The notes: generated by a model from the sequence alone, not told the origin. Shown: positions 1 through 62,481, counted from the first letter of the whole stretch. The stretch: DNA of 62,481 bases, filler included, from 11 parts of 11 records of this genome joined end to end with filler, not necessarily neighbours in it; one strand, 5' to 3'. Numbers and translations: made by a program.

Positions 1-156
1 CAGGAGCGACCATTCCAGGAACGGCCACAAGTGTTCTCAAAGGCCGAGTTGGCGCGGAGTCTGTGGGCCGGGCGCGGGCCGGGGTAGGCAACTGCGAAGG
101 CACGGGCACCTAATGATAACGAGATTTGTACTAAAATTGGTCGAGGAGTCGTTTAA

Positions 157-1035
157 TCATAGCCTACTGCGGCTAGCTCCCATCGGACTCACTGCACTCA
201 CAATTGTGTCGTCATCTACAACGCAATCGGCGTTATTAATTAGTTGCGGGATCCGTTGAGCCATATCGCGCAAGTCCGCCGCGTCGAGGAACCGCCTTTG
301 GATCACGTGCTGCTCCACTATCGCCGCAGTGTCCTGCCGGTCGATATTTGCAGGCTCCTCCATATCAATCGAGACTACCTGATGCGGCTTGCTGTGCACC
401 CTATTCGCGTCGCCCCGGCGCGAGTACCATCGGATGTGGCAGTTGGGCACGCTCCAAGAAAGCAGCCTGTCGTGGTCAGCGGTCTTGAGATCCTCCAGTA
501 GCGACCGAAACCCTCGAATCACGTGCCCGTGACACACCACCAGCACTCGCAGCCCAGAGGCTGTGCTGCACAGGAACTCCAAGAACGTCCTCAGCCGGAG
601 CGACAAGTCAGCGTAGCTCTCCCCGCCCCCTCCCTTCCGCACCCAGAACGGGGCTAGCGCGTGCTGCACCTTCTCGTGCCGCCGGAGCTCCGGATTCGGG
701 TTCTGAAAGCCTTTCAGATAGCCACTGTCCATTTCACGGATGAGCAGCTCGGTGCTGAAGCTCGAGTGCGGCATATCCATGTGCCCCGCGGTCTCCACCG
801 CTCGGATATATTCGGAGCAGAACATCCGGTCAAACCGGCCAACATGTTCCCGGAGGATCTTCCCGGCGCGCACTGCCTGGTTGCGCCCGAGGTCGGTCAG
901 CCGGTACTTGGAGGTGTGCCGGCCGACCAGCCGCTCGCGCCGGCCGCGCGCGGGGAGTCCGTTGTACAGGTTGCCCTCGCTCTCGCCGTGTCGGACCAGC
1001 ACCAGGTCCACCGGCAGCCCGTGGATGAACGACAT
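157..1035 (-). CDS. Histidine phosphatase / phosphoglycerate mutase-family protein
   Basis: LVLVRHGESEGN catalytic motif, LTDLGRNQA, SEYIRAVETA and VLVVCHG; intronless; likely start MSFIHG at 1035. Confidence 0.9.
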   Translation of the reverse strand: MSFIHGLPVDLVLVRHGESEGNLYNGLPARGRRERLVGRHTSKYRLTDLGRNQAVRAGKILREHVGRFDRMFCSEYIRAVETAGHMDMPHSSFSTELLIREMDSGYLKGFQNPNPELRRHEKVQHALAPFWVRKGGGGESYADLSLRLRTFLEFLCSTASGLRVLVVCHGHVIRGFRSLLEDLKTADHDRLLSWSVPNCHIRWYSRRGDANRVHSKPHQVVSIDMEEPANIDRQDTAAIVEQHVIQRRFLDAADLRDMAQRIPQLINNADCVVDDDTIVSAVSPMGASRSRL

Positions 1036-1232
1036 GGCGGTTATGCCGTTATTTGCGACGCATACAGTACATGTATGATTTAATTTAGTGGAACATGCAT
1101 AGCAATTCGGTGTTGCACCGTGCAATCTTCTTATGCAGATGAGCACAGCCTAAATATAACCTCTCGGGAGCTCGTACGGAAGGTCTGCAGAATCAACAAG
1201 ATCCCATGGATCTATAGCTTTAGCCGGCTCAC

Positions 1233-2491
1233 TCAAGCTTGAGCCATCGGCGCCGGCGCGCTGCTCTGGATCGGGGCCGGGGCGGGCGGAGGCGGCTGCG
1301 GCTGCGACTGGATCGGCTGTTGCACAGCAGTCTGCTGCCCTGGAGTAGTCATTTGCGCATCAACGCCGCCAAACTGCATTTGCAGCTTCTTGGCGAGCTC
1401 CGCGGGATCGTCGCTGTCGCACAAGCTGAGGATCTTCTGCATGTCGCCACGGATGTAGTCGGTCTGACGACCGAGATCGATGCACGACACTCCAGTCGGC
1501 CGCGGGGCGGGAGGCCGAACGCAGCAGCGGCACGGAACCTGGCCACAGATCAGCTTTCGGCCAGCTGTGAGGCCGCACCGGGAGCCCGAGCCAGATCCGG
1601 AGCATGATGCCCATGACGGGCGCCATGGTGTTGTCCAGGTCTCCAGCCTGCCGGCCACACTCACGGCTGTGCCTTGAGAGCCGGTGGCACCTCGTTCAGG
1701 ATCACGGCGTACTTGATTGGAGTGCGGCAGCAGCAGTGATCAATCCGGTCAGCAGTCATGAACTGTCCCAAGGGGTTACCGTTCGGACCGGGCGGCGAGT
1801 CACCCGGCCAACCATCGGCGTCTTGGTATCGATCTCCACCGAGCCATCGAGCATGCTAAGCCGAGGGTAGATCTTCTCAGCAGTAAGCACGTACTGCTCA
1901 CCCTGGCAGTAGGAGTTGCAGTCGGCGCAGCTTTGGCAGCAAAGCCCGCAAGCCGCCCCACAGCAGTAGACACATGGCCAGCAGCAGAACATGTTGCGGC
2001 GGAGAGTGTAGTGGTCGTTGAGGTGGTCGCTGCCCCTGTAGAACTTCTGGAGGAAGATGTTGCCGGAGCAAGTGAGACACGGGCAGAAGGCGAACCAACA
2101 GCCGTTCTCGCAGCAACTCGGGGGACGCGATCCGCCCCAAATCTGGTATCGCATTTGAATCAAGCCCGAGGGGGAGGGGGGGCACCTCGCCCTTGCCGCG
2201 CTCTTGCTGCTTGGTGAGGTGCTCGATTTGCCAGTCCTGGCCGACTGGTCAAGCGGCGGGCACGCGGGCGGGCACCTGGCAGCAGCAGATGCAGTTGTTG
2301 AAGATGTTGAAGGAATCGTCGGTGGAGGTAAACTTCACCCAAGGGCAGCACGGGCAGAGGCACAGCTTGCACTCCTCGGCGCAGGTGGGGGCGTCGTACA
2401 AGTATTGGCCCCCGTTGTAGGTCATGATCTCGGTCAGGTTGTAGCTCAGTCCGCTCCCGTTGAAGCCCGCATGCTGTCCACGATTCGACAT
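1233..2491 (-). CDS. Cysteine-rich multi-exon protein, possibly scramblase-like, with a Pro/Gln-rich tail
   Basis: Exons rich in CCPC/CCWPC/CCC motifs join through ~40-nt GT-AG introns across ORFs 2249-2554, 1756-2163 and 1233-1664. Confidence 0.55.
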
Positions 2492-2502
2492 GGTGATGAC
2501 AG

Positions 2503-2941
2503 TTGAGGAAGCAGGACAGTATGAGAGCTGCCAGGCATGCGCTGCTGACATCAATCAGGCATCTTGCCATGGTAGCGGGCTAAATGTTCAGACCAGGTCT
2601 GGGAGAACTGTTTCGAAGCCAACGGCCGAGCCACTGAAGAGGGGTCGAGGGCGGTGAGAATGCAGCAGTACTTTCAAGATCTATATCGGAGAATTGTCCC
2701 TCGCAATGTGCTTCATGAGTCGAATGGGATAAACGAGGGCGAAAGCCCGGCGGCAATAGTGAAGCAGGAGGCTGGGGCTGATTGCCAGGACCAAGTTGAA
2801 TCCTTGGACACATTTAGGAGTGTAGTACAGCGATGCCTGCAGGCTGGTGCATCCGGTGAGCAACTCATGCAAGCTCTGACTCAAGAGATGACCAACGACG
2901 AGGAAAATAACACACTCGGCGAATACGCCATGCTAGACTAG
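2503..2941 (+). pseudogene. C-terminal half of a bromodomain protein, 5'-truncated
   Basis: Removing GC-AG intron 2559-2596 gives EAGQYESCQACAADINQVWENCFEANG...AVRMQQYFQDL, matching bromodomain helices B and C; the N-terminal half is absent. Confidence 0.65.
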
Positions 2942-3194
2942 CAATCCCGTCATCGGCCGAGACAGTACAATCATGACTTGTAACTAAGTACGTACTCGAT
3001 GAATCTACGATGTACATGTACGGTAGTTACTCGTACGATGGATTCCACAGACCACACTCAATCGACTTAATGAAGACTTAGTACTCGTATCAGTGAGGTG
3101 GATCTTGTAAGGGCGAGCCACTATTGCCTAAGAGTTATGTTAGAGCGCCTCTTGTCACTCGAGCGGCGTGCACGTATACGTCCTGCCACGACAC

Positions 3195-4066
3195 TCAATC
3201 ACTAGTCATGCCAGTTAAAACTCGCCTTGAGGCTGCCTCAAACTCCACCAGTACAGATTCGGACCGAGCAGGATGGCTCCTGAGAGCGACCAGCTCCCGG
3301 GCCAGCCCCGCCAGAGCGCCGTCATCGGCCTGGTCGCAGGCCGCCATTGCGGCCAACACTCTGTTGGCCTTGAGGTCTAACACAGCCTGCTTGAGGGCAG
3401 GATGGAACTGCCCATCCAGCACTGCGTCCGGAAGGATCCACTGACAGTCGCTATCTGCCCCCCCCGTTCAGACTGATAGATCCACTGGAGGGCACATTCT
3501 GTCTTGTCCATAGCCTCCAGCTGAATGGCGCCCGCCTCGGCTTCACTCAGCTCCAGCAGATGCACAGTGCTGATATCCGCCGTGCCTGCGACCGTCTCTA
3601 GCGCACAGCAACCCCAGGGTGTTGCAACCGTTGGTCTGCGGTTCCTGTGCCCGGAACGCCCACACGAACGAGTAGCTCCCGAGCACTTGGAACCTGCCTG
3701 CTGGCAGCTCCAGGCCGGTCTCCCGCTTCACCTGCACTGGAGGTCAGCGGCGCACGAGACCGAAGGGTACGTTGCGGGCAGCGGCCTCCTTGGTGGTATC
3801 CCCGGGCCGGCCGCGCCCTCCAACGAACCACCAGTCTGGTTGTGGCTCGACACGCCGGCAGCCGAGCAGCAGCTCGATCTGATCCTGGCCGCACGGCCTG
3901 CCGATCAGCACGTCCGAGCATCCCTTGATCTGCCCAGCCTGCGTGATGAGGCCTCGACCAACCTCACCAGACAGTCGAGGGCTCGGCCATACTCGCGGTC
4001 TTCCAAGAACACCCGCCGCTTCTCGAACTGCCCCGTGACGAAGTGAGGGCACGCCCCGAGCACCAT
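3195..4066 (-). CDS. NUDIX hydrolase with a variant Nudix box (GDP-mannose mannosyl hydrolase-like)
   Basis: Spliced product MVLGACPHF...LLLGCRRVEPQPDWWFVGGRGRPGDTTKEAAARNVKRETGL...FHPALKQAV; several ~38-40-nt introns. Confidence 0.8.
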
Positions 4067-4333
4067 TTTCTGCGAGATAATAGCCGTTGGCTGCAGCAGA
4101 CTCTGGGTTCAGTTCCTGAGTGCGTGGTTCAGTTCCTCGGAGCTCTTATGTAAGTACATGTACAACGTACGTCACGCGGACGTACGAGTGTACGCTCGTA
4201 ATCACCTTGTTACAGTACAACGTCTAGATGCAGCACGACAACCAAAGCAATTATAGCAATAATACGGGAAATGCAGGTTTGTTGAACAGCTCGGTTTACT
4301 ACACGCTACTAACATACTCCGGCTTACGTAGGC

Positions 4334-7300
4334 TCAGACTGGTCGAAGCGACGCCTTCGGTAAGTTCGGCTGCGCGGGCGGGCAATCAGCTGCGACTTGA
4401 GCCAGTGGTGGAGCCGGTGGTGGCACAGGCGGCGGGCACTCAACTGGCGTTGGAATAGCTGCAGCTGGTGCAGGCGGCTCGGGTGCTGGGGCGCGTGCAA
4501 TGGTTGGCGGGATAGCCGCAGCAGGCGCCGGCGGCAGTCGAACTATCGCAGGTGGTGTGACCGGCACAAAGACTTGATCGGAGGCGGTGTGTGTGAATAT
4601 CTGACAGCTCTCGACCACAGCGGCCTCAATTTCGTGCTGATGCTTGGTCCGGAGATGTGTACGCACTGCAACACACAACACTCCTCAGAAGGCACTAGCA
4701 CATGCAAGCTCGCCGTTAAACTTGAGAGAGAACCTCTGCCCACAGCCTTGCGCAGGGCAGATCCAAGGCCTCTCGCGAGTGTGTACTACCTGGTGGCGTG
4801 CGAGTTTAGAGCTGTCACGGAAGCTAGCATTGCATCCTGCCCATGTGCACTTGAACTTGTGTACAATCACTGCCTTGCCAGTGGAGTCAATGCATACGTT
4901 GCTCGCGGGGTTTGCCGTCTTCAAAAGTGGCTGTTCATTCGCACCCTTGTCATTATCCTGGGAACATTCTGAGTCATGACCCAAAATCTTCCTCCCTTCG
5001 AAAATGTCCCCCGTCTTCATAGAAGTATGGGATATCAATGCTTGCGTTGTGAGCCATGCCCTTCCAGGCTGGGTTGAATGAAGAGCAGTTGTGCAGTTCT
5101 CGCAAATGACTAACGCCACTACTGCAGATGAGTGTTTGCCGCACAGCTTGCAGAGCTGTTTGTCGATCCAATCAATTGCGCAGCGCTGAACTTCACCGAA
5201 TCGCTGCTTGACTGGGTTGGTGTAATACATAGATTCTTGATCTTTTGCGGTCAAGAAGCCGTGCATTTCCGCTTGGTTCATCCCGAGACTACCTCCAATG
5301 CGGTCTAAACTCTCGCTACGAGCACACACGTGCAGCCCAGATACGATCACACGGTGTGCAAGGGGGGCTCTCGAGCGTTTGCAGTTCGCACAATGCGACT
5401 TGAAACCGCTCTCTCCCTTGAACGCTTCTCTACTGGCAGAGCAAGTGGGGCAGGTATCGCCATCAGAAGGCAGCAAGCCAGCAAACTTTAGCACCTCGTC
5501 TTTGGTAAGAAGTGCCACCGAACTCTGATTGAGCTTCATCTCTGGACACAGCTTGGCACAATTAGGCACCTTAGCTTTATGTGATGCGCGCTTGTCCACA
5601 GTTTTCTTCTCTTTCTTCACCTTGTTTGCCTCTCCGCTAACTTTTGATGGCTTGCCTGTTGCAGCAAGAGCAGCAGGCTCGGCATCAGCTTCCACATAGT
5701 CGAGCTTTGCCAGCGCATGGACATGCGCTGCAATGCTGCTTGCGAGTGACTGCACGTGGTAGCCCCCCTCAAGGCAGCTGACGACCTTCCCTTTGCAGCT
5801 CTCAAGCCCCTCTGCTGCATTCACAAGTTGCTTCGTTGCCCAAAAGAAATCCTCTTCCAGCAATCTGCTGCCGCCCATGGCATCATTCTCGTGTGCATCA
5901 AACCCGGCACTGATTACGAGAACGTGTGGCTCAAATTTGTTGATTCGATCAATAAACTGTGAAATAGCCGTCCGAAACTCAGTGCTGCCGAAACCTGCAT
6001 CCAAGCCTATGTTTGAACAGTTGCTGGTCTCAATGCTAGCTCCAGTAGAATACGGGAAGAAATCAGATCCGTGCCTGTGCACTGACAGGAACAGAGTCTC
6101 GTGGTCACTGGCACAAATTTCCTCAGTGCCGTTTCCATGATGCACATCAATGTCCACCACACAAAATTTTGTAACTTGAGCAAAGCACATCCGCGCATGG
6201 CTGATTGCCACACAGACATTGTTGAGCAGGCAGAACCCTTGCGAGCATTCACCGAGGGCAGCACCTTCTCTTCCTACATGATGCCCGGGAGGTCTGATGC
6301 AACAGAATGCACTTCGAAACTGGCCAGATAGTACAAGATGCATGGCGTGGCAAGCCGTGGCAGCCGCCTGCTTAGCGGCGTCCATAGAAGCACGCGAAAT
6401 ATAAGTATCCTCGTCACCGCCTGGCTTGCGAAGTTGCTTCATTTCTTTCTTTGATAGTGAGTTGCACGCGTCTCTGATTTCTTTCAAGTAGCGTGGCGTG
6501 TGTACAATCTCTATCACGGTACGCAGATGCTCTGGTGACACGATTGGTCTATGCATTGTGTCGTCCAGTGGCATGGCCGGGTCATGCTGCATTGCAATCA
6601 CTTGGACCTCTTTGGGATGGCGGGACGCAAGGCTCTTCAATTCGAGCATCGCAGTAGAAACCCTGGCCGGGCTCTCGACATGCCAATCGGGGACTTGATG
6701 TGATACATGAGGCGGAGAGTGGACAACAACTGTGCCACTATTCAACGGTCGCAGGTCTGCCGCTTGGACAATGGCTGGAGCGCTAATATCGCGAATCTTG
6801 AGACACGCTTGGATGGTTTGCTTCATCAGTTCAGCAACCTTGCTGTTGTACAATTCTGGTACAGCCTTCAGACGTTCAAGCCAGACGCAGGCTAGGCGGT
6901 GCCTGGTAGCATCGGCACGTACAGCATGATCTGCCGGACCGAGCACATCTTGTATCTTAGTAAGTAAATCTAAAAGCAGCTGGTCGCATGTGACATCTCT
7001 GCTTAAACTAAGCTTTACAGCCTGAACATAGCTGTCGATACCCACAAGCAGTTGCTGCTCGTCTTTCACCATAGTCTGCCTATCTTGGCTTTCTTCAAAG
7101 GTCTGCTCCAGCTGGACTTTGCGTTTATTACCCTGGCGATGTGCCTTCTTGAGTGCTGAAATGGTGTCTTGCTCGCAAGCAATCTTGTCATCGACCTGCT
7201 TCAGCGCTTTCAACAGCTCTGCACGCTCTGCCTGGAGTGCCACTAATCGCGCTTTTGCCTGTTCTTGCAGTTCCTCGGTTGCTGCCTTGCTTTTATCCGC

Positions 7301-9082
7301 CGAAGCCAAGGAATCTTGTGCATCTTTCACTGTCGAAGCTTCCTCCGCCTCGACTTCTGCCACAACCGTTCCAATGGCCCTGACACAACCAGCTATGGAC
7401 TGTGAAAGATCTTGCCACTCTGCCGACGTCCTCAGCCCTGCCACTGCGCTGTCAAGTTCTTCACTGAGGCTCTGGTTTGACTGATCTGTCGGTTTACAGC
7501 ACCAGTGTAGCTGTCCTCGGTGCTGGAGCTTCATCACTTGCTTGAGATGATCGTGCGTGGACCGTTCAGTGAAGCCGTGCCAGGTATCTTCATCAATTTG
7601 CGATTGCAGCCGCTCCACTTGGCCTCTGAGACTATGCATCCCCTCTAGAACTTGCTGATGAACCGCCTCAGCGTGCCCAGGAGACGGCACAACGCTCCCT
7701 AAGCTCCCCTTCATGTAAGTACACCAATCATAGACGTCATTATCCCCGTCATCCCCTAACTCGCTCGCATCGACCGGATTTGGTTGCTTTGCACATCCAC
7801 CAAGACACACACGCTTGCTGCTTCCTCCTGGTTCATGCTTCTGTTTGCGCTTGCCATCCTCATTTTTCTGTCTTCCACACAATTTGGTGTGGGACACAAA
7901 CCCACTCTGACTTATACCCAACTCAGCCTTGGTGCACCCACAGCTGGGGCAAGTCAAAGGAGCACCTTTCACTGGCTTGGTCTCAACCGGTTGTTTAGGA
8001 GTTGCTGCAGTCGCATGAGACTGGCGCTGATGGTTGATGAACGCCTCCAACGAGTCACATTTGAACCCACACTCGCCGCAGACCGCGGACCCACATTCGT
8101 GACTTAGAATCATCCTGATTAGATGGCCCAGTTGTGCATCCGCTTCCAACTGGTGCCCATCCATCTTATAATTTCTCTTGCTGCGATGCGTCTTCAGCTT
8201 GGCCACTTGCAGGTACAATCCTGCATTGAGCAAATTCTGCACAACCGCCGTGCCTCCCTCCTGCCCGAGCACCCTCGTGAGTTCCAGCAGAGGCTTTTTT
8301 TCCGGGAGCGGGTGCTTCGGATTCGCAGTCGCCGATTTGAGGTGCTGGCACAGGCCGTGGAGGAAATCCTTTTGGGAGACTATCCTTTTGCACGCCTTGC
8401 CGCTCTGCCGACAGAGCACTGCTAACAGAGCCATTCCTCCGATTCTGCGGGACATGCCAAACTCGTGTGTGTACTCTTGTGCACTGCGCTGCTTCTTTCT
8501 CGATTCGTTTGAAGTGTGGACCCCACCCGAGTCGAGACTCTGAGCCAGCTGGGCTTTGCTGATCTGGTCCAGGAACATGTCTGACAGCCGGCGGAACAAC
8601 GCGGTCTCGTTCATGCAGCCGAACACCCGCTGTACTATCTCTGGCGTGGCCTGCTCGGTGGCCGCCTGCAGGACCTCCGCGATACACAGGGCTGCCAGTG
8701 CCGCCACCGTCCACCTGGACGCGAGCCGGAGCGACTGAGCCACGGTCTGTGACACCGCGCGGTGGTCGTCCACCATCCGGACCACCGTCTCCAGACACCG
8801 GCGGTGCGCGTCCGCCCCGATGTCGAACGGCCGACCTTGCGGGATGGACGGATTGGTCTGATTGATGGCTTTGTAGAAGGAGGCGAGGCCCTTGACCTGC
8901 CACGGCCACAGGTCCCCTTCTAGCCAGGAGAGCTCCTCGTCCAGCATCGCCACCTCGGCCTCGCCCCCCGCCCCGCTCGCCTGCTCCGGCAGCCCCGTGG
9001 CATCGGCCCGCGCGCCGCCCGCATGCCGAAGCCGCTTCCGGCTGCCCGAGCCAGCGTCCGGCGCGTCCGCCGGCGGCGGCAT
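4334..9082 (-). CDS. Large class II-type histone deacetylase with several zinc fingers and a coiled coil
   Basis: Intact HDAC motifs RPPGHH, GFCLLNN, DIDVHHGNGT, SAGFD and LEGGY; tandem C2H2 fingers at the C-terminus completed by GC-AG intron 4666-4713. Confidence 0.9.
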
Positions 9083-9217
9083 CTCTCGTGCTGGCCGACC
9101 ACGCTATTGACCAGCAGCTGGCATGGCAGCGTGCGAGGGGCTGAGATTTCCGTTGCATCCTGGATGCGAGCTTTTCACACAAAATTGGCTCTCGAATCGC
9201 CCTGCAAGGGGAGACCG

Positions 9218-9943
9218 ATGCTCGAGGCGCCGCTGCTGGCCACCGGCTGGTCGGTGTTGCTCCTGGCCGGCGGTGCGCTCACCTGGGTCCGCACCCGCCA
9301 GGTCCCCCCGGGCCGGGCCCGACGCTCAGCCCTGCTGCAGGAGAATGGCGTGCACGGCGGGCGGCTTCTGGGGCTGTACAGCAGCCGATCGGTCCAGCAA
9401 GCCATCCTGCGGTATCCCCGGGGGCTGGCCGGCGGACGAGCGGAGGCAGGTCTGGGCTGCTGTGGCTGTGCATGATGTATGACATCATCACGCTCGCCGG
9501 GCTCGGCTGCCGGATAGTGGCCAGCGAGATTGGCTCCAACTGGCCCGAGGCCTGCGCCGAGGCTGGACTGATCCTGACCGGCGACTCGTGGATGCCGCTC
9601 CTGCTGGTGCTGGCCGGGTCTCAGCTCGGGCTCGCGGTGCTCTGGGGGCTCTTCGTCCGGCAGGGCTCGCCGGACTCGGCCCGGGTGGCCCCAATCTCTT
9701 CGGACTGGCCGGTGCCCTTCCGGCAGGAGCTGTTTCCGGATGGCCGGGCTGTTTGGGAGCTGTGTGGTGGGCTCGGTTGGATTGCTGTCAGTGCTAGAGG
9801 ACGCGCCTGGTTGGACACTAGTGTTCTACCCCACGCTCACGCTGGTCATGTACATTGTGCTGCGCTGCATCCCGATGTGGGAGCAGTGGGTGGCCCAGGC
9901 GTCCTGCGAGGAGCTACGGTCGGCGTTCTTCTCGCCAAAATGA
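9218..9943 (+). CDS. Hypothetical multi-pass membrane protein (spliced)
   Basis: Hydrophobic segments across several frames joined by ~38-nt GT-AG introns; exact exon structure is uncertain. Confidence 0.5.
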
Positions 9944-10698
9944 TCAACCGCAATAAGCAAAATCTCACTTCGTTAGACTTGTCTGGCGCTTGATATGAGA
10001 CATGGCTTGATGACAGGGCGGTCCTCGGTGCTGATGTATTTTGGGCAACCGCAAACCGGGTCGAGGGAGGCCCTGTGGTATTTGTGATCTAATCTGTGAT
10101 TTTGCTCGTTAACCCTGTGGTATGAAATAGCTCGACTGAGCTCTCCAGCAGGGATTGGTCCACTGCCCACATAGATACAGCTTGTACAAGCTCCACCTGA
10201 AAAGAGGGTGAGTGTAGAAGTGGATCTAGCTCAACGGACCTGGTTCAGGCACCCCTCCCCTGAAAGGTCACAGCGATGCACCATCTGATCATGAACATCT
10301 CTAGTGAGCCACTCAACAAAATCCGCATACCTGGACCAACGATTAGCACCAGCATGCGTCTGCTAGTACTCACTCGCTATTCCCCAGAAAGGTCTGCATT
10401 TCAGCTAGAGTCAATTCACCGTTCCGGTTGAAGCGATCTGCCTTCAATTAACAAGGCGCCACAAAGAATCACTAGGTGGTTTGCCACTCGTGCCACTCGA
10501 CACACTATTGACACACAGTTTCAGGGCCAGCACCCCTCCGTTGTTTGGCCAATTCATCCTGGATTCATCTATAGCCCAATGACCACCTTTACACAAGAGG
10601 AAAGCTAAGATTTAACCACGTACTACACGACGATCTCGCCATCACTATGCATGGCTTTTGTTAGCACACATGTATGGTCGTACCTCCGGGGCTCTCAA

Positions 10699-10798
10699 NN
10701 NNNNNNNNNNNNNNNNNNNNNNNNNNNNNNNNNNNNNNNNNNTTAATTAATTAANNNNNNNNNNNNNNNNNNNNNNNNNNNNNNNNNNNNNNNNNNNN
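10699..10798. other. Artificial contig spacer (first of 10)
   Basis: 44 N + TTAATTAATTAA (stops in all six frames) + 44 N; identical spacers start at 21720, 29210, 32798, 38166, 44083, 48603, 51956, 55888 and 59059. Confidence 0.98.
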
Positions 10799-10897
10799 CA
10801 AAATATAAATAAAGATTCGGTGCTAACTCACCTCACTTCGGCCCAGTTCAGAGTGAGCATTCATAACGGAATTGATCGGGCACAGCACGTTCAAAGG

Positions 10898-13341
10898 ATG
10901 CAGCGCACCCTGGGAGCGCGCTCCAACTCGCCGGTGCCAGCGGCGTGTGCCCGCCGGCTAACGGGGCCTCCAGAGCTTACGGCCGTCGTCGGCCTCTGGC
11001 CCCCGGCCACGGGCCACCAGCGAGCCGCGGAAGCGCAGCAGACGCCGATCTGGCGAGGGCCAGTCGCGGCACAACGTGCTCGTGGCGATCCGGGTGCGGC
11101 CGCTGAGCGCCAAGGCACCTGCCCAGGACTGGCCTGGTCTGATGGCAGTGCAGGAGGCGGCTGTGGAGGACAGCGCGGATGGCCGGTGGACGTTTGATGA
11201 GCAGCGGATCGTGCAGGCAGCAAGGGACCGGGGGCTGCGCCGAGCGGCCGGGCAGGAGACGCCGACTAGCGACCAGGTGTACCATTTCGATCGGATCTTC
11301 CCGCCGTCGGTGCCTGCCCGGCCGGGGGCGGAGCCGGGAGCCAGGGGTTGCAGGCCTCGACCAATTCGATTTATCTGTCGATGGCCAGGGATATCGTGCA
11401 CGCCGCGGTGGTGAACGGGTACAATGGCTGCGTGCTGGCGTACGGGCAGGTACAGGCCCGGCTGCGTGCTGCGGGTGAGCCGGGTGCAGACCGCCAGTGG
11501 CAAGACGTTCACAATGCTTGGGGAGGGCAAACACCTTGGGATTACGCCGCTCGCTATCAAAGATGTGTTCGCACACATAGCCAAGGTGCCGGGCGCCGGC
11601 GGGGCTGGGCGAGCGACGGCAGGTGACTGACCGGAAGTTCACGGTGCGTGCGAGTTACATTGAGATTTACAACGAGGAGATGCATGACCTCCTGACCGAG
11701 GGCGATCATGTCAAAGGCTCAGTCAAGCTACGGGGCGGCTCGGTGCCCGGGCCTGCCAGGCCGGCTGATGGCGGGCAGGACATTGTGTTTATCGAGGGTC
11801 TGGCCGAGATCGAGATCAGCACAGTGCGGCAGGCGCTTTCTCTGATTGTCCAAGGCGAGGAGCGTCGAAAGGTGGCGGCTACAAACTGGAACGATCACTC
11901 CTCGCGCTCGCACACGCTCTTCCGATTGGCGATCGAGTCGACATCGGCCACTCAGGTGTGGTAGAGTCCAGCTGGCTGGGCTGAACGAGCGTGCAGGTGA
12001 TCAGCTCGGTCTTGTATCTAGTCGACTTGGCAGGATCCGAATGCATCGGCCAGCTAGGCGACGCCACCCGCCGGTCCGAGTGCCGGCTGATCAACCGGTC
12101 GCTCCACGCGCTCGGGCGCGTGATCTTGTCGCTCGCACGGCCGTTTGAGCCGGCGGCGCACGTGCCGTTTCGAGACTCCAAGCTGACTCGAATACTGCAG
12201 GTGAGAGTGCGGGCCAGGCAGAGGCTTACCGGGGGGGCAGCCGGCGCTCGGCGGGAACTGCCGGACACTGATTGTGTGCACGATCAACCCGGCCTACTGC
12301 CACGCTGACGAGACTGTGAACACGATACGGTTTGCGATGCGGGCGCAGCATGTGGAGCTGCAGCCCGAGATCAACCTGATCGTCGACCCGAATGAACTGG
12401 TCCAGCGCCAGGCAACTGCTCTCTTGTGCTGGCTCAATGCTGTGCGCAGGAGCTAGAGATACGAGAGCTCAAGAGGAGGCTCGCCCTGCAGCAGAACAGC
12501 AGCCAGCCGGGGGAGCTGCCCAGCCCGTCGCCCGGGCAGGCCGGTGCCCAACAACGGACAGCTGTGCTCGAGGGGGAGGTCAGGCAGCTCCGGACGCAGC
12601 TGGAGAGTGTTCAGATCTCAATAAACCGAGGCTCAGAACCGGACGGGCGGGCTGGTGCAAGTGAGCTGCAGACTGAGGAGGTCAAAATGCTCCAGCACAA
12701 GGTGCAGCGGCTGCGGGCCCGGGCGGCCCAGCAGCACAAGAGCTCGCAAGACTCGAAGCAGCGGATGACAAACCTGGAGGAGAAGGTTCGTGTGCTCAGC
12801 TCACGCGAGTCGGAGCCTCGCGAGGACAGCTCGGGGCAACGGGCGGACCTGGCGGCGGTGGTGTCGGCAGTGGAGGGCGGGGTGCAGGCCGATATCACGG
12901 ACGCGATCCTCTGGCTGGTGCTGGGTACGGGGATACAGATGGAACACGTGACGTCGACAGGCCAGCGGCGGCCAGTGATCATGCGCTTGTCACCGGCTCA
13001 CGACGCCATAGGATATGGCTACCCGAGCCAGGGGGGGGGCTAGGAGCATCGAGACGTGGCACTCGGTGAAGACGGGCACAGTCAGTGAGCTGGTGGACGG
13101 CCAGTGCCGTGATGTGTTTGGAGGACAGCACACCGGGGCTCAAAGCCGGTCGTTCTCTGTGATCCACGCGAGTGGGTCGCTCGACATGACGGCGCCGAGC
13201 TCTGTCGCGTATGACCTCTGGGTCGAGGGGTTGGAGCGGATCTGCTCGTTGGAGATGACGGTCGAAGACGACGAAGGCCTAAGCCAATCCATCAGCCCCA
13301 GAGCGCGGCAGGAGCTCAATAAGAGTCTCGGCTATGAATAA
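10898..13341 (+). CDS. N-terminal kinesin motor (kinesin-7/CENP-E-like) with coiled coil and C-terminal PH-like domain
   Basis: VAIRVRP, YGQTASGKT P-loop, [22 protein letters not shown] and [14 protein letters not shown]; 10 inferred introns of 36-44 nt; apparent frameshift at G9 tract 13031-13039. Confidence 0.92.
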
Positions 13342-13560
13342 AAGGTTCTATTGTAGTGAAGGTGCCCACGCGTAGAGAGTTTGATCACAGTCATCGTCCA
13401 CCTAGGTGCGGGTCGCGTTAGAGTCGCGTAGCTGCGTGTCGCGTTGCATGCACTGCCGCGTTGCATGCGCTTCAGCCGCCGGCTGTCACGTCAGCGCAAG
13501 CAATATCGAAGATATAAATAGTCAATCAGCACCGGACAGGAGTGGTGGCAGCGCGGCGGG

Positions 13561-16500
13561 ATGGCGGAGCTGCTGAAGCGGTGGGTGAACGAGCTGGGGG
13601 TGACCCCGGTGGTGAACTTCGAGAAGGACCTGGCCAATGGGTTCATCTACGGCGAGATCCTGGCCCACCCCGCACACGACCTGCTCACTGCCGAGGCCTT
13701 CGCCGCCTTCATGTCCAGCGACTCCGCCGAGGCCAAGGCAGCCGGCTGGGCGGGCGGCGGGTGAGCCGGGGGCAGGTGACTAACTTCCAGCTGCTGGCCC
13801 CAGTGTTCCGCGACCTCGGGATCAAGTTCAGCTCGCTGAGCGCCAACCAGATTATGGCACGCCCGCCGGCCCCGCGGGGTGCCAGCCGGCGGGCAGGTCC
13901 GGAAGCAGGGGGTGGCACTGCGGCTGCTGCATCAGATCAAGCAGGCCCTTCAGACACTCCAGCAGAACGTCTTCTCCTCTTCGAATAAGGCCTCCTATCC
14001 TGGCTGCCAGCGCCGCCTCACCCAGGGCTGGCAGGTGCTGGATTTCGACCCGGCAGACACACAGACCCTGAACGAGGCAGGGTCGGTAGCCTATCTGTCC
14101 GGGTCCAAGACGCTGGGGAAAACCCGGTACGAGGATATCGAAAAGACCCGATTCGACGACCGGATGCGAAAGATGGTGCCAAACTCTTACGAGCAGAAGC
14201 TGACTGCGCACCTGAAACACTTCCAAGACCACGCAGAGAGCGTGGACGAGAAGAACCGGATCTTGCACGAGGAGGACATGATGCGCGAGTCCCAGGACAA
14301 GATCGACCGCAGGCAGGTGATGAGGGACAAATACCTGCAGAATAAACAATTCAACGCAGAGTGGCAGAGCCAGGGGCTGGCGATACACCGTCAGAACCAG
14401 CTCAACCGACGGGGTGAGGTCAAGCGAGAGATCGCCTTCGAGATGGCCCAAAGCCAGAATGTCGTTAACAGGGAGAGTCGCGGCAGGGCGAGCGCGCGTG
14501 AGATGGTCGTGGACAGCATTGACTCTTTCGAGACAACGCTTCGACGGCTGGGCAAACTGGAGACCGAGGCGCTGAGTGAGGAGACAATCCGCGAAAAGTG
14601 CAAAGCTCCGGAGACCACCGCGCTCGAGCGGATGCGCACAATTGAGCATTCGCTTGCCGACTTTGGAGACATGCAGTCGGCGGCCAACGCACACATCCGG
14701 ACGCTGAAGAAGAAGAAGGCCGAGGAGGACGCCTCGCGCAAGGAGCGGGATCAGCGGCGGCGGAAGGTGCTGCTCGACCAGCAGTCGGCCCAGAAGGAGC
14801 TGGAGGAGCGCCGGCGTGAGGAGATGTTGCTCGAGAAGCTATGCAGACAGTCGAGGGAGGAGCGTAAGCTAGCCGAGTCGCTCTGGGAGTGCCAATTGCA
14901 CAAGGACCTGATGCGCGAAAACCGCGTGTTCCGAGACAAGCAGGAGAAGGCCCAGGCCGCGCGCGACAAGCAACTGAAGCTCGAGGCTGAGAAGGCAATC
15001 AGGGCGCAGGCTTATGACGAATACCAACGGCAAGTCGCTGAGACCGTGCGGCGGCGCGACGAGTTCGAGGCCAAGCTGCAGGAGGAGAAGACGGCCAAGC
15101 ACGAGGCACTGGGTCTGGAGGTGATGGAGTCGGTTCTTGACCTGGTGGCGAGGATTGAGTTGCACAAGGAGAAGACTGACGGGCTCTGGCCGGATGAGGA
15201 GTACGTCGAGTGGTGCAACAGTCTGCAGGCGGGCCAGTCGCTCTGGCCGCCGCCGCCCGAGGAGCCGGACCCTGCCGAGCTGGCCCGGATGGAGCAGGAG
15301 GCAGCAGATCTGCATGACCCCGTGAGGGTGGCAGACTCTAAGAGGCTGGACAACATGGAGTGGCTCCGTTACCTTTCGTGGACCGGTGTCTGGGGCTTCC
15401 AGCAAGAAGGCCAACCCAAGCCCGGCCAGACTGAGCCGCAGCCACCGCCGTGCGGGTCACAGAACCAGTTTCTGTGTGATGCGGTCCAGCAGCTTCAGCT
15501 GGCAATCGCGCCGGTGGTGCCCCAGCAAGCCCCGCCTGTGATGCCCAAATTCCCGATTCGTGCGTGCATCTTGGGCAAGCCGTATGCGGGGAAGTCGGCG
15601 CTAAGCATAGCAATGGAGCAAAAGCTCGGCTGCAAGCGACTGTCACCAGATGTGCTGGTGACCGAGGCCATTGATAGCTACAGGGCCGTGATTTTTGACG
15701 AGGACGTGGCGGAGAAGGTTGCGCAGGACAAGACACTGCAGCTGGGCAAGCAGGCCTTCGAGCAGCTGGCCGAAGGTCTCGGGGTGGATGATGCCACGAT
15801 TGTGGCGCTGCTGGTGCATGTGATTCAGATGCTGGACACGCAGATGAGCGAGGATGGCACAACACCAGTCGGATGGGTGCTGGACGGTTTCCCCTGCACC
15901 GTGCAGCAGGCCAAATTGTTTGAACAGAGTGCTTCCGGCTACGTGGAGCCCACGGAGCCCTCCAGTGCATTCTCTTCACAACTTGTGGCTGCGCAGGCAG
16001 GCTCCGAAGACAGCAGCCGTGAGTCGGTCAAGCCAGCCATTGGGATGGTGATTGTGCTGGAGATCGAGGACTTGGCCGTGGAGCGACGGGCTCATGGGCA
16101 CATGGTGGACATTGAGGACAACCTCCGCCGTTATCACCTATCTAGTGACCCTCCGGAGCTGGGTGAGAACAAGTTCCTCAATCTGGTGCCAGAGGAGAAC
16201 GAGTCGTCAGCCGACTTGCATATAGGGCCCAGGATGCGGTGCTATCAGGAGAACGAGCGGCCACTGCTCCAATTTTTTGGCGAATTTGGAGTGGTGGAAC
16301 GGATTGATGGGGCACCTAACCTGCCAGACGTGGAGCAGGTAGTGGAGGAGAAGCTGAAGGATCTGGAGTATCAGTTTAATGATCTCAAGGACAGGGAGTT
16401 CCGAACTCGCCCACCAACGGACCTGACCGGCTGGGGAGAGGACATCAAGGGGCCAGAGGTGGACCAAGAACTCAATGAGGAGGAGAGTACCAAGCTTAAG

Positions 16501-18120
16501 GAGCAACAAGTGGCCGAACTCTTGCTCACCCAGTGGATGGCAGTCGAGAAGGAGGTGACCTCAAAGAGCAAGGCCGTGTTCAGTGCAATCCGGGCAATTC
16601 GACAGAACGCGGTGGCGCACTATGCTGAGCTCAAGGAGGCGTTTGCCGAGTATCTGCATCGGCCAGACCAGCGAGCAATGGAGGCAGTTCGGTTCCAGGA
16701 TGGGTTTAATTCAATTGAGGAATGGATGCGTTCGGATGTCGAAGTCAAGCAGGAACTGCACTTGCGCGCGGACGAGCTGCAGGAGCGGCTTTGGGATGTA
16801 TCAGACCAGGCCAGGGCTGCCTCGGATGAGGAGCGGTACTCGTTGCTGGGCGACGGCTGGCTGCAGGATAAGTGTGCCGAGTGTACGTTCCAATTGACCA
16901 AGCTCATCCAGATGGAGGTGCTCCGGTACCAGGCCGCCAGCATGCTCCTTGAGACACGCGACATGTTTATCAAAACTGGCCAGCTGCCTGCCAAGATGGA
17001 CTTGCTCCAGCACACTCAACAATTGATTCAGTGTGAAGCGGTCTGGGAGCGGTTGATCCTCTACCCCGGTGCTCACTGTCTCACTCTTGTATGGCACTAC
17101 GCGGACGCCCTCATCAATCACAAAGTCGGTGCCGTCCAGCTGGATATCGTGTACCAGCATCTCCTCTGCCTCGATGGCTTCCCTCACAAGCTTGACAAGC
17201 CCAGTGGTGCTCGATACCTCACCCTTGTACCGGTCGTCCAACCACTTTAGCATGGACTCTCCAAGCTGCTCTGCTCGAGTGCGCAGTCCGCCAATCAACT
17301 CTTCGCCACGCACAAGGATGCTCTTCAGGCGGGCGCGGCACACCCTCACCTCAGCAACCAGCTCATCCTTGCAGTGCTCCTTCTCCTCCAGTGACTCCTC
17401 CGTCACTACGAGCTCCTCGCTCTGCTGGTGCATCGCCTGCAGACTGGAGAGCAGCTGCTGAAGATCTGGTACCACTGGCGCAGCTCCACCCTCCTCTGGC
17501 GCCGACTCACGCGGTGGAATGCCATCAGGGGGGACCACGAGCGCGTCTGTTAGGTCAAAGCCGAGCACGAGCATCTACTGCGTTGTGCTCCAGTCGGCTG
17601 CATACGAACCGAGGACTTCTGCTGGCTGCTCCGTCGGGTAGCAAATGACGGCTGCATCCCGTCCGAGTGGCTGCACGAGGATGAGCATCAGCTGGTCGCT
17701 GGGATCAACAAAGTTCTCAGCCGGGTCGACACTGGGGGCACTGGGGAGGTCAACTGGCGGGAGTTCTTGTTGGCCGCGGCGCTGCCTACGTACCCAACAG
17801 ACCAGGAGCTGCTTGACATGCGCCGGCTGTTTGATCAGGAGGATAGCGACAGTGATGGCCGGGCCACTATGGATGAGTATGGTAAAGTGCCGCTCTGGTT
17901 TGATAGCTCAGACCTTATGGACGAGAATCGCAAGCAGCAGTTGCGTGCGCTACTCTGGCCACTGTTTTCGGTGCCCGATCCGGCCACACCGGATGACGAT
18001 GGGCTGAGGCTATTTGACTACCTGGCCATGCTGTTGCACCTGAGTGCATCCAGTACCATCGAGGGTGGGGTCCGGCGAGCCTTCCGGACACTTGCCAATG
18101 GGGACGTGCCGATGCAGCGG
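13561..18120 (+). CDS. SPEF2: Sperm flagellar protein 2 / CPC1-like central-pair protein, with an internal inverted block; 3' end lost
   Basis: N-terminal CH domain (FEKDLANGFIYGEIL), long coiled coil, adenylate-kinase-like domain (GKPYAGKS, GWVLDGFP) and EF-hand region (VNWREFLL, VPLWF); three GC-AG introns at 13738-13775, 13857-13896 and 13990-14034. Confidence 0.85.
17008..17568 (-). other. Inverted internal SPEF2 coding block (187 codons)
   Basis: The minus strand encodes SPEF2-like WLDDRYKGEVSS...AIEAEE...LDGTDFVID; bounded by TGCTC (17003-17007) and GAGCA (17569-17573). Confidence 0.85.
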
Positions 18121-19417
18121 GAGGTGATCTTCCAGGAGACAGAAGACTTTTCGGAGACAGCAGTAGTTGAAGGGATTCGAGCCCAGTTTGTGCTCGACCT
18201 CGAGAACTTTAGGTGTCAACTGGAGGATATGATTAGGGCGGCGGCAGATACAGGTCCAGATGGTATCTCGACGATTTCTGCTCGAAAGGCTCGTGAAACG
18301 CTAAAGCTGCTCGACCCATTGAGAACACGAGAGGAGTGCCAACAGATAGTGGTGCAGATATTTGATGCTCCAGCACTTGAGGTGTTTGATGAGGACATAA
18401 TGGTCGACCGCGAAAGCGCAGGCTGACCAGCTTGCAATAGAGGACCTGCTGCAATTCCATCTAGAGCTTCTTTGGGGAAATCACGCTCCAGCACTCTAGC
18501 TTCTGGAAGGGTCACACGCTCCAGGTTGCGACCCATTTGCTTAAGCTGGTCGGCTTGATCATCCATCGTCTGCTGTAGCTTCTCCAGCTTGCTCAGCACA
18601 CACCCAGCCAGTGGGTCAGGCCCAATCACTGGCTCGAAAGTGAGGGACCGTACCATGTCACATATTTGGGCAGAGACGCCACGAAACGGACCGAGCTCCT
18701 CCGACATGTCACGGAGCGCAGTCAGACAAACATCGAGCTTCTCGGAGTCGCTAACGTCTCGAGCTGAAAGAGCCTGACTCAGCCGTACCTCAAATTTGAC
18801 AGCAGCTGAGCGGTAGCCGGGTTCTGCACTGGGTCGAAGCGCCGCCTGCCCGGGATATGCTATAGTCATTACACCCACGGCGAGTAGACACCTCTGTGAG
18901 GAAAGTGCTGCCTTTTGATGGGGTTGTCGCAGCAAGTTGATTGTCCATCTCCTGCACCAAGTCTATTCAACGTGCGATTCTTAACACTGTTAGTCTTGCC
19001 TGCTCGAAGGAGAGCGGTACGCAGCCGTCGAGCTGCTGCTCGAGGTGATCTAAACGGGCAGCGACCCGTTGCCTTCCGCCGCTGATCAGTTCCTGGCCTA
19101 TTAGATCAGTGTCACCGTTCGATCTCAAGCAGCTCGATCGGTGCACAGCCAACCAGCCCAGCTTCCATCGAGGCCGACCTGGCCACACAATCGGCCGGAG
19201 TATTCCAGGCTGTTGCAGCACCATTTGGTCACGTGGTCCCGAAAGCTCAGCATCTGCTCGCGCAGCGACGTCGACAGCCGACCTGCCCAGTGTCGATTAA
19301 ATGTCCACATACAGGTGGGCACCCAGCTGGGCGGCCGCCAGCCTGCACTCGCGCTTACTCCGCTTGTCCTTCCCAGTACTGCGGAATTCGGGCTTCTCTG
19401 GGCCTCTGATCGAGCAT
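18120..19417 (-). CDS. TSNAXIP1-like ciliary protein, rearranged: N-terminal part on minus, C-terminal piece on plus at ~18120-18420
   Basis: Minus strand gives EKLDVCLTALRDMSEELGPFRGV plus a coiled coil; plus strand gives IFQETEDFSETAVVEGIRAQF...LKLLDPLRTREE; the start codon is tentative. Confidence 0.5.
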
Positions 19418-19513
19418 TCGGATTTGGCCCTGGGAGGGTACAGCCGGGGCGACGAGCTCTTTAGACGAGCTTAAGCTTATAGCTGAGCTAGCGATGGTGG
19501 CATGAGATCGATC

Positions 19514-19569
19514 AATAGAAGGCGTAGCCTACGAATAGAAGGCGTAGCCTTCCTAGACTACGCCTTCTA
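19514..19569. repeat. Direct plus inverted repeat in a divergent intergenic region
   Basis: AATAGAAGGCGTAGCCT at 19514 and 19534, followed by the reverse complement of its core, CTACGCCTTCTA, at 19558-19569. Confidence 0.9.
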
Positions 19570-19751
19570 GTCTAGTCTAATACCTACGTACGTGTACGCT
19601 ACGTGTACGCCCTCCTCTGTTCGTCAGTTTCAAGGAAGGGCGTTCGGTCAAGAAGGGCGTTGCGCTACCGTTGCGGCCAGGCATCACGGCACTTGCCAAG
19701 TGCTGAAGCGGGGCGCCCAGCAGCGGCTGTTGGGGCAGCGGGTCGGGCCCG

Positions 19752-21719
19752 ATGGCCGAGCCGCACAGCTCGACTGGGCTGAGCTCAGACATCTCGGAGG
19801 GCTCGGACGAGGAGGACTTGCCCTCCGAGGCTGCCTCCGGCCGCAGCGGCAAGATCGTGGTGCACGAGGCCGGCCAGAGCCTCGGACTCTCACTGGCCCC
19901 GCACGCGGAGGGCACCCTGGTGTACGCCACCGTCTCGACCCATCCGGACAAGCTGGCCGCGGTGGGGATGGTTCTGGCCGCCATCGTGCCCGCCCGGGGC
20001 CAAGGGAGCAACCTGGCGGGGCTGTCTCCCGATCAGGTGGCCAAGGCGATCAAAGCCACCAGCCCGCCCTACACGCTCTACCTCAACGGTGCCGCGCCGG
20101 CCTGGGCCTGGGCTCACCTCAAGGCAGAGACCCAGGAAGCCAGGATCGAGAGCGAGCAGGCCGCTGCCGCCCGGATGGAACAGGCCTTCCTTTCCGCCGA
20201 CCCTCTGGCCGAGGCCGGCCGGTGCCCCCTGCCCGCGGCGGGGCGGCTGAGCGTGGGTCAGGTGGGACGCGACGGTGGCCGGGGTGGACAAATTCACGGA
20301 CCAGCTGCGAGCTGCCGAGGATCGGTGTGTTGAGCTGGAAGCAGAGCTGGCCTCAGTCCAGCTTCGCGAGCAGAGAAACCTGCAGAGCGCCCAGGCCCGG
20401 ATGGAGAAATGTGAGGCCGAGCTGGAGGAGCTGCGGGCCGGGGCGCCGTCGGGCGAGCAGGAGAGGGCGCTGGCCAAGAGCATTCAGAGGGCCGAGCGGG
20501 CTGAGAAGGAGGCCACCGAGGCGCAGAGCAGCGTGGCCAGGCTGGAGGCCGAGCTGGGTGGGGCGCGGGCCCAGTTAGCAGCCGAAGAGGCCAGGTCAGC
20601 TGCCGAGGCTGATGATGAGAGCGAGGCGCTGGTGGAGCTGAGAGTGCAACTGAGTGGAGTGCAGCAGGAGAAGGACAGGCTGGCGGCCACCGGGGAGTCG
20701 CAGGCGTGCGAGGTGCAGGCACTCGAGGCGCACACTGAGGAGCTGATCACTCAGCTGGCAACAGAGCGGGCAGGCAGGGAACAGGATCAGAGCAAGGCCG
20801 AGGAGGCGACGGCCGAACTAACCAGCCAACTGGAGGTGCTTCGAGGGGAGCTGAGTGCAGCTAAAGCCAGCGGAGCAGAGCAGGCCGAGCAGAAGGAAGG
20901 CGCACAGTTGGAGAGTTTGCGGATAGAGCTTGCAGAGAGCAAGAAGGCGCTGGAGGCTGCTGAGCAGATTGATCAGGCGAGCAGCAGCCCAGAGGTTGTG
21001 GCGCTTCAGGAGGAATTGGATCAAACACGGGCCAAGGCGGTGGAGCGTGAGCAAGCACTCGAGGCGAGCACAGCGGAGGTGACCACCCTGCGGTCAGTTC
21101 TGGTACAATACGAGTCCAAGAAGGAAGCCGCGCTGGCTGCGATAGGAAGCGCCTCCAAGACCGGTGCAGCCGTGGCCGAACTGGCGGCTCGGGTGGCTGC
21201 GGTCAATGGCGGGCGGTTCCGGCAGATACGGCTGATTTTCAGGGCGATGCAGGTGGAGCAAACCGATAGGATTGATATCCAGGAGCTGTACAAGGTGGGA
21301 CAGCTTGTATTCGGGCAGCTGGATGACTCTTGGACAATGGATAAGTGCAGCGCCCTCTTCAAGAGCATAGACACCACAGGCAGCGGCGCAATCGATGAGG
21401 TTGAGTTCACGCTGTACCTGGGCGAGCTTGTTGAAGGCCAAGAGCTCGACCAGCCCAAGCTGAATGTCAAGACAGAGGCTCGTAGCCTGGACCAGGCCAG
21501 CACGCTGGTACCTAGGGCAGAGCAGGAGAGGCTAGAGGAGCAACTGCACAAGCTGCAGAGCTACACCACCGAGTTGGAGCAGAGACTGGCCGAGGCCGAG
21601 CGTGCAGCCGAGGAGAGTTCTGGCAAATGGATGGCTGCTGCCGCAACGGCAGAGAAGACAAGTAATGATCGGATAGCTGAGGCTGCGCTGGCAGCCGAGG
21701 AGAACTCCAGCAAATGGAT
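19752..21719 (+). CDS. PDZ-like, coiled-coil and EF-hand protein, 3'-truncated at the spacer
   Basis: SLGLSL PDZ-like N-terminus; one 40-nt GT-AG intron near 20222-20261; long coiled coil; EF-hand IDTTGSGAIDEVEF. Confidence 0.65.
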
Positions 21720-21819
21720 NNNNNNNNNNNNNNNNNNNNNNNNNNNNNNNNNNNNNNNNNNNNTTAATTAATTAANNNNNNNNNNNNNNNNNNNNNNNNN
21801 NNNNNNNNNNNNNNNNNNN

Positions 21820-22898
21820 CGAGCGTGCTCAAGCGGTTTAAGCCAGTCGGCACGTACGATATGAAACAGACTGCAGCTGGGAAGCAGCCCGCAGAGATGG
21901 CGTTCGTAGATATGGTCAACAGGCTGGAGAGTGAAGGCTACTTTGGCCCGGAAGTGGACTATTATAAACAAAAGGTGGCCTTCTGCGCATTCTTGTTTGC
22001 GCTTTCGGTCTGGGGCACGGCGGTTGGGTTCGTACTGGCACCTGGAGCGGCAATGGGGCTGTTCTTTATGCAAGCTGGTTTCCTGACGCACGATCTAATG
22101 CACAATCAAATATTCAAAAAGAGGCAAGTTGACCAGCGGCACGGGTGGTTCTGGGGGAACATTTGCCTGGGGGCCTCAAGTGTCTGGTGGAAGGTCGAAC
22201 ACTTTGAGCACCACGCATTCACCAACACTTACGTAGAAGGCGTTGGGACCGCAGACCCACAGCAGCATGAGGCGCCGCTCTGGGCGCAGGACAAGGCGCT
22301 CCGGTCGACCACCAGCCCGCTATTGCAGCGGATTCAGCACTTTACTTTCCTGCCGATTTTGTTCATCGCAGGCCGGTTTGGGCTAGTAATTGCGTCCTAC
22401 ACGATGCAGCGGGGCTTGAAGGAGCACATCGGATGCGTGCTGCACTGGTGCTGGATGTGCGTCATTCTTAAGCTCGTGCATGGCCACCATGGCTGGTCTG
22501 GCGTGGTGGTGTTCTATCTCACAGCTGGTTTAGTTCAGGGCATTCTGGCGCTGCAGTTGTGCATATCGCACTACGACAAGCCGTTCATAGAGAAGGATGA
22601 AGCCAAGGGCGAGGCTGGCTGGCTGAGGCGGCAAGTGGAGACAACCAAGGACGTAGACTGCCCTTGGTGGCTGGATTGGTTCCATGGCGGGCTCAACTTA
22701 CACCGAGTGCACCACTTGATGCCACGGTTGTGCAGATCTCGGTATCGCGAAGTGAACAAGCAACTCGACGAATTGCTTGATGCACATGGCATCGAATCTG
22801 ATGTAGAGCCCTTCAGCTCAGCTGTTTGGTCAACACTGACGCACATGCAGAATCAAGCATACACTGTCTCCCTGATCGATCTGATCTACGGCGCATGA
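21820..22898 (+). CDS. Front-end-type fatty acid or sphingolipid desaturase, 5'-truncated
   Basis: His boxes HDLMH, WWKVEHFEHH and WFHGGLNLHRVHHL; transmembrane segments. Confidence 0.9.
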
Positions 22899-23203
22899 TG
22901 TCACGCATGATCACTTATTTGTCTGGACACACATTGCATTCAATTTACTTGTGAGCACTAAATTTACTTAATCGACCCTTGCTATTGGCGTCGTTCTTAA
23001 TTGATCAGGATTCATTAAATTTAAGGTAAACTTTACCTCATTTATTCATTTAGTACCGGCTAATAAGTGCGGCCCCCCCTTAGGTTCTAAATAGTTCTAA
23101 AGCTCGCCACTGGTCAAGGTTATCATCGAGCACCGGCGGCTTTTGTTCCCGCCACGCGCACCCTCTCAGGATACCCCATCTCTGCCCCCCATTCAGCACC
23201 GGG

Positions 23204-24283
23204 TCAGCGGGGCTGGGCACCAGTATGTGCGCCATGCCGCTGCACCTGCGCAGTCCACTCACACCCGTGTTGAGGTGGCATCCCGAGCCCATGGCCCTGC
23301 GGAGGCCCTTCGTGTGTCAGGCCCGAAAAAGCGAAATGACTCTTAGTCTCTGGCCCGAACGCGCCTGCGTAGCCCGCCGAGCGCGAAGCCCGGGCGTGCG
23401 ACACTGGCGAGTTGACGCTGTGGTTGTGCGGCCGGAGCTTGGGCCGTCCAGACACTCCATCGGATGGTCCGACCTCTCGCTTAGCCGGCGGAATCGGCGC
23501 TGTCGGCATCCTGCAGCCGACAGAACCGTCGGAGTTCTTGGGGAAGCGGGCCTTGGTGGGTGACGAGCACTTGGGGGCACCCTCCACCCAGGCATAGCAC
23601 GCCTCGAGCACACCTCTTTCAGGATTCACCTGCCGTCACTGTCGACACGCGCGCTGGCAGCCGGATCACCATTTTCTTCTTATTGAAGTCGCCGAGCGCG
23701 GTGCTCCACTTTGTGTCGCGCTGCTCGGCCGGCAGCAGGTAGCTGAGTCCCATCCGCTCGGCGGCCATCGCGGGCGTCTCCAGGTGCCAATTTTGAACCG
23801 CAGGATCGGCCCCTTTGCCTAGAAGGTGCTGCACCACATCCACGCGGCGGTGCCGGAAGGCCACGTGCAGCAGCGTGTCCAGCTCCTCCACCCCGGGCGA
23901 CCTGTGCTCGTCCAGCACCCGGCCGTTGATCTCTCCGCCCAGCGCGCAGTACCGCAGCAGTGCCGAGGCCACCTCAGCCAGCGAGCCCTCCTGCGACCGG
24001 CGGTGAGCGGCGGGGCGGGGCTGCGGGTGCCTTGATCAGGTGGAGCAGCTGCTTGGGGGACGGGGCGCTCCAAGTGTCGGTCGGCTGGATTGGGCACTGC
24101 AGACGGCTAGGCGGCACAGAATGCACCTGGGCCCGTGTGAGCCGCGGCGCGCTGGGCGGGCGGGGCCTTGGCGTACGGATCCCACTCGCAGGCCCGCTTG
24201 TTGTTGTCCCAGTAGTACTCGCTCCAGTACTGCCGGGCCATCTTGCTCGACGGCGCGCTGATTGTGGGCGCGAAGCTGGACAT
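23204..24283 (-). CDS. Ankyrin-repeat protein (spliced)
   Basis: DTLLHVAFRHRRVDVVQHLLGKGADPAVQNWHLETP; ~40-nt introns link ORFs 24107, 23619 and 23204; the 3' end may extend further. Confidence 0.65.
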
Positions 24284-24372
24284 CGTCCTGAGCACGCACT
24301 GTAACGGCTTTTGTATTTTGCTTCCGGATCGCGATTCCAGTTCACTTGCATGGAAAAGGCGTCGTCGGGCTG

Positions 24373-25044
24373 ATGGGGCACGTCGGGTTGTACCACCACG
24401 GGGCCCACACGGCCACCGACGTGATCATCGTGTCGGCCCGCCAGCGGCGCGACGAGTTTTACCAACTGAAGCAGGCCGCGGAGGCCGGCGACCTCAAACT
24501 GGTGGCCGATCTGGTCAAGCGCGGCAAAGTGGCCAACAAGCGCTGCCCCAAGGGGTGCACCGTGCTCTTCTACACTACGCTCAAGGCGGGGGAGCCGCCA
24601 TTTAGGGACCGATGCATCGAGGTCATCCGGCTGCTCCTCCCGGCAATGGAGCCGGCGGCCATCAACGCGCCCGGGCTGTGCGACAACACTCCGCTGCACC
24701 TTGCCGCCGACTTGAACTTGCCGGAGCTGGTTGAGCTGCTGCTCCTGCACGCCACCGCCGACACGCTGGGCGCCCCGGACGAGGATGGGTGCACCCCTCT
24801 CATTCTGGCCGCCCGGTCGGGGCACCTCGGCGTAGTCAAGACGCTGCTCCGTCACATGACTGCGGATCAGATCGACTATGCCGCCCAGGGGAGCAACGCG
24901 GTGGCCTGGGCCGAGAAGGATCAGCACCTGGCCATCTCCGATGCCATACAGCAGAGACGCAAGGCCATGAGCGAGCCTGCCAAGATCCCAGCCGCAGCCC
25001 CGACTGCACAGGCCGCCCCCCCTCCTGCTGTGGCACTGGTCTGA
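24373..25044 (+). CDS. Ankyrin-repeat protein
   Basis: NTPLHLAA and GCTPLILAARSGHLGVVKTLL repeats. Confidence 0.85.
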   Translation: MGHVGLYHHGAHTATDVIIVSARQRRDEFYQLKQAAEAGDLKLVADLVKRGKVANKRCPKGCTVLFYTTLKAGEPPFRDRCIEVIRLLLPAMEPAAINAPGLCDNTPLHLAADLNLPELVELLLLHATADTLGAPDEDGCTPLILAARSGHLGVVKTLLRHMTADQIDYAAQGSNAVAWAEKDQHLAISDAIQQRRKAMSEPAKIPAAAPTAQAAPPPAVALV

Positions 25045-25443
25045 GCAGCCGCGGACGGGCGGCGCCAGGCCGCGACCGCGAAGACATGTGCGATTGGCTT
25101 GTTGGTTGGTGGCACCTGAATGGCACCCGGGAGACAAAGTACGTTAGTACGAGTACTGAGTAGCGTAGTAGGAGGTCGTGCTGACGTGTTGACGTCTGAA
25201 TGCATGTATAAAAGAATGACCTTGCTGACTAAGAGAGCAGTCTAGTTATCGCCGGCCGTGATGCCACCCGCACATATCGTTTAGTTCGTATGCTTCTCTC
25301 CTGGCTCCGAAGCGATCTGAAATCGAGGCCTGTTCAGTCCTGTTCCAAAGAAAGAAAACAAAGGCACAAAAAGATGTCCGAGAGAGCTGTCGGGAGACCC
25401 GAGTAGTGGGTCCGGGACCCCAGCTGTGCGGGGAGGCTAGACG

Positions 25444-26050
25444 ATGGAGGGGCTGCCGGAGCCGGAGCCAGAGCCGCTGCTATTCGAGCTGATCTGCCAG
25501 TCCGCCCCGGCGGTGGAGCATCCCGAGATCAAGCGGTTGCTCGGGCCCAAGCTGGTGGACGAGAACGCCGATCTGGCCAACGAGGTGGCCACTCTGGGGG
25601 AGATCCTGGCCGACTACCAGGCCGAGACCAGCCAGATCAAGGAGCACAAGGCCAAGAGCCAGGCCCTGCTCCAGCCCGACCGACAGAGGCTGCTCGCCAA
25701 TATTCAATTCTTTGTGCCAAACTGGCGGCCCGGCGCTCAGCCGGCGGCAGGTCGAGAGCATCCAGCAGCAACACAGCCGCCCCGGCCGGCCCAGGAGCAC
25801 TCCAGAGGCGCTGCTCCAGTGCGTCACCCCGCGCGAGCGGCAGGCGCGGCCCAAGCCACAACAGCCGTCGGCCCCGAGGCAGAACAGCACTTCGCCTAGG
25901 GCTCGGAGCAAGGTGCCGGCTGCCGGGGTCGGAGTCACGCCGGGCCAGGTCAAGAACCCCGGCCATTCAAAGAAAGTGGGGTCGAGCTCCGCACTCGTGC
26001 TGGATTGTAGCCAAGTTAGTAATGTAATCCCAGTAGACGGACTTAAATAA
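25444..26050 (+). CDS. CCDC24-like protein (N-terminal similarity only)
   Basis: EHPEIKRLLGPKLVDENADLANEVATLGEIL resembles the CCDC24 N-terminus; GT-AG intron after IQFF. Confidence 0.55.
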
Positions 26051-26124
26051 ACTAACTATAAGCAAAAATGTCGTGCCATGTCGTGTGCTAGTTGCATGAG
26101 CAGAGTCATTTTATTGATGTCTTT

Positions 26125-28324
26125 TTATTTTCTCATCACACACGGACTCCGGGGAGTCTCTGCGTCGTGCTCTAGGTCTACAGGATATGGTTCGTCGGCC
26201 AGGTTCTGCTCGTCCTCGGGCAGAGCCATGAACGCTTGATACTCTTCGCTTACGGGCCACGCACTGGCCGGGCTGTTTGGCAGCTGCGGGTCCGTCAGAG
26301 CTAGCTCCGCCGTTATCCGCGCCAAGTCGTCTTCCAGCATCGACCCAGGAGTGTCTGCTGAGATCCGCGCCAAATCCTCGTCCAGATCCGCGCTAGCCGG
26401 CCGTTGCTTCTGCTCCCACAGCTCTAGCGCGGCTTCCATCTCGTCTTGCGTTTGGTCCGGGTGGTTGCAGCCTTCCAGCAGCTGATCTGGACTGCCTCCC
26501 TGGTGCAGCCAGCGGCAGAGCTCCCCCAGAGAGTTCTGTCCTAGCACCCCATCTAAAACCATCAGCTCCGCCGCCTGGGTGGTAACTGCCGTCAATTGCT
26601 CCTGCCCAGCCGGTCAGCATCCATCTCCTGCCCAGCAGCTCACTTGCACCGGCGCCGAGAAGTCGAAAGGCTCATCCAGCTGGCGCCGTTGCACTCTCAT
26701 CAGACGGAGGATGCCAAAAGAGGACTGCTCCGTGCTGATCGACCGGCGCAAGTCGTGACTGGTCCGCCCAGCCAGCTCCATCGTGTCGCTCGCCACCTGC
26801 CGCCGGGCTGGCCCGATTGTGCGGTGGAGCGGGACCTGCACTTCTATCGAGGCTTCCAGGTGCCGAGTCCAGCTTCGGGGCTCACCACTCATCGAGTGTG
26901 GCCCAAACAGCTCGAATACCATGGCAGTCTCGCCCACCATCCCGCCCTCAATGTCCGTCAGTCTAATCGGATCGCACTCGGGTAATCCTCTCAACTCTGC
27001 CAGTGGCTCGCCACGCCCCTCGGAGTCGAAACAGAAGAGCGCCGTGAGCAGGAAATACAAGTCTGTCCCGAGCCTGGTACGAGCCTGGCCCAAGCTCGGG
27101 CTAAGGCTCCGGCAGGCGCACCGCGTGGCAGAGCGTTTTGAGAGCATCCTCCGAGGCCTCTTCAGCCGCCTCCACCCCGGCTTGCTGCGTAAGGAACACC
27201 TGGCCCCGAGCTTCAATGGCACCCTCCAGCTCTAAGCATGACTATAGCTGATATAGCCAGTCGTATATGCTGTTGCCTTTTCGAGCCCGTCGGCCACCCG
27301 TTGGGCCCGCTCGGCGTTCAGCTGTATCCCCGCCCGCCGCCATCGGGCACGGGGGCCTCGCCCGCCCAGCTCGGCCGCCTTCTGGTGCAGTGCCCACGCC
27401 TTCTGTTGCGTCTTGTGCAGCAGCGCCTCCCCGAACTGCCTGTTGGCGGCCCTGGCCTGCTGCCGCCGGTTGTACACCGGGAGCACATCCCGCTCGAGCA
27501 TTCTCAGCCCCGCCGAGCTGCCCTCCGGTAAGGCCCTAGTTTCGCCAGGATGTACCGGAGCTGCCGCAGTTGCATGATGGTCACCCGGCCGGCGCTCGGG
27601 TTGAACGGCAGCTTGTTGGCCCCAATGAGAGCCCGGACCAGCCGCCTTCCCTGCACAGGCACTCAGAGCATACGGGTGAGCCGCCAACCTGAAGGTCGTG
27701 ATGCCACGAAGCCAGGAACTTGTGCTGCCACTCCTGCTTGCCGGCCGCGGCCATCCGCTCGTACACGAATGATATCCGGACGAACTGGGCCGCATCCACC
27801 AGCACCTTGTGTTCGCCGCTGGCCTCCTGGTCCGCGGCCGCCGAGATAAACTCTACGGCAGCCACATCGTCCACCAAGATCCCGGCAACCTGCTTGGCCG
27901 CCGACAGCCGCTCGGTGTGCAGCGTGCCGTCCTCGTCCACCTGCGGGCCGAGTCACGCTCGGGGCTGGCCGGGTTGGACCAGGGCAACAGGACGGCCGTT
28001 GTACACAAGGTGGTCCCTCTGGAAGTCCTTGGTAACCGACTCGATTGGGGCGGCCACCGACAGCGAGCCGTCCACTTGGGGCAGCCAGGCGCGCAACGCC
28101 TCGACCTCGGCGATCACCCGCTGGCCGAGCGGTAGCCGTTGATCCAGCGAGTCCACGTACGCGGCCTCGATCTGAGACTCGCGCAGCGCCCGGTGGAGCG
28201 AGGCCAGGGCGGCGGCCTGCTGCTCCGGGCCGGTGCCCCGGGTCTGCTGCCGGGCCTCGTGCACGTCCCAGTCCGGCAGCTCCCGCACGTCGTCCGTCTC
28301 CCCGCAACTAGCAATGCCCCCCAT
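26125..28324 (-). CDS. Hypothetical multi-exon protein with a possible N-acylation signal (MGGIASC)
   Basis: Consecutive minus-strand ORFs (27953, 27581, 27232, 26614, 26125) separated by intron-like gaps of about 40 nt. Confidence 0.5.
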
Positions 28325-28387
28325 CGCTTGCTGCCGGTGCCGAAGTCGGTTACTTGTTGTCCGCGGTCACAAAGACTCAGAATAGAC

Positions 28388-29209
28388 ATGGCACCCCCAG
28401 CCGAGAGTGCCGAGGTCGAGCCGCCGCCCAGCCCGCTCGAGGAGGAGGCGCTGGCTGCCCCGGAGCTGGAGGCCGAGCCGGCCGGTCTGTCCATCGTGGA
28501 CTGGCACGCCCGGCAGCAACGGTCGCTCTCCCGGCGAGCTGCAGCGGCCCGCTACGGCGAGAAGCACCAGCTCACCCAACTCTTCGGCCGACTGGCCAAG
28601 GAACTGGCAGCCGCCAACCCGGGGGACCCTGCGGCCTTCCTCCGCCGCCGGCTGCAGCGGGCGGGCTCCCTGGCCGAGATCGCTCAGTGCACAGACCCGC
28701 CGGCCAAGCCGGTGCTCATAGACTCGATCCTCTCGGACAGCGAGGCAAGGTACTGGGTGGAGGCACTCCCGGAGGTCTGGAAGGCCAAGTGTGCGCTGCC
28801 GTACACCGACGAGGAAATCGCCGAGGCGGCAGCCGCGTGCAACTGCAGCGCGGCGCCGCCCGACCGGAAGCCCAAGCTGATCTTCCAGTTGGGGGCGGCG
28901 GGCACGGGCAAGAGCACCCGAATGGCAGACTGCTACGAGACGTTGGGGGTGACGCCGGGCTCGCTGGTGGTCGCCGATGGCGACAATGTGCGCGAGGCGC
29001 ACAAGGTGCCTCCGTGTGGGCGGACACCGTGCTGAGCGAGCGGGGCAGGGCGTGAGCGAGGCGTTTGCGCTGACCAAGAAGACGCTGATCGAGGGGATGA
29101 AGGCGGCCGAGTCGCCTGAGCTGGAGCAGTACAGCAAGGAGCTCGAGCCGTTTGTCGACGAGCACCCGGTCGGGTTCAAGGACTCGGAGCACTGGTGCTA
29201 CAACAACTC
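28388..29209 (+). CDS. Dpy-30/RIIa docking domain fused to a zeta-toxin-like P-loop kinase, 3'-truncated
   Basis: HQLTQLFGRLAKELAAANPGDPAAFL; KPKLIFQLGAAGTGKST; VVADGDNVREAH. Confidence 0.65.
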
Positions 29210-29309
29210 NNNNNNNNNNNNNNNNNNNNNNNNNNNNNNNNNNNNNNNNNNNNTTAATTAATTAANNNNNNNNNNNNNNNNNNNNNNNNNNNNNNNNNNN
29301 NNNNNNNNN

Positions 29310-29338
29310 CCATGCTCTACCAATTGAGCTACATTGAG
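29310..29338 (-). tRNA. 5' part of a tRNA cut by the contig end (C1 suggests tRNA-Tyr; anticodon not visible)
   Basis: Reverse complement CTCAATG TA GCTCAATTGGTAGAGC ATGG = acceptor 5' strand, D-arm and A-box. Confidence 0.75.
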
Positions 29339-29411
29339 AATCGCTCTGAGCAGTCGTGCTGTATTGTTGTCCCTATACCACTCGGTCCGGGTCGTGCCGC
29401 CCGAATCGCAA

Positions 29412-30277
29412 ATGGCTCCTTATGCTCCGCGGCAGTGGCAGAAGCGCCAGGAATCCTCCACGGCCGAGTCGTGGTACAAGGGACTGCCGCCGACCACCCA
29501 GCTTTGGATCACCTGCCTGGTGATGCTGGCCGTGGCCCGATACGTCGGCGGGGTGAGCATTGCTGTCCTGGGCTTCTCCTTCGACCAGGTGTACAGCCAG
29601 TTTGAGGTCAGGCTCGGCTCGGCCCGCGGCTCAGCGGCCCGGCCTAGGTTTGGCGCCCGTTCACCGCGCTGGCGATGCTTCACCCGCACCCGCTTCTCGC
29701 GGCGGCCAGCGGCTGGATTGTGTGAGTGCTCGGGGGCGGCTGGGGCGAACTGGCCGCAGGGTGGCCTACGCTACGCCGCTCGAGCAGGAGGCCGGGCACC
29801 TGGCCGACTTCGCGTACGAGATGGCGATGGGCGCGCTGGTGCTGCTGGCGGCGGCTAGCCAGATGGAGCTCACGGTGCTCGGGGACGGGATGGCGTTCTA
29901 CGCGCTCGGGTGCTGGGGCGCCAAGCACCGGGGCGAGTGGGTCCCGCTGTTCTGGGCAATCCCGGTGCCGGCCTGGCTGTTCCCGATGTTTGTGGCTACG
30001 CTCTACTATTGCCTGGCCGACCAGATTCCGATTGCAGAGGTGCGCCCGCTGCGAGCAGCTGCTGTTACTGGCTCCAGGTCACTGGTCTTGCGATCGGATT
30101 CTTGCTGGATGGGCTTCGTCGGTCGTTTCTTGCTGCTCTGGTGGGCGCTGGCTGGCAGGCCGCCGTGCTTACCGGCCTGTGCAGCTGCAGACTCCAAGGG
30201 TGTTCAAGGATTTGTTCCCAGAGAGACACGTCCAGCCAAGGGTGGAGCGATGGGGTCGAGGAAGTCGACTCGAATAA
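29412..30277 (+). CDS. Derlin (Der1-like ERAD membrane protein)
   Basis: WYKGLPPTT, FEVWRPFT after splicing, LADFAY, IPVPAWLFP and C-terminal WGRGSRL. Confidence 0.8.
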
Positions 30278-30498
30278 TGGCAGCTGGAGCTAACTGGCGA
30301 AGCCAAATATGGCATGGCTCCACACAAGACATGCAACATTGATTCCAAGGCTTGTTTCGAGACCGGCCTAGTACATGATTAATTTTAATTTACTCCGGTC
30401 AACAAATGACTTCAGTTAGGTCGTACAAAGGTCGCCGCCTTGGAACTTGTTAGATGTACGTAAATTGATTGGTTTTATTGATTCGATCAAGCATATAC

Positions 30499-31901
30499 TT
30501 AGTCATCTGGAGCTTCTCCCTTTTCAAATGCTAGCTTCTCTTTGATCTTTGCTTTGTTCTCTCGCCTAATTCTTTGGATTTTATCGTGCTCACTCTCATT
30601 CTTTGCTTGCTCAATTAATTTTTGCTGCTCGTTCTCCTTACATTTAGCTTCAAGTTGGGCTTGCGGTCGAACCTTACCCCAGTAAATGAGATTGGCTACG
30701 ATAATGATAAAAAATGCCAATGCACCAATGATGTAGAATATCCGATCGCCGGAGATGATGTCCATCAATCCTGGCGGCAACGCTGATTGGAATGTGACAT
30801 ATGCCTGACCCACTCCAACATCATTGACAGCCCAAATGTTCAGCAAGTATGTCATTGTCTGATCAATTTGCCATGTGAGCTCGTATTCTGAGGCACCCTC
30901 TGCCAAACCACTTGCTCTACCCTCGTTGCAAGACTCTCCCCTTACATACAGATGGTTCCGTTCGCAGTGCTTGAGATATTTGCAGCAGTAGTTATCATGA
31001 GTCAAAACATCCACGACGTAGTAGTCGTACTCGCCCTTGTCAAGGATTCTGCACAACAAGCTCAGGCAACAATTGGCGGAAGGCATGGCCACCTGCCCTC
31101 AAAATACTCCACCGCTTTAAGATCGCGCATACAGTGTGGGGCACAGGTGCTGACGTCCGTATTGCAATTTGCACATGGGTTTTCTGCTGGCGTATTGCAC
31201 TGCCATGCCACTGGTGACTGGGTGACAATCCAGTTGGTTTCAGAGGTGTTCACAGACTGCGCACCGAGTGTGTACCCCTGCCTGTACGTGGACCTGGTGC
31301 AAGAGAAGTTGGAGGGTTGATCTAGATTCTTCGTTAGGCAATACTGCGGTGGACACGTGCATGAAGCTGTGCATGCAATGTCTGTCGTGGTGGTGATAGG
31401 TATGCCGGACACGTATATAGTAGTGCTGACCGTGCAGGTGCCGCTGTTGTTGGCCGAGTTGGCGAACGGCGAGTTGCTCATATCCGCATTCCACGCGTGG
31501 TACATCAGGTCAGTCCCGTCCGTCCGAGTGCAGCTGGCATTGATGTATTGGTTGCTGTCCTCGTTGTACGGCAGCCCTTCCCCTGTTCCGAGTCCCGCCG
31601 AGCCGTGCATGGCAGTCTCATGGGTGCGGTTGACCCAGACCACGCTCTCGTTGCTCAGAGCTTCGGGGGTGCCCGGGGCCGTGGCCACCGGCACGGGTGG
31701 CGGGGTGCCGTGAGCCGGCAGCACGCTCCAGTGGGCGGGGTCCTCGTAAAGCCTGATATCGCAGTTGGATTGGTCCTCCGTGCAAGCGGCGATGAGCTGG
31801 GCGTCCGAAGGCGTCGGGGCCGGGGTCTGTGCGCCAGCAGGCCCAGCCACCAGAACCAGCCAGAGCCCGGCGACCAACACCCGCCTCGTCAGGCCCCCCA
31901 T
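30499..31901 (-). CDS. Type I membrane protein with signal peptide, Cys-rich ectodomain and FN3-like segment
   Basis: Signal peptide; TYLLNIWAVNDVGVG; transmembrane segment IFYIIGALAFFIIIVANLIYW; one GT-AG intron near 31052-31093. Confidence 0.7.
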
Positions 31902-32002
31902 GGCAGCACTGCACTTGGCGATATCACGACTGGACAGCTGCAGCTGCGGGCAACGGCAACGGAAAAGAACGGAAAACGGTCATCACCGGCAGGTGGAGGG
32001 AC

Positions 32003-32797
32003 ATGTCGGTCGCTATCATCTCGGCCGCGATCGAGGCGGCCCCGCTCTCGCCGGCGGAGATAGACCAGCTGATCAGCTTGCTCCATGGCAAGCGCGGTCC
32101 CAAGTCAAAGCAGATGATGATCAAGTCCGGCTCGAGCCCGCGGGGCGAGCTCCTGGCGCTTAGCAAGGCGGACAAGATGGACGACCGGATGCGGAACAAC
32201 CTGAGCCACGTGTACGGGCGGAACCGGCAGCTGTTGATGGAGGCCGAGACGATCATCCTGTGGGCGGCGCTCCACCACACCCACTTCCATCTGACCAACA
32301 ACTTTTGCTATTGGCGGGCGAGGTGCAACGGCGACATGCTCCGCGAGATGCTCGGGATGCGCGCCGTGCTCCACTGGCGGATGGGCGCGGTGGCCAAGGC
32401 GTTCAACACCTGGCAGTACGTGGCCGAGGCCATCGCCATGCAGAAGCGGGCCATGCTGGGCGCGCTGGGCCGCATGAAGAACCCTAAGCTGACCGCGGCC
32501 TTCAACACCTGGCGGGAGGTAGCTGAGAGCCTCAAGCTCCAGCAGGCGGCGCTGCGCAAGGCGTTGCTCCGGCTGATCCATCGCCGGCTGGCCATGGCCT
32601 GGGGGCAGTGGGTGTACTCGCATCAAGAGCAGAAGCGCCAGATGGTGCTGCTCCGGCGAGGCCTGATGCGGATGATCAAGGCCAAGCTGGCACGGGCCAT
32701 GAACCAGTGGCGGATTGTGGCGCAGGAGCTCAAGCAGCAGCGGCGGCTCGCCAGCGGCGCCATCAAACGCATGCTCAACCGGAAGCTGTCCATGGCC
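32003..32797 (+). CDS. Sfi1-repeat (centrin-binding-like) protein, 3'-truncated
   Basis: Periodic AKAFNTWQ / TAAFNTWR / AMAWGQWV / ARAMNQWR motifs. Confidence 0.7.
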
Positions 32798-33465
32798 NNN
32801 NNNNNNNNNNNNNNNNNNNNNNNNNNNNNNNNNNNNNNNNNTTAATTAATTAANNNNNNNNNNNNNNNNNNNNNNNNNNNNNNNNNNNNNNNNNNNNACT
32901 CACTTCGATCGGCACTACACTCCTCACACGTGTGATCTGTCACTTCGCTTTCGATCGCCACCCCATTCTTCATCCTATCATCCACCTTCTTCGACCACTC
33001 AGCTTCGATTGGACTACAGCGCAGCAGACGGGTGCAGCCAGAACTCATGATCAAGCTGACGGCATGACGGCATGGATTCCACATCAGCCCATGATAAGCC
33101 CATGATCAGTCGACGTCCCCTTCTTGTACCGGCTTGCTATACCGGCTCTCAAACCGATCACGGACCAGACCATGATATGATAGTACATGACAGGACCATG
33201 AACCTACCATGAACCATAATTGAAAACTGCGAGAGCAGTGGCGAGAGCACTGATGTGCGCAGACAGTGCGCTCTATTTAGTACTATCTAGATGAATACTA
33301 AACATGCCGGATGTACGAATGTATCAGTCTAGAGTGCGTAAGGTTATATCAGTCTCAAGCTACATTCTCAGAGATATATACTAAAATGATTTTGACGACT
33401 TTCAATACGCAGAGCTTGAGCAATTGATGCAATCTCAAATCTCAATGACAATATTATCCGTGTAG

Positions 33466-35592
33466 CTAGTGCTTGGCTTGCTTAAGATGAGCCCACAGCC
33501 CGCTGTCCGACCGTTGCCGCTTCTTGCTCCGCCCTTGCCCTATCCGTTGCAAGTCCACCTGCCGCCCTGGCCTCAGGTCGCAGCCCGATCAGATGCTGCC
33601 TCGTCGTCTGGACTTATCATATCCCCCCGCACCATCAGCGCCGGCTCGCACTGGATCACTAACCCGAGCGCCGACACCGATCTGCCCCAGCATGAGCCCA
33701 GCCCGCCCCTGGCGCCGCACCTACTCAGCTTGCTCCCCCCTCTGAGCGCCGCCCGCAGCCGCAGATGCGCGAAAGCAAACGCCCGCCTGATCGCCTCCCA
33801 TCGGAACGAGGCGGCGCCCACGTCTCGGTCCGGGTTGTGCGGGTCCTCTAAACACAACCGGTCCGGCTTGTCTATATCTCTCCAGTGGCTCTTCGTCCGC
33901 TTTTGGAAGAAAAAGCCGCCGTTCCGAACAGATATCCCGACCTAATGGTCGAATCAGTGACTATTAGAAGGGCTGGAGGTGCCTGCTCGTAGTTGACTAG
34001 GTTGCCGTACGTCTGCAGGAACTCGAGAAGCGCCAGCCCCAGGCTCTGCTCAGCCGACTGCCGGAACCGGTCATGCCATGGCCAGGATTTTGACCGACCT
34101 CTCGGAAGCCTGCCCATCGTGGGTGCTGCTGCAGGTAAGAGACCACTAAGTTAGCCAGCACATAGCTCCCCACGCCGCCGGTGTACGTGTCGTCCAGCCC
34201 GCGCTGTTTGAGGAAGTATTTGAGCACTATCACCAGCGGCGGCATGGCGGGGAACTGCCGCACGTATCTGTGCATCATCTCCGTGTTCTCTATCCCCGAC
34301 GTCTCGTTGAACGCCACGTCGACCGCAATCTAACCACTCGATCAGCCGGGCCGGGCGGGCAGCGTCGCCTGGGTGGGCAGATCGACATACTTAATGATCG
34401 GTACGCGAGCCTTGTCTATCACTTGAATGTCCACCACCCAATCCATAAAATTCAACGCGTCCCCGAGAGCGTATATCACGCCCTCCTCGTTCGTCCCGGT
34501 CACAACCGTGTCAATATCAGACGAGAACAAGCTCAGCCCGGTCACGTGAGAGCCATAGATGTGCACCTGGGCGCCCTCCCATCGGCCCTGCACGTACGCC
34601 CGCAGCCGCGCAGCCGCTTGCTCGCGCATCGCTACCTCGGCAGCGGTTGGAGCAGTTAGCTTGCAGAACGCCACCACCTCGTCGTGCAGCGTCCGCTTGG
34701 TGTTCACCCGCCAGGAGGGCGACTCCATCAGCGACGCCCACGGCCAAGGACACGTATGCAGTTCGGCCTCCGCTTGCGCTCCTGCCTCTTCCTCTGCGCA
34801 CACTTCAGCGCTGCCAGCCAGCGGCTGGCACCCTCTTTCTCTGGCTCAGCCTGCGCGGCCGGCGCATCGAACGAGATAAAGTCATCTCCAAACAGCGCCC
34901 CGGCGCCTGTCGGCTTCGTGTCGGGCTGCTCCGCAGGCTGCCATTGGCTCGGTCCACCCTCGAAAAGCTCCTCTCTCTCAAGCGCATCCAGCCGCGCCTG
35001 CAGCGTGGGCCCGTCGTCCTCGCTGTCCGACCCCGGTGCCGCCTCCAGCTCCCCCATGCCAGCCGGCTCGGCAGCCACGGCCACCTGTCCGGCCGGCAGT
35101 CAGCCCTGGGCGAGCCGGGCGCCCAAACCGGGTCAGCTTTGTGCCCGGCCGTCGAGGGCTCCCACATGCCTTGCAGCTTTGTCCCCGGCTGTCCTGTCTG
35201 CCCACGCTCCACACATGCCTTGCAGTGGGCCTTCTTCCATCCCTTATTGGAGAAGCTTCGGCGTGTCAGCATCTGGAGGCACTGCCAGCATTCCTTCTCC
35301 GCATCCCAATCCTTGCCCTTCTGAGCATGCGGCTTGGTGCGCCCGCCCCCCAGCCCCGACTCGGCCCCGGCCTGCCACCAGGCCGCGATGGGCGGCCGAT
35401 CGGCCCAGGACGCACCTCCTCGTCCTGCTCCTCACCGTCGGCCTTCTCCTCAGCGCGGTTCTGCGCCCACTGCTTCCTCTCCTTGTTGCTCTGCCTGCTG
35501 GCTTTGTTCTTCTTGTTCGTGTTCTTCCTCGCCTCCTTCTTCCTCTGCGTCTTCTCCCGCCGCCGCAGCTCCGCGCTCTCAGATCGCGCCAT
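33466..35592 (-). CDS. Non-canonical poly(A) polymerase, TRF4/PAPD5 family
   Basis: LHDEVVAF, YGSHVTGLSLFSSDIDTVV, ARVPIIKY, LKYFLKQRGL, TGGVGSY and LEDPHNPDRDVGAASF; multiple short introns. Confidence 0.9.
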
Positions 35593-35693
35593 GATGCCAC
35601 GGGTTGCGCGTCGTGCGGAGGGCTGATCCGTTTGACTCGCCCCCCGATCCGTTAAAAACCCGGTGGGCGGTGCCACGGCGCAGCAGCAGGAGC

Positions 35694-36867
35694 ATGGGAG
35701 GCAGCTCGTCCAGCCCGGCCGAGCCCGAGCCGCCTCGCTATGCTGCTGATGGAAGGATCAAAGCTCACTCGGAGGTACGGACCTCGCCGGTGTTTCGAGA
35801 GCCGCCCCGGATGCTGCTGATGGAAGTTCTCACCCAGACACGGGCCGGGGACCTGGTGCTGTTCGGCAGCCGGACCGGGATCATCGACCGCGTTGGCCTG
35901 GTTGTGTGGTGTGCGTCCACCCAGCCCGGGAAGCACCGGGATGGCAGCAGGTGCTCAGCCCGCAGCCGCCTGGCATGACGGCGGAGCACAGGCTGTGGCT
36001 CGAGGTGGAGACCCCCCACCTGCTCGAGCCCGCGGCCCCGCACGCCCTGTGCGGCCCGCTCTGGCTCGCAGCCAGAGAAGCTCACAATCGCGGCGTCGCA
36101 GTATTCTGGCGGCGGGTCCACCGGCCACCGCTAGAGGGCGAGCCCACCTGCATGTCTGGCTCGGGCCGACTCGAGCCCGCCCCAATCAGCACCACCAAGC
36201 GCCGGTGGCCGGGCTCGGGGCCTGGCTGAAAGCGGGCGCAGGAAAGGAGTTCTCGGGCTAGAAGCCAAGCAATTCCAGCTCGAGTATTACCGGCACAACT
36301 ACTGGCTAGCTGTCGATGGTGAAGCCGAGGAGCAGCAGGGCCTGGACCTGATCCAGAGGGGATCGCTAGAGTGGAGAGCGTACGCGAACAAAACCAAGGC
36401 GCTTGGGAGCGAGAGCGTTAGGTTGGCTGAGCTGGCGCTGCAGGGCCTCAACTTCAAGGAGTGGAATCAAGAAGCGATCAATTTGATCGGGCGTAAGTAC
36501 CTCGAGCCATCTGGGGCGCACTGCGACGTGCGTGGGCCTCTTGCGGCCTTGGGGCTGATGTGTAGGGCAGCCGCTGCCCAGTTTAGAGCAATGCTGCTCC
36601 GAGAGGGTGGCTGGAACTCAGAGCACGGATGGAGCCTTCAGCTCACAGGTGGCGGGGCAGTTGCTGTACAAGGCTGGCTGGCGGCGCGGCACTGTGAGTG
36701 CGGACCACCTCAAGGTGCCGCCATGCGTAGCTGGTCATGAGATCGGTTCGCAGCCCGAGGACTTTGCAGACGCCACCGCTGGGGCGGCTTTGACTGCCGA
36801 TTTGGCAAATGAGGTGTGTTATGGTCCGTTGACTGAAGTGATGTTCGAATCCATGGCCGATGATTAG
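35694..36867 (+). CDS. N-myristoylated protein, possibly an inactive permuted NlpC/P60-like fold
   Basis: MGGSSSS start; AGDLVLF...DRVGLVV and later AFSSQVAGQLLYKAGW; spliced. Confidence 0.5.
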
Positions 36868-36916
36868 AACTCTATCGCGCTCACAATAAAGATTTTTTTT
36901 AGTAATCAGCGCGCGG

Positions 36917-37577
36917 CTAGGCATAACTTTCAGTTGCTGGTGTTCGATGGCACCGAGCGGCGAGTTGCTTCTCGAGCACGGCCACCTTCACTAGAGCGTC
37001 GCGCAGCTGCTGGGCTAGCTGCTCCTGCTTGGCCTCGGCCTGTCGCTTGCCCTTCCGCAGCTGTTGCGACTTGTCCATCCACTGCCTATTGCACCCTGCC
37101 ACCGCTTCCTCCAACGCGTGGTTGCACCGCAGTCCTGCAACCGCCAGCGCGCAGGCTCGGTTGGCCTCCACTCGGGCCACTACCCCCTGAACCAGCCGCA
37201 TGGCATGGCCCACTACCCCCAACGTGGCCTGCCTCAGCACCCCGACAACCGGCTGGCTGGCTGCAACTCGCCAGCGCAGCACTGCCGTGAGCGTCGGGCC
37301 GGGCCGCAGGCACGCTGCCACACGGAGCAGCCCGAGCTGTTGGTGCTCGGGCGATGGCGGGTCAAGTCCGTTGCACTCGTGCGTTCGGTGTGCCAGCTCC
37401 GAGCCCACTGGAGCCACCAGCCCACACTGCCGACACCGAAGCCACCTGCGCACCGCTGAGCGGCCGGACGGAGGCGAAGGGTTGCCCGGGCGGAAGCCGC
37501 GTGCTTAGCGCGTGCCCGAAAAACGGCTGGCCGCGGGCGAAGATGTCTTCCTCCCGCTGCCCTGCCAGGGTTGCCAT
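36917..37577 (-). CDS. Hypothetical protein with a CxxC..H..C motif and a coiled-coil tail
   Basis: RCRQCG...HRTHEC; C-terminal coiled coil. Confidence 0.4.
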
Positions 37578-37659
37578 CAGCTACTTGCAACGGACATTGC
37601 GCCTTTGATGGACATGCATATGTGGCGTTCAGGTGCGCCCATCATCCAAAGCAGCAGCC

Positions 37660-38165
37660 ATGGATCCAGAGCCATTTTGCCGATTGAACGTCGGCGGCAC
37701 GTATTACAGCACCTCGCGGGACACGCTCACAAACGGCGAGTCGGCGATGCTCACCGGGATGTTCTCCGGTGACATTGCTTCCGCAGTGGACAGCACCGGC
37801 GCCATCTTCATCGATCGTGATGGTGCTCAATTTGCCGAAGTGCTGGCTTTCCTTCGCGGAGGTTGGACACCCCCGCATGATAGGCGGCAGCTCGAGAAGC
37901 TGGTAGCCGAGGCTGACTTCTTTCAGATTGATCGAATGGGAGATATTGTGAAGGAGCGGCTGGTCGCAAAGGATCGCCCTCCTGCCATACAAACCATGGA
38001 ACTGGAATCCGATGCGATAAGTGGAGAATGGGTTGAACGGCAGGGGACTGGGGGTACATTCAACCTGCCCAGTCTCTTGAGCGGCGGCTGGATCATTCAC
38101 CAAAAGTGGGCCACGACACGCATAGTGGATATCAATATGGAAGAGAAAGCGGTACAAGTGACCTG
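37660..38165 (+). CDS. KCTD-type BTB/POZ (T1) domain protein, 3'-truncated
   Basis: RLNVGGTYYSTSRDTL, MLTGMFSG, FIDRDG, VLAFLR and EADFFQI. Confidence 0.9.
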
Positions 38166-38687
38166 NNNNNNNNNNNNNNNNNNNNNNNNNNNNNNNNNNN
38201 NNNNNNNNNTTAATTAATTAANNNNNNNNNNNNNNNNNNNNNNNNNNNNNNNNNNNNNNNNNNNNAAAGTGGGCGGTGGGAAAGTGGGCGGTGGGGGTGT
38301 CAAGCCGACAAATAGCAAAACCGACGACATGTGCTTGAGATCAAGGGTGGGGTGGCAACCCGAGGATACATGCGCTACGGCTGCTGGCTGGTGTGAAGAC
38401 GAGTATTGGCGGCTGGATCTGGATGCGTGTTGCCCCGGGTTGTGTACGGAAGCGACCGATAAGACCGGGAACACGACCATGCACTCTATGGTCAAGTGAG
38501 CTTAGTTGTGGCTCAGTGACGGCGGGCAGTACGACCAGGATGTTTCTCTTGCGACACGCACGTGTCAGAAACCTACTTCAAATTTTAGTACTACTATAAA
38601 GCATCAGGATCCTAGCTCTTCCTGTCCTAAGCGACATACGATGATATTGCAGCGTCCACAACTGTCTGAGCGCCACACAATTCGACC

Positions 38688-39592
38688 CTACTCGGAGCCT
38701 TGCGCTCCATCTTGAGTGTGTCTCGCCTGGCTCTGAGCGCTGCCCACATGTACCAGGCTCGGAATCTCGGCCCAAGCAGCTGCATCCGCTCGGCAACCTG
38801 TCCCAGCTAAATATACATTCGTGCTACCGGGCACCATCCGGCCAGCCGCCTTTGCCCTCTGCTCCTCCTCCTGGAGCACCTCCGAGACCCGCCGGACCGC
38901 CTCCCGTCGCGCCACCCGGGCCGCCAGCACTGCCGTCACCGCCACTCGCCATGCAGCCCACCCCCGCCAGAGCCGGCCAACAGCTGCAGGAAGCCTGCGG
39001 ATCCTCCACACCGCCCGTCTGCCCGCCGCCTCGCAACCAGCCTGGCAGGCGCAGCTCACCGGCGGCGCGCCCACAGGCTGCAGCTGCGCCGCATCGTCCG
39101 CCAAGCCGCCCGGAGCCTGCAGGGTGCCGATCGCTGCGGCCCTCGGGGAGCCCGCACCGACAGCGTTCGGGCTGCACAGCGGCCAGACGGCCCACCTTGC
39201 GCTGAGCCACGCATCGGCACCTGCTTCCTGGGCTGACCCAGGCGGCGGCAGGAGCGCACCAGGCGAGCAGCGCTCTGGTGAGCTGCAGCTGGGTCCGACC
39301 ACCGGTGCACCGCGGAGCCCGATCCAGCGCAACAGGCTCAGATGGGGCACTGGCCCGCGGGGCGGGTCGCTTCCCCGTGCCGAGTGCGTCCTGCGGCCGG
39401 TGGTCGGCCCAGGGGCGCGAGAGGCCCACCGCGAGACGGTCTGCTCTATCCAGGAGTCCGAGCAGATGCTGCCGGCGGCCGGCCGGCGGGGCGGGCCCCG
39501 GGTGGAGCACGATAGCTCCGGCCGGCTCGACCCGACGCTGCTTACGGGCTTTGAGGAATCGGCGCGCTACCTCCTTGGCGGCCGGACTATTC
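38688..39592 (-). CDS. Hypothetical spliced protein, divergent from the nitrile hydratase gene
   Basis: Helical segments such as LWRGWAAWR...VLQEEEQRAK; boundaries uncertain. Confidence 0.35.
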
Positions 39593-39675
39593 ATCTCAAA
39601 GAAGTTCGATCCGCAACGGACAATAACGGCTCTAGCGGCTTGGGGATGCCCAGTCCACGCGGTCCGCTGCTGCAT

Positions 39676-41214
39676 ATGGCCCGGTTAGTCGCACCCCGCA
39701 GGCCGCTGCGAATCAGCCGGGCGCTGGGGTCGGATCGTGGGGCTGGGAGCGAGGTGTGCTTCGACATCAGCACCTGGCACAAGGATGCCGTCGGCTATCA
39801 CGACATCGGCGGGAGTGCATCAGTGGCCCCGGTGCGGGCAGCCGGGGCCGACCGTGTCCACGCGCACTGGGAGCTGCGGATCCACGCGCTGGTCGGGCTG
39901 CTAGTCAGCCAGAAGCTGCTCACTGTGGACGAGCTGCGTCGAGGCATCGAAGGGCTGCGCCCGGCCGACGTGGCCCACATGTCCTACTACCACAAATGGG
40001 CTGCTTCAATTACTGTCATCCTGCTAGAACGGGGCATTCTCGGGCAGGCCGACGTCGTTGCGCGGCAGCTCGTGGCCGGCGGAGCGCAGGCTCGGTCTGA
40101 GTGGAGCGAGCCAACGGTCGAGTTTGAGGCTGGGCAAGCGGTGCGAGTGAAGACCGAGCGAGAGCTGCACAGCCCCCGGTGGAGACGGCCACACCTTCGC
40201 ACTCCTGGCTACATACACGGGGCTCGCGGCGTTGTCGAGCGTGTCTGTGGAGTGTTCGATTCACCCGAAGTGCTTGCGTTCGGAGGCAGCCACGGAGGCG
40301 CACAGCAACCACTTTACCGGGTGCGGTTCTCACAATCAGAGCTGTGGACTGAGGCCGCGTCTGTGGGCGGTAGCACTGACGCATTCCATGACACTGTGGA
40401 CGTGGAAGTTTATCAGCATTGGCTGGAGGGAATCTCGAGTACTCGTGTAGAGGCTAGTGTAGAGGCGAGCGGGTGTCAATCAAACCAAGCCAGGCACGAG
40501 CTCAGCGAGCACAGTCATGGGACGCGGGCAGAAGTTGAAGCGGCGGCTGTTGAGCTCGAGCAAGCCCAGATACTACCAGAGCCTGAGGTGGCGACTGCGC
40601 TTCTGGCAGCCTTGCTCGACGGAGGCATTGTTGAAGCGAGCAGCTTGGCCAGATCGGTCGAAGCTGTGGAACGGCTCGGGAGCCTGCAGCAGTCGGGGCA
40701 GCAACCGCCAGGCAGGGTGGGCGCAGCATTGGTGGCACGTGCCTGGCTCGACTCTGAGTTCAAAGGAAGGCTACTGGCTGATGCTAGCAGTGCGGCTGCC
40801 GAAATGGATCTGGCTGCCTCGAATGCTACTGCAGCGACTGTTCTAACAGCTGTCGAGAACACACATGAGGTGCATAACCTTGTTGTCTGCACTCTCTGCT
40901 CATGCTACCCACTGCCGATCCTTGGTTTATCACCAGCATGGTACAAAAGCGCGGCTTATCGGGCAAGAGCGGTTCGCGAGCCACGTCAGGTCCTGGCGGA
41001 GTTTGGAACAGTTCTGCCCAGCGGAATGCGAGTGCAAGTTCATGACAGCACAGCAGACCTACGCTACATGGTGCTTCCGAGACGGCCTGCAGGGACAGAA
41101 GGTATGAGCGAGCTCGAACTACGTGAGTTGGTCTCACGCGATGCGATGATTGGCGTGCGTGTGTGCGCCAAATTTGATACCTCAAAGTTACCTCAAAGTC
41201 GCGATTGTAGATAA
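39676..41214 (+). CDS. Fused beta-alpha cobalt-type nitrile hydratase
   Basis: Beta part: YHDIGG, WELR, DELRRGIE, YYHKW, HLRTPGYIHG and LYRVRF; alpha part: VARAW, LVVCTLCSCYP, WYKSAAYRARAVREPR, VHDSTADLRYMVLP; intronless. Confidence 0.95.
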   Translation: MARLVAPRRPLRISRALGSDRGAGSEVCFDISTWHKDAVGYHDIGGSASVAPVRAAGADRVHAHWELRIHALVGLLVSQKLLTVDELRRGIEGLRPADVAHMSYYHKWAASITVILLERGILGQADVVARQLVAGGAQARSEWSEPTVEFEAGQAVRVKTERELHSPRWRRPHLRTPGYIHGARGVVERVCGVFDSPEVLAFGGSHGGAQQPLYRVRFSQSELWTEAASVGGSTDAFHDTVDVEVYQHWLEGISSTRVEASVEASGCQSNQARHELSEHSHGTRAEVEAAAVELEQAQILPEPEVATALLAALLDGGIVEASSLARSVEAVERLGSLQQSGQQPPGRVGAALVARAWLDSEFKGRLLADASSAAAEMDLAASNATAATVLTAVENTHEVHNLVVCTLCSCYPLPILGLSPAWYKSAAYRARAVREPRQVLAEFGTVLPSGMRVQVHDSTADLRYMVLPRRPAGTEGMSELELRELVSRDAMIGVRVCAKFDTSKLPQSRDCR

Positions 41215-41379
41215 GTCTCAATTAAGCTTAACAATGGCTCGATAGTCTTTAATTAACGAAGCGATGGCTATAGTACGTAACCAATTGCCCATGCAATTAC
41301 GTTCGGTACTCGTGAGTCTCGTAAGTCCATGGTCGTCGAACACGCCATCGTTGTACCGGCTCACACGGCTACGACGCGG

Positions 41380-42249
41380 TTATGGCTCCTCGGTTGGCGG
41401 TTGAGCCACGAGCACCCCACAATCGCTTATTCGGACCTCATGATTAGTGAACCCGAGTGGGTTGGCAATACTCCCAACACTCTCTATTGCCTTGACTGTG
41501 TCATACCCCTTAATCACTTGCCCGAACACCACGTGCTTCCGGTCCAGCTGCCTGGTAGCCTTCACGCAGATGAAGAATTGACTCCCGTTGGTGTCGGGCC
41601 CAGAGTTGGCCATGGAGAGCACCCCTGGCCCCTGGTGCGGCAGCTTAAAGTTCTCATCGGCAAACCGCTTGCCGTATATCGACCGGCCGCCCTTGCCGTC
41701 GATGTCTCCCGCCTGGCACATGAATCCACGAATCACCCGGTGAAATCGATTTCCGCAGTACAGCCCGCCGGAGCAGAGCTCCAGGAAGTTATTAGCAGTC
41801 TGCGGCACTGTGTCCGTCTTAAGTTCCACCTCCACCCGACCGGCCGGCTCGCCGGCCACGGTTATGTCCAGAAACACCACAGGGTTGGCCGGATTGGCTG
41901 GGCCCAGCGGCGGCTGGTAATTTCGCTCGTGGAGCTCGAAATTGGACAGGGCGGGCCTCGGTGGCCTTGAGGCCCGAATAACAAGGACCGTGAGCCCGAC
42001 CAGTGCCAGACTTAGCGGGAGCCAGTGCGCGGAGAGCTGAATTACCAGCCCCAACCAAACCAGCCCGCAGCCGGCGCTGAGCAGGCAGCAAGCCGCGCAC
42101 AGGATCAACGGCGCGTCGCCAATTTCTGATACAGCTATCCGGCGCCCACAGCATGTCACCGCAGGCGTGACGGCTGCATGTCGCGAAGCCACAAGCCCGA
42201 CCCGCTCGTCCGCCGCCTCCCGAGGTTGCAGAGCAGACCTCGAAGGCAT
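41380..42249 (-). CDS. Cyclophilin-type peptidyl-prolyl isomerase with N-terminal membrane anchor
   Basis: [31 protein letters not shown] and HVVFGQV; two hydrophobic segments upstream. Confidence 0.95.
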
Positions 42250-42454
42250 ACTCGTACTTCAACTCAACAAGATTGACGTTGGCGGTAACGGAAACACGGT
42301 TGGGGATCAGGTCGGCTAGAGCGACGCGTGCGGACTACCGGGGCCAAGGAGCCTGGTGTTGGGGGGACGTAGAGTGAGTATTCCTCTGCGGGGCCAACTG
42401 CGGTCCTGAGTCGTGTTATGTTACCCTAACCCTAACCTCTGCTTCACCACGGCA

Positions 42455-43291
42455 ATGGCCGACAGGCTCCGTGCATCGGCGTTCAAGATCGGCGCAGTAG
42501 CGGCCACCGGAGCTGCGCTAGCCGCCATGTGGCGTTGGGCAGCAAGCGCAACATCCCAGAGCTACACGCAGCCACCCGTGGGTGCTGTGGAGCTTCAAGA
42601 TGCGGCATCGTTGCCGGAGAGCGCCAAGCAGCCCAACAAGCTGGCCATCGTCGGGGTGTCTGGAGCAGGAAAATCATGGCTGGCCAACGCGGTCAGCGCA
42701 CAGCTGGGCATCGAGCGCATAGACCTCGACCAGATGCTCGAGCACCGCTGGCGCATGCAAGCTCGGACCGACGATGGCTCCGACCTGGTCGACGTGCGGC
42801 GTGCATTAAGGGAGGCCCCGGGCGGATGGGTAGCTGACGGCGTCTTCATGGCGGCCCGGAAGGAGTTGTGGCCACGTTGCCACCTCATCGTGGTCCTCGA
42901 CGCGCCGCCTGCGCTTCGCGTGTGGAGGGTCCTTCGACGTGCGTGCCTCGACCCCGAATGGCGGTCAAGACCTTGGCGTCGGTGGTTGCACGGAGTGCTC
43001 TGGCTCAGCTGGCAGGCATGCGGGGTAGGCCCGCAGCAACGACGGCTTCTCAGCCTCCTGGCCACCATGCAGGAGGGGATGGCAGAGAGCGCGGCCGCTG
43101 CGATGCGAAAGCGGGCCGAGCAGAAGGCCAAGGGCCAGACGAGCAAGACGGGGCCGGTCAGGGAGCACGTGCCCGTGCTCGTGCTGCGAGGCGACGCGCA
43201 AGTGCGTGAGTGGCTCGAGTCCCTGACGGGACCCACGGCGGAGGAGGCAGCGCACGAGGAGGCGGCGGCGCGTCGAACAGATGGGACGTGA
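42455..43291 (+). CDS. P-loop kinase of the adenylate-kinase-related (FlaR/topology-modulation-like) type
   Basis: AIVGVSGAGKSWLA, IDLD, WVADG and RVWRVLRR. Confidence 0.75.
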   Translation: MADRLRASAFKIGAVAATGAALAAMWRWAASATSQSYTQPPVGAVELQDAASLPESAKQPNKLAIVGVSGAGKSWLANAVSAQLGIERIDLDQMLEHRWRMQARTDDGSDLVDVRRALREAPGGWVADGVFMAARKELWPRCHLIVVLDAPPALRVWRVLRRACLDPEWRSRPWRRWLHGVLWLSWQACGVGPQQRRLLSLLATMQEGMAESAAAAMRKRAEQKAKGQTSKTGPVREHVPVLVLRGDAQVREWLESLTGPTAEEAAHEEAAARRTDGT

Positions 43292-43485
43292 TCGGCCGTA
43301 CACGACACTTCTTCAGAGACCAGCCTAGCCTTGAAAAAAAATTCTACGCTGTACACAAGCTTTACGGCTGTATATACAACTGTAAAACGACTTTGAATAT
43401 TTACAATCATGTGCAGTTGTAGAGTCTAGTAAATGAACTATGATTATAGTATATCTAACCGTTATATCTAACGACGCTGGCCAAT

Positions 43486-43850
43486 CTAGAGCTCTCGCTT
43501 TGGCATCTGGAAAGGCAGTTGGTGAAGCCTCACTACCACCACGCCGTGGCTCTCAACCGTCGCGCTAAAGTTGCCAGTAAAGTTGCCCAAATCCTTGTGC
43601 TGCCACAGGTCGCGCACCGCCATCGGCTGCAGGCCGGGCATCCACATCTCTTTCCACTGCAGCGTGATCACAGCCGGCCCACGGTCGGCTCGGTTGAACA
43701 AAGCAGCCGCGTAGTCGCCATCATGCAGTTGCTTCAGGTACACTTGTGAGCTCGCGCCCAGCTGGCCCACACCGCCCACCAGCCGAGCCGCCCGGCCCAT
43801 CGGATCGGCTGATATGTCGAGCAGCTCTTTGTTGCTCAAGATCTCGAGAT
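43486..43850 (-). CDS. Alpha-galactosidase (GH27) C-terminal beta-sandwich fragment
   Basis: ILSNKELLDISADPMG, AAALFNR, VRDLWQHKDLG and VESHGVVVVRL; no catalytic domain upstream. Confidence 0.8.
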
Positions 43851-44182
43851 AGTGTCAAAGTGCCAGCTGCCTCCTCGCCCAGCCACTCGAGCTTTGACAG
43901 CTTCTGCAGCATCCCTGTAGATGACGTCTGCCAATCGGCCGGCCAGCTGGCCAGCCGGCACGCACGGCGAGTGGCTTGATTCCGATTCGGCCAATTCCAC
44001 ACAATTCGAAAATGGACCCCGTGGCCCAGCTGCCCATAGTACCCATCGCCCCAGGTGTGCCGCTCGCTCGAGCCCGCCCACCNNNNNNNNNNNNNNNNNN
44101 NNNNNNNNNNNNNNNNNNNNNNNNNNTTAATTAATTAANNNNNNNNNNNNNNNNNNNNNNNNNNNNNNNNNNNNNNNNNNNN

Positions 44183-46630
44183 ACGGGCGCAGGAGGGGTC
44201 TCGGTCGACCTCTGGATGGAGCGCGACAGACCGGTGCTCCACGTGGTGGCCAGCTCAGCTGACGGCCCGCTGGCGGTGCGAGCCAGCACGGAGCTGTACC
44301 GGCTGCCCCAAGCGGACGGGCGGATCCCGGCGGATGTGGGCGGGGACTGGATCTGCCTCGCTCCAGGTGTGCCGGCCCCGAGGGTCTCGGGGGACCTGCT
44401 CGTGCCGCGGAGTGGCGGGGGAGTCAAGGTGGCCTGGCTGCACCGGAACAGGAAGACGGATGGCGTGCTGGCCAGTGAAAGTCTCTGGGAGAGTGAATGT
44501 CGGCTGCAGCACCTCAACGACCTCGTCGGTCAACCGCAGATAACCAACGACACACTCACCAACAACACCTTCGGCGCGTCCCTCGTTGCCACTGCTGGTT
44601 CGCGCTCGCGCTGGATGGGCCCGGACTCGGAGGTCATGCTCGTCGAACCTTCTGATCCCGGCGGTCGTTCGGTGTCGATTGCTGCTGTCAGCCTTGAGAC
44701 TACCCCCAGCGAGGCTGGTACAGTGGAGCAGTACGTCGATGCGCTGTCAGCGCAGGCCGACCAGGTGGCTGGAATGACCAGTGAAGATCTTTCGCTGGCC
44801 TGGGAGGCGCAGGCTGGCTGGTGGAGTGAGTACTTTAATCATTCGTACGTGAGAGTTACTGGCACAACGCACAAGCACAACGCAGAGCTGATTACAATGC
44901 AGGCCAACATACAGCGGTACTTGTCGGCCGTGGAGGGCCGGGGCACGGGCATTATAAAGTTCAACGGTGGGCTGTTTCACCCGGACCCACCAGTCACGAA
45001 CAACTCTGCGGGGATGAACGCGGATACTAGGCAGTGGGGCGGGGCCACGGTGAGCTTGGCTTTCTCTCCGTAGCCACAACCCTCTACGTGATAGTCCCAC
45101 TAGTATTCCACTATCAGACTGTACTGTGCACCCCCCCTTCTGCTCTATTCGGCTAACACGGGGTTGGCAGTGGTTCCAGAACACGCGCCATTCTTATTGG
45201 CCCATGCTTGCGAGCGGCGATTGGGAGCAGCTTCAGCCTCTGTTTGAGTTTTACAGGAAAGCACTTCCGTTGGCGGAGGCCCGAACGCGGATCACCATGC
45301 TCCATGAGGGCGCCTACTTCCCTGAGACAATGTGGCAGTTTGGCACGTGGACTGGGACCAATTTCGGTTGTCCGGCCTACCGAGAGAAGGTGGGGCCGCT
45401 CAAGAACTCTCCACGGCCGGACAATTCTTATATCAGGCACTACCGGACCCAAGGACTCGAGCTGAGTACTTTGATGCTGGAGGCTCTGGCCCACGCTCCG
45501 AGCGAATTCGGTGGAGAATTTGCCAGGCACACTATTATTCCGATTGTTGTGTCGGTGCTGCGGTTCTTTAACGAGCATTACGAGCTGTCCAGCACGGAGT
45601 TGGAGCCTGGATTGAACGGAGGCAAAATGGTCATGCGCAGTCAAGCCCTAGAGACGTGTGTTGCCCTGTCGCGTCATAGGCCAGCTTGGGACAGGTGGCA
45701 GGAGTGTATCAATCCCACCACCGATGTCGCCGGGCTGCAATGGGTGACTTGATTTAACCTAGTCATGTAGACTGGAGACGGATTGCAGGTGGTGAGCAAG
45801 GCGCTGGCACTTTCGACGGATCTCCTCCCTTCAGACTCGGAGGCAAGGGCTATGATTGAGACATTAAAGAGCACCATACCGACCATGGATCAAGTCACTA
45901 CAGGCGGGCCTGGAGCCCGGCACCTTGCCTATTGCGAATTTGTCGCCGTTCATAATTACTCGAATGTTGAAAACGTGCGGCTGCCCATCAGGCCACAGGT
46001 CAGCCTGTGTGGCAGGTAGAATTGTATGCGGTACACCCGTTTCCACTCTACGGCTTGAACTTTACAGACGAGCTCCCGTTCACTTCAGCTGATGGCACAG
46101 GTGAGTGCGGCGGAGCATCCTTGCAGGTGGCAATCAACACATATCATCGGCGACTCTTCCACAATCCGATTGCGACAAAAGTAGGCCCATCAGTTGGTGA
46201 ATGGCAGGAAGGACCTCAGGCCGCAAGATTGGGCCTTGCAGAAGAAGCTGCGGATTCGGTGCAGCTGAGGGCTGGCTGGGGCGGGGTGACCACTGGGCCC
46301 TATTCTGCTGAGCACGATGGGGCGCCCAATCACTACATGCGATTCCCAGGATTCTTCGGACCTCTCGATGCGGATCATAACTCGTTTCCTGACACGGAGC
46401 ACCTGGCGACTTTGCGCACTACCCTGCAGTGGATGCTGATTCAGAACGACGGCGATCGGATTCTCTTGTTCGGTGGGCTGCCTCGGGGCTGGGACGTTGA
46501 GTTCAAGTTGCATGCGCGGCACAGCACGGTAATCGAGGGCGAGTGCCGCGGTGGCAGGCTTGTGCGAATGTCGGTGCAACCTGCTGCACGGGCAAAGGAT
46601 GTCGTCATCGTTGGCGAAGCGTGCAAGTAG
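44183..46630 (+). CDS. GH95/DUF5703-like glycoside hydrolase, 5'-truncated
   Basis: IIKFNGGLF, DTRQWGG|WFQNTRHSYWPMLASGD, GAYFPETM, SQALET, NVENVELYAVHPF and WDVEFKLHA; 4 introns including one of ~121 nt (45050-45170). Confidence 0.8.
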
Positions 46631-46878
46631 GGCCTGCGCCTCGGCAGCTGATGAGTTGCTGTTACTTGTGCTCTGGAAGAACTCTGGACCTGCTCTGACA
46701 CCGGACTATTAGCATGCTGTTATTACGGATTTACACCACGTTAGTACTGCTCAGTTCCTAATGTTATGATCAGCACGAGTACTAGATCCGTACCATGTGC
46801 AATGCGCGACAGTGGTACTCACGCGGGATTGCGGCAATAATGATTGTTATAAATATCGCATATACGTATAGTCTTATC

Positions 46879-48105
46879 TCATCTCTTCTTTTTAAACCTA
46901 GGTTTTGTCGCTTTGTCTTTCCTCTTACGCTCTCTCTTGGTTCGTCTAGTAGCATTTTCTCGAGAAAATCGCGGCAACCCAGCCGTGCACCGAACCTCGC
47001 GGCAACCCAGCCGGTAACTCCAGTCGAGATTCTCCATCTTGCTACAGATCAACTCGATGACTGCAGCGATCTCTCTCTTAGCGCCATTCAGTGTTGTTGC
47101 GTTGACCCGGAAGCACGGCAAAAGTTGGTCGCTGTTGAAGAACACCAGCTCGCGCCCATCGGGGGAGTAGTGGCTATCAAATCCGGTCTGTAGTGGAGCT
47201 CCATGATGTTCAGGGTAATATGCGGCGAACTGTCGGCCAGGTAGCGCTAGGCACATGAATGGTACGCCCTGACCGTACCCCGCAGCAAGGTGGAATTCTG
47301 GGCTAGTGTAGATTCCACGCCCGTAATAGCCTATATCAGTGGTATGCAAGACACTCACACCGTCAGGGACCCGCAGATTGGAGTCGATGATTCCCATCAC
47401 TGCATGTTCGCTCCCAGCGCCATGGTAGACCACAATGACTGAGGCTCTGTACCGGTTGACTAGTAAGATTTGCTCGAGCTTGCCCAACCACCGCAAGCAC
47501 AGGTCGTAATTCGCAATATTGCATTCCGCTGGGATCCCGGCCCGCCCTGCCGCTGTCCGCAGCGCCTCGCACACCCTAGCGGCCTTCATCGGCAGTTGGC
47601 ACTCCGCATGCTCCTGCTGAGCCGCACGGTTCTCTTCCTCAGCGTGGAGCGCCTCGGCCAGCGCAATGTCAGCCAGAATGCCAGACCGCACCGACACCAG
47701 CGAGGCCATCGGCTCCGCCCCGCCCCACGGGCCCTGCAGCAGCTGGGCCAGCGCCAGGTCCAGGTTTCCACCGCAGTGGTCGATCGCCCGCCGGGCCTGC
47801 CCTCTGCTGATCCCAGGGCCGGCGGCCTCGGCGATCTCTAGCGAGCCAGTCCGCTGGAGCAAAGCCCCGCGCGGCGAATCCTCGTCACGCTCGGCGACCT
47901 GCTCCACCCGGGCCGAGGCCCCGGCCCCGATGTAGAAGGAGATGCTCCGTTTGAACAGCTCCGGCTCCGTCTCCGGCTCCAGCGGCCCTTCGGCTATGGC
48001 GCCCTCAGGAGGCAGCTCGGGCGGGCCGGCCGGGGCGCCGCAGACCTCGCACTGCGGCAGGATGTCGCAGTTCAAGAAGGTGCACGCTCCGCACCTCCAG
48101 GGCAT
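46879..48105 (-). CDS. PARP-like ADP-ribosyltransferase with NZF, UBA-like and MIU/UIM-like modules
   Basis: WRCGACTFLN...CEVC; ARRAIDHCGGNLDLALAQLL; DIALAEALHAEE; catalytic motifs YHG, YYGRGIYTSP and RELVFF...QLLP. Confidence 0.8.
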   Translation of the reverse strand: MPWRCGACTFLNCDILPQCEVCGAPAGPPELPPEGAIAEGPLEPETEPELFKRSISFYIGAGASARVEQVAERDEDSPRGALLQRTGSLEIAEAAGPGISRGQARRAIDHCGGNLDLALAQLLQGPWGGAEPMASLVSVRSGILADIALAEALHAEEENRAAQQEHAECQLPMKAARVCEALRTAAGRAGIPAECNIANYDLCLRWLGKLEQILLVNRYRASVIVVYHGAGSEHAVMGIIDSNLRVPDGVSVLHTTDIGYYGRGIYTSPEFHLAAGYGQGVPFMCLALPGRQFAAYYPEHHGAPLQTGFDSHYSPDGRELVFFNSDQLLPCFRVNATTLNGAKREIAAVIELICSKMENLDWSYRLGCREVRCTAGLPRFSRENATRRTKRERKRKDKATKPRFKKKR

Positions 48106-48156
48106 CACCGGTGCGCACAACGGAAAATAACCGCAACCGGCGCGATGAAGCCTCTG

Positions 48157-48602
48157 ATGCAAGTGGCCCTGCTGCAGCTGCTGCAAGTGGCAGCCTTCCG
48201 AGCCAGAGGCGACGGCGTGTGCGAAATGCGCGATGGTGACTGCCCGAGCAGCTGCCCCGCGGGCCAGGGACGGCTGAGCGCCACACCCGTCCTGCGAATC
48301 CCGCACCTGTGCAGCGCGGCAGCCGGGCTCTGCCTGCCCAGCCCAGCCGCCTTCACGTCGACCGCCGACGCAGCTGACAACGTCATAAGGGCGCACAGCA
48401 ATGGAAGTGACATAATATCGTTCGACGATACTAGGTCCGGCCTGCACACCAGCATGTTGTACACCTGCTGCCACACCATGCTCCAAGTGCTCAAGCTCCG
48501 GTCGGTGCTCCGCGCGCTGCCGTGGTCTCCCTTTTGGGTGAACTACAGCAATGCTGGATGCAACCTCGACATGCACGGCTCGGGTGTCGTCTACATACAC
48601 GC
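48157..48602 (+). CDS. Secreted hypothetical protein, 3'-truncated
   Basis: Signal-peptide-like start; LHTSMLY may be an HxS motif of the 2H phosphoesterase type. Confidence 0.45.
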
Positions 48603-49008
48603 NNNNNNNNNNNNNNNNNNNNNNNNNNNNNNNNNNNNNNNNNNNNTTAATTAATTAANNNNNNNNNNNNNNNNNNNNNNNNNNNNNNNNNNNNNNNNNN
48701 NNGATGAGCCCAAACCTGCTTGTCGAAGGCACACCACGTACGCGTGATGTCGAAGTCGAAGGCAGCCCCGCACTGCTACTGCTACTACGGCCGAGCTCGG
48801 AGAGCTCTTGAATGCGATGCCCTCGGCACAACGCGCGCGCGAGCCGGCGCGGAACAACGTGACGCCAGGCACGCCTGGCCCCGTGGCCCCAAGTGATCGA
48901 TCGGCTCGTCGGCTGGCCAAGGCTAGCTAGAGTCTATGGAGTGATTGCGCTGGAGGCCAGCGATCCGAAGTCGATCGCGACAACAACAACTTGACTCGAA
49001 GACGAGCG

Positions 49009-51450
49009 ATGATGGCGTGCACTTCTGGCTGTGGGCTGCTGGCCGGCGGCGTGGCCGGCGCTCTCGGACTGTGGCAGCGGAACGTGGGTCGTGACCGTTG
49101 GAACGCGCTCTTCCTCAGCTCGCTGCTCGCCCTCATGACCACCCGCATGCTCGGGCTGGCCGCGGCCGAAGCGTTCGCGAGCTGCGTGCTCCCGATGATC
49201 CAGCTCGCCGGCCGGTGCATCCACCAGCGCAAGACGCCGACCAGCCCGGAGCTGGCCGGATACCTGGTCGGGTGCGTCCTACTGCCGGCGGTCTGGAGCC
49301 CCCCCGGGATTCTCGGGCGACTGGTCACGCTGATCGGGTGCGCCTACCCTCATTTGGTCGGCCCGGAGTGGCCAGTGGCGGCTGGGGCGGCCCAAGTGCT
49401 CGGGCTGGTGCCGGTGTTGCTGCTCCAGTCGTGCAACGGCCTGTTCCTGCTGCTCGGGCTGAACGCGCTTGAGCCCAGCTTGTTCCAGCCGGCCGGCCCA
49501 GGGGCCGCAACCTCGCCAGTGGCCCGCGGCAAGCGCGAGGTGATGACTCAGGACATGTTCCGCAAGACCAAGCTGCCGGAGGAGGTGGACGCCGTGGTGA
49601 TCGGCTCCGGGATCGGCGGGCTTGCTGCGGCGGCGCTGATGGCGCGCATCCAGGGCAAGAAGGTACTTGTGCTTGAGAAGCACTACCGCTCGGGCGGGTG
49701 CACGCACATATTCGACGAGTACGGCGACCTGTTCGACTCCGGGATCCACTACGTCGGGGCGCCCGCCATGCTGTCTGCCATGATGGCGTTGCTCGGAGAT
49801 GGATCCTTTGGGCTCTCCCAGATGGGCAGTCCGGCTGATGGCTGGCTGTACGATCAATTTGACCTGGGCAGTCCAGTGGGCGGCAAGCAGTTCGTCGAGT
49901 TCCGGGCCGACCGGCCGCAGATCTTCAAGGAACTCAAGACCCTCTTCCCAGACCAATCAGACGCGCTTGACGTCTTCAACAAGAGGCTCAAGAAACTCTC
50001 AATCGCCACCTACATCTACGTGGTCTGGTCCGCGCTCTCCGGAGTGCTCGAGAAGCTGGTCGGCCCGGCGCTGCTCCAGTTCTTCCGGCGGCATGTAGGG
50101 ATGACGGCCAAGCAAGCCGTGGCCGAGTGCGGCATCACCGACCCAAAGCTGAAGGCCGTCCTCGAAGGCGGGCAGTTGATTGACTGGAATTGCGCCCCGG
50201 ATGAGGTCTCCTTCTTCGTGTCTGGCCAGATGCTCAACTACTACGACGACGGCGGCTTCTACCCGACAGGAGGCTCTGACCGGATTGCTGAGGCCATCAT
50301 CCCTGTGATCGAGCAGGCAGGTGGGCGGGTGCTCACGCAAGTCGAGGTCACCAGCATCGCCGTGGAGGACGGCAAGGCGGTCGGAGTGCACACCGACAAG
50401 GCCGGGCTGATCCGGGCCCCGATCACTATCTCGGACGCCGGAGCAATCAACACATTTGAGAAGCTGCTTCCCGAGTCGGAGCGAGCTCAGTACGGGCTGC
50501 CCAAGCTCAAGCTCACCCCCGGCCGGTCGCACATGACCGCCTTCGTCTCGCTCGACGGGGTGTACTCGGAGTTCGAGCTCCGGCCGAGCAACATCCACTC
50601 ATTTGTCGGGCTGCCCGAGTTTGAATTCGACATCTCATCTCTCGAGCGAGCGCTTTTCGCCGACCCGACTGGCATGGCCAAGAAGGCGCTGATCACGCTC
50701 ACCTGCCCGTCGGCCAAGGACCCGCTCTACCAGGATCGGTCCGGGCACCGCCGAGCTTGGGGTGTGACGGGCGGGCAGGTACCCGGGCTGCTCGAACGTG
50801 CTTCTGCTGGCTGAGGCCGATTGGTCGTGGTTTGAGCACTTTGACTCCACCGTCAAGAGCGGGTGCCCTTCGAATAGCTGGGCGCCGGCTGAGCGGGGTG
50901 GGGCAGCACCGATCTGCGGGAGCCGGAGTACAAGGAGTTCTGCAAGTACTGGGAGGAGGTCTTCCTGGAGAGGCTGTACAAGTACTACCCCAAGACCAAG
51001 GGCAAGATCAAGCAAATCCATATCGGCACCCCGCTCACCAACATGTACTACATCAACTCGCCGCAGGGTGCCAGCTACGGGCTGGACTGGTCAGTGGCCC
51101 GGTTCGAACAAGACATCATGGAGGCTCTCCGGTGCACCACTAAGCTGCCCGGGCTGTGGACCGCTGGCAACGATTCGCTGTTTGGCGGTCTGGTCGGGGC
51201 GATGCTCAGTGGGATCGTCACCTTCATGCACATTGCTGGCTTCTGCGACTACGCTCTCGGCGTGATTTGCGCACTCGTGGCTGGCTGGCTCGTGCTGCTG
51301 ATGGGTCAGATCGGCGGCGCAGGGCTTGTGAGTGCGGTGGTCACTCAGCTTGGGTCGGTCATCGTGGTGCTTGGACTGCACTTGGTTCCGATGGCGCTCT
51401 ACCTAACGTTGGGCAAGCCCTTATTGGCAAAGGTGATGCCCAAGAAGTAA
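49009..51450 (+). CDS. Retinol saturase / carotenoid-isomerase-like FAD oxidoreductase with transmembrane extensions
   Basis: VIGSGIGGL, VLEKH...GGCTHIF...FDSGIHYVG, YPTGGS, PSAKDP and TPLTNMYY; two short GT-AG introns near 50738 and 50863. Confidence 0.88.
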
Positions 51451-52090
51451 AGTCATGGAAACTGCACACATTATGGCCCGATTACACCCAATCAATGACA
51501 TGCATAATTGTCGACATGTTGTATCTAGAAATGTACATGCACGTATATACAGTCATGCACGCATGCATGCATTCTAGAAATTTATTCATATTGAAACACA
51601 TTGAAGTGAATAGATTAAGATTCTGCTGCGAACGGCAATTGGCCAAAATATATCAATTTTACTGATGCCCACCAGAAGATAGGATGAGCACTAACCCTCC
51701 AGTCTCGAGTTGCCCGGATGCCTCTGTTTACTTACAGTACTCATAGTCATGCGCGGTCCAAGCCATGCAGTCGGAATAAGATTCGAAACCGTTCGGTCTA
51801 AAGTTTGATGCTTTGCGCCAGCCAGCGTTACTGCCAGAGTAGTAGTTACGTCTCTGCCACGCCCAGAGAGTAGTTTGTGGAGTGGCAGACTTCGGAGCAG
51901 CTGAATCGAGCTTGGTGGTGGGCCCAGCGGCGGAGAAAACCATCTTGTCTGCAAGNNNNNNNNNNNNNNNNNNNNNNNNNNNNNNNNNNNNNNNNNNNNT
52001 TAATTAATTAANNNNNNNNNNNNNNNNNNNNNNNNNNNNNNNNNNNNNNNNNNNNGCCGTTCTGCTTGTGATCTGGCGGGTACCGGGGCG

Positions 52091-52977
52091 ATGAAAGTAG
52101 CCCCCTCTGGCAGCAGCGATGTGGCCCCGGACAGCGGACAGCGGCGCCCGAAGGAGAACGGGGTGCAGACCGACGCTGACCTGGACCTGGAGCTGGGGCA
52201 CGGCGAGGACGCCCGGCTGCTAGAGGACGACGGCAGCCCGGCCTCTATCGGCCTGTCGGCATGCCCTGCCTGCGGCAGTCAGGACCACTGCAGCAGCGAC
52301 GCGATGCGGATGAGGACCGAGCCGGCGGTCTGTCGGGCGGTCTCTCGGCTGCCGGGGCTGTACATTACGCTGATGATCGAGATGTTCGTGGCGTTCACTT
52401 TGGCCGAGTCCAGCTCGGTGCTCAAGCGCTACCCTCTCATTGTAGCGTTTCTTCCGGTTGTGAGCGCAGTTGCGGGGAACGTTGGGCTGCAGAGGTGCGG
52501 CCTGTGCTGGCTGCGGCCATCATATTGTGTGTCGCAGCTCAAACATCAATACGCGGGCGCTGGCGGTGGGAATCTGGGAGCCGTCAGCGCTCTGGAGCGC
52601 GGTGTCACACGAGCTGGCCTGCGGGCTGTGGTGCGGGCTGGTGATGAGCCTGAGCATGGCGATGATCTCAGCCAGCTGGTTTGTGATCTCCGTGCCTCAT
52701 GAGTCGAGCCACAAGAAGATGGTGCAAGGTGCCCCCGCTGTAGCCTGCTGGCAGCTGCTGGGCAGGGGTCGGGTTCGGAGCGGTGGTCGGAACGGCTCAG
52801 TTCCTATCGATCATCACTAGTGTGGTGACCGGATCGGCAGCGCCATTGTTGTTCAAGCGCATGGGTCGCGATCCAGCGACTCTAGCAGGTCCGATGGAGA
52901 CTTCGATACAAGATGTCTTAGGCTACGGCATGTTCATGCTCCTCGGCCATGTTTTGCTTCCGTTGATAGACGATTAG
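52091..52977 (+). CDS. MgtE-family Mg2+ transporter (membrane domain only)
   Basis: FLPVVSAVAGNVGLQSS and PLLFKRMGRDPATLAGPMETSIQDVLG; two introns. Confidence 0.88.
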
Positions 52978-53132
52978 GGCGAAGGCTTAATTGATTGAAC
53001 GATTTGGAGCCTATTCAACTAAAGTTGCAATCCGGGCTAATTCATTATTCATATTGTACTGTACCGATACTCTGCACGCCTGCACGCCTGACGACGCCTC
53101 AAGTTGCCCACGTCCAGACACGCGATTATTGC

Positions 53133-54080
53133 ATGTCGGTGAGCGGCGAAGACGAAGACCCGGTGACGGCGGCGCACAAGTTCTACGACCCGCTGCCCAA
53201 CAACCTGCTGGCCAATATCCCGAGCTGGGTTACTTCGGCCTCCAAGGCGGCCCGCCGGCCGAAGCCTCTGCCCGAGCCCGGGGGCACAGCTCTGCGTCCC
53301 GGCCGACAACGCCCCGATCGAGCACCCCAACGCCTACTTCGAGGTCAGTCTGGGCTGCCCAGGGGACGAGCCTCCGGCGCAGGCCTACCTCGAGCGCCCG
53401 ATCGACCTGGCGCTGGCCAGCCTGGGCGAGACCGCTCTGGAGGCGGCGCTGTGCATCGGGTGCAACGGCGGGTGCGCCCCTATCCTGGTGAAGCGAAGGT
53501 GGCCGGCCTGCGCCCGGGTGGGCGGATGCGGGACAGGGCTCCAGCGGCGCGGGTGGTCGGGGTGGAGCTAGTAGGCAAGTTCCTGCGGGTGGGCCAGGAT
53601 CGAATCGGCGGGCTGCCAGAGACCCAGATCGTGCAGGGCGACCTGCTCCAGCTGGATAGCGCGGTCAGCGAGCAGTTCCAGCTGATCGTGGACGAGGTGC
53701 TCATCTCGCACATGCGCGGGGAGCAGCAGCCGCTCGAGCTGGCTGCGGGGCAGATCAAGCTAGCGCTGGCCCCGGGTGGAAAGTTTGTCACAATCGGGTT
53801 TGCGCGAGCGGCCGATGAGGAGCAGATCGTGCGGGTGATGGCGGAGGCTGGGCTGGTGGAGGCCGGGCGGGACGAGATTGGGGAGCACGTGAGAGAGGGC
53901 GGGCAACGGGCGCTGCGGTATTGGTTCGGGGAGGACGGCGAGCCCGGAGTGATCAGCCAGGCCGAGCAGGATAAGTTCAGGGTTTATTTCGAGACAGTCA
54001 AGGCTAACGTGCTCAAGCACGCCGAGAAGGTGGCCAGCCCCGAGTGGGGGATAGTGATTCTGTGCTTTGGGCACGCATGA
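53133..54080 (+). CDS. Class I SAM-dependent methyltransferase
   Basis: Spliced ALCIGCNGG, VVGVEL, VQGDL, FQLIV and LAPGGKF; three ~40-nt introns. Confidence 0.75.
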   Translation: MSVSGEDEDPVTAAHKFYDPLPNNLLANIPSWVTSASKAARRPKPLPEPGGTALRPGRQRPDRAPQRLLRGQSGLPRGRASGAGLPRAPDRPGAGQPGRDRSGGGAVHRVQRRVRPYPGEAKVAGLRPGGRMRDRAPAARVVGVELVGKFLRVGQDRIGGLPETQIVQGDLLQLDSAVSEQFQLIVDEVLISHMRGEQQPLELAAGQIKLALAPGGKFVTIGFARAADEEQIVRVMAEAGLVEAGRDEIGEHVREGGQRALRYWFGEDGEPGVISQAEQDKFRVYFETVKANVLKHAEKVASPEWGIVILCFGHA

Positions 54081-54266
54081 ACCTGATTGATGCTGCGCAA
54101 TGTTACCGTACGTACTCGTACTCGTATCACGAGCATTGAATAAGAATGCGAGACCGGTCGCGATGGATTCTTATTGAGCGCTTAATTAGTTAATGTAAAA
54201 CTTGGTACAAGCGTGGCTGTCTCATTGAGCATTCGCACACGAGAGGCGCAAATACATCAACGATGG

Positions 54267-54734
54267 TTAGATCGACACCATGGACAGCACCGCCTCAGCC
54301 AGGGCTCTATCGGCTGCCATTTCGCATCGATACGGCGGCATCTCCAGCGTTGGCAGCAACAAGACCAGCTCTTGCAGCGCTGCCCCGACAGCCCGGACAG
54401 TCTGGCTCACCAGGCGCTGAGATTGCTCACCCACCCACTGCGCTCGCCCGCTCACCGGCAGCTCCGAGCTCTTACCGAGCCCCACTGGGCTGGTTGGCGC
54501 GCCGCACAGCCCGAATGCAGCTCCAGGGAGCGGCTGCGTGGCGGCCTCGAGGTCTGGTGGGTTCGAGTGCCTCCTCGGCGGTCTCCTGTCGATCCCGATT
54601 GCCTGCAGGCCGAAGCAATAGGCCAGCATCCGGCTGCTGACCAGCCGGAGATGGAGAGAATGCTCTGGTCGGCCGAGCAGCCTCGGGAACAGCGCCGGGC
54701 AGCTATGCAGAGTGTCGAGCAAGCCCGGCGCCAT
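54267..54734 (-). CDS. Hypothetical protein
   Basis: GC-rich ORF flanked by AT-rich spacers; no recognised motif. Confidence 0.35.
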   Translation of the reverse strand: MAPGLLDTLHSCPALFPRLLGRPEHSLHLRLVSSRMLAYCFGLQAIGIDRRPPRRHSNPPDLEAATQPLPGAAFGLCGAPTSPVGLGKSSELPVSGRAQWVGEQSQRLVSQTVRAVGAALQELVLLLPTLEMPPYRCEMAADRALAEAVLSMVSI

Positions 54735-54928
54735 GCGTGCCCCGTCGAGGGATCCCCCGGCGGTTCTTTTCCAACGACCTTTTAATTAATTAAATAAGAC
54801 GCAAATAGCACGGGCCTCCTCCGGTTTAGATGGCCAGGTGTCGCGTGATGTCAACCCTCTTTTTATACTAATGAATGTGCTAATAATGTGGGATTTGCAG
54901 ATACTCAAGTATATTGTACAATCGACAG

Positions 54929-55738
54929 TCACCTGAGATGATCCAACTTTGGCGGCCGGTTGCATAGATTCGTACTCGGCAGCTCCGCGCCGTCAGCTCG
55001 CATCTCGCGTTTGATCAAGCTCAGTCTTCGTGCATGCTGCCGCCTGGAGTAATCACGGGAGGTTCGGACTTGGCGTGCTTCATCTCCTTCTTCCAAGCGC
55101 CGCAAACCACCTACCACCGTCGTCATCTCGCCCCTGACCGATCTGGCACCTCCGCGGCGGAATAAGCCGCTATCGCCAGCCAGACGAGCGCGACCAGCCA
55201 AGTGATCGGCCAGCCGCACATCCACGAGATCAAGTCGAGTACCACGATCGCTCCGATGACACCTGCCCGAGGCTCGACCCGAGCGCGTGCCGAGATGGCC
55301 ACCTGGGACGAGTGCGACCGGGGGAATCTTGGCCATGACGGCACGCATGGGGTTCTCGATCAGCTCGAGGTACTTGGAGACGAGCGGAGGGTCGACGGCC
55401 ACGATCAGCGCCATCAGCACCGTGAGCATCGGGAAGCTGGTGACCGCCCACAGCTGGAGCAGCGCGAGCGCCCCGGCCTGAGCCCTGGCCCGGGCCTCTT
55501 CCTTGCAAGAGAGAGCGTTGGCCAGGTCTGGAGCGACCTCAGTCGGATCCAGGCGGGCCGGGTTACCATTGATGTACTTTTTCACGCCGTCGTGGGGGAT
55601 CTGCTCCACCAGGGGCTTGAGCTGCTCCGGGAGTCCGGACTTGTTGGTGTTCACCTGAAGATCGGAGGGGCCCGCCTGCCCGCCCGATGAGCCCACCCCG
55701 GCTACTTGGTTGGCTAGCAAAGGACGCACAGATGCCAT
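54929..55738 (-). CDS. Hypothetical membrane protein
   Basis: Several hydrophobic helices across two frames, probably joined by an intron. Confidence 0.5.
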   Translation of the reverse strand: MASVRPLLANQVAGVGSSGGQAGPSDLQVNTNKSGLPEQLKPLVEQIPHDGVKKYINGNPARLDPTEVAPDLANALSCKEEARARAQAGALALLQLWAVTSFPMLTVLMALIVAVDPPLVSKYLELIENPMRAVMAKIPPVALVPGGHLGTRSGRASGRCHRSDRGTRLDLVDVRLADHLAGRARLAGDSGLFRRGGARSVRGEMTTVVGGLRRLEEGDEARQVRTSRDYSRRQHARRLSLIKREMRADGAELPSTNLCNRPPKLDHLR

Positions 55739-56039
55739 CGTCCGTCAAATAATCAAAAAGAAATGATGTCACGCAAAGCAGGTCGCAGACGCCGACGGTG
55801 CAGGCCTGCAGGGAGGGAACGCGGTAGATACGACTATGTTTTAGCAGAGCCATGCCCTCGGCTTGCGGCCATACTTGGCAGAAAATTNNNNNNNNNNNNN
55901 NNNNNNNNNNNNNNNNNNNNNNNNNNNNNNNTTAATTAATTAANNNNNNNNNNNNNNNNNNNNNNNNNNNNNNNNNNNNNNNNNNNNATGAGCAAGTCGT
56001 GCTCAATTCACAAATCTCTTCCGATGTCCTACTCTTCGC

Positions 56040-59000
56040 CTACTCTTCGCCACCTCCGGCGCCATTGTTCTGCTCATAATACTGGTGCGTCCGGGTCGGG
56101 TATTTGCAATCGCTCACGTCAGTGGAGCCTCGAGCCGCAGTGGTCTTCCATGCATCACACGGCTTGCACTGGCTTTGCCCTGCCTCGTCTTGGTACTTTC
56201 CGGTGTGACAGTCCTGGCACTTGCTCCGTCCGCTCGACGGGGAGAACTTGCCCTGCGGACACGACTTGCACTCTTGCTGCCCTGCCTCCTCCTGATACTC
56301 CCCGGGGTTGCAGGGATCACAAGATGTGGAGTTGTTTCCTGCCTGAGCCTTGCCCGGCTCGCACTGGTTGCACTCTGTGGCAGCGAGCGCAGATGTGAAG
56401 TGTCCAGGAGCGCACGGAGTGCACGCTTCTGCACCCGGATCGGCAGCAAACCTGCCTGGTTGGCATGCACCACACGCATCAGCAGATGCCCCAGCAGATT
56501 TCCCAGGTGCGCACGGCGTGCACTCTTTCGCGAGATATGCCGAGGCAAAGGTTCCTGCGACGCACTCTTTGCAGGCGGTCTCGCCTTCCTTGTCCTGGAA
56601 CTTCCCAGGTACGCAACCGCTGCAAACATCAGCGCTGGCGACCGGTTCCAGCTTGCGGACTACATGGTTGTTATGTTCTGTTACATATGCGATGCCGTCT
56701 CCAAACGCAATGCCGGAGGCACCGTCGAAGCGTGCCAACCTGGCTGCGCCATTGGTATAGCCTTTGTCATCGTCTGTATCGTAGTCAGGTCCAGCCCACG
56801 TTGTCAGTGCTCCTGATGAAAGATCGACCTTGCGAATGCCCACGGAATTGGCCACGTAGGCCACAGACACGCTCCCCTGCAGTGTTAATGCGACACCCCA
56901 CGGACGCGGTGCAAATGCACCAGGGCCTGTGGCGCCAATAGCAGAGCTGACGACCGTGGTCACCGCTTCTGTGGAAAGATCGATCTTGCGCAGCGAATTG
57001 GCGTATGCTGCACTTCCATCCGTTACGTAGGCTACGTTGTTGCTCTCGTCGATTGCGATGCGGCTTAGATGATCGAATGCATCATCGTCCAGGGTGGTGA
57101 CCTCTTGGCTGGTGATGTCCAGCTTGCGGATCGTGTTGCGGGATATAACATAGAGGACCTGGTTCCCGCGGTGAATCGCGATGGCTGATGGATGGGAGAA
57201 CGTCGCATCCGCGAAGGGTCCGTCAGCCCAGCCGCCTTGCCCACTGTCCCCTCCAGAGAAGTAGCCACACTTGCCCGCGACCACGGTGACTGTGTATGGA
57301 TCCTTGAGCTCGATCTTGCGTATGGCATGGTTCCCCTTATCGTTCACGTAAGCGACATCATTCCCCGAATCGACAGCGATGCCACTTAGACCGGCGAATG
57401 TTGCATCTTCTCCTATGCCACCCTTGCATGCTGGGTTGCTGCCACCCTCGTTAGGATCTCCGACCTGACCAGAACTCTGGGCGTTTCCCGCAAATGTCGA
57501 TCCAGCAATCGCCGTGACCTCGCCCGTCGAAAGATTGATACGGCGGACTTGTGCGATTCCTTCTGTCAGGTAGGCAATGTTTGGATCAGCGGGGTCGATA
57601 TCGATGGAGCTTGGGTACCTGAAGCTTGCATCTTCTCCTGTGCCATCCACGGGGAAGCCGTCCGCCATTACATTTGGCTTGCCCGCAAGGAGGCTGACCT
57701 CGAATTCAACTTCGCCGGCAGTCGCAATCGTGCCCGCGGGGCACGAACTGCACTCAATCGTGTTGTAGGAATTGGTGACTTTCCCCTCCGCACATAGGAC
57801 GCACTGCGCTGCGCCAGCCGCGCTGAACTTTCCAGGCACGCACGGCTGGCATGTCACTGCTCCAGCCTCGCTGAACGTGCCGGCCGCACACTCGACGCAG
57901 TTCTTCCTGTGACCCACTGAACGCTTGCCCGCTTCACAGGGAGTGCACTGTTCCTGGCCCAGCAGGGATTGATACTCACCATTGGAGCACTTGTCACAGC
58001 TTGCCTGTCCTGAATTGGATTGGGAGCGCCCACTGTCGCACTCTGTGCAGGCTTTGGCGCCGTGGCTTGAAGCGAATTTGCCCGCGTCGCAATCCTCGCA
58101 CGCAGATTCCCCAGAATTGCCTTGGAACTTACCCGGAGAACACAGATCGCACTTTGACGATCCAGGCGAGCTGCTCGATTTCCCGGCTGGGCATTCGGCG
58201 CATGAACGCCGGTGCTCTTCCGACCGGAAGCCAGCAACGCACGTCTTGCAGTTGGCCTGGCCTTCCTCATCCTGGAACTTCCCTGAGCCACATTGGACGC
58301 ACACGTTGGCTGCGCCATCTCGGAAGAATCCAGGTTTGCAGCTCTCGCAGCTAGTCGCGCCACTTGCAGACACCTTGCCCGCAGGACAGTCGTCACACGA
58401 AGATGCCTCTGAGACAGATTGGAATTTTCCAGGGGCACACGGGGCACAGAAACTGGAGCCCGCCGCAGTTGCAACTTGGTATCGCCCCGGCTCGCATGAC
58501 GCGCACTCTCTCCGGTGGCTCACAGACTTCTTGCCTCTGGGGCAGGCGTCACAGGTAGTGGATCCGGTCTCGTGAGCGAACTTGCCCGCCTCGCACAGGT
58601 CGCAAGTATTCCGCCCTTCATCGGCTTGAGCTCTTCCCTCTGGACAATCGTCGCATGCAGCTGCCTGGTAGTTGGATGCAAATCTGCCCGCGACGCACGA
58701 TTCGCAGCTTTCTTGTCCAGACTCGTCTTGCCATTTGCCCGGCTCGCACGATGCGCAGTAATGCATCCCTGTGGAACCCTGGCGCCTGCCAGCGGGGCAC
58801 GCCATGCACGCGCTCGCTCCGGAGTTCGGTGCGTATTCACCCACAGCGCAGGGCTCACTTGAATCAGCCTGGGCCGCGGCGACGAATTGGCCAGGAGCGG
58901 CCGCGGTGCAGACGGCCAGACCGTCGGAGGCAGCGTACTTGCCCGCAGGGCAGGCAGTGCAGCTGGCTAGCCCCTTGTAGGCTGCAATCGTGCCCGCAGT

Positions 59001-59058
59001 GCAGTCAGTGCATTCACTCCGCCCGTTGGTCGATGCGATCTTGCCCGCGGCGCAGTCA
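56040..59058 (-). CDS. Cys-rich ephrin-receptor-like (GCC2/GCC3-type) repeat protein with an inserted NHL beta-propeller, 5'-truncated
   Basis: Many CxxCxxGKF/Y repeats flank NHL repeats (ASFRYPSSI, NHAIRKI, ATFSHPSAIAI, ARFDGASGIA); open to the contig edge. Confidence 0.85.
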
Positions 59059-59158
59059 NNNNNNNNNNNNNNNNNNNNNNNNNNNNNNNNNNNNNNNNNN
59101 NNTTAATTAATTAANNNNNNNNNNNNNNNNNNNNNNNNNNNNNNNNNNNNNNNNNNNN

Positions 59159-62060
59159 ATCCATCCGAGAGCAGCCACAGCAGTGCACATGGCACCCTCT
59201 TGCTGGAATCGACGGCAACCCTACTCCAGGATTCACCCCAACACAGTACCCGCCGCGTGCAATCGCTTTTGCGCCATTCCCGAATAATCCGAATGACCAG
59301 AACCACAACCCTGGCGAGCTGCCTCTGTCGTGGTTCAATCTTTGCGAATTTATGTGCAACAAGGTTTCCAACTGTCTGGGCCCTGAGTTCAGCCGATTTG
59401 ATGATTCAACCACATCCAGATCACCTGCATTCGACTTACAGCTGGTCACCAGGGTTCTTGAGGTGAGTGATATTGTCACTGAGGGAGGTCCGTTCTATGG
59501 AGTCGACACTGATCCTTCTAAAGGAACCATGGTTGCCGAATTCGACTGTCCAGGCGATGCCTGGTTTTTCCGCGAAAGCTCGAATTCAGCTCTGATGCCG
59601 TATTCCATCCTGATGGAGATTGCTCTTCAAACCTCTGGTATTCTGACCTCCTGGGTGAAGGCTCCTCTCACAATGGACCGCGACAACATTCTGTTCCGCA
59701 ACCTTGACGCTTCGGCTAAGCTCTTGAGGCATGTGGACCTGCGTGGAAAGACAATCGTCAACACGAGCACATGCACTGGGTATAACATGCTTGGGGACAT
59801 GGGGATCCACCGGTTCCGTTGTGTGCTTTCTGTTGATCAGGAGCCTTTCTATGAGGTGACCACTTCTTTTGGTTGGTTCGTACCAGAGGTCTTTTTGAAA
59901 CAAGTTGGTCTCGACGGTGGAGCCATGATCGCGCCATGGCATGATGCCAACGAGGTCGAGCTCTCACTTCATCCATTCGGTGCTGCAGTGGACGGCCATC
60001 AGCTCCATCGGAGAGGCAAACAGACTCAGTTCCTCGATACTGCTGCAACTCTTCCTTTGCAAGGAAAGCACGGCAAGGGGTATGCATTTGGCAGCAAGGT
60101 GGTGAACCGAGAGGACTGGTTCTTCTCTTGTCATTTCTGGTGCGATCCAGTCATGCCGGGCAGCCTTGGGATAGAATCAATGTTTCAACTGATCGAGGTC
60201 TTCTGCATTGAGAGTGATCTGCATCAGAGTTTCAATAAAACAGCAGTGCAATTCGATCACGAGTTGGGTGAAACCACTTGGAAGTACCGAGGCCAGCTCA
60301 CGCCGAACAACGAGACGATGAACGCTGAGGTGCACATTGTCAGTGTGGATGTACAAAGCGACGCTGTGGTGGTCGTGGCTGAAGGCAGTCTGTATGTAGA
60401 CAAACTCCGTGTGTACCATGCCACTGGCCTGAGGTTGAGGATTGTACCCTTGCGAGAGGCGAGCATTTCTGGCCAAGCCTCGATGCGTCAAGCGCAGCCA
60501 GAACCTCTGGCTGTCAGGCAGATCACCAAGTACGAGCCTACGGTAGGATCGCAAGTGAATGACTTGGACAGCCTTTGCCGCAACCTCCACTCGACAGACA
60601 CTCCATTTACAGTCGACAGCATCCTTGTGCCCGCAATTGGTCCGACAACAATTGGCGATAGCAGGTTCATGCAGCAGTTCGGTGCACGAGTGCCTGTAAT
60701 GACTGGAGCGATGGCCAAGGGAGTAGCCTCGGCTGAGTTGGTCATTGCCGCGGGTAAAGCAGGCATTCTAGGCTCATTCGGCGCTGGGGGACTGCCTATG
60801 GATCGTGTGGAAGCAGGCATCAAGCAGATCCAAGCTGGCCTTAGCCAAGATCAGCCGTACGCAGTCAACCTGATCCACTCACCAGCAAATGACATCCTGG
60901 AACAGCAGTGTGTCGACTTGCTTCTGAAATACAAAGTTCGCACAGTCGAGGCCAGCGCTTTCATGAAGTTGACACCTCATGTGGTAAGATATCGTGCCAG
61001 TGGGCTGGTTCGTTCGCCAGATGGAGGAGTGATAGCTTGCAACAAGATCATTTTCAAGCTTTCCCGGGCAGAGCTGGCGCAAATGGCGTGCAGACCAGCT
61101 CCTGCAGAGATGCTGGCCGCACTTGTCGAGGCTGGAGACATTACTGCAGAGCAGGCAGCAATGGCAGCGACAGTGCCAATGGCAGACAGCATTGTGGCAG
61201 AGGCCGATTCTGGAGGACACACTGACGGGCGGCCTCTGGTGGTGATTCTTCCACTCTTCTTGCAGCTTGCACAGGAAGTGGCACGAGAGCTGGGCTATCC
61301 GGAGCCTCTTATGATTGGTGCAGCCGGAGGGATCGGTGACCCAGCTGCAGCTAAGGCTGCATTCGGCATGGGGGCATCGTATATTGTCACAGGGACCGTG
61401 AATCAGATGGCTCGTGAGGCAGGCACAAGCGACTTTGTACGATCCACCCTCCGAAAGACTACGAACACTGACGTGGCGATGGCACCAGCAGCCGACATGT
61501 TTTCAATGGGAGTCGAACTGCAATGTGTACGCACTCCTTTTGTGGGCCGCGCAAAGCAGCTGCTTCACGTCTTTGAAAAGTATGATTCGATCGAGTCGAT
61601 ACCTGACGGCGAGCGGCAAAAGCTCGAGAGAAAGACCTTCCAGAAGCCTCTTGAGCAGGTCTGGGCTGAAACTGAAGCCTATTACCGAGATCGACTCTGC
61701 GATATGGACACTCTGCAAGCCGCTTACGTGGACCCAAAGCTCAAACTCGAGCTGGTCTGTAAGTGGTACCTCTCCAAGTCCTCAGGCTTTGCTGCCAGGG
61801 ACGTGGATGGTCGCCGCATGGATGCACAGATTTGGTGTGGACCTTGCATCGGATCGTTCAATACCTTTATCCAAGGATCATCAGCGTTGGATGTCAACTG
61901 TGGTGGCCAATTTCCCTCTGTAGTTGAGATCAATCTGGCAATTCTGCATGGGGCTTGCTACCTGCAACGACTGGAGATACTGCAATATGGACTTTCTCAT
62001 GAGGCAAGGACCAAGATCAGCCCCTTGTTTCGTGCAAGGCATGCTCGGACCGGCAACTAA
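59159..62060 (+). CDS. PUFA synthase subunit with FabA-type DH domains and PfaD-type enoyl reductase (OrfC/Pfa3-like), 5'-truncated
   Basis: In frame from the contig edge (WHPLAGIDGNPTP...); WFFSCHFWCDPVMPGSLG; GAMAKGVAS, VNLIHSP, VEASAFM, EADSGGHTD, MAPAADMF and QIWCGP; intronless. Confidence 0.93.
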
Positions 62061-62481
62061 TTGTCCCTAGAGCCGGCAAATGAAACCAATGTCACAATCA
62101 GAAATCAATGTCAGGACTAAATATATGTTACATTCAGTCATATAATTGTAATGATAATTATGTGAATAAACTGATGTGAATACAATACACACTTGGTGCA
62201 CGTATGGTGCACGCGGCGACATTCATGAACTGTATTCCTCGTGCGAACCTCAAGAGGCAATGTAGCGTACTAGAGTGCTACATATGAATATGAGTACTAC
62301 TTCGAACTCGTACCTACTCTTACGTACAGGTAATCAACCCGTCGAAGAACTACGTAAACCCCATGTGTGTGTGATCCAATAGACTATCACACGGAAGCTT
62401 TATTAACAGCTACTATACGAGTTGGTTTGAAGACAAAGAGAGGCCGGCACTAGACTATACTAACTGCCTGAGGTGAGCCAC

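Follow-up and report, generated by a model that had tools for sequence, protein, structure and literature searches.

Introns of about 40 nt are present in protein-coding genes of a GC-rich marine flagellate, and between a quarter and a half of them are of the GC-AG type, an unusually high share for introns of this size. They were found in a 62,481-nucleotide stretch of DNA (the window), consisting of 11 contigs joined end to end with filler. For the SPEF2 gene, absence of the segments from mature mRNA was seen from an RNA contig and from transcript-derived proteins of relatives. The SPEF2 introns begin with GC and finish in AG, on which the RNA contig and the protein junctions, placed at residue level, agree. 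Very probably these are ordinary U2-type introns close to the shortest length that still works (40 ± 3 nt), in a compact, GC-rich nuclear genome. Processing would be carried out by a U2-type spliceosome with definition across the intron, and the high share of GC donors would have arisen by mutation and selection.

Introns of the kinesin and SPEF2 genes

There are 10 introns in the kinesin gene (10898-13341) and three in SPEF2 (from 13561), all 36-45 nt long and all at the places given in the original prediction (Table 1). The six GC donors that it had listed and the four in-frame, stop-free introns that it had counted were also recovered, and the SPEF2 donors are backed by the RNA contig and by protein junctions.

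Table 1. Genes and introns described in the text; a slash marks the exon junction in protein strings.
Feature	Position	Strand	Ends and length	Frame and other features
Kinesin gene	10898..13341	+		11 exons: motor domain, coiled coil, C-terminal domain
Kinesin intron 1	10934..10973	+	GT-AG, 40 nt	phase 0; CTAAC 12 nt from 3' end
Kinesin intron 2	11115..11153	+	GC-AG, 39 nt	in frame, stop-free; CTGAT 11 nt from 3' end
Kinesin intron 3	11217..11255	+	GC-AG, 39 nt	in frame, stop-free
Kinesin intron 4	11310..11353	+	GT-AG, 44 nt	frame-shifting; junction FPPS/ASTN gapless vs homologues
Kinesin intron 5	11450..11489	+	GT-AG, 40 nt	frame-shifting; within P-loop
Kinesin intron 6	11586..11622	+	GT-AG, 37 nt	frame-shifting; junction gapless vs homologues
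Kinesin intron 7	11743..11778	+	GT-AG, 36 nt	in frame, stop-free; CTGAT 10 nt from 3' end
Kinesin intron 8	11956..11996	+	GT-AG, 41 nt	frame-shifting; sister strain differs at 11965, inside
Kinesin intron 9	12201..12240	+	GT-AG, 40 nt	frame-shifting; LTRILQ/PALGGN gapless vs homologues
Kinesin intron 10	12412..12449	+	GC-AG, 38 nt	frame-shifting
SPEF2 (sperm flagellar 2 / CPC1-like) gene	13561..18234 (3' limit approximate)	+		three 5' introns, then one long exon
SPEF2 intron 1	13738..13775	+	GC-AG, 38 nt	phase 0; DSAEAK/VTNFQ gapless vs 8 close relatives
SPEF2 intron 2	13857..13896	+	GC-AG, 40 nt	phase 0; ANQIM/VRKQG gapless vs relatives
SPEF2 intron 3	13990..14034	+	GC-AG, 45 nt	in frame, stop-free; SSSNK/VLDFDP gapless vs relatives
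Cid1/TRF4-type nucleotidyltransferase intron, another contig	34330..34368	-	GC-AG, 39 nt	
Intron of the same Cid1/TRF4-type gene	33942..33982	-	GC-AG, 41 nt	

The SPEF2 gene was recognized by Pfam matches to SPEF2_D5 and ADK, and its extent was mapped by tblastn; a segment of it, 17010-17566, lies in the window in reverse orientation. A poly(A) RNA contig (X3 record 13) aligned to 13774-13855, 13896-13987 and 14033-14119, skipping introns 2 and 3. The boundaries were ambiguous by 2 and 3 letters, and within this ambiguity GC..AG was the sole recognisable pair and no GT-AG pair fitted. Retention of these segments in transcripts, or use of nearby GT donors, had been named beforehand as the outcome that would speak against them, and neither was seen for these two introns. 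Full-length SPEF2 relatives (P0121-P0130) showed 47-71% identity; their proteins come from contigs of 4.6-4.9 kb, which therefore look like spliced transcripts. The spliced N-terminus had no gap at any of the three junctions compared to eight close full-length relatives, and shifting the boundaries of intron 1 gave only AG..GC or GG..CA.

The 10 kinesin introns among the 13 core introns rest on reading frame, homology or strain comparison, the RNA contig covering SPEF2 only. The spliced translation was open through the motor, with the best matches among kinesin ORFs of metagenome loci being L016 (43% identity) and L001 (41%). A 1-base frameshift was present in the G-run 13031-13039 of the window; in another DNA contig (X2 record 8) one base is missing at 13031, and the frame is thereby open again as far as the stop at 13339-13341. 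Intron 1, placed by hand from frame only, is required to bring the ATG at 10898 into frame with the motor. The six frame-shifting junctions (five GT, one GC) fit the kinesin homologues, and splicing of intron 5 yields a 13-residue P-loop string identical to that of L016. Removal of intron 10 gives a 21-residue string that, on reading the alignment rows by eye, was gapless against the L016 and L001 neck, in a place where MAFFT put gap columns. The sole GT alternative identified by hand, 12400-12449 (50 nt), is frame-compatible and costs four residues.

For the in-frame introns, removal of intron 2 leaves a typical spacing from RVRP to FD, while the spacing is unusually long if it is kept. Removal of intron 7 leaves a loop one residue shorter than in L016 and its retention adds 12 residues, which is supportive only; an insertion matching the retained segment is absent from L016, the closest homologue. 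In DNA of a sister strain (X1 record 1) five of eight differences fell within introns. In intron 3 these were the substitution A>C at 11222 and a C inserted behind 11244; in intron 9 they were the substitution A>G at 12216 and the loss of 1 nt at 12231. Because of the 1-nt indel inside intron 3, its read-through as coding sequence is excluded in the sister strain. At 11115 and 11217 both strains have the GC donor.

Donor, branch and acceptor signals

The 13 core introns were combined with 35 introns predicted by a gene-finder matrix trained on the introns of the original prediction, so that the consensus and length spread of these 35 are partly circular. Mean length in the resulting set of 48 was 40.4 nt (sd 2.6), with the 35 predicted members carrying a length prior. 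Of the 11 contigs, 7 had predicted introns of the same type, in agreement with the earlier view that the pattern holds on most of them. Lengths divisible by three occurred in 11/48 (binomial p = 0.17), and stop-free introns of such length were not depleted (4/13 core). The G+C content was 70.5% in introns compared to 57.6% in long exons, and C made up 42% of the first third of the introns and 23% of the last.

Every one of the 48 introns starts with G and finishes in AG. The 5' signal is essentially AG/GYR (slash at the exon end), with exon -1 being G in 13/13 and -2 being A in 9/13 core introns. GC donors make up 6/13 in the kinesin and SPEF2 genes and 13/48 overall. The most frequent donor triplets were GTG (27) and GCA (9), followed by GTA and GCG (3 each). 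G was found at +3 in 27/35 GT donors, whereas A was found there in 9/13 GC donors and in 3/35 GT donors; for this coupling of GT with G and GC with A the Fisher test gave p = 7e-5. C was present at +5 in 34/48 and at +4 in 28/48 introns. The donors had been described as degenerate beyond +2, which does not hold in view of the +3 coupling and the preference for C at +4 and +5.

The 3' ends are mainly G-rich and finish in GCAG (12/13 core introns), and no pyrimidine tract was found at -17 to -3 (T 17%, G 43%), both as originally described. The acceptor AG is followed by G in 31/48. A branch word had been seen close to the 3' end and called loose. The word is there, and it is positioned rather than loose: 24/48 introns contain a [CG]TGA whose A falls 8-20 nt before the 3' end, against a shuffle mean of 3.1 (max 8), and 22/48 contain [CT]T[AG]A, against 3.3 (max 8), all matches lying 10-17 nt from the 3' end. 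Among the 35 predicted introns, CTGA occurred in 16, compared to a shuffled mean of 1.1. A YTRAY-like branch adenosine is thus predicted shortly upstream of the 3' splice site.

Recognition would then depend on four short signals at fixed spacing: the AG at the exon end; a G-Y-R donor with C-rich positions behind it; a branch word resembling CTGA, its A placed 10-15 nt before the 3' end; and a G-rich GCAG/G acceptor lacking a pyrimidine tract. C would be tolerated at +2. The excess of GTG and GCA over GTA and GCG suggests a simple mutation-selection rule in which one weak pairing position is allowed and two are not. GC-biased mutation or gene conversion acting on the donor would take GTA to GTG or GCA and rarely to GCG. 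In this one 62-kb sample the high GC-AG share appears best explained by such GC pressure with compensation at +3. Splicing had been proposed to rely on intron length and exonic AG in place of a strong donor; the short AG/GYR signal and the tight length agree with this, and the structure beyond +2 does not.

Alternative readings of the short introns

A different origin of the GC donors would be an altered U1 5' end, perhaps together with U6 or U2AF, such that the base at +2 counts for little and the donor is set by other contacts, by intron length and by the exonic AG. We consider this doubtful. The canonical pairing regions are ACUUACCU for the U1 5' end and ACAGAGA for U6; the donor usually pairing with U1 or U6 is GURAGU, with G at +5 in nearly all eukaryotes. 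The consensus AG/GYRCC, with C at +4 and +5, is at odds with this pairing. The lack of a pyrimidine tract and a GC share far above the approximately 1% seen elsewhere also point towards altered components. On the other hand, the C at +4 and +5 may simply mirror the C-rich 5' part of the introns. An altered U1 is furthermore not required, since the +2/+3 coupling would be expected from conventional pairing with U1, in which a Watson-Crick A at +3 makes up for the mismatch at +2. A search of the window with Rfam gave no snRNA at gathering or E <= 1 thresholds.

Taken further, the U1 5' end and/or the U6 box could have co-evolved to pair with AG/GYRCC, +2 being near neutral and the G-rich, pyrimidine-free 3' region being read without the classical U2AF contact, which together would amount to a distinct minimal splicing code. 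This reading is rather improbable. If the snRNAs were altered, the change in U1/U6 pairing would be a rare case of co-evolution of the spliceosomal RNA core and its substrates.

It is very improbable that the introns are annotation artefacts, with the true donors at a nearby GT or with in-frame segments that are coding and retained. In favour of this reading, three of the kinesin candidates keep the frame and contain no stop, a GT alternative exists for 12412, and frame logic permits many solutions: by reading frame alone every dinucleotide had a solution at 28-47 of 50 junctions, so that donors are not separable in this way. Pattern-only searches were not significant either (GT pattern 20 against 12.6 expected, GC pattern 15 against 12.6). 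Against this, the RNA contig rules out GT-AG for two GC introns, relatives' proteins set all three SPEF2 junctions to the residue, and the sister-strain indel lies inside 11217-11255. Pfam matches also continue across two GC-AG introns of the Cid1/TRF4-type gene. Upstream of 34330-34368 the exon matches positions 1-113 of the MTPAP-like_central profile, ending two residues before the exon end, and the downstream exon matches 116-138 from its first residue (weak, E = 0.032). At 33942-33982 the upstream 25-residue exon corresponds to PAP_assoc 1-20 (weak, E = 0.058) and the downstream exon to 22-59 from residue 1. For at least five of the GC-AG introns the artefact reading is thereby ruled out.

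GC was also the second commonest donor in a blind scan, in which the gene-finder was run with donor +1/+2 masked and counts were taken outside 10799-14100. At penalty 11 the picks were 18 GT, 8 GC and 8 for the remaining 14 dinucleotides together (n=34); at penalty 13 they were 14 GT, 7 GC and 5 others (n=26). A feature unused by the scan, the branch word [CG]TGA whose A is placed 10-15 nt before the 3' end, was found in 14/28 GT, 5/7 GC and 0/13 other picks. GC thus makes up 7-8 of the 21-26 GT-or-GC picks outside kinesin and SPEF2, about a quarter to a third; the earlier estimate of about half GC is correct for these two genes and too high elsewhere.

Recent copies of a mobile introner, whose shared ends GTGCC ... 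GGGCAG would reflect common descent and not splicing signals, are hardly to be expected. Many introns do have similar ends, and 11450-11489 and 13738-13775 share a near-identical 3' stretch (local score 16), but this stretch consists of the branch word and acceptor. The mean local score of intron interiors was 5.97 against 5.54 when shuffled, with scores >= 12 in 7 pairs against 0-5 in 20 shuffles, and no family of near-identical introns, as expected of introners, was found among the 48, a small sample.

Least likely of all are nonconventional introns removed via end pairing, as in euglenids and diplonemids or the hairpins of Amoebophrya: 13857-13896 has a 10-bp stem (positions 5-14 with 29-38), the 5' GUGCC is complementary to GGCAC-like 3' ends and some introns pair near their ends, but folding energies resembled dinucleotide shuffles (mean z -0.29, 3/48 below -1.64), the borders are uniform and the branch word is positioned. 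Minor introns of the U12-type have the rigid donor (A/G)TATCCTT and the branch sequence TCCTTAAC; 0/48 introns begin with [AG]TATCC, the donors being GTGCC- or GCACC-like, and this class was rejected.

Comparison with other lineages

GC-AG introns of the U2-type make up approximately 1% in animals, plants and fungi, and share with the introns described here G at +1, C at +2, the 3' AG and a stronger remaining donor. Those of the window differ by a GC share of 25-46%, a length of about 40 nt, C and not A/G at +4 and +5, and the lack of a pyrimidine tract.

Tiny, tightly sized introns are known from chlorarachniophyte nucleomorphs and Blastocystis. The tiny introns of these and of ciliates are AT-rich and almost all GT-AG, whereas those of the window have 70% G+C, many GC donors and no depletion of stop-free introns with lengths divisible by three. 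For ciliates, 'tiny introns' appear in the title of PMC2633312. Narrow lengths near the steric minimum, short signals and, probably, intron definition are common to all of these systems and the present one.

Many non-GT donors are also found in three genomes which we take to be core dinoflagellates, and G after the acceptor AG is a dinoflagellate trait that is matched here. TATAAATA-like boxes were found upstream of the ATG in both the kinesin and the SPEF2 gene, and such boxes are unlike dinoflagellate gene organisation. A dinoflagellate-type intron class with GA donors was rejected, GA reaching only 0-2 picks in the masked scans, level with other background dinucleotides. Table 1 of PMC7789003 lists the three genomes with 25%, 52% and 74% GC/GA-AG introns and mean intron lengths of about 500-900 bp, compared to about 40 nt and unenriched GA in the window.

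The GC content of splice sites is stated to rise with that of the genome (PMC7072748). In the GC-rich pelagophytes Aureococcus and Pelagomonas, 14-17% of introns are GC-AG, which the authors of the preprint ascribe to GC content (bioRxiv 10.1101/2024.10.30.620910). These algae resemble the present organism in being marine and in having a GC-rich genome and a high GC-AG share. According to the same preprint their introns average 103-177 bp and number 0.14-0.9 per gene, whereas about 40 nt, 10 introns in a 2.4-kb gene and a higher GC share were found here. The best match of a nitrile hydratase is only 56% identical.

Gene finders built for GT-AG ends, pyrimidine tracts and introns longer than about 50 nt will get most multi-exon genes wrong in this organism and in its relatives. 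The lineage offers a natural test of the minimum 5' splice-site information needed at minimal intron length. Relatives occur in marine metatranscriptomes.

Short introns of the kinesin and SPEF2 genes

Thirteen introns (the core set) were located in the adjacent kinesin and SPEF2 genes by three-frame reading and scripted splicing. Their number, positions and size range agreed with the original prediction. The finding is located on the second contig (10799-21719).

Introns of the core set in the kinesin and SPEF2 genes
Gene	Coordinates	Strand	Donor or borders	Length (nt)
Kinesin	10934-10973	+	GT donor	40
Kinesin	11115-11153	+	GC donor	39
Kinesin	11217-11255	+	GC donor	39
Kinesin	11310-11353	+	GT donor	44
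Kinesin	11450-11489	+	GT donor	40
Kinesin	11586-11622	+	GT donor	37
Kinesin	11743-11778	+	GT donor	36
Kinesin	11956-11996	+	GT donor	41
Kinesin	12201-12240	+	GT donor	40
Kinesin	12412-12449	+	GC donor	38
SPEF2	13738-13775	+	GC-AG	38
SPEF2	13857-13896	+	GC-AG	40
SPEF2	13990-14034	+	GC-AG	45

All 13 core introns (10934-14034) were in phase 0, with a chance probability of about 1e-4 if phase 0 makes up half of introns. The four core introns with lengths divisible by three were all free of stop codons. A 3' stretch of about 17 nt, spanning the branch word GGTGAGCC and the acceptor, was nearly identical in 11450-11489 and 13738-13775.

Two RNA and two DNA runs were aligned to the contig. A poly(A) RNA contig of 263 nt (record 13 of RNA run X3) aligned to 13774-13855, 13896-13987 and 14033-14119, its joints skipping 40 nt and 45 nt with a placement ambiguity of 2 and 3 letters. 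Within this ambiguity, GC..AG is the only recognised boundary pair compatible with the spliced RNA, at 13857-13896 and 13990-14034. GT-AG is impossible for either intron, which bears out the GC donors originally proposed for them. When the long SPEF2 exon was used as query, full-length relatives were obtained (P0121-P0130; the nine long ones have 1433-1554 residues). Nearly all of them are carried by contigs of 4.6-4.9 kb and therefore look like spliced transcripts. These relatives (47-71% identity) were found in environmental assemblies only. Spliced at its three GC-AG introns, the SPEF2 N-terminus aligned without gaps to eight close relatives at residues 59/60, 86/87 and 117/118.

Further downstream in SPEF2, a segment of 557 bp (17010-17566) is inverted compared with the proteins of the relatives, residues ~1112-1305 of P0121 matching the minus strand. 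It is inverted compared with RNA as well: in an RNA contig (record 19 of RNA run X4), 17010 on the minus strand is joined to 17567 on the plus strand. The probable cause is a chimera from assembly or amplification, otherwise a true inversion. The same RNA contig departs from the window sequence after 18128, and its ~300 further letters match nothing on the contig. The P0121 alignment stops at 18129, and that of P0123 continues to 18234. The divergence could reflect a strain difference, a chimera or an alternative 3' end.

For the kinesin gene, RNA cover was zero in runs X3 and X4, which has no bearing on expression. A search for orthologues with the tail exon gave only fragments (P0135-P0137), and one with the motor segment and 'longer' lengths gave no matches. 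A scan of metagenomes yielded 80 kinesin loci, none above 58% identity in the query exon; they were rejected as orthologues and kept only as general kinesin references. The six frame-shifting junctions agreed with open reading frames from these loci (43% and 41% identity for the best two), and alignments to these frames were gapless at the P-loop, FPPS/ASTN, AHIAK/VTDRK and LTRILQ/PALGGN. Splicing restored the P-loop string of 13 residues. For 12412-12449, an alternative GT donor at 12400 gives a 50-nt intron; the neck-region spacing of the two closest homologues, in rows read by eye, was kept only by the GC version. Removal of the in-frame kinesin candidates left loops of typical length, which is supportive only.

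DNA contigs of a sister strain (run X1) showed eight differences, five of them inside introns. Among the five are the loss of 1 nt from 12201-12240 and the gain of 1 nt in 11217-11255; the latter rules out coding read-through of this intron in the sister strain. X1 retains GC at both 11115 and 11217. A run of nine G at 13031-13039 disrupts the kinesin reading frame. In a DNA contig from run X2 (record 8) this stretch is one G shorter, leaving the frame open to the stop codon at 13339-13341; the frameshift stems either from a homopolymer error or from strain variation. An AATAAA (13337-13342) overlaps this stop codon, the gap between the two genes is 219 nt, and TATAAATA boxes at 10804-10811 and 13513-13520 lie 94 and 48 nt 5' of the two start codons. 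The genome is compact, with conventional promoters.

Introns in the rest of the window

Reading-frame logic alone left the donors indistinguishable, as every dinucleotide restored the frame at 28-47 of 50 junctions in this GC-rich DNA, and searches by pattern only gave no significant excess. For these reasons, a gene finder combining codon bias, a length prior, an acceptor matrix and a donor matrix with positions +1/+2 masked was used. Twelve core introns out of 13 served for training, and predictions were counted only outside 10799-14100. A gene finder using codon bias alone was rejected; it misplaced boundaries and chained adjacent genes. With both flanks at 3 nats or more, the masked scan gave 34 picks at penalty 11 (GT 18, GC 8, the other 14 dinucleotides together 8) and 26 at penalty 13 (GT 14, GC 7, the other 14 together 5). 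At penalty 9, a [CG]TGA with its A 10-15 nt from the 3' end was present in 14 of 28 GT picks, five of seven GC picks and none of 13 other picks. The branch word, unused by the scan, tells real from false picks. One GC pick, 35085-35122, is ambiguous, with a GT intron using the same acceptor as the alternative. Predicted introns outside the two genes were in phase 0, 1 and 2 in 22, 5 and 8 cases, respectively.

Seven introns of 38-44 nt, three of them GC-AG, were predicted in a nucleotidyltransferase gene of the Cid1/TRF4 type (33559-35415, minus strand). The MTPAP-like_central match reaches the end of one exon with profile positions 1-113 and resumes with 116-138 at the start of the next; PAP_assoc covers 1-20 in a 25-residue exon and 22-59 from the start of the next. 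In both cases the short-exon match is weak alone. Two predicted GC-AG introns of this gene are thus independently supported. The GC donor share was 6/13 in the genes originally flagged, 3/7 in the nucleotidyltransferase gene, 7/35 among predicted introns and 13/48 (27%) over the whole catalogue.

Splice-site composition and intron recognition

Core introns measured 36-45 nt; over all 48, of which the 35 predicted carry a length prior, the mean was 40.4 nt (sd 2.6). Lengths divisible by three occurred in 11 of 48, a depletion that was not significant (p = 0.17). G+C was 70.5% in introns and 57.6% in long exons. On the exon side of the donor, G was found at -1 in 44/48 and A at -2 in 32/48. At +3, G was present in 27 of 35 GT introns, and A in 9/13 GC introns compared with 3/35 GT introns (Fisher p = 7e-5); C followed at +4 in 28/48 and at +5 in 34/48. 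The core acceptors had C at -3 (13/13), G at -4 (12/13) and G after the AG (10/13). Positions -17 to -3 contained 17% T and 43% G, so a pyrimidine tract is absent. CTGA with its A 10-15 nt from the end was found in 19/48 introns versus a mean of 1.4 (max 5) in shuffled ones. A C-to-G gradient was not significant along the 13 core introns with splice-site-adjacent positions excluded (p = 0.54); over the 48 introns p was 0.005, in a set where the predicted members may be biased.

Absence from poly(A) RNA, together with uniform G...AG borders and a positioned branch word, points to minimal introns processed by the major spliceosome. The branch A lies about 12 nt from the 3' end, which puts donor and branch about 27 nt apart, close to the steric minimum. 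The triplet counts (GTG 27, GCA 9, GTA 3, GCG 3) suggest that a single substitution, either +3 A to G or +2 T to C, is driven by GC-biased mutation or gene conversion, and that selection purges the combination of both. Conventional U1 pairing with +2/+3 would give the same pattern, and an altered U1 is therefore not required by the data. The C preference at +4/+5 is outside canonical U1 or U6 pairing and keeps alive, at modest odds, the modified U1/U2AF recognition put forward in the original prediction; it may equally be attributed to the C-rich 5' part of the introns. An Rfam search of the window gave nothing at the gathering threshold and one chance-level match at E <= 1. The practical weight of these introns lies in gene prediction in an uncultured marine lineage; a wider interest would depend on the snRNAs proving altered.

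Mis-annotation of the donors was refuted for at least five GC-AG introns. U12-type introns were rejected, the donors being unlike the U12 consensus. Removal dependent on structure (hairpin or end-pairing) was rejected because folding was no better than in shuffles (mean z -0.29), and introner spread was rejected in this sample, where intron interiors were scarcely more alike than shuffled ones.

Comparison with other lineages and source organism

GC-AG introns normally make up about 1% of introns, and tiny introns are known from AT-rich lineages, with GT-AG borders. The GC-rich pelagophyte algae have 14-17% GC-AG introns and intron lengths of 103-177 bp (bioRxiv 10.1101/2024.10.30.620910), whereas the window introns are ~40 nt with a quarter to half GC donors. 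A table in PMC7789003 lists genomes, probably of dinoflagellates, with 25-74% GC/GA-AG introns and introns of hundreds of bp. In the literature searched, with incomplete coverage, no report of ~40-nt introns with 70% G+C and a quarter to half GC donors was found.

The 11 contigs of the window, joined by N/TTAATTAATTAA linkers, have G+C contents of ~52-63%. Pfam matches on long open frames revealed a eukaryotic gene set: histone deacetylase, the flagellar protein SPEF2, a fused nitrile hydratase, amine oxidase, ephrin-receptor-like repeats, fatty-acid desaturase and a PUFA-synthase-like protein. The source organism is a marine flagellate. DNA contigs of 95-99% similarity occur in two aquatic metagenomes, and RNA contigs in two marine RNA runs. 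A protein atlas pointed only weakly to 'Endomyxa' (score 0.86, with 2 members of known phylum), and this lead was not relied on.

The fused nitrile hydratase is encoded by an intron-less open frame (38737-41211) with the beta N- and C-terminal domains followed by the alpha chain. Its best database match has 56% identity, and the named matches, at 43-48%, are from dinoflagellates, haptophytes, diatoms, a fungus and Thecamonas. The last contig (59159-62481) has a lower G+C of 0.519 and contains a single long frame, free of introns, that encodes FabA, enoyl reductase (NMO) and FabD-insert domains. It looks like a PUFA synthase, and may originate from another organism or be a transferred gene.
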